A stretch of DNA of 63,979 nucleotides, the filler included, from Ionaspis alba (Eukaryota): the NCBI GenBank assembly GCA_964255285.1. It is 4 parts of 4 records of this genome, joined end to end, with 100 filler letters (N's around TTAATTAATTAA, not from the genome) between each part and the next. Parts side by side here need not be neighbours in the genome. Positions count along the whole stretch, not along the records: positions 1 to 16,805 come from CAXUUL010000334.1; 3 more parts are not named here. One strand, 5' to 3'. Of this stretch, positions 1 to 63,979 are shown in pieces; positions within the stretch are counted from its first letter, which is position 1; every line of letters begins with the position of its first letter. The notes below the pieces were generated by a model that saw only the letters and a program-made list of their open reading frames with translations, did no database searches and was not told where the DNA came from. Made by a program: the position numbers and the translations under genes.

Positions 1-3000
1 GACTGGGGGGTTGGTTGTGGTTCGGGGCGCGGGGGCCAGAGGGTGTGGCGATTGATGGTGGAGGAGGGTTGGTTGAGTTTGTTGGGCGTGCGGGTGGCAC
101 GGGAGTGTTACCCTGGATGGCTTTTAGTCGGTCTGGATGGACACCGGAGACGTCGGCTGATTCGGCTGCTGGTGTTGGGGGGGCTGTTGATGAGGCAGGA
201 GGAGGGCGGTTGAAGTTGGAGGAGCTTCGTGGAGGTGCTCTGGATGATGATGGTCCGGTGGGAGCGGGTCTGTCTGGCACAGTAGGTGAAGGCAGCGAGT
301 TCTGGCTCGAAGGCGGAACTCTTGTATCGATGCTTGGTTGCGGAGCACTGACATTTCGTGCACCACCCCGAGTTGTGGGATAGGGCATTCCATTCGGCAC
401 TCTTGGACCAGATGGAGTCTCTGCATTGAGACGGCCATACTGGAGATCTTGCTGCCGGTGTGTGCCATGTGTGTCTTGGTTCAGGCGGCCATGATTCGGG
501 TCTGCAGCAGGTCCATTGGATGTTGGAGCTCGCATCGATTCTCGAAATCTGTCACTTTGACTAACGGGAGGTCCATCAGCACCACGACCAGTCCTTGGAC
601 CTGTAGGTGTGCGTGAGTCTTCCTGCCTTCTAGGCAGATCGTTGGGTAGTCGACGATTGTCGATGACAGGTCGCTCATCACGATGATATTGATCATGACG
701 AGATGAACGGTGATCGTCTCGACGTGCTGGTGATGATGTCCGAGAGCCACGTTCAGAATTAGGGTGACTATCGTATCTCGAAGACTCAGTACGACGATCA
801 GGAGGAACACTCGCATAGCCTCGCTCAGGCTCTTGGTTTCCATGGATTAATGCTGCCCGATCAGGATGCTGAGCAATTCCAGACCTTGGTGCCGCCATTG
901 ACGAATCTCTAGATGATCGACCTTGCGGATCGCCATTACGTAGATTTTCTGTGGCTTCAGGGAAAGGCCGCTCTCGTAGGCTGCGCTCTGGTCTCTCTTC
1001 TCGCTGAGAGGCTCGCGTTTCACGGCCGTGTGGCCCACCATATCGATCATCAACCTGAGCCCGACTATCGTACTGAGGTCGCCCAGAAACGTTCTTCTCT
1101 CCAGCCCACGTCTGATCCAGTCGGTCTCGTTCACCGTATGATGGTGGCCGTTCAGATGGACGATCATATCCACGAGATGGTGGTCCATAGTTATGTCGAT
1201 CTCCAGGCCGTTCCCGATCTACGAGAGGTCGATCGTTCCGCCCATAATCAGCGGCACGAAGCTCTCTTGAATCCCGTGGGGCACGGTCGCCGTGCCTTTC
1301 AGAGCTTCTTTGGTCGCCACTTCTGGAAGGCATGGGTAGAGTTTCTGGCCGGTTGGGCAGAGAATGAGGAGGGCGACCATTGTTTGACGAATCTTGAAGA
1401 TCTCTTCTTTCTGGCCGCACAGGACGTGGAGGTATGGATGTTTGATTGCCAGTAGAATTGCTCTCAGGTTTCGCAGGCAGACCTGGCGGTTGTGGGAGAG
1501 GTTTCGGTTCTACTACTTGCGATTTAGGCAGAGTCGCTGGTACTGTTTCAGGCGCATCCCGATTTTCTGGTTCGGCAGACTTCAGTCTTGGAGCATCTGA
1601 GCCTGGGGGTTTTGGAGCTGGAGGTTCTTGAGGTGTTGGTGTTGGGAGGGCTTTGGCTGCGGCAGAAGTGGAGGCAGGATCATCGATTTCGCCATCCTCG
1701 CCATCCTCTACCTCCGTCTTTCCCGATGAAGACCCCGTCATCCCGTCAACTCTGCGACCGGTTAGACGAGGAACATATTTCCATCACAACGTTGCTTACC
1801 TAAGTTGAGGACTAGGTTTGAACTCTGGGGCTCTTGGGTCCAACGGCTTCCCACCTTCGCTTTGAGGCTGAGGTGTACTTGGCCTTGCTGAGGAGGACCT
1901 CGTGCTACCACTTACGCCATTGGTTGTAGGCTTGTTCTGTCGAGCCATTAGCTGTGGAACGTAATTGATTTAGACCAGTGTTGAACGCACGAGATTGAAT
2001 GCTTGTGGAAGTACCCAGTCCTTCTCTCGTCGTTTCAGGTTCCCAAGAAGCGAGGTCGCTGCTATCTTGAGATCTTCTCGAGTCTCAGACCTACTCAATT
2101 CTGTCATGCTGGCCACCTGAGCTTGAGCCATCCAATTGACAACAGGGAAATGTAGAACGACCGCTTTGAGGATTATAATTGCATTACGGATGTGCATGTA
2201 TTCGCCACCAGCAACGCAAGTCTTCAAGGCCGTGTTGAGATTCATGTGCCATTTCGACAGAATTCTTCGGAAGTCCTCGTAATCCAAGAACGTAAGGATC
2301 GTCTTCTCCTCGGTCATCTTCTTGCAGAAACCTGGAAGATCCTTCTTGGACCCATAGGCCTCCTTCTCGAACACGGTTTTGTCTGCATGCCAACGACCAA
2401 GATCTTTGAGCACTTCATTCAGGAATCGCCCAAAGCTGTCGGCCTCCTTCGCGGTCAATAGAAAGATCATAGATGTCAATCTCTTGCCGTTGAACAGTTG
2501 ATCCAATAGACCCATTGTCCTGAAATTTTTAGTACCAGAAGAGTGAAGATACTTAATCATCTTGAAGGTATATATAGCGTCCACTGGCGAAATCATGATG
2601 CGCGGCAGGAAGCAATGCTCGATCAGCGCGATGTTGAGATTCTCCCATTTGCCCCAGCAATCGACGAACCAATTCTCTTTCTCCTTACTGAGTCGTGTCC
2701 TAGTTTGCGAATATGAAGTAACTTGATCCTTGAGCTCTGCCCTCAACTTGTCTTGTAATTCTGTCAAAGCCTTCTTCTCCCGGTCCTTCTTCTGGGTGCC
2801 CGCGACGCTGATATCAGAACGATCACTATTGATAGCTGATATCTTCCGTTTCTGTCGATTGATCTCCTCGTCGTAGCTCTGGGTGGGAACCACAATGTCT
2901 CCCAGGGACAGTTGCCAGAATGTGACATAGAACCGCTCGCTGAGAAGACTCCACGTAGGCTCTGGTAATACAGGTCGGATCGCTTCCACAATATCTTGAA

Positions 3001-6000
3001 GTACTGGATGCAATGATTTTGCGGCAATCTTAGACTTTGAACGTGGTGACTCTACCAATTGTTCCGGCTGGACGCCACCCTCCGGAGTAGTATCATCATC
3101 GACTCCATTCGTTTGTGGCGTTTCTTCTATGGTTGCATCGGTAGCAGTCTTTTCAGAGCCTTCAGTAACCTTAGCTGCTGCTTCCGTCATCTCAACATCT
3201 TTTTCATCGCTGGACTGGGTGGCTGGCTTCTGAGATACGTCTCTTGATCTTTGGCTCTGGTCAGAAGCCTTGCTGTCGTGCTCTTTGATCTTTGCTGCAA
3301 TACTAGGCCTGCTGATCCAGAAGGCAACGCTGGGCTCGATGCCAAAGTCTCGGATGAGACGAGCAACGTCAGGTACCAGAGAGTCGAAGTCTTTGATGCT
3401 CAAGTTACTTCGCAGAAAGTCAATGTATTGAGTGAGGACTCGATGTATTTCATCGAAAAGATTCCCCAGGAGTTTGAGATGCGCGTCTGGTTCGGGGATC
3501 TTGAAGATACTTGTTTGTCGTTCTTGGGCAATGGAAATCAAGAGCGGGCCTGCGAGTTTCGGCTCGGCAAGTGACTTTGTCAAACGACGAGCACTCGTGA
3601 CAGATTCGTGTCGCTTGTCCAGAAGTTGTAGCATCGTCTGGGCTTGCAGAAGCTCTCCTCCGGCCATTGACAAGACCTGAGCTTCATTGAAATCTGTATC
3701 CGAGACTATTCCCGCCATAGACCCAATGATCTCTTCCAGGACTATCAGATCAGTCGAATTTCCCTTCCGGAGCTGTTCCGTTACATATTGAAGAATAGGT
3801 GTAGGATTCATGACGGAGTAGCGCTTGAATGCCTTGCCAGCGAACAGTGACAGTGACAATAGCCATTTACTCGTGAGCATGCCGTCTGCTTGAACACGAT
3901 TGCGGCCGCGAACTCCTAGTGAGCTCATCAAAGACCAGGTGAGTACGTCATACCCAAGATAGGTGAAATAACGGGCGCACTCAACGACTACCTCCACAAG
4001 ATTATCGTACGACTCTATTTGGCTGATAGCAACTGCGAACACCACACCAGGAGATGCGGTTGCCACCTTTGCAAGATTCTTTGCCATTTGTTTGAGATTT
4101 GTTTTGCTGATTCGTTTGAGAACATCTTTCGTCTCCGCTCTGACTTGGTCAAAGGCAGCTTTGATATCTGGTGAGCGAGAGGTCGCTCCATTATACCACT
4201 CGGCGTAGATAGAGTATCGCGTCGAAGTGGGGAACTGTTTGATTAGATCAAATACCTCCGTTACAACACCAGGGTTAGACTTCGTCAAACTGAGAGCCGG
4301 TACAAGGAGTCTCTTGGACAAATCGATCCATCGTGCTTTGTTGCTCTCCGAGAGGTCATTAGCTAAGGAGTGACTACCAATGCGAGCGAGCTTGATTAGT
4401 AAAGTTGGGTCTTGCCCGATCTTCACCCCGACATAATTGAGAAGCGTGCCGCAAAGAAGAAAAACGTCGTCGACTGTCTGGCAAACGGGTACATTGTCAG
4501 ACCAGTCGTCCCAATAGAAGCGGTAGTCGGTTCCTTCGTTCGTATCGTCCTTATCCAATTGAGCCCATCGTAAAATCTTCCGCACTGGTTGTTCAACTCT
4601 GCGGAGTTGGCCCTTTGGTACACCCCCCTGATCAGGATCCACAACCTGGTCTTGTTCCCGCAGCTCGGAAATGTCTTGTAGAGGCTGAAGAGGTTCATAG
4701 ACTTTGCTGAGACAATGATGTAGAATGCGGTGGATGTGTTCAGGAAGGTCTGGAAATGCGTCCAGCAACCATGGAAAGCGACCGAGGATATACAAAGATT
4801 CTGGGATTGCACCAATACAGAGCAGACTCTTGAGTAACTGAACCTTTTGGTCGATAGGAATTGGAAGTTCTTCTTCCACATTCTCCTTAGTAGCTGGGGT
4901 GTCTTTCTCTGTCGCATCTACCTTAGAAGGTAGGCCTCGGTTCCCATCTGTCTCCCGCAATCTTCCTGTGGCAGGAATAGTGTCATCAGACAGAGCGCCC
5001 GCGTTCGCCAATGCATTTGGAACTCCACCTCCAGGTCGTTGGAGCTTTTCTCGCTCTGCCTTTTCTTTCAACTTCTCTTCCTTCACGCCATCCATATCCT
5101 CGTCTGCAGGCCACAGATGCGGATACAGATCCCGAAGCGAGATGAAACCAATCTTAATAAGAAGCGCCGCAAGGTAGATAAGGTTGACCGGCAGGATGTC
5201 TTGAGGGTCTCGAGCTGAAGAGCTATAGAATCGAAGCTTGAAACCAAGCACTTGCGCAGCGATCTTATTGCCTGGTGGAGGTAGAGTACCAGTGGCTTCG
5301 ATCCACTTGCGATCTTCATCAGCAGGAGACGTCTCTTCTTCTGGCTCTACAGTCAAAGCAGATTGAATGGCAGTCTTCTCAGCTTTGCGGCCACCAATCT
5401 CAAAGAAAGCAGGCATTCCGATCTCACGAACTCTATCCCAGAACTGTGCATCCCTTTCATTCCTTGCGTGAGCGATGTCACTCTTCTCCTCTTCGCTCAA
5501 GACAGTCCAAGCCGCAGCACTGGGCAAAGCCCATTTTGGTAGGCTACTGAGGCCAGACTCGGAATCTTCCCTGCCATCTAGGAGCTGTTGCTTGGGCCAC
5601 CAAGAGCTAGTCCGAAAATATTTGACGAAGAAACGGTACTGCTTGACAAGGACAGCCGCAAAGACGTCGAGTGTGACGTCGAGTACCCTCCCTACATCCA
5701 AGTCGAATGTCCCAATCATCGCCTTCACACGCTCAAAAGTGTCCTCCACAACCTCAGACGATGGCGGCTCGTTGCTACTAGTTGTGAAGAGCTCAGTAAC
5801 CAGCTTGGAGTATCCTTCGGTTTCCTCTCTCAATAGATTGTAGTTTGATTGCCGATAGAGTAGGTTGGTCTGATGTCGGATGCCCATTCTGTGAAAGGTA
5901 TCGCGAATGAGGCCCAAGTGGACCAAAAGGTTGGTCTCGAGTTCCTGGCGCATCAAGAGGGGTGGAATTCCGGTGGATAGTACCAAGGGCTGTAGATTCT

Positions 6001-6730
6001 TATTAGTAAAATCACTATCCGTCAGAATCGATAGACAGTCGAGAAAGAGTGCAGCTCCATCAAATTTGTCCACACTTTTCTCTTCATCCACTTGAGGATT
6101 TGCGATTTCAAGGATATCTTTGACCACGGTGCCAGCCTCTCTAGCGTCTAACCGGCCATCTAGTCCAGATCTTGTAATCTCCTGGAAGATTAATCCTAGC
6201 TTCACTATATCCTCTTCATTCCGAGTTTCTTTCCCTAAAAAAACCAATGTCGAGTGGCCCGAGTGCTGCCATGAAGACGTTATATCGTCTGTAACATGCT
6301 CGTACATGTAGACCGGTGGAGGGGTAGGGGAATCTTTCGTCGTTTGTGTTGAAGCAGCTGATGCGGGGACGGTTGAGTGATTTGTAGGAGGCTGGGCAGA
6401 CTCGTTCTGGCGTTGTACAGGAGCCGATGGCGGTGACATTGCTGTATTGCTTTGCCGTGAGGGTATTGGGATTGCGTTCGGGCTCTCGAGCGGACTTCGG
6501 GGAGGAGGGCCACTTCGACCACCTCTGCTGCCTCGTCTTCCACCTCTTCCGCGCGGGTCTTGGTAGTCACGATATCCATGTTGCTGCAAGCCCTGCTGTT
6601 GATAGCTTTGTTGTGCTAGGCTTAAGCTGCCAGGACGGTGCGGCGACGGCCTCGATCCGTCATTCGAGCTGTCATGGGAATATGTCCTGTCTCCCCGCTT
6701 CCGCTTCCCACCACCACCACCAGGCGCCAT
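1..6730 (-). CDS. THO2: THO complex subunit 2 (Tho2/THOC2), 3' end beyond the window edge
   Basis: The 1591-aa ORF contains typical Tho2 segments (LYRQSNYNLLREETEGYSKL, DLDVGRVLDVTLD, EYMHIRNAIIIL). Likely start is the ATG at 6730 (MAPGGGGGKRKR). Introns at 1937-1990 and 1752-1799 join it to an open low-complexity R/D/P-rich tail that reaches position 1 without a stop. Confidence 0.95.
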
Positions 6731-7134
6731 GCAATCTTTGCCCAAAAGGGCAGTCTAGAAAGTGGCAACCGTTGACTCGAGCGTCCACATAGATAGTGCT
6801 GTTGTTTGTGGAACTGGAATGTAAGAATTCTTGAAGTAGTAAGGTTGGTGAGAATGGAGACCGCGTCTAGATTTGGGAGAAGGCGTAAGGGAAAGACGTA
6901 TGACTATGCATCCAGTTTTGAGGTATGCGTTGACACCGGAGAGTAATCAGGGAAAGTCCCAATATGGGCGAATGTGTATCAGCATCGATGATAATGGAAG
7001 ATAAAAGATCTCAGGCACCTTTGCAGCTTCAAATTCACTCTCATTGAGCTTAGCGCGACCGCGACTGTTCTTTGTCGGGGTAACATATTGCCGGTGTCAA
7101 GCTCGTAGGGTTTGTCTCAAAGCTCATTGCTACG

Positions 7135-8260
7135 TAGAACCGGAGCTACGGGATACCTTGGCGGAGATGCGCTCTATGAACTTGCGCAGAGTCCTCCAGA
7201 GTATGAAATCTCATGTCTAGTCCGGAACAGCGAGAAAGGAGCCAAGATAGCCAGTCAGTATGCCAAAGTCCGGCTCCTGTATGGCGGACTAGACGATAAG
7301 GGAATCTTAGAAGTTGAGGCTAAGAAGGTAGATGTTGTACTAAGTACATAAAACCTGAGATCTCTTTGATCCACTCTGATCTGAACACGACGACAGATTT
7401 TGCCAGTGCAGATCATGTAGAAGGAGCTGCTGCTCTTGTGGCGCGCATCAGCCATGGTGCCGAAGAAAAACCTGGTTATCTGATACACACTTCGGGCACC
7501 GGCATCTTGACCTCCACTGATGCAGACACTAAAATTTACGGCGAACTGGATTCCAAGGCTTTCGATGATTGGGAAGGCGTTGGGGAAGTCACCTCGCTCC
7601 CAGACATCGCTCTGCATAGGTTCGTGAACAAAGTCGTTCTGGTCGCGGGCATTGAGAACGAGCCTAAAATTAAGACTCCCATCGTTTGCCCTCCGTTGAT
7701 TTACGGCCAGGGGCGTGGCCCTGATAATCAACGAAGCACTCAAGTACCCGAGCTGGCCAAGGCTGTGCTCCGGAGCAAGAAAGGCATACAGGTCGGATCT
7801 GGCAAAAATCTCTGATGCAACGTTTATGTGGCAGACCTGGCTAAGATACATGTCAAGCCGGTTAAGGCAGCCACCGCTGGGGGAGGAAACGTGACCTAGG
7901 GACAGGAAGGGTACTTTTTTGCGAGCATGGGGAGCACGTTTGAAGTGATGTCTACAAACAGGTGGCAGTCTCGGCGCATAACGCTGGTTACATTCCCTCG
8001 GACAAGGAGTTGTGATCATCTATGGTGATGAGGCAGAAGAACTCTCACCCCATGCCCCGGGCTCTGGGGGGACAAATTCTCGATGCAGAGCCATACGAGC
8101 AAGAAGATTGTTGAACTGGAACCCTGTGGCTGAAAGTCTCGACGATGAGATTCCCAAGGTTGTTGAAGTGGAGGCGAGGAGCCTTGGCTTGGTTGAAGGT
8201 CATGCGGCCAGAGTTCCCGGTCAGCAATTGAACCTCTCTGCGTCAGCAACAAAATTTTGA
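7135..8260 (+). pseudogene. NAD(P)-binding extended SDR / epimerase-dehydratase-like pseudogene
   Basis: Rossmann motif TGATGYLGG, then HTSGTG and CPPLIYGQGRGP. In-frame stops occur where Trp is expected (GKNL*CNVY at 7813; NVT*GQEGYF at ~7897; GEHV* at ~7941), there is a frameshift near 7925, and no clear start exon. Confidence 0.8.
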
Positions 8261-8733
8261 ATAGCTTCCTCACGAATATTAATTCCAGTTGGACTTGAAG
8301 ACCATCATTCCAGTGACTTTCCTCATGTCATATGCGATTCATCATTAGTTGGAAAAGATTATCGTTACGTTTCGTGGGATCTGTTTTGCTCGGCGATGAA
8401 TGCTCTTTGAACGATGTCATTTGCCGACATCTACTTCCAGCGTTTGCACACTGTCTTAGCCCGACGAAGAGATGGGAGCACTAGGTAAGATTTACACAGT
8501 CGCCAGAATCATGATCCCTCAAGTACGAGCTTTGAAGGACTCCATATGGTTCTACTTAATTTTCTCTCTCTACACACTTCAATCCAATTGCTCGATGCAG
8601 ACGCTGGCTTGACTATATGGCAGACATGAACAAGCACAGTCCAGCGTTTGTCGTACACGATCTTAATGATTGATCTCAACAGCCCTCGCCTCTATCCCGT
8701 GCCGACAGAAGGCGTAACAAGATTGCTTCTGAT

Positions 8734-10722
8734 ATGGACGATGGTGGCAAAGCTTTAAGAATATCAATGGCCCTGCCCCGGGTCCAGCCCTACGAAATGC
8801 CTGAGCAGAATGGAAATGCTCTTCGCAACAAATAAGAGCGTCCCTTCTCTACATAGGTCTCATATGGGCCTTGAAGAATAAAACTCCACTTCAGGAGATT
8901 CAATCCTATGCCAGTGGCTATCCTACTGATATTTTTAGGGCCGTCATCGCTGATTCGGTCAAGGGGTATCTGTCAATCTTCTTCGCACTTCAACGCAATG
9001 AGGTTTCAGTAGTGTCTATGCTCTTGAATGTCGGGGCGAATCTCAATGCGCGGTGCAAGCCAGGGGGTGTGCCGATCCTCGGTTTTGCCATTTTCCATGC
9101 TGAGTACGAGGTCATCAACCCATCGGAGGTGGTGAAGACGTTACTAGCAATGGGGGCAAAGCCCTATCTGATCCTAAAGGATATGTGGGAGGATTACCTG
9201 GAGAAGCCAAACGCAGTCTTTCTCCGGGACAAAGGCACCAAGAACCCCACACCATCATGGTGTGTTCCTGAACCTCAGGAGTACTCTTACGAGAAATCTC
9301 ACACTTACTCAGCGCTATTTTCTAAACAAAGCTCATCACTTAAAGTCTCCCAGTGGAAGAAAGAAGCAAGTAGCAGCTTGTCACAACATCACGTCCTTGC
9401 TTGCGGTGCCTTACCATATCGTGGGGCAGTCTCTGGGAACTAGNNNNNNNNNNNNNNNNNNNNNNNNNNNNNNNNNNNNNNNNNNNNNNNNNNNNNNNNN
9501 NNNNNNNNNNNNNNNNNNNNNNNNNNNNNNNNNNNNNNNNNNNTCACGTCCTTGCTTGCGGTGCCTTACCATATCGTGGGGCAGTCTCTGGGAACTAGCA
9601 TGGCTGTGGCACGTCTCTTTGGGCACTTTGCAATGAACAAAAATAAGCCCTTGGCAATGGTCTTCACGGGTCCGTCCGGGCATGGGAAGAAAGAGCTCGC
9701 AAGGCAATGGAATATCTGATCGCCTCTCCAGCCATTGTTGTCGATTACACAGAAATGAGAGAGGAGATGGACTTGTTTGATTGGAAAGGAGAATATCGTT
9801 CTGCACAGGAAGGAAGTCCTGTGAACAAATTTTGGACAGAACACAAGGGGCAGAGATGTATGTTATTCTTGGACGAGTTCGAAAAGGTTTCGGACGACGT
9901 CCGACAAGCACTCTTGTTGGTGTTTGACTAAGGTGGGGTAGTTGTCACCCCTTCATTTGAGTAGATTATTGTTAGCCTTCCTTGTTGCTCGATCTGTACT
10001 GATCCGGTCTTTCCAGGCTTCTACCGCGATCGTCAAACTGGTGACTGCTCGAAGACGATTTGGACCATTGCCACAAATTTGGCAACTTCCATGATTATAA
10101 GATTCTTTCGGGATCATCTTGAGGACAAATGCGAAGCAAGTCAATTTCAAGTACCGTTGGACGAGCTTAATACAAGCATCAGAAGTGTTTTCATCCAGGA
10201 GCTTGGTGTACGTATTGTGCCGTGACACTGCTGTTCACGCTGGAAATGTGCTGTTCTGACCAAATGTAGGCTCCGATTACCAGCCGAATGTCTGTCGTAG
10301 TACCGTTCTTCCCATTCACCTCAGGAGAGCGAGCTGTAATGGCGCACAAATATCTCCTCGATCTTCGCGATACCTTCCGGGAGCCGATCGGCTTGAAGGC
10401 AAAGAAGCTGGTACGCCACAGCGATCTGCAAATTCAGAACGACGGACAGCTCTGTATGTCGCTTACAGAAAAGTGGTAAGACATCAAAACGGGAGCGAGA
10501 TCTCTGCAACGAGGAGTTGAGCGAGAAGTTGAACATCCGTTTGTAGACAGATACTACTTCCCTGATGAAAAGGTCACCAAGAAGCCGAACGATGGACTGT
10601 TGCGAAGGTACACCATGCAGTTTAGTTCCATTGCTGATGGTCTAGACGAGATTGTTGTGATTCAGGATGGAGCAACCCCAATCACGAATGTTGTTGCGCC
10701 CGCTACTCATATGGAAACATAG
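8734..10722 (+). pseudogene. Ankyrin-repeat + ClpB-type AAA+ ATPase pseudogene
   Basis: Ankyrin-like segments (FFALQRNEVSVVSMLLNVGANLN; EVVKTLLAMGAKP), Walker A GPSGHGKKE, Walker B LFLDEFEK, sensor-1 TIATN and sensor-2 GARSL. Frameshifts at ~9275 and ~9707; stops at 9929 and 10477. Crosses an N gap. Confidence 0.75.
9389..9598. other. Assembly gap (100 N, 9444-9543) with ~55-bp duplicated flanks
   Basis: The sequence tcacgtccttgc...gggaactag is identical on both sides of the N run. Confidence 0.95.
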
Positions 10723-12082
10723 CTCGAAGAAAGCAGCGCTGTTAGGGTACTATAGCATGAATACATTTGAAAGTTGTTAACAGATCCTCTGTCTTTGCAC
10801 TTTGGCCCTTACAGAACCGAACAGCATATGGGCAGCGCTGATAGGCCCAGAGCTCGTCTTTATGCCTCCTTGTTGTAGATTTTGATTTGATCTTTCAAGC
10901 ATGATTAAATGTAGTGGTTGTGGAAGCCTTGTTTCTCGTTCTTCTTCGTTGCTAGCTACTACCATTCTTCCGACTATATATGATTCGTGCCTACTGCAGC
11001 ATGTCGATTTGCAGAAGGCGTAGCGACGCCGATCCCAAGAGAACTAACTCATCCTCAATATTATCCAGACGGTATTGAAATTAGAGTATGCTTCTACTTC
11101 TACCTTGCCACATTCTTGATTTCAGGGCCTGGTTCGTCTGCAGATCGCGGCAGTCGTCGACAACTTAACAAAATTGAGCTAGTAGAAGATCTAGCGTCAG
11201 TCGGGGAAGAGCAAGACGAAGATGGGGTTCGTCAGGGGCAACCTCAGCTCACATCTTTCCTGATATACACCAGGAAAGTCGAATACTTTGCTAGCTTCCC
11301 GTCTATTGCAGGTCTGGATCTGGAATCCGAAGTCTCCAGCACAGTATTGTATGTTTCAATAAACATTCTTTCACCCAGGTTCTGTGTATACTGCATAGAA
11401 CAATATCCCTCAACTTCTCAGCATCTTTCAGGAACACCATTGTGAGTCAGTTCTTTAACTCTCGTTTTGATGGGCGCCAGGAGGTTCCTTCCGAGAACTT
11501 GCTAAGAGCGGTATCCAGCAATTTTGACGATCAGTGTGGCAAGCACAATAGCGACTAAATATAGAGTCGTGACAGTGGTTCAGACACCTTCAGTCGTTGG
11601 AAAGGAGACCACAGCCAACATGGCTAGGATTTTGAGCGCCCAGAATCAAAGTGGTAAATATCCAGAGTCTTGCTAGGAAGTTGTCGAGGTCGGCAGACGA
11701 CATTCCCGGTAGAGGAGATGGAACGGGTATTTATACACAACAACAGACCAGAGGAGCTTCCATACATTGATATTGCCCTAGGAAACAGAAGCAGCCACAA
11801 GCAAGATCACGCAATACCAGTCTGAAGGCAATCACGTGCTGGAGCAGCTGCTTAGGTATGGGTGCTAAGCGAGTAGCTATTTGTAGCCATCTCTTACTCC
11901 CACCTCCAACACTTGGATTCTAGACCAACCTGCAACACCAAAACAGCCTCTCATCGTCCCAGCATCTCAATCTAACAACGTCTGACAACCATCATGTACC
12001 GTCGTCGAGATTCAGGAGTAAGTCATGAACGTTTCTAGCGTCCAAAGAGCGCAACGTAGTAACGTTCTCAAAGCAGGATGTG

Positions 12083-12991
12083 ATGATGCCTTTCAACACG
12101 CCACGACCAGCTCTGCGACATTCTGTGAAACACCTGACCTGCAGTTTCTGGGCAAGCGGTAACTGCAAGTACACGGCAGATAGTTGTCTGTATGCACATG
12201 CATGGACAGACCAGCTAGCAGATCGTCCAAAGGCGGTCAAACCGGGGAGTTGGTAACCCATCTCATTCAGAATGGCAGCAGTGACTAACCTATGGCCAAG
12301 TGCCGGCTGTGGCAGGTCGGAACTCCAAGCTCAGTCTTCCAGCATACCGTGACTGGAGAGCAATGACTTTTGGAGAGGAACGTCAGCAGAAGACGGAACC
12401 GTCTGGTTCATGGCTGCGGTATGCCAATCCAGGGTTTGGCTCTAGTCCGTCAGCTTTCCGGCCGCGTACTCTAGAGGCACCAGAAAAAACTGCGAGCATT
12501 GAACCTTCTGCAATGAACCCAGAGGCCACGGTCTTTGAACCAGAGTACGTCCGACAGCTTCGTCAACAGGAAGGGAGGATCGAGAGGCTGGAGCGTTTGA
12601 TCCAAAACCAGGCGGAGTTGATCAGCGAAGCCTCTAGAGACATCGAAGAGATGATGGGAGAGCTTCACTGGGCGTCAAAGGATATCAAAGAAGTAAGAGA
12701 CGCATTGAAAGCAGGGAACGTAAATGCAGCTATCAATACCAAGAAGCTTGATTATCGAGCTATGGATATTGACGGTATTATGAAGAGGCAAGGCAACTGG
12801 AGAAAGGCTTTACACAGCGTCTTGATTCAGACAAGAGAGGCTCTAGGACTTGAAGACGAGGACATTCGGGAAAAGTAGGTAACGCAAAATGACCTATTCC
12901 AAGAAATAGAAAGCGGAACTGACCAGCTGGTAGAGAAAGAGCATACAGGGTACTGTCTGCCAACGATGCTGCTCCTGGTGCAAGCCGTTAG
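12083..12991 (+). CDS. CCCH zinc-finger + PAM2-like motif + coiled-coil protein (cluster gene A)
   Basis: Exon 1 (12083-12248) encodes SVKHLTCSFWASGNCKYTADSCLYAH (C-x7-C-x6-C-x3-H). A phase-1 intron 12249-12300 (branch ACTAAC) joins it to MPAVAGR, then SAMNPEATVFEP and heptad-like QQEGRIERLERLIQNQAELI. A probable second intron at 12875-12933 gives stop TAG at 12989. Confidence 0.8.
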
Positions 12992-13898
12992 AGTCTCGTC
13001 TTGCCTTGCTTCCGTTCAGATTTGTCTAAGGTCTTCGTTGTTGTTCTCATTTAGTTCTCGTGGATAGCATCGACGGTGGGAGCACTGCATAGGACGTCTG
13101 GAACTCAAGTATCATGAAAGGAAATAGGATTTTTCGGCTCTTCTCTTTCTAGATCAATAACAGTTCGCGGAACAACGACAACCAAGCGGGGTGTCCAGGA
13201 GATCAGGGACAATCAATCTAGCAGAATCGCTAATAGGGCTGGTGGACCGGCCAGTGTAAATAAAACGACCATACCGGTGGTGTACCGCAATTATCATCTC
13301 CTGTGCTAATACTTCAACGCTTGATCATCCGAGACCAAGCCTATCTTTGTTGTGCTCGAAAGATACCTCGCACGATTTACCAAGATTCCTTACCGACTTG
13401 ATCCATCGTTCTATCCTCTGCCGACAAAGGCTGCAGATCCCTGAGAGAAGACCTTGGATACCCGAGAAGACCTCTGCCTAGCCACAGAGCCCTTGTTATC
13501 CGCCGAGTTTATTTCCACCGATCTGACACGGAGTTCACTATTCTTCACGAAGAAGCACTGCACCGTCTCGACTCGACTCTCTATCAGCAATCAGCGAAAG
13601 TTACCCATCGGACCTAACGCTTGACTTTACGTCTTCCACCATACAGCTCTGTACTCAAAGTCTCCGATTTAGGGATCTTGACATTACGAGAATCTGCATC
13701 AAGCGCCTTGTATTACGCACCAAAGAACTCAGTCGCCGTGATCCGTCTCGAGATCTCATCCCTCCCCGAACAGAGGCACATCGACTCTTATTCTCCGGCA
13801 GCCAAGGAGGAACCGCACAGCATCCTGAACACGCATCTTTCCCTTTTCCTCCATACTCAATCTCGTCAGCTACCCGGACTTCCACAACATTCGTCAAT

Positions 13899-14557
13899 AT
13901 GGCAAGTCCAGAGAACCATTCTTCTCTACCACTCAGCGCCCCGAGAGGTCTCAACCCCGCGGCACCAGTATTCGTGCCACCACAACGAGGAGAGCGGAAG
14001 GAACAACATGCACACACCGAACCAACCATAGAGCATGTTCACAATATATATGATGGACCTCGCCCTCGCCCTGATCGCCACGGTGCGCGTATGGTTGCCT
14101 GCTCCGCCAAAACGACTGGTGAGTTTCTCGTCTCGGTGAAGCAACCTGTAGCGCAGAGATTGATGATCCAGTAGGCATCGACGAAGCCAGCCAGTTTCTA
14201 GCTCAATGGCGAATGGAAACCGCTCCGCCTTCTCTGCCAGACTATGGTCCTATCGGAGGGCCAGTCAAGAAACCTCTTGGTAGCGTTGAACCGAAGGAGG
14301 TTGCTATGAGCTGCATCACAGAGATGCAGAAAACGAGAGACATGCTCCAAGCAACGACTCATACGTTGGTTGACAGCTGCAACAAGCTCGTTGCACAAAA
14401 TGCTCTAGCACCAGGTCATCGCGACAATAGAACAAATGCATCGGACTGCCAGGAGGCCATGAGGAGGATGAGAAGGGCGATTCAGGAGCAGATGGATAAA
14501 GTGAGGGAGCTTAGTAGGCTGGAGATGGAGGCCCGTAGTCGCTTTGAAGAGATTTGA
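13899..14557 (+). CDS. Small PAM2-like motif protein with helical C-terminus (cluster gene B)
   Basis: Exon 1 (13899-14118) carries RGLNPAAPVFVP. A GTGAGT intron (14119 to 14171 or 14174) joins in frame to ORF 14213-14557, which ends in helical EAMRRMRRAIQEQMDKVRELSRLE. Confidence 0.7.
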
Positions 14558-14773
14558 GGAAAGCATACGAAGTTTTGACTAGCACACTTTGAGCTGCTTC
14601 AACGCTACTTGTAATGATTATCTCCAGATTGATCTATGATGGCAATAATGATGTTGGTTTAAGACTTCAGCCACGCCCAGGGGTTCCTTTAAGTCAGAAG
14701 CGCAAGATAGTTGTTCCATTCCGTAGCCCGATCCCAGCGAAGTCGCTCCTCCGCATCCCAGCCTAGCAGTCTC

Positions 14774-14981
14774 CTGTTAATGTCCTTACTCGAGCTTGTC
14801 CAAACCCCTTAGGAGGATGTGTCGATTNNNNNNNNNNNNNNNNNNNNNNNNNNNNNNNNNNNNNNNNNNNNNNNNNNNNNNNNNNNNNNNNNNNNNNNNN
14901 NNNNNNNNNNNNNNNNNNNNNNNNNNNCCTGTTAATGTCCTTACTCGAGCTTGTCCAAACCCCTTAGGAGGATGTGTCGAT
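14774..14981. other. Assembly gap (100 N, 14828-14927) with ~54-bp duplicated flanks
   Basis: cctgttaatgtcc...atgtgtcgatt is repeated on both sides. Confidence 0.95.
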
Positions 14982-15661
14982 TTGTGAACGTGTCCCGGTC
15001 AGCCGCAGCCATGACCTCGGTGACCATATCGACAGGATGTCAAGGGCGGTTGCAGGATTCCGCTCCAACCAAATACGCAATATATGCTCTATCTGGCAAT
15101 ACACAGCGGTCTAGATTGTGCCTGGTGCATGTTAACAAAGTCACTAAACGATGAAATCAGGCATTAATCACTCCAGGTATAGGGAGGTATCACCTGTCCT
15201 CAAAGCTGTGGTTTCTGCTCATACCAGGATTTGGCGAGATTGATACTGAATGGTATAGTACAGGACTACAATCTTTTTTTTCCTTGATGAAGTTGAACGT
15301 GCCCTCAGTATGAAGCTGTGCATCCCACCACCTATTGTACAAATTGCCGAGACTATTCACTCAACTAAACGCTTGTTGTCTATTCGTCACCGTACAACAC
15401 AAAGCGAATGAAAGCTATATTAGAATCACGGCATGTACCCATATGTGTACATGTAATTCTGAAGCAAACAAATCAAGCAAGCTTTGGTCAACGAAACGCG
15501 CTTCACAATTTGGAGTCTACCCAAATATTGCCGGCTCGTACATCCTCTTTTCGCTCAATATTGCTCCACATCCTTTCCACCTCCAAGAGGCACCGCTTCA
15601 TTCAAGCTCTTCTGGCTTCAATTTAGTACAATAACTTTGATCTCCTTCCACAACCGACAAG

Positions 15662-16703
15662 ATGGCTTCCTACCCGACCAGGCCAATGATGAGTCCGAAT
15701 TCCTCGTCTCCAACACCGCTGCCATCCGTCAAACACCTTACTTGCGCTTTCTGGGCTGCTAATGGCTGCCGTTATTCGGACGAGGAATGCAAGTATGCCC
15801 ATCATCACACAGGCTCCGTCGCTGAGATGCCTATCTACACACAAGTTGGCAGTACGTAACGGACCAAATGACTCTGGCGAATTTCTGACACATCTCAGTG
15901 CCTGCTGTAGCTGGACGTGCTGCACGCGAGCGAGCGCAATTCTTACCTATGAATCCCCGCCCTCTGGATCCAAACAAGATGGCTCAGCGTCCTACATCAG
16001 CAAAGCACCAAGACATCCGTGATCTTCTTCCCAAGGATAAGGCTGGCGGAGATGTGTCTCGTACAGGATCTTCAGACGGGGAACCAAAAGGTTCGTGCAG
16101 TATCTCAAAATCAGAATGTCATCTTACCAACCCCACAGTGACAATTCCACTAGACCGTCGTTATCTAGAAAAAGCCTACTCGAAAAGTAGTGACGATCCC
16201 TTCTACACGGGTGTTACTTCATCTAGGATCAGCACTCAATCGCCTTACATGCCACCATTCCAGGCTGTCAAAAGCTCTCCTGACGTTTACCTCAAGCGCA
16301 TGAAGCTCCTGGAAAACGTAATCGAGATGCTTTGGGTTTCGGTCAAGGCAGCAGAAGGCGAGCTCAGAGAAGGTGGCCGTTTTCTCATGGGACAAATGAG
16401 CGTTGACAGTATTGCCGAGACTAGCGATTCTCACCTAGAATTAGCGGAGCAGTTGAAGCGGCTGCGTAACGTTGCAAAGGAAGATCTGGCTGAGGCTGGC
16501 GCTACCCGTGTGACCAAGCAGTGGAAAGAGAGGTTCAGGTATGTGACTTCTACGTTGCATGGACCTTTTGTTATGGCACTGACCTTAGTAAAGGAATAAT
16601 GGCATCAATGCAGGTCAGGCAGTCGTGCCTGAAGCTAGTAAAAGAGACACCAGATCAGCCGCCACCGACGAGCGGAACCTTCAGGCTGAATCTTGAAAGA
16701 TGA
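15662..16703 (+). CDS. CCCH zinc-finger + helical protein, paralog of gene A (cluster gene C)
   Basis: Exon 1 (15662-15851) encodes SVKHLTCAFWAANGCRYSDEECKYAH. A phase-1 intron 15852-15898 precedes MPAVAGR. A second phase-2 intron 16539-16588 leads into the frame ending TGA at 16703. Confidence 0.8.
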
Positions 16704-16805
16704 CAAGACTTCGGTTACACAAAGACCGTTTGTCTTTGTGTACTGTCATCATCAGCTTCACCTCTTTTCGAAGCGGTCCTCTCGCTAAATCTCACGAAAG
16801 TCACG

Positions 16806-16905
16806 NNNNNNNNNNNNNNNNNNNNNNNNNNNNNNNNNNNNNNNNNNNNTTAATTAATTAANNNNNNNNNNNNNNNNNNNNNNNNNNNNNNNNNNNNNNN
16901 NNNNN
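16806..16905. other. Artificial contig linker N44-TTAATTAATTAA-N44
   Basis: A six-frame-stop 12-mer embedded in Ns, identical to the linkers at 33687 and 50568. Confidence 0.97.
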
Positions 16906-17953
16906 TGAGACATGCGTGGAATCGGGGACCTCTCGGTATCGAGAGGGTGGAACAGTTTCCGTACCGGAGAACAATGTTACCGTTGGAGAGCAACTGTATG
17001 TCTTCCAAGAAGTAAGGCACCTCAGCTACTATCCCCGGAAAGTCGACAACGGACAATAAAACACTCTTGGCTCCACTGGCTTCGTCCTTGTAATGGATGT
17101 CACAGATGGTACAGCCGGCGCGCTCTGGCTAGTCCAATACTTCTCTTCGCCGGACGAATGCAGAGACTGGTGTTATGGTGGGTTTCCGACTGGAGGCTTC
17201 TCCCACAACACTCTGAAGAACGCAGCAAGTCTTTCACGATGGCATATCTGGCGCCGAAGTTGAATGTTGCTTTCTTGGAAAGGAGTAGAGATGAGGAGAT
17301 ATTGCCGGTGTCTGTGTTAGTTACTAAGCCTGCTATTTTACCGGTCTGCTTAAACAGTGAGAGGTAGCTGCTTAGAGGAATATTGGCAGTAATTCGATCA
17401 ACTCTGAGATGTTAAAAATGACTCATCATACCTGTCTTTTGCTCCCATAGCTTCGGTATCAAATTTGTTTAAACGAGTGGACGGCTTGGTGAAAGTATAA
17501 TGTCTGGCATCAACAAATCAGGTTCCAGAAAGGAAGCCTTGCATCAATAATGACTGCGGGACTTAGACATTGATCAATGATGGCAATATTAAACCAGGGG
17601 ACGCACAGTACATTCTAGAATTGCCAATTCACTAGACAATAAACTGGCAGTTGGACTGAATCATGCTAGTCGGAATTGTGCCTTGATATGGGAGGAAATG
17701 CTTGAGGCCACAGTGACTTGATAGCAAGAAGTTTGCACTCTAGACGTCCACATGATACAGTTCTTCATAATCGGAAAGGATGTTCCAGAGAATGAAGTTG
17801 CAGACGATGAGTGAAATTCGTGATGAAACGTGGTGAGTAGAGGAGATCATATAGCATGACTTGTGCTAGCAGGACGAGGCATATAACGAAGAAAGCTGCG
17901 AATGATTGTGACATGGTTGATTATTGGAAGTTGTGTCTATATAACGCAAGATC

Positions 17954-19583
17954 TTAGCCTTCAATCTGCTTCAACAGCCCAGCCATATCAATGCTCTTTG
18001 GCCGCTCTATAGGAAGTCCCAAAGCCCTATCCCATATAAGTTGCGCCAAAGGGCCCAATCCTCGGCTAACACCAAATATTGCAGTGTAGTATAGAGTCTC
18101 ATGAAAGCCGTAATGATGAAAGAGCACGCCTGAGGAACTGTCTACGTTCGGATAGGGGTTCTTCGTCTAGGCCATGATATGAGCATCATGGAAGGACATG
18201 GGGCAAGGGAATGACATACCTTTCCGTGCTCCTTTAGCACGCCAGGAGCGACCTCCGAATTCTTCTTCACTAATTGGAACAGAGGATCACTGGCAATCTC
18301 AGGCCTGGACGAAGCAAACGCCATTAGGGTCTCAAATCGAGGATCTGGCTTTCGAAGTACACCATGACCATAGCCGGGAACAACCTGGCCAGACTTCAAC
18401 GTGCTCCAAAGATAGTCCTTGACATCTGAATCTGAGTACGATGTTCCAATATGCGATTGCATCTTCTGAATCCATCGAAGGACTTCCTGGGCGGCCAGTC
18501 TAAAATCTATCAGCACAGACCTCCACGCAGCAGGAATCTAGAGACTCACCCATGCAGTGGTCCAGCTAAACCCTGAAGCCCAGCACTGTAGCTGAGAAAT
18601 GGGTCACTCAGCGCACTTCCCACTAGATGTGTTGCATGAGCAGAAACATTGCCTCCTTCATGATCGCCGTGAAGTGCCAGGTATAACCTTAGTAGATCCT
18701 GGAAATTCTCATTCTGCTTCCCGCCCATCCCTATCATGGCTGCATAATTGTATGACCAATCTTGCTCCACATCAACAACCGCCGGTAAAGCTCCACCACC
18801 ACGGTATGAGTTCTGATATATCTTGGCTGCGATGGTCGGTAATTTGGCAATAAGTGATATGCTGTCCTCGAACGTTGGTTCCCAATACTCGGTTTTGTTA
18901 AGGCCCCTCTCATAAGCTTTGGCGAAGGCAGAGGTATGATTCAAAGCAGAAACAGCGCATGCGAGCTGGGTCATTGGGTGAAGATCCTTGGGGAAGTCAT
19001 CCAGCATCTTCTCAACGAAGTTGGGCAGTGCGGACTTCTCTGCAAGTTCTCTAGAGAATGCACGGATTTGTGTGGTAGAAGGCACTTGGCCGGTCAAGAG
19101 TAACCAGAACATGGCTTCGGGAAGCATTTCCGTGCCTGTCGTACCCTTCGGAAGCTCATTCTGACAATCATTTATGGATTTGCCATGAAACCTGATTCCC
19201 TCATTTGCGTCCAGCACAGAACCCTCCCACAACATAGCCTTCAGTCCTCTGGTCTCCGTCAACACCGTATTTTTATCGTATGGTAGCATCTGGCTGACCT
19301 CATGCCTCCAATGGTATTCTCCACTTTCACATCTCCAATGACTTTGCTGGCATGGCTCTTCACCTTTTTCAGTAATTCCCTCTTTTCCGGGATTGCATTC
19401 CGCAGCGTTGTTTTCAAGTCTGGTTCGGCAGAAGCTGAGTACGTTCTGGTGCACTTGACGGTGATTTGACGAGGAGAGGTTGACTGAAGTGATAGATGAG
19501 CAAGCTAGCCAACAAAGTTATTTTTTGCACCATGCCTGTATGCTCCTGAGAGCTTTTATTGTCGTTCGAGTACCAAGAGCCAT
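17954..19583 (-). CDS. mcsA: 2-methylcitrate synthase (citrate synthase family), mitochondrial
   Basis: Motifs [50 protein letters not shown] and NPYPNVD. N-terminal [14 protein letters not shown] resembles a targeting peptide. Four introns. Lies head-to-head with methylisocitrate lyase. Confidence 0.9.
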
Positions 19584-20186
19584 ATTTGGAGGAATCTGTT
19601 GCCCGCGCAGGCTGGAGAACGTGGGAGTAAACGCTGAAGTTTGATATAAGTGAATCTGATCTGGGTGTGCTTTGGATCTTGGCTTTCAAGCTTCAGGTCT
19701 CAATTGACAACAGTGTTGCAGCTATCACCAAAATAGCGCTGGAAGAGACAATCACATGGAGGGGAGCTTGTCCTTATGGATTTTGTCTCCGCATACCCGA
19801 TCTGCGAGCGAGGGCGGGGAGCCGTTGCCAACCGGACCAACCGAGGTCGTCCCCCTTGTCAACTGAGTGCTTATATGACGAAAATTGCTGTCCATTTTAT
19901 GTCGCTGGGAAATCCACCTCAAATCTCCATAACGCTCTGTAAATACTCTCTCGTTACATAAGATAAAGCTTTCCTCGGGTTGTTGTCTATTTGGTCTTCA
20001 TCACTCCAAATCATGCTGGGCACTTCCTTCTGAATTGTTGCAAAGCCGCTGAAACGTTCTTTTCAAGTCCTTATTGTGGGAACGTATTTCTCGCAACTGG
20101 TGTGATATTGAAGATTCATTGCTTAGTCTTATGGCTTAGAACGCTTCATAATTCAAGATCGAAAGGTGAAACAGAGAGCGAAGATC
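19584..20186. promoter_or_regulatory. Bidirectional promoter of the methylcitrate-cycle pair with FarA/FarB-type and CreA-type sites
   Basis: 603 bp between divergent ATGs. CCGAGG at 19841, CCTCGG at 19973 and SYGGRG (GCGGGG) at 19814. Confidence 0.6.
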
Positions 20187-22266
20187 ATGTTGCCTAGCTT
20201 TGCTCCTCGAAGTGCATCGAGAGCTCTCGTGCGCGGCAAGCGGCCGATAGTATTTCGGTCCCTCTATTCCACCCCTGTTCAATTTATGAACTCATACCTT
20301 CCTCCTGTTGAACACCCCGTATCATCTGCTCTTCCAGCGGACGCATATCAACTTCTTCCAGCAGTCGAGAAACTGGGCGCTTCAGAGGATGCATTGTTTG
20401 AGCAGGAGGTACAAGATGTCGAGCAGTGGTGGGCTACCCCTAGATACGAGGGTATCAAGAGGCCATATTCCGCAGAAGACATAGTCAGCAAGCGTGGATC
20501 TCTGCAGCAGACGTACCCAAGTTCTCTAATGGCAAGGAAATTGTTCAATCTGTTCAAGGAAAGGGCCGCAAAAGGAGAACCAGTTCATACAAGTACGTTG
20601 TCATTGATAGAACTTTCGCATGTACATGACTGAAAGCTGCTAGTGGGCGCTATCGACCCTGTGCAGATGACACAGCAAGCTGCAAACCAGGAAGTCCTTT
20701 ACGTGTCCGGATGGGCATGTTCGTCCGTTCTTACCAGCACAAACGAAGTGTCACCAGACTTCGGCGATTATCCTTATAACACGGTACCAAATCAGGTTCA
20801 ACGGCTATTTAAAGCACAGCAGTTGCACGATCGAAAGCATTGGGACGCACGAAGGAAAATGACAGCAGATGAAAGAAAAGAAACGCCATATACTGATTAT
20901 TTGAGACCAATCATTGCCGATGGAGACACTGGGTAAGTTACGAAGTGTGTTGACTTCCTCCACATCGCTGACTCCATTTAGGCATGGCGGACTTTCTGCT
21001 GTGATCAAACTTGCGAAGCTTTTTGCAGAGAACGGAGCTGCAGCAGTCCATTTCGAAGACCAGCTCCATGGCGGTAAGAAATGTGGCCACTTAGCAGGCA
21101 AAGTTCTTGTGCCTATCGGAGAACACATCAACCGTCTAGTAGCCTCTCGTTTTCAGTGGGATCTGATGGGCTGTGAGAACCTCGTCATCGCCAGGACCGA
21201 CTCCGAAAGCGGCAAGCTCTTGAGCAGTGCAATCGACATCCGAGACCATGAGTACATCCTAGGCATCACTGAAGACGTGGAGCCCCTCGCGGAAATGCTC
21301 CAGGTCATGGAAGCCGAAGGTGCTCCTGGGCAAGAAATTGATAAGGTGGAAGCTGAGTGGGTAAAAAAACACAAGCTTGTCACATTCGATGAAGGTTTGT
21401 CAGCACCTTTGTCATTCTGTTCCCTTCGTCGGCTGGAATACTAATCATTCTGTAGCTGTGGTCAGTCATCTGCAGTCAGAAGGCGCCGATAGGAACAAAA
21501 TCGAAGAATATAAGGACAAAATTGCTCGTGACCGTAATCTACCATTAAGCAGGCGACGTACTCTTGCTGCCCAGTATACACAGACTCCGGTCTTCTTCTC
21601 CTGGGACATTCCGAGGACACGAGAAGGCTTCTATCATTACAAAGCAGGATTACCTGCTGCAACGAAACGGGCCATTGAGTATGCGCCTTTCGCAGATCTT
21701 TTATGGCTTGAAACTGCAGATCCGAGTGTGCAGAAGGCCAGCGGATTTGCTCGCGAGATCCACGAAGCTCATCCTGGAAAGCAGCTTGTGTACAACCTCT
21801 CCCCTTCTTTCAACTGGATGGGTCAGGGCTTTGATGATGCCTCCCTCAAATCATTCATATGGGATCTTGCAAAACATGGGTAAGCTCTTTTTGTTCTGTC
21901 AAAAGTAACGAGCACATAGGGGCTGATTCAACGTACAGCTTTGTTCTTCAGTTGATCTCACTCGCGGGTCTACACTCGACTGCAGCTATCACAGCTGAGC
22001 TATCCAGAGAATTCAAGAAGGATGGTATGCTAGCTTATGTAAAGCTCGTTCAACGACGAGAAAAGGAGCTTGGCGTGGATGTTCTAACGCATCAGAAATG
22101 GAGTGGCGCCGCATATATTGATGGCATAATTGGAGCCATCCAGAGTGGGAGTAGCAGCAGTAAGAGTATGGGCGAGGGGAATACGGAGACCGGTAGGTAC
22201 CTCAGAATCTCTTGTATTGAATGTATCGACTGATCATGTTTCTGTTCCTCTTGTTTAGGATTCTAG
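20187..22266 (+). CDS. mclA: 2-methylisocitrate lyase (ICL family), mitochondrial
   Basis: Catalytic KKCGH and [11 protein letters not shown]-type residues PDFGDYP and QLISLAGLH, versus FITLAG in ICL. Arg-rich N-terminal presequence. Five introns, with a tiny last exon ending TAG at 22266. Confidence 0.92.
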
Positions 22267-22575
22267 GTCACCTACATCGGTGTCAAGTTTGATAGACATT
22301 CATCGAGAGTCACCGACGGCTGAAAATATCACTTTGCTCATCTCACCACTTCATTTCGTATCAAGCTGCCGCAATGCTTGAGCTAGAACCCTTAGTAGAC
22401 AACGGCGTGTCTCTAGCGGCCGAAATTGTGTTATGCGCTGAATCAATTTCGTAACCTCCAACCTGCTGTGACGAAGACATTGCGGAGCGTTGTTGTACAA
22501 CCAGCAGATTCAATTGCAGCTCAACACTTCTTGCATAAAAGCTTGGACGCCTCCAATTGGTCCGATCACATCAAA

Positions 22576-23793
22576 ATGGCTCAAATCGAGCGGGAGCAAG
22601 TGACCTACGAAACCTCACCATCAGCTGGCGCTCTTATGGTTTACCAATACCCTCAAGGTCATGTTTACAACCATCCAGTAAGCGAGCGGCAACTCCATCC
22701 CGATATCCAAGCACTGTTACGCATTATTGAGGAGAAATATCCTGTTCAAGAAGAAGTCGAAGCGGAATCAGAAGAGCTCTTCTGTCTCTGCCTGCAAGCT
22801 GAAGGTGATGGAGAAGGTGAAATGATCGAATGTGGCAATGGGACACAATGTTTGCGCCATTGGTTTCACACCAAGTGCATTGGGATGAAAGAACTGCCTC
22901 CGGAAGACGGTAAGATGATAATACATCAATGACCTAATATCACTGAGCTGACCAGGGCGTTAGCAGATTGGTTCTGTTCGCGCTGCATCGAGCGTCAGAT
23001 TGGTGGAGCGGTTGGTCATGTTCAATCTCCTCAGTCCTCTTCGCCTCTTCCGTCGAATTCAGTTGGAAGTGATGGCCGAGTAGGAAGACCATCTTCATTC
23101 CGACAGGTCGAAGTCACGCCTTCGGTCAACTGGATGACGCCGAAGACGGTCGCGTCTTTTGCTAGAGAAGCAATCACGATCGTGAATCTCAGCAACAATG
23201 AGCCACATAGCAGCCAAGTATCCTACTCACCTTCCGATGCTCCCGCGCTATCTCTCTTGTCAACGTCGTTAGCCAAGCCTGACCTGCAGTACATCAACTA
23301 CGACAACGCCTCCGCCTCCCAATTAGAGAGCGAGTCCTCCTCAGATTCAGGTCACCATCCTGGTTGCGACGGCTCCTGCCAGCCCAGCGAGAACTCACGA
23401 CAGACCCGGCGCTCCCTTGCTCCTCCCCGCCGTCTTCAACGTACAACGTCCAATCCCGTTCGCCGAACTCGCTCCACCTACCCTTGGACACCAACCGAAG
23501 AAGCGTGCCTCATCTCACTCATGAAAGAGATCGTGCAGACCGAGTCCAACAAGACCGAAGCGAGATGGGTGCGCGCGTCGGAGCAGATGGCGCTGCATGG
23601 GTATACGCGATCGCCGTTGGGCATTAAGATGATCTGGGGAAGGGGCTTGAGGGAGAAGACTGGTATTGATGAGCGCGTTATCAAAAGGACTGACAAGATG
23701 ACTGTGGGGGTGAATTGGGGACGGTTGAGGAGGGACGGCGGGTTGATCAGGGAGGGGAGTAAGAGAGAGGAAAGAAGGGGGTGGAGTTTGTGA
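22576..23793 (+). CDS. PHD finger + Myb/SANT-like domain protein
   Basis: ING-type PHD (LFCLC...MIECGNGTQCLRHWFHTKCIG...DWFCSRC) split by an intron at ~22910-22964. The C-terminal YPWTPTEEACLISLM...W...RSPLGIKMIW resembles a Myb/SANT repeat. Confidence 0.75.
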
Positions 23794-24577
23794 TATGGTA
23801 CGGTGTAACTCTGTGAAGAAATTTGCCGACTTGACCTTGTGAGTGACAGTTGACGAAGGGGCGGTTGGTAATGGATAGGATGTTGTGAAAGATAATTGTT
23901 GTCTGCGGAAAGAAGGATGAGACACGAATGGATATCAAGGAAGTGTAGTCCTAGTTGAAATGTTTAATACCGTACGTGTACAGTACGATATCAAATCACT
24001 TGAGATTGCTAGCACTGCTGTGAAACATCGAAGTTGTCTGAGGAGATAGTTAAGATCAGGTGGGTCTAAGGCTGTCAAAGAATGAAGCTCATACTCTCGA
24101 AAGCTAGTCCCCATTAGCAACATGAAACAAGCATTGCGATTCCCAACTCAGTCACAGCACGAGCAATAAAGGTTTTAGCGGTGGACACTCTATTGCTGAA
24201 CCAGCTCTTTTCTATAACAGTCCCTCTGTGTCTCCCTTGTAGCAGTAACAGGAACAAATGTATCCGCGCGCTGTAAATACCAAACGGTGATGTAGAGGAA
24301 AGAAACCCCATCCCTGGCCTGCTCCGCGCTTTGCTCGACACCAACGATAGAAAGCGATTCCCATTCCAAGCCAAACTCCGGCCCAAGACGCTTAGCCTCC
24401 CATCTCTGACCGTCAAACCCACTTCCAAACGCCATCATTAGAATGCGAAACAGGAAAGGACGTGGTAAAGACAAGGACAGATCGCTCGCTGCAGAGAAAG
24501 CAATGTGATGTAGGCGACAGGCTGAGAGCGGGAGTGTTATGTACAAAAGGAACCAGGGAGAAGTCATAAAGTGGGTA

Positions 24578-27500
24578 TCATCGAAGAGAAGATGTGCCGT
24601 GAGGATTTCGTCGAGTTTGATCTTGTGTCTGAGAATGGCTGGATTCTACCCTCGTCAACAATGCCGCAGAGGTGAAGTCGTTACTCTGCTCGAAACTCGG
24701 ACGGATCCGATCCATGGATTGCCGCATCCGATCAAAGGATGGGCGAGGTCGATCGAGCGATGGTCGATGAGGATGCTCAAGGGAACGTCTGTATTCCGCG
24801 ACATCACTGCCGTTCTGGCTTTGGGGGTTGTTTGTGGTCGCAGTTTGAGCAACAGAGGGCGGGTAGATAGGACGTCGGTCATCGTCGAGAGGTATCGGTG
24901 ATCTCATGGCGCCTGGATCATTTGTCTTTGATACGTCTGAAGATGTTGTGGACGATATCTTACCAGCAGGAGGAACGTAAGCTCCATAGTTGTCCAGATA
25001 TTTGAACTTACCCTGCTGAACCTGCTCCCGGATGATGTCGACGTCTCGAGGTAGGAAGACCTTCTGAAAAGATTTGGCAGTGAAGCGAGGGATGAGGCAT
25101 ATCAGGACTATGAGGAGTGTCAAAGCCCAAAAACTGAGTTGTCCGTAAACTTGTGGCGCCGCTTTGTAGAACGACTGTGATCCAACGAAAGCGGTATATA
25201 TGCCCGTCCACAGCCATATGAGTAATATGGTAACGGACACTATGAGTAGCATGAGCCAGTCCCAACGGTAGGTATTGAGGAGGACGTAGACGTTAACAAC
25301 GACGACTGTGGCACAGGCGATGTAAACTCCAAAGCGGTCTCGATCATTCACGTTGAGACCGTTACTCGTGACGACGGTGGTTGGTGCAAAGAGTAGGTAG
25401 CCCATGAAGAAACATATCAAAGACTGATAGATTCCATCGAACATGTAGGTCCTGAAAGCTTGTTAGCGCTGCTCTATACCCCGAGTACACATTACTTACC
25501 AGAATTTAAGCGCCGTCCATTCTTTCCGCTCGATACCTCGTCTATAGAGCTGAGGAACAGCTAGCGAGACCTTGTCACTGACGTCTTGATCGAGAATGCC
25601 CATGAAAGCGATGGGCACAGAGGTGAATACAGTATTGTACAAAAGAATGTAACTATAGTCGACAAGATATGTGCCGTCGAAGTTGTTATAAATCTGGTAC
25701 CAGAACAAGGCAAAAGTCCAGACCATGTTCTGCAGATTTATCAGATACTTGATGTACTAGGAACATAGAAGAGAGCTTACCTTGTAGAAGAAATTGGCAA
25801 TAGTCTCACCGAGTCTTCTATACGACCATCGGCCATGGACCAAGACCAGTCTCTGCAAGAATCGAAATTGACCGATTGCATAATCCGAGGACATGACAGC
25901 CTGCCGACCTTCCTCTCCAGCAATGCCGACTCCAATATCGGCTTCTTGGATCATGGCCACATCATTAGCTCCGTCGCCAATTGAAAGAGTCATGACATCA
26001 AGGCCACTTTTGACCATCTGAACCACGGCAGCTTTCTGGCTGGGACTGACTCGACAGCAAAGGACAGATTTGCACTGCTTGCAAAGTAGCAAGAACTTTT
26101 GCCTCAAGGTATCGTCGAGTACAAGTTTCAATGAATCGCCATCGATGACAATGGCATGGCCTGGTCCTGGTGGTTCATGGTTCTTACGAGCTGCCATCAA
26201 CTCTTCGTCAGAGCCGGTAATACTGAATGAAGCCAAATGCTTGTCGAGTTCGATCGTAGCGCTTTCAATTGTGTCGTCCTCGACCTTGAAGACGATCAAG
26301 TCCATTCCATTGTCGAGCAGGTTGCAAGAGAAACCAATGTTGATAGCGGTCTCAACTTTGTCTCCAGTCAGCACCCAGAGCTTGATACCCGCATCACCAA
26401 GAAGAGCAATCGTGTCCGGTACGCCATCTTGCAATCTGTCCTCGATTGCGGTACCTCCAATAAGGATCAGATCTCTCTCGATGGCGTCAGAAAGCTTCTC
26501 AAGCTTGTCTTCCCGTTCGTAAACTGCTTCTACTGCGAGGTCGTGCTCTCTCTCCCACGTGCGATAGTCCTCCTCCGAGATCTCCTTCTGAGCAATACAG
26601 AGCGTTCTCAACCCTTCCCGCGCAAACATCTCTAAATGTTCTGCTGTATCCTTTCTGAGCTGCATCTGTTCACCGCGCTTTAGACGAGAATAAATAACAC
26701 TGTCTGCTCCCTTACAGAACAAGACGATCCTGTTATCTGGCATCCGGATGATGGCACTCATACGCTTTCGGGAAGAATTGAACTCTAGGGTATTTAGGAC
26801 CTGATACTCGCGTTCTTCGCCGAGCACGTTCAAAATTATCCCATCATTGGCCCTGCCGAGAACTGTAAATCCACAATCCCTCGCAGTTGCAACCAAGGCT
26901 GCTTCATCGGGGGATTGAGCTTTGAACTCGATCTTGGGAGGATCGCCTGGCGTACGTTCGGTGACGACTGTATGGCAAAGTGCAAGTGCAAGCATGAAGT
27001 TCTCGTTGGCTTTCTTTTGCGCAACTCCAGAAGCGCCGCCGAGATCCTGGACGAAGTCCGGGGCGACGAAGGTCAGATCTTCGTCATGCAGGTAGGGATT
27101 TGGATGCATGGTTCTCAAGTCGTCTAGCATCTTCGCCCGGTCCAATGCAATCTGTTTGTGGGCTCTAGCCCCCTCTTCCTCGACATTGATACCCTGCCTC
27201 CTCTGCATACCTGCCTGAGCTTCGGTATAGGCCTCTCCATATGGTACACCATTGATAGTGCATTTCTTGAATTCCATGACATTCTGGGTCAGTGTCCCTG
27301 TCTTGTCGGAGAAGATGTACTCGATCTGACCAAGGTCATCGGAAATGTTCCAGGACTTTGGAGTGCATGGATAATCGAGCTTGTCGTAGTACATGAATGT
27401 ATCACTGTAGATAAAGAAAGCTTGTGCAGACTTGATGATTTCGAGCGTGATGTACAAGGATATTGGCACCAAGTTCTGAAAGAGGATCACGGCAGTCCAG

Positions 27501-29311
27501 AAAGTGATGAATCCGTCCAGTGCCGGATTCCCTCCGATACTGCCAAACTCAAAGAAGTCCAGCGAACTGTTGCCCTTGGACCATGTTACGCCTTGGACAA
27601 TACCTGAGGCTATACACATGAAGAGCAGGATGATGAAATTGTAGATAACATTCCAGTTGAGCTCGCGGGAGATCCGAGATCTTTTGCTGGGAGTTATTCC
27701 GGAGTTAATCATTATCTTCGTTTCTGTTCCAGTGAAAATGACAACACCAAGGACCCATTCCGTGTTCCGCAGGCTACAGCCTCTAAGAAGAATGTTATTG
27801 ATTGATATTGGCTCTGCCATGTCGGTACCTGGATCACCAGGTTTTCGAATGTCTCGTTGCCTCCAACGGGCGACCCCGCTGTATTGGTAGAGGTTGGCAT
27901 GAGGTGGTTCGCTCTCCACGATAAAATCCGTCCGCTCACAGTCGCGTGCATGCTTCACCTTTCGCCCACTCTGTAGAGCCTGCCGCACTTTGAGATTGGT
28001 TTCACCATCCAGGTTCTTCGTTTCTACATAACAAGCGCCATCTGGATCCGAGGTGGAAAGAATGGCAATGTCGGCAGGAATCTGATCGTCGTTGTAGATC
28101 CGTACGAAATCTCCCACCTGAACATTTTTCCAAAAGTCTTTCTTGAACCTGGCCTTTTCTGGTACCTGCTTGAACGGGTCTATCAAACTTCCATGAAAAC
28201 GCACCGGAGGTGCGCTGTTCCGGTTCTCAGTCCGCGGTGGATGAGCTTCGCCATTGGCAATTTCTACGACCCCATCACCACCTTCATACGAAAACGCCGT
28301 ATTTGCACGTTCTCTGGTTTGCACCCTTTCACCTGGTGGACTAGAGCCGCCTTGAGGAAGTGGCGAAGGGACCGACTCCATCGGAATACCGTCTTCCTCG
28401 TTGTGGCTTCTCAAAGATTGAATTGATTTACGAGAGGTGGCAACGGAGTCTCTCACTGTGTTGCGCGTCTCAATAGACGGACGAGGCCCGTCCAGAGCAC
28501 GCTCCGCATATCCTTTCCCTCCGTCCGACTTCTGCTTCTTCCTTATTTGCCATTTTCGTATGAGCGACATTATCCCCCTGGACGTTGCCTTCTTGATCTT
28601 TCTCCATGTAGAGATGGCATCCTCGGACGTATTGACGTTGTTCCACTCCACAAGTCTATGGACAGGAGAGTTGTTCAGTTCGTTATCGAGAATAGTACGC
28701 CGCCAGTCCTCGATGGCATCCTTTACAGCAGTAATGAATAGAATGAATATGAGGGGAACAGAGCTGAGTCCCGGGTTTACGGAGCCAAAGATGGGGAATA
28801 TCTGATTGAGGAGTCTTCATTAGTGTGTGCCCCTTTCGAACGTTTCCTTAGGGAGACTTACGGCAAGGATGATCAGAAACAAGAAGTAGACATTGGCAAC
28901 GTTGTGGAACTGGAACCACAGATTTTTCGGTACGAAGCTGAGAGGAGTGTACTTGGCCGTCCTTATCTTGTTGCGACCAAAACGTGCAAGAAGTCGGCCT
29001 TCGTCATCCCTTGCGGTCTCTGGCGGGGTTACGTTGAAATATATCGTTCGCGTTCCTCCCAAGCCACTATCACTGCCAGTGTCATCTGTCGCATTCTCGT
29101 CTCTCTGAGGACCACCAAGATTGGAACCATCCACGGAATCGGTGCCTCCAGATTCCCGCTTCTTTTCTTGGGCAGTTGCACTCTTGTGAAATCGATTCAT
29201 GATGCCATGGCGTTTCCGTCGCGCTCCAAGACTTGTGGCTCTTTGAGTTGCCCACCTGATGCGCTTTGCCGGTAAGGAAACATCCTTTTGGTGGGGTGGC
29301 TGATTCGCCAT
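24578..29311 (-). CDS. DNF1: P4-ATPase phospholipid flippase, Dnf1/Dnf2 type
   Basis: Motifs NKIRTAKYTPLSF, LDGETNLK, IFSDKTGTLTQN, GDGANDVAMIQEA and WYQIY. Three introns (~28802-28861, ~25730-25780, ~25452-25499). ATG at 29311 (MANQPP). Confidence 0.95.
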
Positions 29312-31081
29312 GGCGAGATTGGATTGTGGCGGATCGTGCTCATGAAGGAGAAAAGGAGTCGCGGTTGGTGGGAGCTGGTGAGCCACTGATGCTATCTTTG
29401 AGCCATGCGGACCGAATTGAACAAACTTTGGTGATGTATGTGCGCTATTGACTGAGATGGCAAAACGACACTGTTGGCGCTGAATGTGGTCGATGGGAAT
29501 CGGGTAGACGCAGAGTCCGGGAGGAGCGGGACGGAGGTGAGAAAAAGCGAAGTCGCGCAATGACGATTGCCGTGGATGGAGAGAGCGTGGGGATTCAAAG
29601 AGCGAGCTTGCGAGTGCTGAAATCTATATGAATGGTGTATGTATGTATGTACGAGAAGACCGAGTTGGTGCAGCAGGTTGGATCGACACCGTGAAGGTGG
29701 TGCAGGGGAAAATAATGAAGGCGTTGACTTGGTATGCGGACGCTGCTTTGATAATAATACGGCCAAATTGCCGGCCTTAGTGATGTGCTACCACCCGAGC
29801 GGCACGCTACAGTCAAGGAAGTCGAGTCGAGTCGAGTACAGTCCTACCACGAAGAGATTAACGGCAGGCGATGGGATGATGCAGTCAACGTCGACCTTCA
29901 CTCTTCGTTTCCTTTTCTCAAAGAACGGAGGGCGGATGGGATGACGCAGTGAGTAGGCAGGAGCAATGCTTAGTCAATAAGGACGGATGGCCGGAAAGAA
30001 GAAGAAGAATAATGACTGTGTCTACTAGGTTACGGCTGACTATGCTTACAACAGCTTTCACAGACCGAATGTGTGGGGTGTTTAATTTTGGTTTTTCATC
30101 GCTGTTCTCTCGTGGCGGAGTACGTAGAGTAGCAGCTCGGGATATTCAAGGCTTACTTACGAGCACAGCTCGCAGTTACTCTCCCAAGATTCCTCCGTAG
30201 TTTTCGAGCTGACTGTGCCGCTGCTGTAATTCTAGCAAAGAAACAGAACTCTTCGCAACATAATACTTCACTTCTCAAGTACGGATCGCGGCACTGATAT
30301 GCAGGGGTTGATCTGCCTTTCCCACCACTACTAATACCACCACCATCTTATCTCCCTCCGCCCCATTCGTATATCACCGAACAGATCCAAAGTCATACTC
30401 CGTACGGTCAATAGAAAAAACCGTCTGGACTTCAGGTGTTATTAAAGTCCAGGTTCCAAAATTCAAATCTTTCTATCACCGGCTGTGCTCAGAAGCTGAA
30501 CGGATTGTGCCTGGATTCCAGGTCGCGAATGGGTCGCCCTCTCGGCATGACCAGAGTGGGGTCCACAGAAATATGGCCATGCGATACGGGCTGGACGATC
30601 CTTCGGGCTCTGCGATGAGACTATGGTGGTCGGAGTTGCGCTGGTTGTTTCACCATTTATGTATTTGGCCATTTTCTCTGCCGTGAAGCAACTGCGCAAT
30701 GCCACCTCAGATGATCTCAAGGACTGCTGTGCCACGTGAGATACACTTCTCATTGTTCACCTGGCTTGGCGGATGGCCTGTAGATGGTCTGGCAGACCGC
30801 GGCATTTGTGTATTGCTCCGAGAAGAATTATGTAAGATCTTTCTACTAGAATGCAAAGAGGCGAACGATTTATTTCCCTACAGCAGCCAAAAGTTGAAGC
30901 AATTGCATAATTACATAAAAATACATAATTGGTAGCTTTTCGGGTGTAGGTTGTGCATAACGTGATTGACGTGATACAGTCGTGATATTCGCGTAAACCT
31001 CGACATGTGCCAAGTGCCCTTGGAACAGCCTTTCCAGCTTCCAGTTTGTCAAATCGTGCCACAAGACCTAATGATAGGACT

Positions 31082-33517
31082 ATGTACAAGAGTCGCCATA
31101 TTACCGACTTCTTCAAGTCATTCGGTCGATCAGTGTCTTCCACAAAGCGTTCTAGGCAGGAGGAAGACGACGATTTGGAGGATACCATTGCACTAGCAAG
31201 GCGACGCACAAAGAGCCCTAAAATCCTTGAACCTTCGCCAGAGGAGGACCACAACTTCAAATCTACTGCAAGGTCCTCCAGTCTAACGCCCATCGATAGT
31301 GATGCCAGCATCGATAGCTCCAATGGGCCACAGACCAAGACCGCAGGGGTGCAGACAGTGCCTATCGCGACTCCAGGGCATAGCTTTGGATCCCATGCAT
31401 CCAATGGACCCGTCATGACAAGCAGCCAGAGGGTGACGAAGAACGGAGAAACAATCATCAAGAATTCTGATGACGAGTCTGACTCCGATGACTCCCTTGA
31501 GGACCTCGACGATCTTTTGTCAAACCGAAAGTCTCCTCGCATTTCCTCTCCACCTACTGAGCCAGATTTGCCACCCGTGTCAGCGACAGCCCAAACCAGA
31601 CATAGCAGTCGAAGAACTGGACACGCGAGAAGTGCAATAAAGGCATTACCCGTTGTCCCCAAATACAGATTCTCTCTTGATACCCTGGTAGCCCATGCGG
31701 CGAAGGACGATGCGGCAGAAGCTCGTGCTGCGGAAGCCAGGCAGCTTGTGGATTCTTTGGACCACCGGAGCACAGCTTTGGAAGTAAAAGTCGGTAAAGG
31801 GCAAGTGGAGGGCAACGTGAATAAGAGACTTTTGACCACACTGGTAGCACAGGACGGAGATGAAGACAATATCGACAGACTTATGCATGCAATCGAGAGG
31901 ACGGAAGCACTCCAAATACAGAAATCATGGTCATTCTTTGATTTGAGGGAACAAGCGGACGTTTCTGAGCAGGAGGAATTCCCCAAGGTGCCACGGACTG
32001 CTGTTTGGAAAGGGGTAGTGGAGGGTAAGAACACGTTCTGTTACTGGGTTTCATGTGCTTATAAGTGTAGATCCATCAAGTAGACAGGAGGCTTTTGTCA
32101 GTGGGTTGCTCGGGGACATTGCTGCCAAAGGCATACTCCCTGATGAAATTCTGTCCTGGATCCTCGATACTTGTATGTTGCGGCCAATCCTCTTCGAACA
32201 ATGGTGCGATGCTAACACTCGGGCACAAAGTCACCATAGAACCTAATAAGAGCCTTCAAAGCGCTTATATTGCTACTCTTGCAGTAAATCGGCATTCCTC
32301 TCGTGCAACTAGTTCGTACCTAACGTATTTTTAGAGTGCTAAAGATCAACTTGAGTCGCTTTTGAAGCCTACCCGTGTCGATGAGCTTTTCCGTACTTTG
32401 GGTGCTCGCGAAGAAGCTTTGCATATCGGTCAACCTATCTTACCTACCCAGCGACGGCCATCCAAGAGTGAGCTAGAGAAACCTTTGCAAAAAATAGCAC
32501 ATCTGTTAACTCTGCTAAGGTGGCGATGATAATGGTTCAAATTGGTCGAGACTGTGGCAAGTTCTCGAGCTTCTATCAAACACAGCATCGAGGTATGTTC
32601 GCACCGGGCTTGAAGTTCGTCGGCTTTGACTTGTTGAACAATCCTAGGATGAGCTCTGAAACTCGAGGTCATTTATTACGTATACTGTGTCGTCTATCGT
32701 TGGACTCGTCTGCTGTTGCGGATGGCAGCATCTCCATAGCGCTGGAATCGGCCTTTGAGAATCTAGTGAGCTCCATACCAGCTTCATCACTTGAGAAAGA
32801 GGTAAGAAAGATTGTTGTAGCCATAAAGGACCTGACTGAATTTTTTGCCAGCTGTTCTCCAGCCTCAATACAATCTACAACCAAGTACAGGATGCCCGAC
32901 TTCGCCTCCAACTTCTCAAAGTTATTCCTGCGTCTACTACCCGCCTGAGTCTCGTTCGTAGAAAGCTGGCCTTGTCGTTCTTCTTTCAAGATTCTTCCCA
33001 TCTCTCCAATGCCCCACCTAACTTTATCAACTTCTCCGCCATAGTACACCAGCTGCGTCAGCCTGAATTCAAGATCACAGCTGCGGCAGACTACACCCGC
33101 CTTGCAGCGGCAATTTCCATCCTAGATATCGGGATCGACGACGGTGATCCTCCCACTTCGCCATTCGATGTTCAAGCTGAATTGGATTTCAACCATGAGG
33201 TCGACCGTCTCGCAAAGATGGTCAAGAGTATGTTCACACGGATCATTGATAGTGGAGCGTCACATATGACGCGAACGGAGGCCAAGGATGTTCTGGAGGC
33301 ATTACATGCTAGATTGGTGTACGCCGTGAGGACGAAGCCGAAACCCAAAAAGCGGTTGTTTGGGAACGGAGGTCCTGGTGCCGGAACGAGCTGGGGCGGT
33401 GTGGATTTCATGGAGAAATTCTTGGCCAGGAAGAAAGTAGGAGTTGGGGCTGAGAAGGAGGGAGATTCGACAACGGCTGAGGAGGTAGAAGGGGGAGGAG
33501 ACGGGGAACGAGGATAG
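31082..33517 (+). CDS. Conserved fungal protein, probable Nse6/SLF2 (FAM178/CANIN)-like SMC5/6 cofactor
   Basis: Multi-exon gene with a disordered N-terminus (RHITDFFK; acidic NSDDESDSDDSLEDLDDLL) and a helical C-terminus. IIDSGASHMTRTEAKDVLEALHARL resembles, from memory, the C-terminal RT..KD motif of SLF2/FAM178. Confidence 0.55.
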
Positions 33518-33686
33518 CTCCCTGTCGATGTAGCCGGATCCTGGTGAGGTGTTTTGGCTGGTTGTGATCGATGCCTACAACCATGATGGATATCTCAAAG
33601 AAAGGACGCAAATGTTTCTGAAGGAGTATGATACAGGTTGTACAAGTTCTATCAACATGCAGCTCTCAGACTATGCATCGAACCTT

Positions 33687-33786
33687 NNNNNNNNNNNNNN
33701 NNNNNNNNNNNNNNNNNNNNNNNNNNNNNNTTAATTAATTAANNNNNNNNNNNNNNNNNNNNNNNNNNNNNNNNNNNNNNNNNNNN
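33687..33786. other. Artificial contig linker N44-TTAATTAATTAA-N44
   Basis: Same linker as at 16806; it truncates creA. Confidence 0.97.
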
Positions 33787-34598
33787 GCGGAGGCTGAGTT
33801 TGAGAGGGCGTAGGCGGAGAGGGAGGGCAGCCGGGGTGTGTAGTAAGGGTGGTGGAGGTGGGAGGAGTTGTGAAGGGCACTGGGTGGGTGTCGGGAGACG
33901 GTGGGGTTGTGTGTGGTCGTGGGAAGTTGGGAGTCGCGCTCGACTTGGGAGGCGGCGGTTGCGAGGAGATTGATGTCGAGAGGGTTGTGGTGGGGAAGGC
34001 CGTTGGGACTTAGGTTGTTGGAGTGGTGGTAGGGGCCGAGGGTGGATGAGGGAAATTGGTTGGCGTAGGCGGAGTAGGAGTTAGGAGGAGAGTCGTTGGG
34101 TGAGCCGACCTTGGACGTGGGCGCGGATTGTGACATTGATTTCCTCGGCGGCGGAAGCATCGAGAGTGGGGAGCTGTGCTCGGCGGCGTAGTTCGCTATT
34201 GCTGCGTTCGAGTGCGGTTTATTACTCCGCCGGGAATTTGGATTATTATGTATTCGAGAATGTCGAGTGAGTTCGTCGGACCGGCTGAAGCGCTTGGTAC
34301 AGCCTGGGAATGAACAGCCATGGGGCTTCTCTCCTGTATGTGTTCTGATATGGCGTGTCTGATGTTCCAAACGGTGAAACGACTTCTCGCAGAGGGGACA
34401 CTTGTAAGGTCGAGGTAGGTCTTGTCGTGGTTCCTCCTGCATTCCTCCGACCAATTGTGGAACAGGCATTGTGCCCACGGTAGCCATGTGGCTATCGTGC
34501 TGTGTATCCTCCGTTGATCGCCCTCCTTGCCCTCTGTAGGGTTGTAATTCTGGATTCAGCAGATTTGAGAAATCCACTGCTGACGACGCGCGTTGCAT
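33787..34598 (-). CDS. creA: Carbon catabolite repressor CreA/Cre1 (C2H2), 3' part truncated by contig end
   Basis: [32 protein letters not shown]...[22 protein letters not shown] and [16 protein letters not shown]. Start [16 protein letters not shown] at 34598. Confidence 0.95.
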
Positions 34599-37500
34599 GT
34601 GAAAGCTTATGCTAAAGCCGTAGCTGTAGTGGAAATCGACTGTTGGTGAGGGCTGACGAATAGTATCGGGCTTCAAGAAACAGGATCGTTGTGGTAGTGG
34701 TTGAGGAAGGAAAAGCCGGTGCCGTTGAAATGTCGATCAGAAAAGAGACGTTGGATGAGAGGAACAACTGTGAACAAATCGTGGAGGATAAGCGGACGGT
34801 ATGACTGGTGGGAAATCGTGGATGATACGTCACGCACCAGGGTGCCAGACGATGGCGCTGTTGGTAGTGTTGACGAGTGAGAGCGATTGAAGATGTGTGG
34901 GGAGCAGAATGGTCCAGAAGGAGGAAGAGTGTAGATGATGGCGCGAATGATCGATTATGTGGAAATCTCGGTCAAGGTCGGAGGAGAGGAAGAGGACGCG
35001 ACTGGGATCATCTGGTGGGCGGAGGCTGAAAAGCAATTAGGGTTAGGTGGAGGGTGCGCAGCCAACCGAAGAAAGTGGTTCTGGATGACGATTGTTGCGA
35101 CAAATTTCTGCTGGGATGCTAAGAAAGAAAAAAACGTGGTTCTTTGCCTCGCAACTTTCGTTTCGGTAATCCAGCTCGGCCTTTCTTAGAAGATATTTGT
35201 CGAGAATCCCTTTCAACTGGCAAGAAGATAATGGTCGCGTCTGTCCGAGTCAGGTTTGAAGGATGTTCAGAAAGGATGGCGATTCGGTCGTCTCAGGTCC
35301 TTATCGTGCGATGTGCAAAGGTAGGCAGATGGTTTGTAGTCCAATGATATTTCGAGATCGAGAACTATATAATGAGAATGCTCACAAGGCTTTGTGCGCA
35401 CGTTGTTAGGATCCGATATCCCAATTCTCCAGCTGCGAATTCTGGTCACCCAACACCCCAGGGCTTGATGCGCCGCAAAGGGCGAACGGACTGATTGGCG
35501 TAGATGGAGAAGGGGCCCGTTGGTCCAGTTCCTCCGCAGATGCGGAAAGGCAATCTTGAAATTTGGCCTCGAATGGTAAAAGCTAGCTGTACTGCAACGA
35601 TGATGTGATGATATAAGTCTTCCACAGCTGCCTATTTGACTTTTTTCCGGCGGCTCGGTCCAAGTCAGGGCAGTTCGGTGAGGGAGCTTCCTGGCAGTTT
35701 TTGATCGCCGTACAGTAGCAAAGTGCCACGGATGATAATGTGGGGATAGGTTGGTTCGACACAGGGGTTGATGCTTCGGTCCGAGTCGTGGTATCTTAAT
35801 TAATTCCTTTCCAATTAAGTTTCGGTGGTGATGATTGGAACACGGTACTGAAGCTACCGTAATTCTGCCGCACTCCGCTTCTTTGGTCTCTAACGTTAGA
35901 AAGGTAAGCTTGCAAGTCCAGTCCCAGTAGTAAGAGGTAAATAAGGCCGACGATCTGCAGTACGGGGGACAAGTGATGATGTGTAATTTATGGGGAAGCA
36001 GAAAGGGAGAAGAGACGCATTCAACGTACCAAAATTGGGGAAATCTGGGGAAGCGTGGGGCCTATGTAGGTACGGATCGATCTGGTTGTCCTTTGAGCGT
36101 GGGACCCCACGGGTCTCGAGTGCATCAATCGGCTGTCCGAAGAGACGTTGGTCCGAGGTGTGGCCTATCAACCAGATCCCACGTGTGCGTTGCCCCGAGC
36201 CCCGGGGGTGACGGGAAGACAAAAAAGAAAATAAGGGGTTAGATAGTATGGAGGGGGGAAGATGGGGAAGGTGGGATGACGGCGTGGGCAGTGTTTTGGA
36301 ATTGTCCGTTGGAATGTGGAGATAAGCAAGTCAGCTTGTCGTTGCGGCGTTTCCGTTAGCCCTCGTCGCTATGATACCAAGTCCTATCTAGCTCTAATTC
36401 CTTCGGCGAATCGAGTTCTGCACGTTAAGAACGAATCCGGTTGAAACAGACCCGGCTGCACAAGATCAGTCCCGAGACTTGGGAGGAGGATGAACCTCAG
36501 GGTTCGAAGTTGATCTGTGTCAAGGAGTGGGAGACAGAAATCCGGGGAAGAGGTTGAAAATTTGGGGGAGGAAGGCGGTAAAACCACGCGGAGATGGGCG
36601 GTGTAAATCCTTTATCAAGAAAGCCAGCTCTCCAGCTTCCGGCTTCCTTCCCCAGACCGCATATCACTCTATCAGGGGTTGCAGCCTGTCACTTTGCTGC
36701 AGCATGACTTCTGCAGCCAGCGTGGCTTGACTAGATGGGGGCGACCTGGGGGAAGAGAATGGTGGTGGGAGGACGCAGGGCTACGCTTTGGGACATTGGA
36801 GAAGGGGTTCGAGACAGGTCGCACTACGGATACGAGAGCAATACTATATCCATATTGATGATAACGACATACCTTGCCTGCGCCATGGTATTGGTCCAGA
36901 TGTGATATGTCGAGATCATCCCATATTGGATACATGCTCTACTTCCGAACCTCCAACAAAAACAGTTCTCTAGTGCCATCCTTACGAACCAACAGCCTCC
37001 TTCAGCGGCACGGCGCGCACAAGGCAACGGACAAGGGAGACGGCGGACTGGGCTCCATCTCGCTTTCTCTGACTCCAGTGCCGGGGGTGGCAGAATGGAT
37101 GATGCTTTGCAACACCACGAAACACGTCAGCCTCTGCATCATTGGAATCCTGCCATGAGTTGAGTAGGTGTGGAGCAGGGATTCGCGCAGACAAGATACG
37201 TCGCTGGTGTGGGGTGCGATTTCTCTTTGTCGGGCGTATCACAAGGTAGCCTGCAGCGAGGATGCATGGTTGGGATCCAAAGCGGTGGGAATCGCCCAAA
37301 TGCAACCGGGACTGCGACTGCATGATGATTGCGTTGCCATGTTCGCGCACGGGAAAGGGGAGATTTTGGGTGAGCAGTAGAAGGAAGCACCGAAGGTGAA
37401 GTCACCACTTCTTGGTCCTCTTCCATCCTGTTTGATATATGCGCAATCCAAAGCATAAAGCAGATGGGAAGGAAGAATGGCAACACCCGTCTCCTTGCAG

Positions 37501-39814
37501 CCAATGATAAGGTTATTCCCATCTGCGTGGTGCGTAAAGGCAGACGAAGTGTACGAATAAGCAGGATGGTAAGTGTGGGGGTCGCATATCGAGAGGAAGG
37601 CGCGGGAGTGGAAGAAGCGCAGTCGCTAGAATTCCTCGCTACTTTCTACTCCTTGTGGGGAAGAGAAGGGAAACACAGAGATTGAAAAGAAGAGATTGTG
37701 GGACGAGGCTAACCCCGGGAGTGGCAGTAGAGTTCCCCGTGTGAGATCTATGCGACCCCATAGGTCCGGGGTTTGTAGATTAATTCATTCTCGTAGCATC
37801 GATTAATTCCTGGGAAGAGATGCAGCTTGCCGAAACGTGCTGAGAAGGCGCGGGAGAGAGCGAGAGCCAAGCGAATGATAAAAAGCAAATATAGCATCAG
37901 CTCTTCCTCCCTCTTTTCCCATGTCCCCTGCCTTGTCTAGGCTGACTGCTATCCCTTGATCTGCCTTTGCAGCGTTTCATTGGCGTTGTGGTGTGCTTTC
38001 TTCCTCATGTCGATTGTGTCTCATACCACTCCGGAAGGCGCGATAGCAGATCAGAAGAAGCTTATGCTCAACAACAGAGCTTAGCAGTATAGAGACGAAA
38101 CCAAACAAGACAAGGCATCGTCTGCTTTGGGAGATCGCCGTCCGCGACGAGATACACATCTTCCGATCGATCAAATATGCGTGGACGCCATCGACCAGAA
38201 ACGGCAAGTTGCATGCGCATTATTGCATTTCTCCTGATCGCCATGCCTGCATTTCCTGTAAAACTAGGGGAAATCGATGATGATCCGTCTCAATACCGAA
38301 TGTGCCAAAAAAGTTCCGGCTCACGACGATCGTTTCGATCTGCCCAGAAGGTTGCCAAATCCTGGGGAAATTGTTGAAACCTTTCCTTCTTCAGCTTCCA
38401 AAGCTTCCAAGCTTGGCTCCCGTAAGCGGCATCATAAGNNNNNNNNNNNNNNNNNNNNNNNNNNNNNNNNNNNNNNNNNNNNNNNNNNNNNNNNNNNNNN
38501 NNNNNNNNNNNNNNNNNNNNNNNNNNNNNNNNNNNNNNTCCTTCTTCAGCTTCCAAAGCTTCCAAGCTTGGCTCCCGTAAGCGGCATCATAAGACCCCTT
38601 TTGCCGCCGCTGATGCTGATGTTGGCTTTTTTTGGGTGGGGGCCACGAACTTTCCCGCAAACATGAGCTTTGAGTTGGAGCAGGTCTAGAACGTTAGGAA
38701 GGGAATTGTGCTGATAAGGATGAATGACTCTACAGGGTGTCGTTTGTTGACTATGGGTCGCGTAACCATCGAGATTTCACATGATAGGAATTCCGGCTGA
38801 ACAGGAGTCGATACCACCTTCTCAACGCGCAATATACGCCTGTCTTCCATCACATGTTTCCCGTGCTCCTTGCATGATTTGACACATGTCAGAGTTTTAT
38901 ATTGCATTTCTCAGCTCGATCGGACGGATTCGGAGTAATCTTGGGTGCAAGGTTACGGCCGCTTCGGCCCCGTATGCCGCTGCCGGCACTAGGATAGGCG
39001 TCTCGGGGAACTCGTCGTGCTGGGCTGCAGATGGAGATCACCCCAACCCCTTGAAGGCAGCTCCACATTTCCGCTCCGCTGAAATACTTGATTATAGTAT
39101 AGGATAGCTTTCAGTGAGGGTGCTCATTGCTACGTCAAGTGAAGAACGATCATAGCTCGATGGACGGGAAAACACCAGCTGGCATTGTCACGAGATGTCT
39201 TCTCAAATGGACTTGTGATCAGGGATTTCGACTCTTTATTTTATATCTCTGGATATTGTCACCAACGTCTCTGTTGATAGTCCTCGGATTGCCCCATCCT
39301 CCTCGACTCCTGTCTCGTATGTTAAGATGATTGCCACACCTTGCACTATAAGGACAATGTGAGCACTGGCGGTTTATGCCATACCCATCTTGTCCACCTT
39401 TACCGGTCAAGGGCACACATTCAAGCATTCCACTAAATGCCCTATGCCATGGTACAAGCAGTGTCCGTAACCCTAATTCCGAGCTTTCCAGGCTGAGAAA
39501 GAGTGGATCGCGGCTGTCCACGAAGCAGTTGGTCCGATGCCCTAGATCCCGGCATGATTGTTGGGATCCAGCGGTCTAGTTTTTGGTATTAGTATTTGAC
39601 GGAGTACGATGCCTCTCTCCGATCAAGTCCTTGCTCAGCACAACCTATAGTGTTGCCATAAGGCGCGGGTCTGGCCTCCGCTCTCGTTTCCCGTTATTGA
39701 TTTGAGCACTCCTTTACCCTCCACATCAAGGCCGTCCTTTACCCCGTAGGTGTGTTGTACACATAGGCTGATGGTGCCAGAATCTCAATGCTCCTTCGCC
39801 ACTGCAAACTCCTT
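34599..39814. promoter_or_regulatory. Long creA upstream regulatory region with multiple SYGGRG sites
   Basis: 5.2 kb with no credible gene in an otherwise compact contig. Many G/C-Y-GG-R-G hexamers (e.g. ~35740, 36045, 36055, 36542, 36588, 36746, 37081) and palindromic CCCCGGGG at 36200-36207. Confidence 0.5.
38384..38593. other. Assembly gap (100 N, 38439-38538) with ~55-bp duplicated flanks
   Basis: tccttcttcagcttcc...gcatcataag is repeated on both sides. Confidence 0.95.
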
Positions 39815-41251
39815 CTAAAACTTTTGACGACCTAATGACGGCTTCCAATCAAGCGGATGTGTTTCAGGTGTTGCCTCATCGTCCTCCTTCCATACCTTAA
39901 TCGTCTTGTCTGCCTCACCACAGATCAAACGAAGACCAGTCCGATCGTAAGTAGATGTAAAGATACCCGCCTCTGCTTCCAAGGAACCTGGTTGGGCAGT
40001 AGTATCTAGGGATTGAAATCGATGGCCCGTCTTCCAATCCCAAAAGCTGATGGAGCCATTATCACCTCCCGAGAAGAGAACATTATCCTCATTGACGCTC
40101 AAGGAATTGATGATGGCATTCTGTCCGTCGAAATTTTGCATAAAAGCACCTTCGGGACATTTCCACTGTTTGATGCTCCCAGTACTACCACTCGCAAAGG
40201 TGAACTCCTTGGGATGAACGGCCAATGCTCTGACACCTTTCTTGTGATGTGTCAACACACCCATAGTCTTCCCTGCAGCTAGATCCCACAACCGTACAGT
40301 CGAATCTAACGATGAAGTGATGACCTGTGGATCTGCTTCCTGGCACTTAAGGTCCGAGACAGTCTGTTTGTGGCCACTCAGTACATGGATGTTACTGCGA
40401 GTCCTCATATCCCAGACTCTTGCCACTCCATCACGGCCTCCCGTAACCAGCACATCAAGCGTAGGATGCAACGACAATGCGTAAACACCACTCAAATGTC
40501 CGTGATAGTGCCTGATCACTTTATTGGTTTCCAAGTCCCAGCACTTGACCATCTTATCTTCACCGCACGAGAACAAGTACGGATGTCGCGGAGACACTGC
40601 CAGTCCACGGACAGTAGAGATATGACCGGTCAACGTCAACCGTAGAGATCCCGAAGCTAGATCCCATATCTTGATAGTCCGATCCCCAGCACCACTCGCA
40701 AACCACTCATTCCCAGGCTCCACCGCGAGAGCTCGAACCCAGCCTAAGTGTCCAGATATCACTCGCATCAACTTCCACGGCGCATGCCAATCCGGCCTAG
40801 GCTGCTGAAATGTCTGCTTGCGTACCAGACTCGTAGAAGGAAGATTTCTCTGCGGCGTTGGGCCCTTCGCATTTGGCCCACCAATAGCACTGCGTAAGGT
40901 CAAGGCAGTCGAAGACCCTTGCGGTGCTTTCACAGAGAACTTGGCAGGTATTCCCTCAGTTATTTTCGCTGTTTCCGAATCCACAGGCGTCTCTTCCTCG
41001 GCCGGCAATTTCGTCCTCTTGCGCCGCGCAGCAGCAGATGCAACCGCGCCGGCTTGCTTCACTGCCAGTGCTGCTGGCAGCTCCCGGACTACTTCGTATT
41101 CATTCCGTATCCGTGAAGTCAGGCTCGCGCGTTCTGCTGGTACGTGCTGTGCAAGTGTGGTGGCATAGTCTGCGCCGAATATTTCCCTGGTCCGTTTGGC
41201 TGAGCGGTGGATCAGGGTCGTGGCTGAGGAGTTCGGAGCGACCTCGGCCAT
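39815..41251 (-). CDS. PRP46: Pre-mRNA splicing factor Prp46/PLRG1 (WD40)
   Basis: [24 protein letters not shown]40 repeats and [13 protein letters not shown]. Intronless; likely start MAEVAP at 41251. Confidence 0.96.
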
Positions 41252-41497
41252 GATGAGGTGATGTAACTTCGGAAAGGGGCGTTGACGATGTTTGGGACCT
41301 GCTGGGAGACGAGGATGGAGCTTATGATCAATACTTCGAATCAGAAGCGCGATCCGAGATGTCAGAGTTCCGAGAGCCGAGGTGGAGCCGAGAACAAACA
41401 TCAAATACAGCTCCAAAGATCCACTTATAACGAAATATCTACAGTGTCGATCCCAGTGTTCTCTGCGATAATAACAGAGTTCGCAGCAACGTCGGCA

Positions 41498-42612
41498 ATG
41501 GACTCTGAGCAAGAGTCTAAGTTTGCAATACATCAAGCAGCTCGTGAAGGCCGATGTACGATACAATTTACAACTAAAGCAGGCTTATATAGCTACAAAG
41601 CTAACAAACAATGACTAGTACTGGCAGTTGAATCACTGCTGAACGTGAGCGTTCAGTTCCGCTTATACTCTGAAATGCTAAAGATCTTTGCGAGGCCAAC
41701 CCTCGACTGGCAACCAAAAGAGACGACGACGATAGGCTACCCATCCACTGGGCTGTCTCCAACAACCACCTCCCCATTGTCGAATTGCTCGTCTCAAGGA
41801 AAGACTTTGATCCTGATGTTCAGGTACACCGATATCCAGGCTGGTGAGAGGCTCGCCAATGCAACGCTAATATATCATAGGATGGATCTGGCTGGACACC
41901 TTTAATGATCGCCTCGAGCCTTCAAGAAGGGGATGATCTAGTAGAGCTACTTCTCAAGAAAGAGGCCGATGTCAATGCCAAAAGTAGGAATCGTCAGCTG
42001 TAATTATCACTCTCTGCTGTGTTCTATGACTAACACATCATCGCCATCAAAGACTACAGCGGACAGGTCAGCAACTTGGGAATCTCTGCCAGTCAAGCAT
42101 TGTTGCTAATACGTTGTGAAGACAGCACTCCATTTCTGTGCCTCTAAGAACAATCTTGACGTCGCCCGCAAACTGATTGCCCACCAGGCGTCTGCTAGGG
42201 TCAAGGACAAAAGAGGTCAGCTTGCCCTTCACCGTGCTGCAGCCATTGGCTCAGTCCCGATGGTGAGTCTACTGCTCGAGAATAAGAGCCCTCTGAATGC
42301 CACCGACATTTCTGGCTATACAGCGTTGCATCATGGTAAGCGAAGCTGGAGAAGCCAGTTTAGTACTGTGTGACACAGCTGATTTTCTCGTAGCAATTTC
42401 CGAAGGTCATGGGGACACAGCTATGGTCCTGTTGAAAGCTGGAGCAGAAACTGATAAAAAGGACATTGATGGCTATCTGGCAATTGATCTCGCTCCTGAT
42501 ATGAAGGTCGGGAGCGCGTTTCAAGCCTTTCTCAACGTCATTTCTGACTTTGACACAGATCCGGAAGTACATCGTTCAGAGCGCGGAGCGTGAAGGTATC
42601 GATCTGGTCTGA
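41498..42612 (+). CDS. NAS6: 26S proteasome chaperone Nas6/gankyrin (ankyrin repeats)
   Basis: Spliced product IHQAAREG...DDRLPIHWA...GWTPLMIA...[12 protein letters not shown]...[10 protein letters not shown]...[14 protein letters not shown]. About seven introns, including very short exons. Confidence 0.88.
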
Positions 42613-42676
42613 TCGGCGACTTCGAGGTGCCGCGCCTTGTTGTCTTCCACGAATCAGCGGTAGCGGTCGGACTCGA

Positions 42677-45436
42677 TCATTTCATGGTACTCTCCACCAA
42701 ATCTCTGTACATCTGCTTGACATCCGCAATGTCGGCCTGAAGCTCCTCGACACGTTCGCTCTTCTCGCCCAGCATCTCAAGGGTCGTTTGGTATCTCTGA
42801 TTGATCTCCGACACCTCTTTTTCCAGGTTGACCAACTTGGTGTCTACCTTTCGCTTCTCCTCTGCTTCGCGCATCAATGCTACGACCTGATCACGAGCTT
42901 CATCTCGTTGAGCGGTTAGCCGGTCAAACTCATCCTTGGAAGCAGCCTTTTCACTTTCTAGTCGCCGGACTGCTGCGCTCATGCGCTCGACCAGCTGTAG
43001 AGAAGGTCCCGCCGCTGCTGTCGATACCGAAAACATGTCATTGACGGTCCGATCGGGGGTGGCTGGTGTAATTACACCATCAAAAAAATCCTCTTGCTGT
43101 TCGGTATTGATCGAAGGTGTCTCGGGAACGCCGTTATGTCCAGATTGCTGTAGAGTGGAGGACAGGGAGATATCTCTATACGAACCTTGATAGCCCAAAG
43201 CCTGAGACGGTTGTGTTGAAGACCGCCGGCTTACGGGGCGGTCAGTAAATGGTGTCGATGTACCTGTCAGTCCCAGTGCGGACCCAGCTTGATTGCGTCG
43301 ACCATGGGGACTGGCTCTATCCACGGGTGACTTCTTCCGACTAGACATGGCAGGAGATTCTGTACGCACATGAGAGAATGGTATCTCAGTCAACTGTAAA
43401 TCAAGCTCCCGTCGTTCAGCCTCAACTCGTTCCTCCATACGTGCTTGCCAACTCTCTCGCTCGATCTCCAAGGTTTTCTGAGTTTTAGTAATCTCTGCTT
43501 CGGCCTTTGCCAGAGACTCTTGCAGGCTGGCCACCTTTGAGATCTTTCCTGCAAGTTCTGATTCCATGTCTTGGATCCTAGTGGTAGCTTGTTCAAGCTG
43601 ATCTTCCAGCCGACGAGACTTTGCATTCTGAAGCATTATCAGCGAAAGACAGATTGAATGTGTAATAGACCTACAAGTTCTCGTGTTCTACGACGTGAAT
43701 CTGTCTCTTTCTTGGTAATGTCGTCTCGATCTCTTTCAAGACCTGCAATTCTTGCCAACAGTGATCCTTCTATGCCACGCCAATTCTCACTTGCTTCCGA
43801 ATATTGAGTCTGAAGCGTCTCGACCTGACGAAGTAGCTTGACCTGCGTGTCGCCCGACCTGCCTGAAGCAACCTCTTCAGCACGGGTGCGAAAGGTCTCG
43901 AGTCGACTCTCGAGCACCTAAGCAGTATTTAGCTACGCAGCTGATTCTTCATTCTGTGACCACTTACTGCAAGCTCGCCGCGCAATTCAAGTTCCGAAAT
44001 CTTGGTCTTCTCTCTTTCACGATCAAATTTCTCTTGCATTCCCCGAATTTGAGCCCGGTGACGCTCATCGCTGAGCTCCTTCTCAATCTTTGCATTGGAT
44101 AGATCGTCCCTCAGATCTGCTGTCAGTGCTCGTTCTGCTTCAAGAGCCTCGTTGATCGCCTTTCCGTTTCCCTTAGCATTCATCTCTTGGTTGAGCTGGC
44201 TCAGAAGGTTGGTAATTTGAGAAGCTCGAGAAGAATTATCAGCTTTAGCCTTCTCTAATTCCCTTTCGACTCTTTGCAGAGACTTCGCTCGGTCACTAGC
44301 TTCTCTGTGAGCTGCTTCAGCTCGCTTTGCTCTCTCTTGTGCAGCCTTCATCGATTTTTCCAGCTCATCAGCAGTTTTCTTAGTCAGATTTATACGCTTC
44401 TCATCCTCGGCTGATTTGGCTCGTAGCTTCCTGATTGTGTTCATGTGCTTCAGCTCAGTTTGCGAAAGATTTTGGCCTTCTTCCATGAGCAATGCGATCT
44501 TCTCTTCCTTTTCAGCTAATTTTTGCTCAGTACTGCCCGGCTTAGCCATTGCGGCGCCTTTTCTAGCAATTTCCGCCGCCTCTCGTGTCAGGTACTGGAG
44601 CTTAGCTTGAAGTGCATCGATACGCTCGGTATATTCATGAGTTTCTTCCTGCCGACGAAGCTCTGCTGCTTCGTAGTCAGACCGCATTTGATTTATGGAT
44701 TCTTGGTACTGCAATACCACTGCTGGAGAGATCTCATCCAGTTTCTCGTGCGAAGCCATCGTTTGTATGCCATTGGCTACATCCCGGGCAGAGTCCAATG
44801 AGGGACGTTCTGACCTTGAGCCATGAGAATTGATAGATGACGAATCAGGGAGAGGCGGGTCCTCCATTGAAGGGGCGTGCTCTGCCGTGGTAGATGATAG
44901 CTCATCCTTGAGAGAACTTGGTTCACTATCCACGGACTTCCGGCCAGCTGTCTCCGCGTTGGCAACCTCCGCTTCACTGACATTGTCGCTAGGAGCCGAG
45001 ATAACCACCTCGACCCTACTGTCAAGACTAGTTCGTTGACTCTCTGTTTGTTTTGATGGACTTGGGGTACGAGAAGGGAAGGTGGACGAGGTGTTTGATC
45101 GAGCAGAGTTTCGAGCTACCACTGCCTTTGCTAGACGCTCTTGTAGACGGTCATTTTTCTTACTTGTCGAAGACTGTCGTGATATGTCTGTTCGAATCAT
45201 TAGCGTGTATCGTCTGCCACGAGGACGTGTTGTCTACCTGTGCTGGACCTTGAAGCTGCAGGCAGCGTGGAAACGTCCTTTCGCTTTCCATAATCTGTAG
45301 TCTCCTTAGGCTTTGTAGCTCCGCTGTCATCGTCCGCCAGAATCGTGTCCAATCTCGACTCTACTCCGGCTACTGCCTGTTGAAGGAAAGAGCCCCATCG
45401 AGAAGTGGACTTGGTTGACGTGGGCTGAGAGGACAT
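42677..45436 (-). CDS. SGM1: Golgin Sgm1/TMF1-like coiled-coil protein
   Basis: N-terminal SRWGSFLQQAVAGVESRLDTIL, EKIALLMEEGQNLSQTELKH and C-terminal YQTTLEMLGEKSERVEELQADIADVKQMYR (TMF-type). Three introns. Confidence 0.9.
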
Positions 45437-45885
45437 CACGCAAGCAGAAAATCAATCGACAAGCTCCTCGTATCGTAGTCGAGGTAGTCTTCTTCTTGGT
45501 TCTAGATTGAGCCACGAATTCGCATTCCGCTCCAGGCACAGCATCTCGGGCGCATTTCCTTCGGCCTCAAGAAACGGTATTGTTGGGTCGGTGAGCTGGG
45601 CTAGTTGCGAACGACAAACATGGGCACGCTAAGCTGTCAGAAGAGCCATTGCCGTAAGCAATAGTACTCACTGGCAAAAAGTTATAGAATTGAACAACAT
45701 GGGATCCTTGCGGATGACAGTAAATTACGCTCGGAGTACCATGTTCCTGGAATTTTGATCGTACCCGATAATTCTCCGAGCCTTATTCTAACGGCGTCCA
45801 TACGTCTACCATCAATAACGACGAAAAAACAATCTCCAATTCGTCGTGCATCTTGCTTGACTGGGAATCAAGAAACTTCTGCATC

Positions 45886-47159
45886 ATGGCCATTGCGGTA
45901 TTTGTCAAGTAGTGCTATAGGGTGATGGAGGCTGATGTTGTCCCATCAGGCCGTCGGGCAGCTATGCTCCACAGCATCTATGGCACATAATCTACAACAA
46001 TGTAGGGNNNNNNNNNNNNNNNNNNNNNNNNNNNNNNNNNNNNNNNNNNNNNNNNNNNNNNNNNNNNNNNNNNNNNNNNNNNNNNNNNNNNNNNNNNNNN
46101 NNNNNNNGTCGGGCAGCTATGCTCCACAGCATCTATGGCACATAATCTACAACAATGTAGGGTCATAGTCGATAAAGCAATATCTGCAGGCGCGAAAGTC
46201 CGTCCTGTTTCTCTCTTCTGGATTATGGTGTAGTGCGAATCGATTGACTCGTCCATATTCCTAGGCTCTATTCCTCCCTGAAGCATCCGATTACATTGCA
46301 GCTTCGCCTGCCGAGACTATATCTCTTGTGCGATCAGTTGGTGACAGTGCTTTTGTCAGAGGATTGCAAGATGAGGCTCGAATTGCGCAATTACCTATTA
46401 ATGTTGGAATTCATGAACCAGCAGAAGGGGGAAAGAAAGTAAAGAATACTCTGATATGGATTGATGGCAGTGGGGATATTGTACAGAGATACCAAAAGAT
46501 TCATCTGTTTGACGTTGACATTAAAGATGGTCCCTCGTTGAAAGAAAGCAAGTATGAAGTAAAGTTAACCTGTCGAATGGCGGACGGAGTGCTGATAGCA
46601 CCAGGAGCGTTGAAAAGGGGATGCAAATCTTGCCGCCATTCGATACACCAGTTGGTCGTGTTGGTCTTACTATATGTTTCGATGTATGTCTATCTCCACA
46701 AGTTCTGTCCTCCGGGTGATATGCACGCTAGAGGATCTGATTCAGACCTCCAGCTACGATTTCCCGAGATCAGTCTTTCCCTGAAGAGACAGAATAGTCA
46801 AATCATAACCTATCCCTCTGCGTTCACTGTTCCGACTGGTCGATTACATTGGGAAGTCCTCCTTCGCGCGCGTGCCATTGAGACGCAGTCCTATATAGTT
46901 GCAGCTGCACAAGCAGGCGCACATAACGAAAAGAGGACTAGCTACGGTCATTCGCTCATTGTTTCTCCAAGAGGAGAAGTCCTAGCAAGCTTGGACTCCA
47001 GCCCCGAACCGGACATTGCTGTTGCAGATATTGACCTGAGCCTAGTGGAGCAAGTAAGACGAGAGATGCCACTACTTCGTCGGACGTTAGTCTCGAAAGA
47101 GTTTCTATGTTTGAGTTCAACTACTAATATTTGACAGCGATGTGTATCCTGAGGTCTAA
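45886..47159 (+). CDS. NIT2: Carbon-nitrogen hydrolase, Nit2 (yeast)/Nit1 (mammalian) deaminated glutathione amidase type
   Basis: ALFLPEASDY, YQKIHLFDVD, LTICFD/LRFPE, PSAFTVPTG, LLRARAIETQSY and RTSYGHS. 12-nt first exon. Contains an N gap with duplicated flanks. Confidence 0.88.
45952..46162. other. Assembly gap (100 N, 46008-46107) with ~55-bp duplicated flanks
   Basis: gtcgggcagctatg...caatgtaggg is repeated on both sides; collapsing it restores the NIT2 exon. Confidence 0.95.
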
Positions 47160-47601
47160 TGTGTGCGTTGTGCTAACATCTTATCTAATAACGGGAGGAG
47201 AAGGATGTCTTCAATTGTGGCTGCTCTTCCTACCATAACATCGAATGTATCTGGGTCGATTGATGCTTACTCGACGAGCTGCGGGAAGTAGAACTTGGGG
47301 GAGAACGTTTAACAGTGGAACATACTTTATACTGTAACGTGCAAAGAAGTGTAATCATTTGCCGGTAGAGTCAAGTGGTTCGCAAGTGAATAGATTGTCT
47401 AACGTATCTCATCCCCTGCATTCATTGTGATAAAATACCTTGACAGTATTGACCTGCTAAAGTACCTTCTGTTCGAACCATTTTCTCGTCAAAAACCGAC
47501 GTCATCCTTGCTCGGGTTTCTAGGGTTGTCAGAACCCAAACACTTTCTGATAAACATCCAATTCCTCCAACGGAAGCTCCTTTTGTAAACTTCGTCTCAC
47601 A

Positions 47602-48547
47602 ATGTCTCCACTCGCCGGACAGCCAAAAGGTCTTATAGATTTCGAGCAGAAGTCCCTTCTAAGTACACGAGACACCTCCTGTTATAACCACAGAATCATA
47701 CAAGCTGAACGCACCGTAGTATCTGCCGCTTCTATTGCTTTCAATCCTGTATTCTGGAAGTATGAGCTCTCTGAACCCTCGACTCGGGACGATGCTCTGA
47801 CCAATTTTTTAGTACTGTCGCCCGACAAGGTATATAGCCCTCGATCCAACTCATAGAGTATCTTCACCAGCTAAGTACTCACTGCTAGAATACCACAACA
47901 AAATCCTCACTCGCCTCTTCAATGGCAACTCTCGCCTCGGCTGCTATGGCCTCGCAGTCACCATATTCTTGATCGGCATATTCCGAGATGCGCTGTACGG
48001 CTCCTATCGATTACCCACTCCCACTGCACCACCAAACCAATTCCCCCCTCTACTGCCACAAAATGGACCGCTGATCTCCACGCCTCCTTCAGCTACGAGC
48101 GCGCCCTTCGCCAACAACCCTCCCACCCTTTCCTCCAAAACCCTCTCTCCACCTACACCGCATATGGCCTGATAGCCACAGGCAATGTCCTTGTACTAAG
48201 CAGCATGTACGCCCTGGGCATCACAGGCACATACCTAGGGGACTACTTCGGAATCCTGATGTCGGAACGGGTAACATCGTTTCCTTTCAACATAACGGGT
48301 GCGCCGATGTACTACGGGTCGACGCTGAGTTTCTTGGGGACCGCATTGCTTTATGGGAAGCCGGCCGGGATACTGTTGACGATGGAGGTACTGGCGGTTT
48401 ATTTGGTTGCTTTGAGGTTTGAGGAGTAGGTGTTCCAATTTCGTTGTCGTTAGTACAAGGAGCCTACGGCTGATTGATCTGAGCAGTCCCTTTACTGCAG
48501 AGATATATGCGAAGAGGGAGAGAGAGGAGAAGAAGAAGTCGAAGTAA
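47602..48547 (+). CDS. OPI3: Phosphatidyl-N-methylethanolamine N-methyltransferase
   Basis: SIAFNPVFW, EYHNKILTRLF, SSMYALGITGTYLGDYFGILM, PMYYGSTLSFLG and EEPFTAEIYAKR. Several short introns; stop TAA at 48545. Confidence 0.92.
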
Positions 48548-48857
48548 GGGATAAGGAGATGTGGTCAATTCAACATTTGACGTCGGATTCACTTAGAGCG
48601 GAGAAGAGTCGACGGATAGAACCCCCTGATTAGGGTGGATGTACAGGATTGCAAAAGATGAGGACCCGAGCGGAAACAACAAAGAGAAGATTTCAACATT
48701 CGACGAAGCAAAGATAGACTAGAGGTCGATAAATCTAAAAGATCCAAAATGCATGATGAATATCGACAATAATTGCTCCCCAATATATGCGATTCAAAAT
48801 CAGGATGGGTATCATGCCGCATCATTCCTCCAGGTTCACAAAATCCCCACCCAACTC

Positions 48858-50552
48858 CTACTGCGCTCCTCGTCTCCCCCTCGTCTTCTTTCCCTTATCC
48901 GCACTCTCATCCTCCTCATCCATCTGCCCTTTCTTCAACGCCTCATCCAAGCCCCAAGCCTCCTGATCATACCAGTCCTCGCCATCACTCATTTCACCAA
49001 CATGTCCCTCGGCCTTGCACCACGCAAAGACAGTCTTCCGCATCCGATCCGCCTTCAGCAAGCCCTCGTACAATCTTTCAGCACCGCGGACGACTTCTTC
49101 CTGCTTCTGAACGAACATGGCCAGGACACGACGCGTTTCTTCGGCTTCGACGTGGGGGAGGCCAATATCTCGGTCTGGTACGGCGGACGGTGGGATGATG
49201 AATAAGGGGTGGATGTAAGGTGGAGTTGATGAGTCGTGCGATGGAGACCTGGTGGGCGCGGATGGTGTCTTGTCGTCGGATGCTGCCTGGGCTTGGGCTC
49301 GAGTCCGCATACGAGTCGGTGGTGCTTGGACGTCTTCCATTTCTTCGTCTTCTGCAGGCGGTAGTGACTCAATAGTCGCAGTGTCGTCTGTCGGAGCTCC
49401 CTCTTCGCCTTTAGATAGCCTCTGATCAATATCAGACGGTTGTTGCATATCTTGATTTGCACGGCTAACAGCGTTAATAATATTCATTGGCGTAGGAGAA
49501 CGGTTCTCGCTGGTTGGTTTGGGCCCTCCGCCGCTAGGATCTTCTGCAATGGGCTGAGGCTCCTTGTCAACTTCTTCCGGACCAGATGGCATGGAGGGAG
49601 TCGACTTTCTGTTCGCATCAGCACTAGCGTTGGCGGCAGGATCTATGTTTCCATTTAGATGGTCGCTGTTATCACCGTTCAAGGTAGTATCGTAGCCATT
49701 CGAAACCGAATGGACGTGACAGCCAGAGGTTTCTCCAAGAAGGCCTTGTGTGACGCCGTTGTTTAAGGTCTGAGTCGTCACATGTGCTGGATCGCCAAAG
49801 AGTTTAGCGTCACCATCGGACAAGAAAGTGTCGCAAGGTATCCAGGTAGCACAGCCCCGCAGTTTCGTCAATAGATGCTTGATATCCCAGAGAGTTTTTC
49901 GCTCTTTGTGAGCCATTTCGCAAGCCTGCTGTACCATCCCTGGGAGGACGTCAGACTTGTACGGAATTGACAAGGACGGATGATTGGGTAATTCGGCGGC
50001 TGCTGTCAATGGCATGAGTAGTTCTGAAGACATCCTAGTTGTTAGCAATCTATGCCAGTTGACCCGTGTTGCGAGCGATCACAAACCTTCGAGCTTAATC
50101 TCGCTATAAGGATTTCTATCTGCTGCGTCCGCATCTGCTTCTTCGTCTACCTCATCGTCCTCCAGCTCGTCTCCGTATTCATCGTATCGCTTAGGGTTTG
50201 TGCTTATAATGTACCGTTGGTATCCCGCATACTCGATTTTCTGTAGACAAGTAAGATATCAGCTTCTGTCTAGAGGAAGAGGATTTAGATGATATCACAG
50301 ACTCTCTTGTAAGACTTTTGTCCGCTCAAATGTCCTGCATGCATGTATTTCGCTTTCCTCTTCAACTTGTTTCCACGATTCGTGGGTTTCGGAGGTGAAT
50401 CCTCGGACTCAGAATTTGCTTGAAAGGCTAGGTTAGATTGATGAAAGTTTATAGAGGTAGGAAGCAAGATGAGGCTTACAGGAGTCATGCCTGTGCAGAA
50501 CTCTTTTCATGCCAGCTATCGTGTCTGCGATTAAGGCTGCTTGAGCAGCCAT
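48858..50552 (-). CDS. RXT2: Rxt2-like subunit of the Rpd3L histone deacetylase complex
   Basis: MAAQAALIADTIAGMKR, TNRGNKLKRKAKY, LLMPLTAAAELPNHPSLS and GLPHVEAEETRR...WCKAEGHVGEMSDGEDWYD. Three introns. Confidence 0.8.
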
Positions 50553-50567
50553 TATGGGCTGTGCGTT

Positions 50568-50667
50568 NNNNNNNNNNNNNNNNNNNNNNNNNNNNNNNNN
50601 NNNNNNNNNNNTTAATTAATTAANNNNNNNNNNNNNNNNNNNNNNNNNNNNNNNNNNNNNNNNNNNN
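50568..50667. other. Artificial contig linker N44-TTAATTAATTAA-N44
   Basis: Third identical linker. Confidence 0.97.
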
Positions 50668-51435
50668 GCACCTCCCCCACCCCCAGCTCCAAAGGCTCCT
50701 GCACCTGCTGCTGCTCCACCACCTGCGAGCAAAAACGATCCGTTTTCATTGCTACAACCACATCTAACAGCACCAGCTTCTGCAGTCGCACCTCAAGCCT
50801 CCGCCTCACCCGCCGCGCCCGCCGCACCCGCAGCTCCGAAAGCACCTGCGCCAGCTGCTAGTGTTGTCGCTGATAGTAAGTCTAACCCAAGGTTGCCCTT
50901 ACCACCTGGTCTGACAGCACAAGCCTCTCCTGCAGCTGCCTCTCCGAAGTCGCCTGCTCCAGGTGCCCCGGCACCAGCCGCACCAGCCGCACCAGCCGCA
51001 CCTGTAGCTCCAGCGGCTCCACCAGCTGCAGCTCCCCAGCCAGCAGCTCCAGGCGCCCCGGCTCCAGCCTCACCTGTGGCTCCTATGGCTCCGGATGTTG
51101 CGGTCGTCCCGCTCACGACTCTCATGACGACCGTGACCAAGGCACCAGCGGCTTCAACGCCTACAGCCTCAGCAGCCCCAATAGGTCTAACCAAGACAAT
51201 CACGCTCACGCCAGGTGCAACCGCTCCAACCGCAGCTCCAATGCCCGTCGGTACCGGGACTGGCAAAGCGGCTCATTCCGACGCCAACTGCGAGACCGAC
51301 AAGGCCGGCAAGCGCTCGAAGATTTTCGGGGATCAGGGTGTCGCACAACGCGACATTGAGGCTCCTTACCCAGTCAGCGGTGGCTCATTACGACGACACC
51401 GGCTTGCTAGAATCAGGAGATCGGGACATGTGTGA
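50668..51435 (+). CDS. Ala/Pro/Thr-rich low-complexity protein, 5' end missing
   Basis: The frame is open from the contig start (APPPPPAPKAPAP...) to TGA at 51433. APA repeats (gcaccagcc x3) and a Thr-rich segment. Confidence 0.65.
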   Translation, partial: APPPPPAPKAPAPAAAPPPASKNDPFSLLQPHLTAPASAVAPQASASPAAPAAPAAPKAPAPAASVVADSKSNPRLPLPPGLTAQASPAAASPKSPAPGAPAPAAPAAPAAPVAPAAPPAAAPQPAAPGAPAPASPVAPMAPDVAVVPLTTLMTTVTKAPAASTPTASAAPIGLTKTITLTPGATAPTAAPMPVGTGTGKAAHSDANCETDKAGKRSKIFGDQGVAQRDIEAPYPVSGGSLRRHRLARIRRSGHV

Positions 51436-51965
51436 GGGTTACGAGGCACTGGATGCTTTAGTAGATTCCTCACAACTAATGAGAAGATGAGAATCTTGTT
51501 CTCGTCTAGATTTCTTTCCGAATCGGAGTGTTAGAACAAGGTCAGCGCTTGAGCGAAGATACCCCAGTCTAGCATACGTAAGACGATTGTGAAGGAACAG
51601 ACGCTTGTGTCCCGAGGACACTACGAGGCCAGCGGGGATGCTGAGCTTCGGGTCAGGAGGACATGTACATAGGTAGACACTACACAAGTCTTAAAGCTTC
51701 ACATGCAATCTTGATAAGAACGTGCCATGCTCGTGATACATAGTAATTCTAATTTTTGTATAGCCAATTGAAAGATCGTGCTATCTACCGCTCTTGATGC
51801 CGCGACTGGACTTGGATGGCGACGGCATCTAACATAACGATCTGAGTGGCACCAACTGGTTGTTGAAGACCGCCGGTCTGCCGTCAATGCATGAAGGCCG
51901 CCACAAGTCTATCTTGGATCAATGACCTCTAAGGGATGCGAGTAAGCTATCCTTTCTATTCTTCA

Positions 51966-52663
51966 TCACCACACTTCTCGTACTTCAGTCATGGTGAATC
52001 TGCTACACTTGGCTCGGAGTCGGGCCGCTAGGGAGTTTATATCAACATTCGAAACGGCATCAGCGACGACTGGTAGATACCGCATCCAGGGAAGCGGCAG
52101 AATTTCAGGCTTTTGGGCCAGATTCAACGGGATGAAGGTCAGATGTTTGATGCCGCGATGGCCTTCAGGGAATTTTATGTCCTGCAGCGTTGCTGAGATA
52201 ATATCCCTATGGTTGGAGAAAGGTTGGTAGATAGCGAACGTATACGACAGAGCATACTTCACGAAGGAGCTAAAAGATTCCTTGATAGGTAGAAAGCATA
52301 AGATGGACATAGTTTCAACGATTTCACGAGCTGGGTTATCGAAGTATGCTCTGCTAATGCTGGAGGGTATGCTCGTCATGTAAGGCTGAAAAGGAGCTAA
52401 GCCCGAAAGAGCCGACTAGAAGCCTCGGTTTGTTCTACTTCACTCTTCTAAGTTTATAGACATGGCTTCTAGCATTCACTCAGCGTGCGTCTCGTATTCA
52501 TGCAGACTACATGGAATGCGCAGATGGTTCGAAGGAGTGGACAACTCAAAGGCTGTCTCGTGATATTCCATCGTCTTACCATCAAGCCTGTGGCACGCAA
52601 GTTGATGACCCCATGAATTTCAGCTTTTTGCACGCACAAGAGAGATGCCTCAAGTTTGGGCAT
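51966..52663 (-). pseudogene. Possible degenerate member of the neighbouring F-box-like family
   Basis: Fragments in different frames (KAEIHGVI, PLLRTIC, GHRGIKHLTF) loosely echo the PEIRxxI / LLxxCRQ / IRYLSI motifs of the 53330 and 55330 genes. Confidence 0.25.
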
Positions 52664-53329
52664 TTCCCTTCCTGATAAGTTGATGTCGAGGCCCTTTCAT
52701 ATTTGGAGCACGAGCTCAATCTCTTATAGATTCAGATGTATGGGGTTGATTCTACAAATGGCCAAGTTTCAGATAATTGGGACGCTGTTTCGTCCGTCGA
52801 TTGAATTGCATGCTTTCGCCAACAGATGATGCCACTGTATTCAGGAGTGAATGAAGACATGGGCACAATAATGCCATAGACGGCTGATTCCCGACTATCA
52901 TCACTCGCAACAATCATTCACATTGCGCCAAAGAGACCGTAGTTGAATTCACACTTCTCCGTTTGGCAAGGACGATGGACCGAAAAACCCTCGTTGGGAT
53001 GAATCACAATAGACGAGGCGTGTTGACCGCTGGTCCCACGTTTGATCTAGGATGGAATGGTTTACCATTGAGACCGTTGATTGGATGTCCATTCACAATG
53101 CCATTGTGAAATGCTTATTGAAATAGCCTTGCGCAACGGGTCTTAGGGCTTGGATCCTGTTATGTGAATCGCATTCACTGTGAATGATCCTTCATCTCTC
53201 ATGCTCCTATCCACCATCACCCTATAGACTCTCTTCTTTTCACTCCGCCGTTGTCTTCCACCTGTTCTTCTCGGATCTCGTCTATGCTACTTTAGTATCT
53301 TCATATTGGCTGGGAAATTTTCAGCTGGC

Positions 53330-54501
53330 ATGGCGGCCAAGAGGGTCATGGTGGGAACTCATCCAACAGCCTTGTCTCGGCCAATCCTGGGTAGAGCTCT
53401 GCAGACAGCGGTGTCAAGGCTGAGGTAATGTGCTCTTTCCCTCCTCCATGGCCACTTTCATCTCATCTGTGCAATAGGACTCCAGCCCCGTTCCGATTCA
53501 TGGATCTCTATCCTGAGATCAGGAGCCGAATTCTTCAGATCATCTTGGTCAGCTACGAGATCGAACTTCCCGAGGAGTTTTCATGCCGCGACGATCGTCC
53601 AGACAAGCCAGCAACTCGGTCTATTCAAAGTGGCATTTACGCAAACGTACCTTTGCCTCCTCAGCCTATACCAGGCCCCCCGGTTCCTCCGCAACTTTTC
53701 CAAGCCGTGGACCAAGCTCGACTGGAGGCTTCGATTAGAATGTATGCTACCCCACCCCAGGAGCTTCAGCCTGGACGACGTTCGAAGCAAAGACGAGTTC
53801 TATATAGCAGAAAGCCCCTCTGCATTGTCACTGTACCTCAAGGTCAACGAAGGCCCAATTGGCAGCGGACATCCTATTTAGAGTACCGTGGGAGTAACCT
53901 CCGGAACAACTATCCTTATATGACTACGTATAGCCTGGCGCGAAACGTTAGCATCAACATGTCCATCTTAGTCGTCTGCCGACAACTCTACCACGAGGCT
54001 GCTAGGGTGTTCTACGGCGAGAACGTCTTCTACGCAACCACGGTGGAGGGTCTTGCGGCGTTCCTCAAAGACAGAGGTCCCGTTGCTCGTCTGAACATAC
54101 GCTATCTCTCTATTCCGTATGCCAGCCTCGCAACACACTGGCAGGGCTCCACGGTGCTAAGCAAAGATGATGTCGGCGCTTGGAACATGCTCTGGAGTTT
54201 ACTCTTCGGTGGCGAGCATCTCCTGCCACGCTTGGCGATTTTTGACCTGCGAGTTGACATACGACTTCTCGATGCGTACTATGCCAACGCTGAGCCATTC
54301 TACTATAGTGAAAGCCAGTTCGAGCAGTTTGCACAGATCCGAAACCCGTATGTCCTGACCGTGTCTTGCTGGAGGTATGACCAGGACTTGCATCAATTCG
54401 TGGTATACAGCTATCATCGGCTCGAGAAGCATCTGCGTGAGATGATCCGAGGAGTCTTCACAAAGAGCTTCATCCGCCACTTGAGTGGCGACCTGGCATA
54501 G
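53330..54501 (+). CDS. Fungal F-box-like (PFRFxDLPxEIR / 2EXR-DUF7730-like) protein
   Basis: Exon 1 (53330-53424) and intron 53425-53477 join in frame. Motifs PFRFMDLYPEIRSRIL, SILVVCRQLYHEAARVFYGENVF and AFLKDRGP...IRYLSI. Confidence 0.75.
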
Positions 54502-55329
54502 CCTTGAGAGACGCTTAACTCTTCTTGTAAGCAAGATTTACTTGAGCTTCATTTGAAGGCCTGACCCGCTGACTACGAATTCTCGCTAGGCTGTGTTGGC
54601 TATCAAAATTTTCATCCAGCCTCTCAAGCCTTAGCAGAACAACTCGAGTCTCTCGCCGAGCAATACCGTGGAACAATCTATCTTCTATCGCTGACGATCA
54701 TGCTTGGAAGGACCTGATGGCTTTTGAATGATGCATCAGCTGAATGGTGGCACAGACGAGGAGAATTAGCTGAAGGGCTGGGACGAGTTTGCTCTATTTG
54801 TAAGCAAGCTACTTCGAAGTAGATCAATTAAGGTCGCGTGTCTCATGAGCAGATCGGCTACACTTTTCGGACAGGAGAAGCGAAGACTCTGTATGCTTTG
54901 AATAGATTTGGCAAGATAATCTTCTATTCGTTACTGAGGGACGGGTATTGAGCTCCAGAGCCAGGTCGGACCAATTTTTTTTTCTAGGACCCTTTTTTTC
55001 ATTGAGCCAAAGTATAAAGTCTTCGCCTTTGATTTATACTGTGGACTCATCACCTCTGGGCTGACGTTCACAGTTAGTAGAGGCGTGTATTTGTCCAGTT
55101 TCGCTTTACTCATCAAAATCACTTCCCTGCACACAGATACTGTCTCACTCCACATCTCATGCTCACCTCTCACCAAAAGCTCCATGAACCTGACTGAGAA
55201 TTGAACTGCAACCTTACTCTTCACATCTCAACTCCCTCGTCAACGCCCGCCTTCCATCCTCTCATCTACTTCAACAGCCAATCATTCTCCACGCCTGTCA
55301 CAGCTACACGGGTACCATCATCACTAGCG

Positions 55330-56274
55330 ATGAGCCGAAATGGATCCTCAGTCAATGTAGGTGTCTCTCGGGTTGGAGTGGCTTCTCGAGCTTGATCTGA
55401 CACTAATAGTCCGCAGTTCTGATAAGCCTTTTCGCTTCCTTGACCTTCCACCCGAGGTCAGGAATATGATATACCGTTTTATTCTTGCTCCGCCTCGAAT
55501 TACTTGTGACATTGCTGGTAAGGTCATTAACGACATAGGAGCGGTACACACTGTCAATCCGGATTCGATGGAAAATGATTCAGTATTGTTGTCAAATCCA
55601 CTTCGACAGTTTCCAAGTGTTCTATCAGCACAACCGGTTCTACATCGACTCCTACGACGTACTCGAACCGTTCCTAAGAGACAGGTCCCTACGAGCATTG
55701 AACAATCTGACCTATCTGTCCATTACATTCATTGACAAGGAAGCAGATGCATATCAGGGAGTATTCGATGGTTTCATTCATGTTCATGACGATTGGATCA
55801 CGATGTGTGGCGACCTGGAAGATTATCATTTCAAACTACCTAGTCTACGACAAATTGACCTTCGCTTTTGTAGTTCAATGCGCAAGATAAGACCGGGCGC
55901 ATGGAAGTATATGTTCGCCCTCGAAAATATGGAGCCGATACTCTCCTCGATCAACCCAGACATACTTACACTATCTGATTGGGGGGGCCGCCAGTCATTC
56001 GGCTCGTAGGAATCAGAATCGGTCTGCTGTTGGGGCAGAGCCTGAACGAGAATATCTCCGGCCTTGATCTGAGGCTTTGCGAGAATGTCTACAAGGCCGG
56101 TACGCTTGGCTGCCCACGACTAAAGCTCGTTTCAATGAGGCTTACGACGCTGCTATCTGCAGACGCCTGGAACAGAGAAAAACACCAGAGCAAGGGAGAA
56201 GGCAAGAACGACTCAAGCGTCGTCTGAGTCGTATATGTACGGCTTTTCCACTCAATCTGCTGATTAAATACTGA
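55330..56274 (+). pseudogene. Paralog of the 53330 F-box-like gene, frameshifted
   Basis: PFRFLDLPPEVRNMIYRFIL, then a frameshift near 55585 to CCQIHFDSFQVFYQHNRF...PFLRDRS...LTYLSI. Stops at 56007 and ~56065 precede a further open stretch. No splice I tried repairs the frame. Confidence 0.65.
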
Positions 56275-56997
56275 TCCATCGTGGCAGAAGCCAGAAAGTA
56301 CAAGGAAATCAGAGTAACACGAACTTGGCGTGCTAATGGCTTTCGCAAGAAGATCAAGGAAGACTATTCTCTTTATTGGCATTGAGCATGGATGATACGA
56401 GACGCAATGGCGACGATCTCTTTACATAAGGACCATGATCTCAATTCAGTCCACGCGCCTAGGCATCGGCGTCATCTACATTCATATGATCCTGCTTCGC
56501 CAGCATCAAGTGCAAAACCACAGTCCGGGTGGGCCCATTTGGCTTGGACAAGATACAGATTGGATATTAGTGAGTGGGCTGACATAATGATCAGCAGCTC
56601 ATTGGGATATGTGCTGAAAGTGGTGCGTGGGCTGGAAGGGTTGGTTGAAAGATCGAGTCTAGACGATTGACGAGAGATTGATAGCATGTCCCGTAATCCA
56701 TGAATCCACGCGTAGCCACCAGACTTCCCCTGTGTGCTTTCCGGTGCGAAGAAACAACCCAAGCTTCATTTGAATCCGGTGATATGTAGTTGTACTGGGC
56801 ACTAACCCTAGTCCTTGACTCGATTCAGCGCTCGGGTATCTCTAACTTAATCTCGTTGAGATCTAAAGATCGAGGCTAGCGAGTTGAACTACGTCATCGG
56901 CTGAATGCGGCGCGACTGTGATTGTGCCCGAACCCAGCTCAACTCATACTCCTCCTTTTTGCGTAGTGATTATTAATGCGAGAAGTATTTTCTTTAT

Positions 56998-58950
56998 ATG
57001 TCCAATGCACGAGTTGTTTTTGCGATAAGTATAAAGTCATACAACTTGAAGTATTCTTGTCTCTCTTCCAGATTTGAATCCCTTCGAGTCATCGCGCCAT
57101 TCACTATTTCTCCAGCGCGACAGTTTCACGCCAGCGCCACGTCCAGCATGCCTGTAAAGAAAGTTGTGGTCAATGGAAAGCGCAGAGCGACAGCTTCGCC
57201 TGGGCCTGCGAGCAAAAGAATAAAAAGGGCTTCGCCTATACCGGATGAAGAGAAATATGGGATCGTAGATCGCAAGTTCTACCCTCCGGAGATGACCAAT
57301 GAGCGATGCCGCCAGTACAACGAAGACATCCTGCCCCGTCCTGTTGAGCTGCTCGACGCCGCACTCGAAGAGACAGCTCCGGATCGGAACAGGATACAAG
57401 TGAAGGATGCGGTAGTGCATTGGTTCAAGTGTGATCTGCGCATTCAGGACAACAAGTCGCTACATCTGGCATCGGAGAAGGCAAAGAGCAAAGGCGTGCC
57501 TTTGATCTGTATATACATGGCCTCACCCCAGGACTTTCAAGCGCACATGACAAGCCCCGTACGCGTGGATTTCATCCTGAGAACACTGCAAGTAGTGAAG
57601 GAGGATCTTGCGAAGCTCGACATTCCTCTTTACGTCGAGACAGTCGAGAAACGCAAGAAGCTGCCCGGTAGAATCTTTGAGCTTTGTGAGGAGTGGGGTG
57701 TCAGTCATCTGTTTGCAAACACGGAGTACGAAGTCGATGAGTTGAGACGAGAAGCTGCAATGGTACGCGAAGGCGTTGGGAAAGGGATTGACGTTACTGT
57801 TGTTCCAGATACCTGTGTAGTCAGTCCCGGCGAACTCTCGAGTGGAGCAGGAAGACAATATGCAGTATACAGCCCATGGTTCAGATCCTGGATCGCCTAC
57901 CTACATGCGCACCCAAAGCACCTCGATCTCTACGATAAACCTGCAAAGAACCCATCAAGCGCCCGTAGTGCTTTCAAGCATCTCTTCGAAAGCCCCATAC
58001 CAGACGCACCTTCGAACAAATGCCTGACTGGCGAAGAAAAGAAGCGCTTCCGCAGCATGTGGCCACCCGGAGAGCATGAAGCGCAGGAGCGACTACATAA
58101 ATTTCTGAAGCAGAAAGCGAGCAAATACAAGGACAACAGGAACTTCCCGGCCGAGAACGGCACGGCATGTGTGAGTGTGCACTTCGCTTCCGGCACATTG
58201 AGCGCTCGCACAGCCATAGCAAGCGCTCGAAACGCCAACAGCACAAAGAAGCTCGATGCTGGCAATGCTGGAATTGTGAACTGGATATCGGAGGTGGCCT
58301 GGCGGGACTTCTACAAACACGTCCTTGCCCATTGGCCCTTCGTCTGGTACGTCTCCTCCCCTGCTTACCCTTAGTACCAGACGCTGACGACTCTCTTCAG
58401 CATGAACAAGCCCTTCAAACCTGAATACACAAACATAAAATGGGAATACAACGATCAGCTCTTCAGTGCCTGGTGCGAAGGCAGAACCGGCTTTCCCATT
58501 GTCGACGCCGCAATGCGCCAGCTCAACCACACCGGTTACATGCACAATCGATGCCGCATGATCGTTGCCTCCTTCCTAGCCAAAGATCTGCTTATCGACT
58601 GGCGAATGGGCGAGCGTTATTTCATGGAGCACTTAATCGACGGCGACTTTGCGAGTAACAATGGTGGGTGGGGTTTCAGTGCTTCGACGGGAGTGGATCC
58701 CCAACCGTATTTTAGGATCTTCAATCCGCTGCTGCAGAGTGAGAAGTTTGATGCCGGGGGTGAGTATATCAGGAAGTGGGTGCCGGAGTTAAAGGAAGTC
58801 ATGGGCAAGGCAATTCATGATCCCTATGGGAGAGGTGAAGGGAAGAGGGCGGAGAAGCAAGGGTATCCCAGACCGGTGGTGGAGCATAAGACTGCGAGGG
58901 AGAGGACGTTGGCGAGGTATAAGGAAGGATTGGGGAGGAGTACCGCATAG
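56998..58950 (+). CDS. PHR1: Class I CPD deoxyribodipyrimidine photolyase
   Basis: VHWFKCDLRIQDN, EYEVDELRR, WISEVAWRDFY, WCEGRTGFPIVDAAMRQL, GYMHNRCRMIVASFL and DGDFASNNGGWG. One intron at ~58347-58400. Second in-frame ATG at 57148. Confidence 0.95.
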
Positions 58951-59597
58951 ATGTGCAGGGCAGGTCATTCATAAATAAACTATTTATGTATAGACTATTT
59001 ATGGGCAGTTTCGATATGCGATCTCATATTGGTTTGGAGCCAATAGGAGGGTCTTCAAAGGGTATTCTGGAGCGAAGGACGGTATTAGATGTGTTAGAAT
59101 TGCAAGCGACGTGTCGTTAGATGTCTCGCCCGTATCTGTGCTATTCTCCAATGAAACTCAGGAGCAAGCTCTTCAGAAGGCGTGTTGTCTATATTCAATC
59201 TGCGGCAATAATTTGTCTACCTCCTCACTCAAAGGATTCACCGGAGTGGGAATGAGGAAGCCTTGATGAGCCGCGTGTGAGACTGCTCAAGCAAGCAAGA
59301 AAGCGAGCCGGGAAGTGTGGGACGTCTGGTATATGATAGCTCAAAGGAGCACAGTATCACTGATGGAAAAGATTGAGGTGTCGTAGGTAGCTCAAACAGT
59401 GTCGTTCTTACAGAACAATTGAGAAGGCAGCTCAAAGCTCGTCTATGCAAGCGTCCTCTAGGGATTTCCTCCACGAGAACGCTCCCGTCCAGTCAGCCTC
59501 TCAAATGATATCTAAAATCCAGTCAACCTTTGCCATACCAAAAAGCCAATTCAGCGTCTAGCACTCACCTGACCACATTACCCTCTCACTACCTCAT

Positions 59598-59954
59598 TTA
59601 TCGCTGCCTACTTCCACTCCATACCCCCTTCAAAAGACCATCCCTTTGCGCCAGCCGATTTAAACTGTCATCGCTCTCGCCCATTTTCCGTACAGCTCCG
59701 CAGAGCGCATAGACCTGAGTCTCACCAGTGTAACGGCCGTTGTCGTCGACTTTGCCGATCGAGATTTGTACCGAGGCGTGGTCCTTGGCTTTGATAATAC
59801 GATTGGTGGCGGAGCATTTGCGAGGGACGTAGCTAGGACGAGGAATGGATTGTTAGCTGGGCGAATAGGAGTCGTGATAGGCAGGGGAATGGTCATTAAG
59901 GAAGGGAAAGAGCAAGACTCACAGGTCAACGAGTTCTCCTTTATCGTTCTCCAT
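59598..59954 (-). CDS. RPS21: 40S ribosomal protein S21 (eS21)
   Basis: [11 protein letters not shown] + intron + [32 protein letters not shown]...[15 protein letters not shown]. The second exon is missed by the ORF track. Confidence 0.97.
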
Positions 59955-60385
59955 GGCTGCTAAGTTGATGGCACTTGGTTCGAGAGGGCTGTGATGCTTT
60001 GTGATTTTTCGTTGCCGAGGCCGTGATTGATCGGTGGTGAGGTTCAAAAGTCCGTGATTCTCGCTTGTGCCCTGTGGGTCAGGTGACTTTGATGTTACTT
60101 CAAGATCCATTTTCAGAGAGTTCGAGTGAATTGCGGATCTGAAGGAACGATCATTCGTACTGGAGGGGCTATTGAAAATCGTGCAAGATGACGAGAGTGA
60201 AAGGAGATAACTTTGGTGTCCGTTCGTGACTACAAGCTATTGCTTTATCATGTCTCTTTGGGCTGCAAACGAGGGCCGTTTGCATGTTGTACAGTAAGGC
60301 ATTCAGCGTTCGCTGCTTAGTATGGCTATATTCGAACGTATCTAGGGTAACTACCACCTAATCAAACGGCGAGTCAGTCCTCACA

Positions 60386-61539
60386 CTACAGCTTCTCCTT
60401 TGACGCCTTAGATTCTCTTTCTTCCGCGAAGATGTCCTTCTTCCATGCCACCTCCACTCTTCTAGGTCCGTCTTTGCCGAATTGAACCAGAACTACTCTC
60501 TCGTCCTCCCCTCTCCTTCCAGTACCCTCCAACTCCTGCCCCGGCTTATCCAACGCCAGCACGGCCCGTCCGTCAGATTTCTTCCAGAGCATTGCATTCG
60601 GTGAGATACATTTCTCCGTCCAAGGCGGATCGCCAGACTTAATGAAGTCCATGACTCTGGCTCGCTGATTCGCCAGCTCATCAACGTCTACCACGTTAGG
60701 TACGTTCTCTGATGAAAGAAAAGGGTCCAGCAGATGTAGGAGCAGAAATTGGGGAGGGAACAGTATGATTTTCCCGAGACGGCATAGAGATAGCCATTTC
60801 GATGCTGGTAGGAAGCGCGCCGTGGTATGCTCTTTTCCTCCGTCCGAAGTCGGATTCGGTATAACAGCCTCTGCCTCAGATGGAAGCGAGGCTGTCGAAG
60901 ACGAGGAAGGGTTGTTGGGTAGAGGTAGGAAATAAATATACATTTGAGTCGTGAAGCGCTTCGGGATATTTAGGGGAGTAACCCAACGGGTGAAAGGTAT
61001 CAGACCATCTTTTCAGCATTAGTTCGTGTCAATAACTCCTCGCCGAGAGAATATGTACCAACATCGGGGACTCCGTTGAGCTCTTTCACCCAGTCTTGAA
61101 ATTTAACAGCATTCTTATGTATTGCATTGCGTCCTTTATACCTCTCCTCGTCGCTGATTTCCAGCAATCGCACTGGATTGTCCGTTCTCTTAGCCAATAG
61201 AATGCCGCTTTCCTCGAAGCACTCCCTAATAGCGCCTAGCCTGTAAATTTTGCTATCCCCATGCCTGTTGGCATCGTTCGCTCCCGGAATCTTGCCATCT
61301 TGATCGCCAGACAAGTTCCCGCCAGGAAAGACGTGCGCCGAGGGGAATGACGAAGATGTTTGGACGCGGCGGAGGAGAAGGATCTGATTTGTCGGCGAAA
61401 TCAGTAAGATACTACAACAGTGATTTATCAGAGCGCAAGCTAGTGTAGGCTTTGCCTTCAATATTGAGACTCACCTAGCACTAGGCTTTGGAATACTCGG
61501 TGATTTTGTTGCCTTGGAAGTGTTTGTTGTCATAGACAT
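60386..61539 (-). CDS. Nudix hydrolase, NUDT19-like
   Basis: KPSA/SILLIS, SAHVFPGG, AIRECFEESGILLA, PFTRWVTP..PKRFTTQMYIYF and IILFPPQF. Two introns; possible upstream in-frame ATG at 61683. Confidence 0.85.
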
Positions 61540-62000
61540 TGCTTTCCGTCCGTCGGTACGGAGCCTCACTAACAATCTGTGGTAGATGAGTTCGATAGTA
61601 CTATCAGTGCGAGTGGTCTTGCATAGTGCAGATAAAGATATGGCTCTGTTGATTCCAAACAAAGACAGTCGTGCTGTTAGCATCGAGAGTGTTAAGTTGC
61701 AGAGGGGGAATGCCGCTCGACTTAGGGCATGGTGAATCGTCCATTGAGCCGAGGTCTGTCAAATTGTGGAGAAAGCTAAACAGCCTAAGGAGAGCAAGTT
61801 CTACACGGCGGCAACATCATCATCCAGGTACGTTTTCGGTGGCTGTAGCACGGACCCAATACGAGGTGGAGATTCTTAGTTTCTATTTACTCTAGTATTC
61901 AATGGTGGAGCAAGATGTGGCCTTTGTTAGTGCACAACCACCTCTCCAGGATCACCGTGAAATATTCCCGCCGTGACAAACGCCATTCAAAGATCAGAGC

Positions 62001-63914
62001 TCATGAGTAGAGCTTCTTGTCGAAGCTGTGCAGCCCATGCACGTTTCCCTCTGCCTGTGCACTGACTGTCCGGAGCTCGAACCGAACTGTTCCGTCAATG
62101 ACACCTTGCCGGAGTTGTGGTAAACTCTTGACACCAATATCTTGCAGGGAATGCTGAAGTCCGGCGATGAGATAGGGGACGAACTTCGTAACAGATCCTC
62201 TGTCCAGGACCGACCCCGAGACTCCTTGGGCGACCAGAAGCCTATCACCTTCAGAGAAATATCGAGCAGTTCCCGCATTACTCGCTTTGGCGTTCTTTCC
62301 ACCAGATCCAGCCTTTTTGTCCTCCATAGCGTCGATGCTGCCCATACCTCGATAAGCTTTGACCAGCTGACCTTCTCGGCTAACAAAGTAGTTTCCTGGT
62401 GACTCAGTCGTGCCAGCAAGAAGTCCTCCCATCATGACAGTAGAAGCCCCAAGCGCCAGACCCTTTACAATGTGTCCGACATTCTGGATACCACCATCTG
62501 CGATGCAAGGTACGCCAAATCGAGCTGCGAAAGACGAGACGTTGAATACCGACGCTGCCTGTGGCCGACCCACCGCCATGACTTCCTGTGTAATGCATGC
62601 GCTTCCGCTGCCCATGCCAATTCTCAAACCGTCAACTCCAGCCGCGATCAGAGATGCTGCTTGTTCGCGAGTGACCACGTTTCCTCCAATGACATCAAGT
62701 CCCGGATACTTTGACTTGATGTACTTTATCATTTCGATCTGAAACACGCTGTTGCCTTGACTGCTATCAAGAATGACTATGTCGAGGCCGGCCTCGACTA
62801 ACAGCTGTAATCGAATCTTGTCGTCAGGACGGGTACCAATTGCAGCGGCACAGATCAATTGCTTCGAATGAGGTAATTTAGACGCTAGTGGATAGTGCAG
62901 GTTCTTCATGAGGTCGGACCGTGAAAGAAGAGAAACAAGGTTGCCGTTCGTATCAACGATTGGAAGCTTTCCCTTCTTTGACTTACTTAGTACTGCATTA
63001 GCCTCTGTCAAAGTCGTGCCAGATGGTGCAGTGACGAGATCGGTAGACATGACCGCTGTGACTGGCTCTTCTAGATTCGGGTGGAACTGAATGTCTCGGG
63101 TGGTAATCATTCCAACGAGCTTGGAACGTAGAGTCCCGTTTTCTGCAATTAGTGTGTCAGCCATTTGAATAGGTAGCCTATGGCAAAATGACTCGACGTA
63201 TATAGCTCAAAGAAATCTCAGAAAAGATATATCTATAGTTGTTCCGCATCACGATATGCTCGTTTGGCTGAACGAAAGTTATGTAATTATATTATGCATC
63301 ATAGAAACAAGATTGGAGGCAGGAGCTGACACTTGAAATGCTCTCAACGTACCAGTGACAGGGAATCCACCGAATCCCCATTTTTCCTTCAACTGTCTCG
63401 CTTCACCAACAGTGGTATGCGGTGAAAGAACAACTGGATCGAGGATGAAACCATTCTCAAATCGCTTGACTTTTCGAACCATCTCTGCTTGGTCTTCTGC
63501 AGAACAGTTATGATGGATAACACCCAGACCGCCTAAAAGAGCCATATGAATTGCCATTTGATGCTCTGTTACAGTGTCCATGGGAGAGGAGATAAGTGGT
63601 GTCTTGAGAGAGATCCTCTTCGTTACAGGAGTGTCCAGAGCCACCTCAGAAGCGGAAAACCCTGTACCAAAGCATTAGAAGAGCCCCTACCATGTTGAGT
63701 GGCTTCGAGTACCAATGTAGCCTGGAAGAACAAGGAAATCATTGTAAGTCAATCCACCGTTCTTGTACGAATCCAAGAGCGATTTTGCATCCATTCCATC
63801 ACGATCTGGATATTCATGCTTCAAAACTTCGAGGGCGATTGAGAAATCCATTGTTTCTTTTCCAGGCAGTAGTTGAGCAGGACTTGCACTAACATCGCCA
63901 TTGATTAAAGGCAT
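62001..63914 (-). CDS. IMD2: Inosine-5'-monophosphate dehydrogenase
   Basis: [28 protein letters not shown] domains, catalytic [20 protein letters not shown] and LVAQGVSG. Introns at ~63663-63716 and ~63143-63351. Confidence 0.96.
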
Positions 63915-63979
63915 ACCGTCGTGGGGTGATGAAGTCCGATACTGAACAGAGTAGTTAGAAAGATAGATAGTCAACAGTG

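Follow-up and report, generated by a model that had tools for sequence, protein, structure and literature searches.

Copies of a conserved CCCH-finger gene, most with PAM2-like motifs, in Ionaspis alba: candidate mRNA regulators linked to Pab1

Described CCCH and PAM2 proteins

An adaptor logic composed of a CCCH finger, a PAM2 peptide and a helical dimer is already known from Pan3 and Unkempt. Tandem CCCH fingers are present in Unkempt, Makorin, MBNL and TTP, with an additional RING in Unkempt and Makorin, and Makorin MKRN1 combines CCCH and PAM2. The genes described here differ from all of these in having one finger per gene and no RING, although A, D and E resemble MKRN1 in placing CCCH and PAM2 on one chain. 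Unkempt binds RNA through its CCCH fingers, has a PAM2-like motif in a disordered region and ends in a C-terminal helical region (PMC11009413). The cluster proteins also combine CCCH, a PAM2-like motif and C-terminal helices; however, the helices of Unkempt form a dimeric parallel coiled coil whereas a two-helix hairpin is predicted here, and identity with Unkempt was rejected on the single finger and the missing RING.

Pan3, the adaptor of the Pan2-Pan3 deadenylase, has one CCCH finger, PAM2 and a helical region, the same set found here in gene A, and its weak finger and weak PAM2 contacts sum in the dimer (PMC4158885). It also contains a pseudokinase and a CTD, for which no Pfam hit was obtained in the exons of genes A to E, whose proteins measure 200-310 aa; Pan3 identity was discarded. 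A separate Pan3-type finger, a true hit, lies on contig C331 of this genome, and the PAN3-type finger profile PF25586 (cut-off 25 bits) gave 13.6 bits for A and 15.8 for E, both far under the cut-off. Upa1 and Upa2 of Ustilago maydis are fungal PAM2 proteins that dock on the MLLE domain of Pab1, and the coiled coil of Upa2 dimerises, but both are far larger, have no single CCCH finger and are tied to Rrm4; Upa2 was also rejected as an identity. Their verified PAM2 motifs are not needed for function in Ustilago.

Gene structure

The window, that is the whole stretch of 63,979 nucleotides of I. alba DNA that was analysed, contains three spliced co-oriented genes (A, B and C) at the end of contig C334. 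Their proposal in a preliminary description was correct, since the GT..AG models translate as open proteins, and the motifs claimed for them were found: a finger in A and C, a PAM2-like motif in A and B.

11994..12878 (+): gene A, 257 aa; exons 11994-12017, 12077-12248 and 12301-12878; introns GT..AG, frame open after splicing
13899..14557 (+): gene B, 200 aa, without finger; exons 13899-14118 and 14175-14557; introns GT..AG, frame open after splicing
15662..16703 (+): gene C, about 310 aa; exons 15662-15851, 15899-16538 and, at the end, either 16589-16703 or 16594-16696; introns GT..AG, frame open after splicing
16806..16905 (no strand): filler between joined records, an N run containing TTAATTAATTAA; 16805 is the last position of contig C334

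Gene A had been placed from 12083 onwards; it is indeed a spliced gene, but its start is probably the upstream exon at 11994. The finger exons lie outside the downstream frames, as had been noticed, in separate short frames at 12029-12256 (A) and 15641-15859 (C). An in-frame intron is possible in gene C at 16091-16153. Protein A reads CCCH, PAVAG, the PAM2-like peptide MNPEATVFEP and a helical hairpin; B has LNPAAPVFVP and a helical tail, the finger being absent; C has CCCH, PAVAG and a helical tail, PAM2 being absent. The contig ends about 100 nt downstream of gene C and what lies beyond 16805 is another contig, for which reason the mcsA/mclA-like genes at 18.5-22 kb were dropped as neighbours. 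In sequencing run X2 the stretch was covered by short pieces at a depth of 2-6 with 5 differences, which is uninformative.

The finger and the PAVAG motif

12122..12199 (+): gene A, SVKHLT lead-in and C-x7-C-x6-C-x3-H finger, by profile and alignment
12249..12300 (+): gene A, phase-1 intron separating the finger exon from PAVAG; position common to C, D and E
12303..12359 (+): gene A, family motif PAVAG-x-N...P-x-Y-x-x-W-R; invariant columns in alignment A4
15725..15802 (+): gene C, lead-in and C-x7-C-x6-C-x3-H finger, by profile and alignment

The family finger SVKHLxC-x7/8-C-x6-C-x3-H-xx-T was found with 71-85 bits in A, C, D and E (profile A1, built including these copies), all of which retain the Zn ligands; it is absent in B and broken in F. 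The phase-1 finger intron followed by PAVAG occurs in A, C, D and E and in 8 of 11 related loci, and in the three intronless loci the spliced junction can be read directly. Pfam searches with the spliced proteins and exons did return CCCH matches (E 0.0016 and 0.035) and a PAM2 match for B, none at the curated cut-off. Against the PDB, the best matches of the family profile were the fingers of MBNL2 and Yth1 (E 0.0005), and its aromatic residues line up with those of the MBNL2 finger, a likeness that points to RNA binding by the fingers.

At DNA level the PAVAG pattern occurred at 44 places in the own genome against 30 for the control, i.e. at chance level; no family member was found in the 32 of these places that were read, and four further places are A, C, D and E. 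A word search with the finger exon of A gave three candidates, of which none was scored.

Family, copy number and synteny

The cluster had been viewed as a self-contained module of three genes located in an accessory segment. Neither view holds. At least six copies exist, since D, E and a broken F were found at the start of contig C243; five have open frames, F is a pseudogene, and DNA and tail searches of the own genome gave no copy beyond A-F. The locus itself is syntenic and conserved in relatives, in which the gene order is THO2, epimerase, a single CCCH gene and ETF-beta: of 24 related loci, 13 contain THO2 plus epimerase, 12 contain ETF-beta and 11 contain both. The own copies occupy the corresponding THO2 / epimerase / ETF-beta / ArfGAP / Vps17 block. 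The genes to the left of A are pseudogenes, as reported, but they belong to this conserved block, and the right-hand neighbourhood past 16805 was that of another contig.

1970..6754 (-): gene which we take to be THO2-like, synteny anchor; in 13 of 24 related loci
7109..8257 (+): presumably epimerase-like gene, conserved neighbour, broken by stops and frame changes; about 50% identity to open frames in L029/L030, in 13 of 24 loci
8805..10722 (+): ankyrin and ClpB-like AAA gene, broken; the same block in L037 carries a longer-framed homolog

No overlap was found between C334 and C243. In related loci L029 and L030, however, order and strands are those obtained when the start of C243 is placed after the end of C334, and the gene order in relatives suggests that A-F are a single physical array of six, split by the assembly break.

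The finger exon of C matched 462 proteins and the family profile 320 (both at E<=0.001), the full-length members from lichens and Onygenales being labelled hypothetical or C3H1-type. Lobaria immixta MMC22_006727 and Blastomyces BDDG_09070 share the finger, the lead-in, PAVAG, the intron position, a predicted hairpin and the neighbourhood. The search for copy number and PAM2 delimited a family, but its Pezizomycotina C3H1 members have one copy per locus (one intact finger in each of 24/24 related loci) and no consensus PAM2, and they evolve more slowly than the own copies. On these alignments the family is a conserved, uncharacterised and normally single-copy Pezizomycotina gene, with a layout comprising a disordered N-terminus, a single CCCH finger of MBNL spacing, the motif PAVAG...PxYxxWR and a predicted helical hairpin at the C-terminus. 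As had been stated, no named family was identified in databases, nor any description in the literature searched, where FoDbp40 and a Trichoderma C3H1 gene are known from descriptions and not from sequences.

The expansion by duplication and domain loss proposed at the outset is supported by the family profile and by the tail and locus comparisons. A tree of 33 cores (64 columns) neither supported nor rejected one clade of own copies (3 changes, p-AU 0.39). The branches of the own copies measured 0.84-0.99 against a median of 0.15, and their cores are mutually 54-62% identical.

PAM2-like motifs and Pab1

12513..12542 (+): gene A, PAM2-like MNPEATVFEP immediately before the hairpin; fits the consensus at N, A, F and P, with M for L
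13950..13979 (+): gene B, PAM2 motif LNPAAPVFVP; Pfam PF07145 E 0.0017, 18.4 bits against a cut-off of 20

Taking xxLNxxAxEFxP as the PAM2 consensus, [LM]N..A..F.P is present in A, B and F and a relaxed form in D and E, with none in C; where the consensus has E, these copies have P or V. The relaxed pattern, drawn up post hoc from motifs already seen, matched 5 of the 6 own copies against a shuffle mean of 0.0, far above chance, and the strict consensus 3 of 6. The gathering score of PF07145 (20 bits) was reached by neither B (18.4) nor F (15.5), and A, D and E gave no hit. Among 110,443 own residues only one other pattern match was obtained, and the protein concerned is itself hit by PAM2 in Pfam. 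The position of the motif differs between A and B/D/E/F, and it is kept in linkers that can no longer be aligned.

PAM2 does not appear to be a family-wide feature, for 0 of 73 single-finger homologs match the relaxed or strict pattern, although only 17 of the 73 run more than 90 aa beyond the finger, so that a PAM2 further downstream could go undetected. With matches in 5/6 own copies and 0/73 homologs, the motifs look largely lineage-specific. A weaker PAM2-like motif was seen in homologs L019, L042 and P0129.

Pab1 with an MLLE domain exists in the genome, as expected, the MLLE being split by an intron. It is the only MLLE match in the assembly, which may be incomplete. Rrm4, also named earlier as a partner, was set aside as unlikely because of this lone match and because Rrm4 is most likely absent from Ascomycota.

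Helical tails

12543..12842 (+): gene A, two long helices forming a predicted helical hairpin; AlphaFold2 places them at 81-136 and 142-180 within the exon (pLDDT 83-95)
16273..16536 (+): gene C, helical tail that closes with L-x-x-AG...W, a motif of the family; tail profile match

The same two-helix layout is predicted for the Lobaria ortholog. Against the ortholog tail profile the C tail ranked 1st (E 0.026) and the B tail 2nd (E 0.073) of 1036 own ORFs, both weak matches, and the score of the A tail (8.2), also weak, equalled the best reversed control; the D tail was not significant, and D and E had no tail-profile match. A search with exon 2 of B gave 8 candidates (69-221 aa), and only the exon itself matched. 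Gene B, which has no finger, is probably a paralog within the family. The Foldseek fold search gave no match at E<=0.001, VIA-align found generic helical hairpins (best Z 10.1) and the best ESM Atlas matches, 0.77 to unnamed C3H1 clusters and 0.81 to an unrelated entry, serve as leads only.

Sequence variation

A second version of parts of the locus, 90-95% identical, is present in the same DNA run and might stem from another strain or from a sister species. Among the variants listed (40 of 56), the finger/PAVAG region of gene A had 1 non-synonymous change to 5 synonymous ones, and the linker had 9 to 3 (Fisher p 0.043); pN/pS was about 0.06 in the finger region and about 1.2 in the linker. 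Its intron 12249..12300 had 5 of the listed variants (40 of 56), with GT, CTAAC and AG untouched. This shows that the finger of A is constrained and its linker drifts freely.

Possible function

On balance we consider it somewhat more likely than not that tandem duplication of the Pezizomycotina CCCH gene at its home locus gave rise to A-F, of which F is broken and the majority carry a PAM2 peptide, and that these are mRNP adaptors coupling RNA to Pab1. The copies, which we infer to be expressed, would most likely be non-catalytic and cytoplasmic, as are the N-terminus of Pan3 or Unkempt. The finger would bind single-stranded RNA weakly and the PAM2 peptide would dock on the MLLE domain of Pab1, two weak contacts that could sum on polyadenylated mRNA, while the hairpin may oligomerise or recruit an effector altering translation or decay. 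Fingerless B could be a Pab1-tethered competitor or scaffold.

It is rather unlikely, though to be taken seriously, that these are redundant duplicates drifting in a decaying region, one keeping the ancestral job, the rest on their way to pseudogenes and the PAM2-like motif a functionless legacy of the founder. Broken F and the broken epimerase and ankyrin-AAA genes close by would fit, as would the long branches and the linker of A, but five frames and their splice sites are intact in spite of the low core identity, the Zn ligands are retained, the finger region of A is constrained and the motif persists at differing places in unalignable linkers. Pairing of B (PAM2) and C (finger) through their tails, rebuilding the function of A in trans as first suggested, is improbable. 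The two genes are complementary and adjacent, their tails each weakly match the family profile and Unkempt, Pan3 and Upa2 dimerise; the tails are nevertheless unlike in pairwise tests (z 0.1-0.2). Their predicted complex, folded without alignments or control pairs, scored 0.02 against a mark of 0.34 and is weighed on neither side. Since A, D and E hold both motifs on one chain, plain differential loss accounts for the pattern without pairing.

There is likewise little chance that the array diversified so as to recognise RNA of foreign or selfish origin, such as mycovirus, transposon or non-self transcripts, and to block it via Pab1 in the manner of animal ZAP. Tandem expansion, accelerated divergence and the second version in one DNA run would agree with it, but the finger shows no non-synonymous excess, no nuclease or other effector domain was found in Pfam and fold searches, and the second version may come from another strain or species. 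Least probable is a nuclear finger that binds DNA or protein, with the motif docking on a partner other than Pab1: multi-finger relatives bear chromo, OB-fold, PHD or Myb domains, and a Fusarium CCCH protein, which may or may not belong to the family, reportedly acts on a promoter, yet the nearest solved fingers are RNA binders and the motif obeys the PAM2 consensus at fixed positions.

A bolder version, to which we also attach a low probability, is a conflict-driven mRNA-surveillance repertoire, in which a housekeeping CCCH gene would have gained a peptide docking on Pab1 and multiplied into finger+PAM2, finger-only and PAM2-only forms, combined through hairpins, each selective for different RNAs (viral, transposon, non-self or symbiosis-stage) and contending for the MLLE pocket with Pan3, eRF3 and Pbp1. 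If true, this would be a fungal, RNAi-independent and combinatorial system of translation control or restriction.

Significance

CCCH proteins of filamentous fungi have been little studied (PMC9742485). The present analysis outlines a conserved, syntenic and apparently undescribed family, together with a lineage that expanded it along with a PAM2 motif. Under the adaptor reading preferred here, the copies would be a natural experiment in which a protein that binds RNA became a regulator linked to Pab1 through the gain of a short linear motif. The six copies, most with a motif that may dock on Pab1, suggest, from their sequence, a new set of mRNA regulators, and they hint at the role of the single-copy ortholog, which may be tested in a laboratory ascomycete.

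Gene structure

The three small spliced genes proposed in the preliminary description (A, B and C, on contig C334) are indeed present in the sequence, and GT..AG splicing yields proteins of 257 aa (A), 200 aa (B) and about 310 aa (C, whose last acceptor is uncertain). The first exon of gene A, 8 codons long, probably begins at 11994, ahead of the start originally assigned. Genes A and C have in common SVKHLT-C-x7-C-x6-C-x3-H, with a phase-1 intron next and PAVAG after it. Of 11 related loci, 8 have this intron at the identical base position and three have none, their finger running directly into a PAVAG-like motif, so the gene models are independently supported. Pfam matched the fingers (E 0.0016 and 0.035), but below cut-off. 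No PAM2-like motif was found in spliced gene C; those of A and B, the latter scoring 18.4 bits against a Pfam cut-off of 20, are:

Window 12513-12542: MNPEATVFEP, gene A
Window 13950-13979: LNPAAPVFVP, gene B

The N gaps at window 14774-14927 and 9444-9543, with 55-nt duplicates on either side, are assembly artefacts; in sequencing run X1 the first of them is spanned by 34 other letters.

Mutual similarity of the C-terminal tails did not emerge from pairwise scores, none being significant (z 2.1 for A-B, 0.1-0.2 for B-C and -0.6 for A-C). Against a profile of 12 ortholog tails, own genes left out, C scored 13.3, B 12.7 and A 8.2, the best reversed control reaching 8.2; B and C exceeded 499-500 of 500 shuffles (p 0.002; A, p 0.004), and the tail of a further copy, gene D, was not significant. 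Among 1036 own ORFs (142 kb) C ranked first (E 0.026), B second (E 0.073) and A fifth, rank 3 being an antisense frame. These modest tail scores suggest that B is probably a paralog that has lost its finger.

Further copies and genomic context

With the finger exons as queries, the own genome (G000) yielded three further fingers on contig C243 (L012, the presumed second half of the array, all on one strand), two of them intact and one broken, as well as a more distant gene:

G000:C243 1253-2193: gene D, 292 aa, with MNPDLTPFVP, finger, PAVAG and a tail of helical look
G000:C243 3596-4650: gene E, about 306 aa, with LNPAAPIYVP immediately N-terminal of the finger
G000:C243 5262-5900: broken gene F, starting MPLNPQAMPFMP, its finger interrupted by a stop and one cysteine lost
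G000:C249 (L014 3967-4590, minus strand): a tandem pair of fingers of this type

The finger-exon intron is also common to D and E.

One intact finger is present in each of 24 related metagenome loci; 15 are long, representing only about 7 distinct lineages because L030-L036 and L038 are near-identical. From their sequences we take the neighbouring genes to be THO2, an epimerase-like gene, ETF-beta, ArfGAP, EF-G2 and Vps17. THO2 was found with the epimerase-like gene in 13/24 loci, ETF-beta in 12/24 and all three in 11/24, while ArfGAP, EF-G2 and Vps17 were found in others of the 24. The gene order in L029 and L030 is THO2(-), epimerase(+), CCCH(+), ETF-beta(-). In the own genome C334 reads THO2(-), epimerase(+), ankyrin-AAA, A, B, C and contig end, and C243 reads contig start, D, E, F, ETF-beta(-), ArfGAP, EF-G2, Vps17. 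Most simply, A-F make up a single array, at least six genes long, at the ancestral site; the C334-C243 join is one that we infer, since the two contigs have no overlap at their ends.

In the own genome both the epimerase-like gene and the ankyrin-AAA gene are broken, yet they belong to the conserved block; the cluster does lie next to pseudogenes, as first described, but not in an accessory segment. The ankyrin gene (window 8805-10722, with a ClpB-like AAA part) has a homolog in the same block only in L037 (1/24 loci).

The window consists of contigs joined with N + TTAATTAATTAA linkers and is not a single scaffold, C334 ending at 16805, about 100 nt past gene C. Neighbourhood across the linkers, which separate unrelated, size-sorted contigs, is meaningless:

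Window 16806-16905: artificial linker
Window 33687-33786: artificial linker
Window 50568-50667: artificial linker

Citrate synthase-like and isocitrate lyase-like genes were rejected as neighbours of A-C, lying on another contig. This divergent pair (window 18546-22233) presumably represents methylcitrate cycle genes.

PAM2-like motifs and the candidate MLLE partner

The PAM2 consensus is xxLNxxAxEFxP (PMC4466420). A strict pattern, [LM]N..A..F.P, was matched by 3/6 own copies and a relaxed one, composed after the motifs were seen, by 5/6, with 0 expected (200 shuffles). Both patterns matched 0/73 single-finger homologs, of which only 17 extend well beyond the finger, and 0/183 multi-finger ones. 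A looser pattern, applied to DNA 1.5 kb each side of the finger, matched in 4/24 loci. Two of these loci (L019 and L042) and protein P0129 have L[SR]xxAxPYVPA in common, for which Pfam gave no match; one other subgroup therefore carries a weaker PAM2-like motif. The sole MLLE match of the genome lies within a four-RRM Pab1; according to 10.1101/467787, Ascomycota most likely lack Rrm4.

A conserved PAM2-like motif is also present in the C-terminal portion of the THO2-like gene: LDPRAPEFKP (window 1814-1843, minus strand; no Pfam match), kept in L027, L029-L036 and L038, with forms such as LNAEAVEFKP and LNPKAPEFQP in relatives. For Tho2 with PAM2, the literature searched gave a general paper only. 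An open frame of 1977 codons on G000:C606 (L052, minus strand) has two PAM2 matches, one above the Pfam cut-off, which makes it a large ascomycete protein with more than one PAM2 motif.

The protein family

The finger exon of C matched 462 proteins at E<=0.001, and a 17-row family profile gave 320 matches among 5365 candidates. Full-length single-finger members, named only hypothetical or C3H1-type, occur in Lobaria, Pseudocyphellaria, Blastomyces and Emergomyces; their common layout is a disordered N-terminus, finger, PAVAG and helical tail, with PxYxxWR after PAVAG in lichen-type members. In AlphaFold2 models the Lobaria tail (153-230 and 236-273) and that of gene A (81-136 and 142-180 of the exon, pLDDT 83-95) each form a pair of long helices, and fold searches returned generic hairpins only. 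The closest solved structures to the family finger are MBNL2 and Yth1 (E 0.0005).

A scan of 40 of the 150 proteins listed showed multi-finger relatives with additional domains of chromo, OB, PHD or Myb type. In unnamed lichen proteins (Teloschistales, Letrouitia; P0001-P0004, P0151-P0186) RPA-like OB folds precede 2-8 fingers of family type, and others, also unnamed, combine a chromodomain with 3-6 such fingers. The literature searched, mostly without subscription papers, contained no description of the family or of such an array; supplementary deletion-library or PAM2-screen tables might list an ortholog.

Divergence and selection

In run X1 parts of the locus also occur in a second version (depth 40-60 alongside 60-105), which may be allelic or come from a second strain or a sister species; the contigs drop variants. 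This version has 30-50% of X1 depth and in gene A differs by up to 7-10%:

Window 12052-12629: second version
Window 14471-14500: second version
Window 16636-16731: second version

Among 40 of the 56 differences, the finger/PAVAG region of A has 5 synonymous and 1 non-synonymous variants (pN/pS about 0.06) versus 3 and 9 in the linker (pN/pS about 1.2; Fisher p 0.043 on these counts). Five intron differences leave the splice signals intact. The own copies share 54-62% core identity with one another versus 65-88% among five orthologs, and have branch lengths of 0.84-0.99 versus a median of 0.15; their grouping as a single clade is neither supported nor rejected (p-AU 0.39).

Proposed role

We are inclined to regard the cluster proteins as non-catalytic mRNP adaptors, which on our analysis is the most likely reading, if by a modest lean; that they are expressed, bind RNA and the MLLE domain and oligomerise is what we infer. 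A, D and E carry finger and PAM2-like motif on one chain, a make-up as in Pan3 and Unkempt, C resembles the ancestor, and B would be tethered to Pab1 without RNA contact. In Pan3 the single finger (60-100 uM) and PAM2 (40-150 uM) are each weak and dimer avidity strengthens both (PMC4158885), and in Unkempt a PAM2-like motif places the protein on mRNA while a coiled coil dimerises it (PMC11009413). A-E may act in a manner similar to the Pan3 N-terminus or Unkempt, but they do not qualify as members of either family. Confirmed PAM2 motifs, those of Upa1 and Upa2, can be dispensable.

That the copies are simply drifting duplicates is unlikely, though it comes next. A module split between B and C is improbable, and a role in conflict or defence equally so, while binding of nuclear DNA or protein seems the most doubtful of all. 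The cluster is real and more sharply defined than in the preliminary description: a conserved, unstudied CCCH gene has undergone a lineage-specific expansion that evolves fast and coincides with PAM2 motifs.
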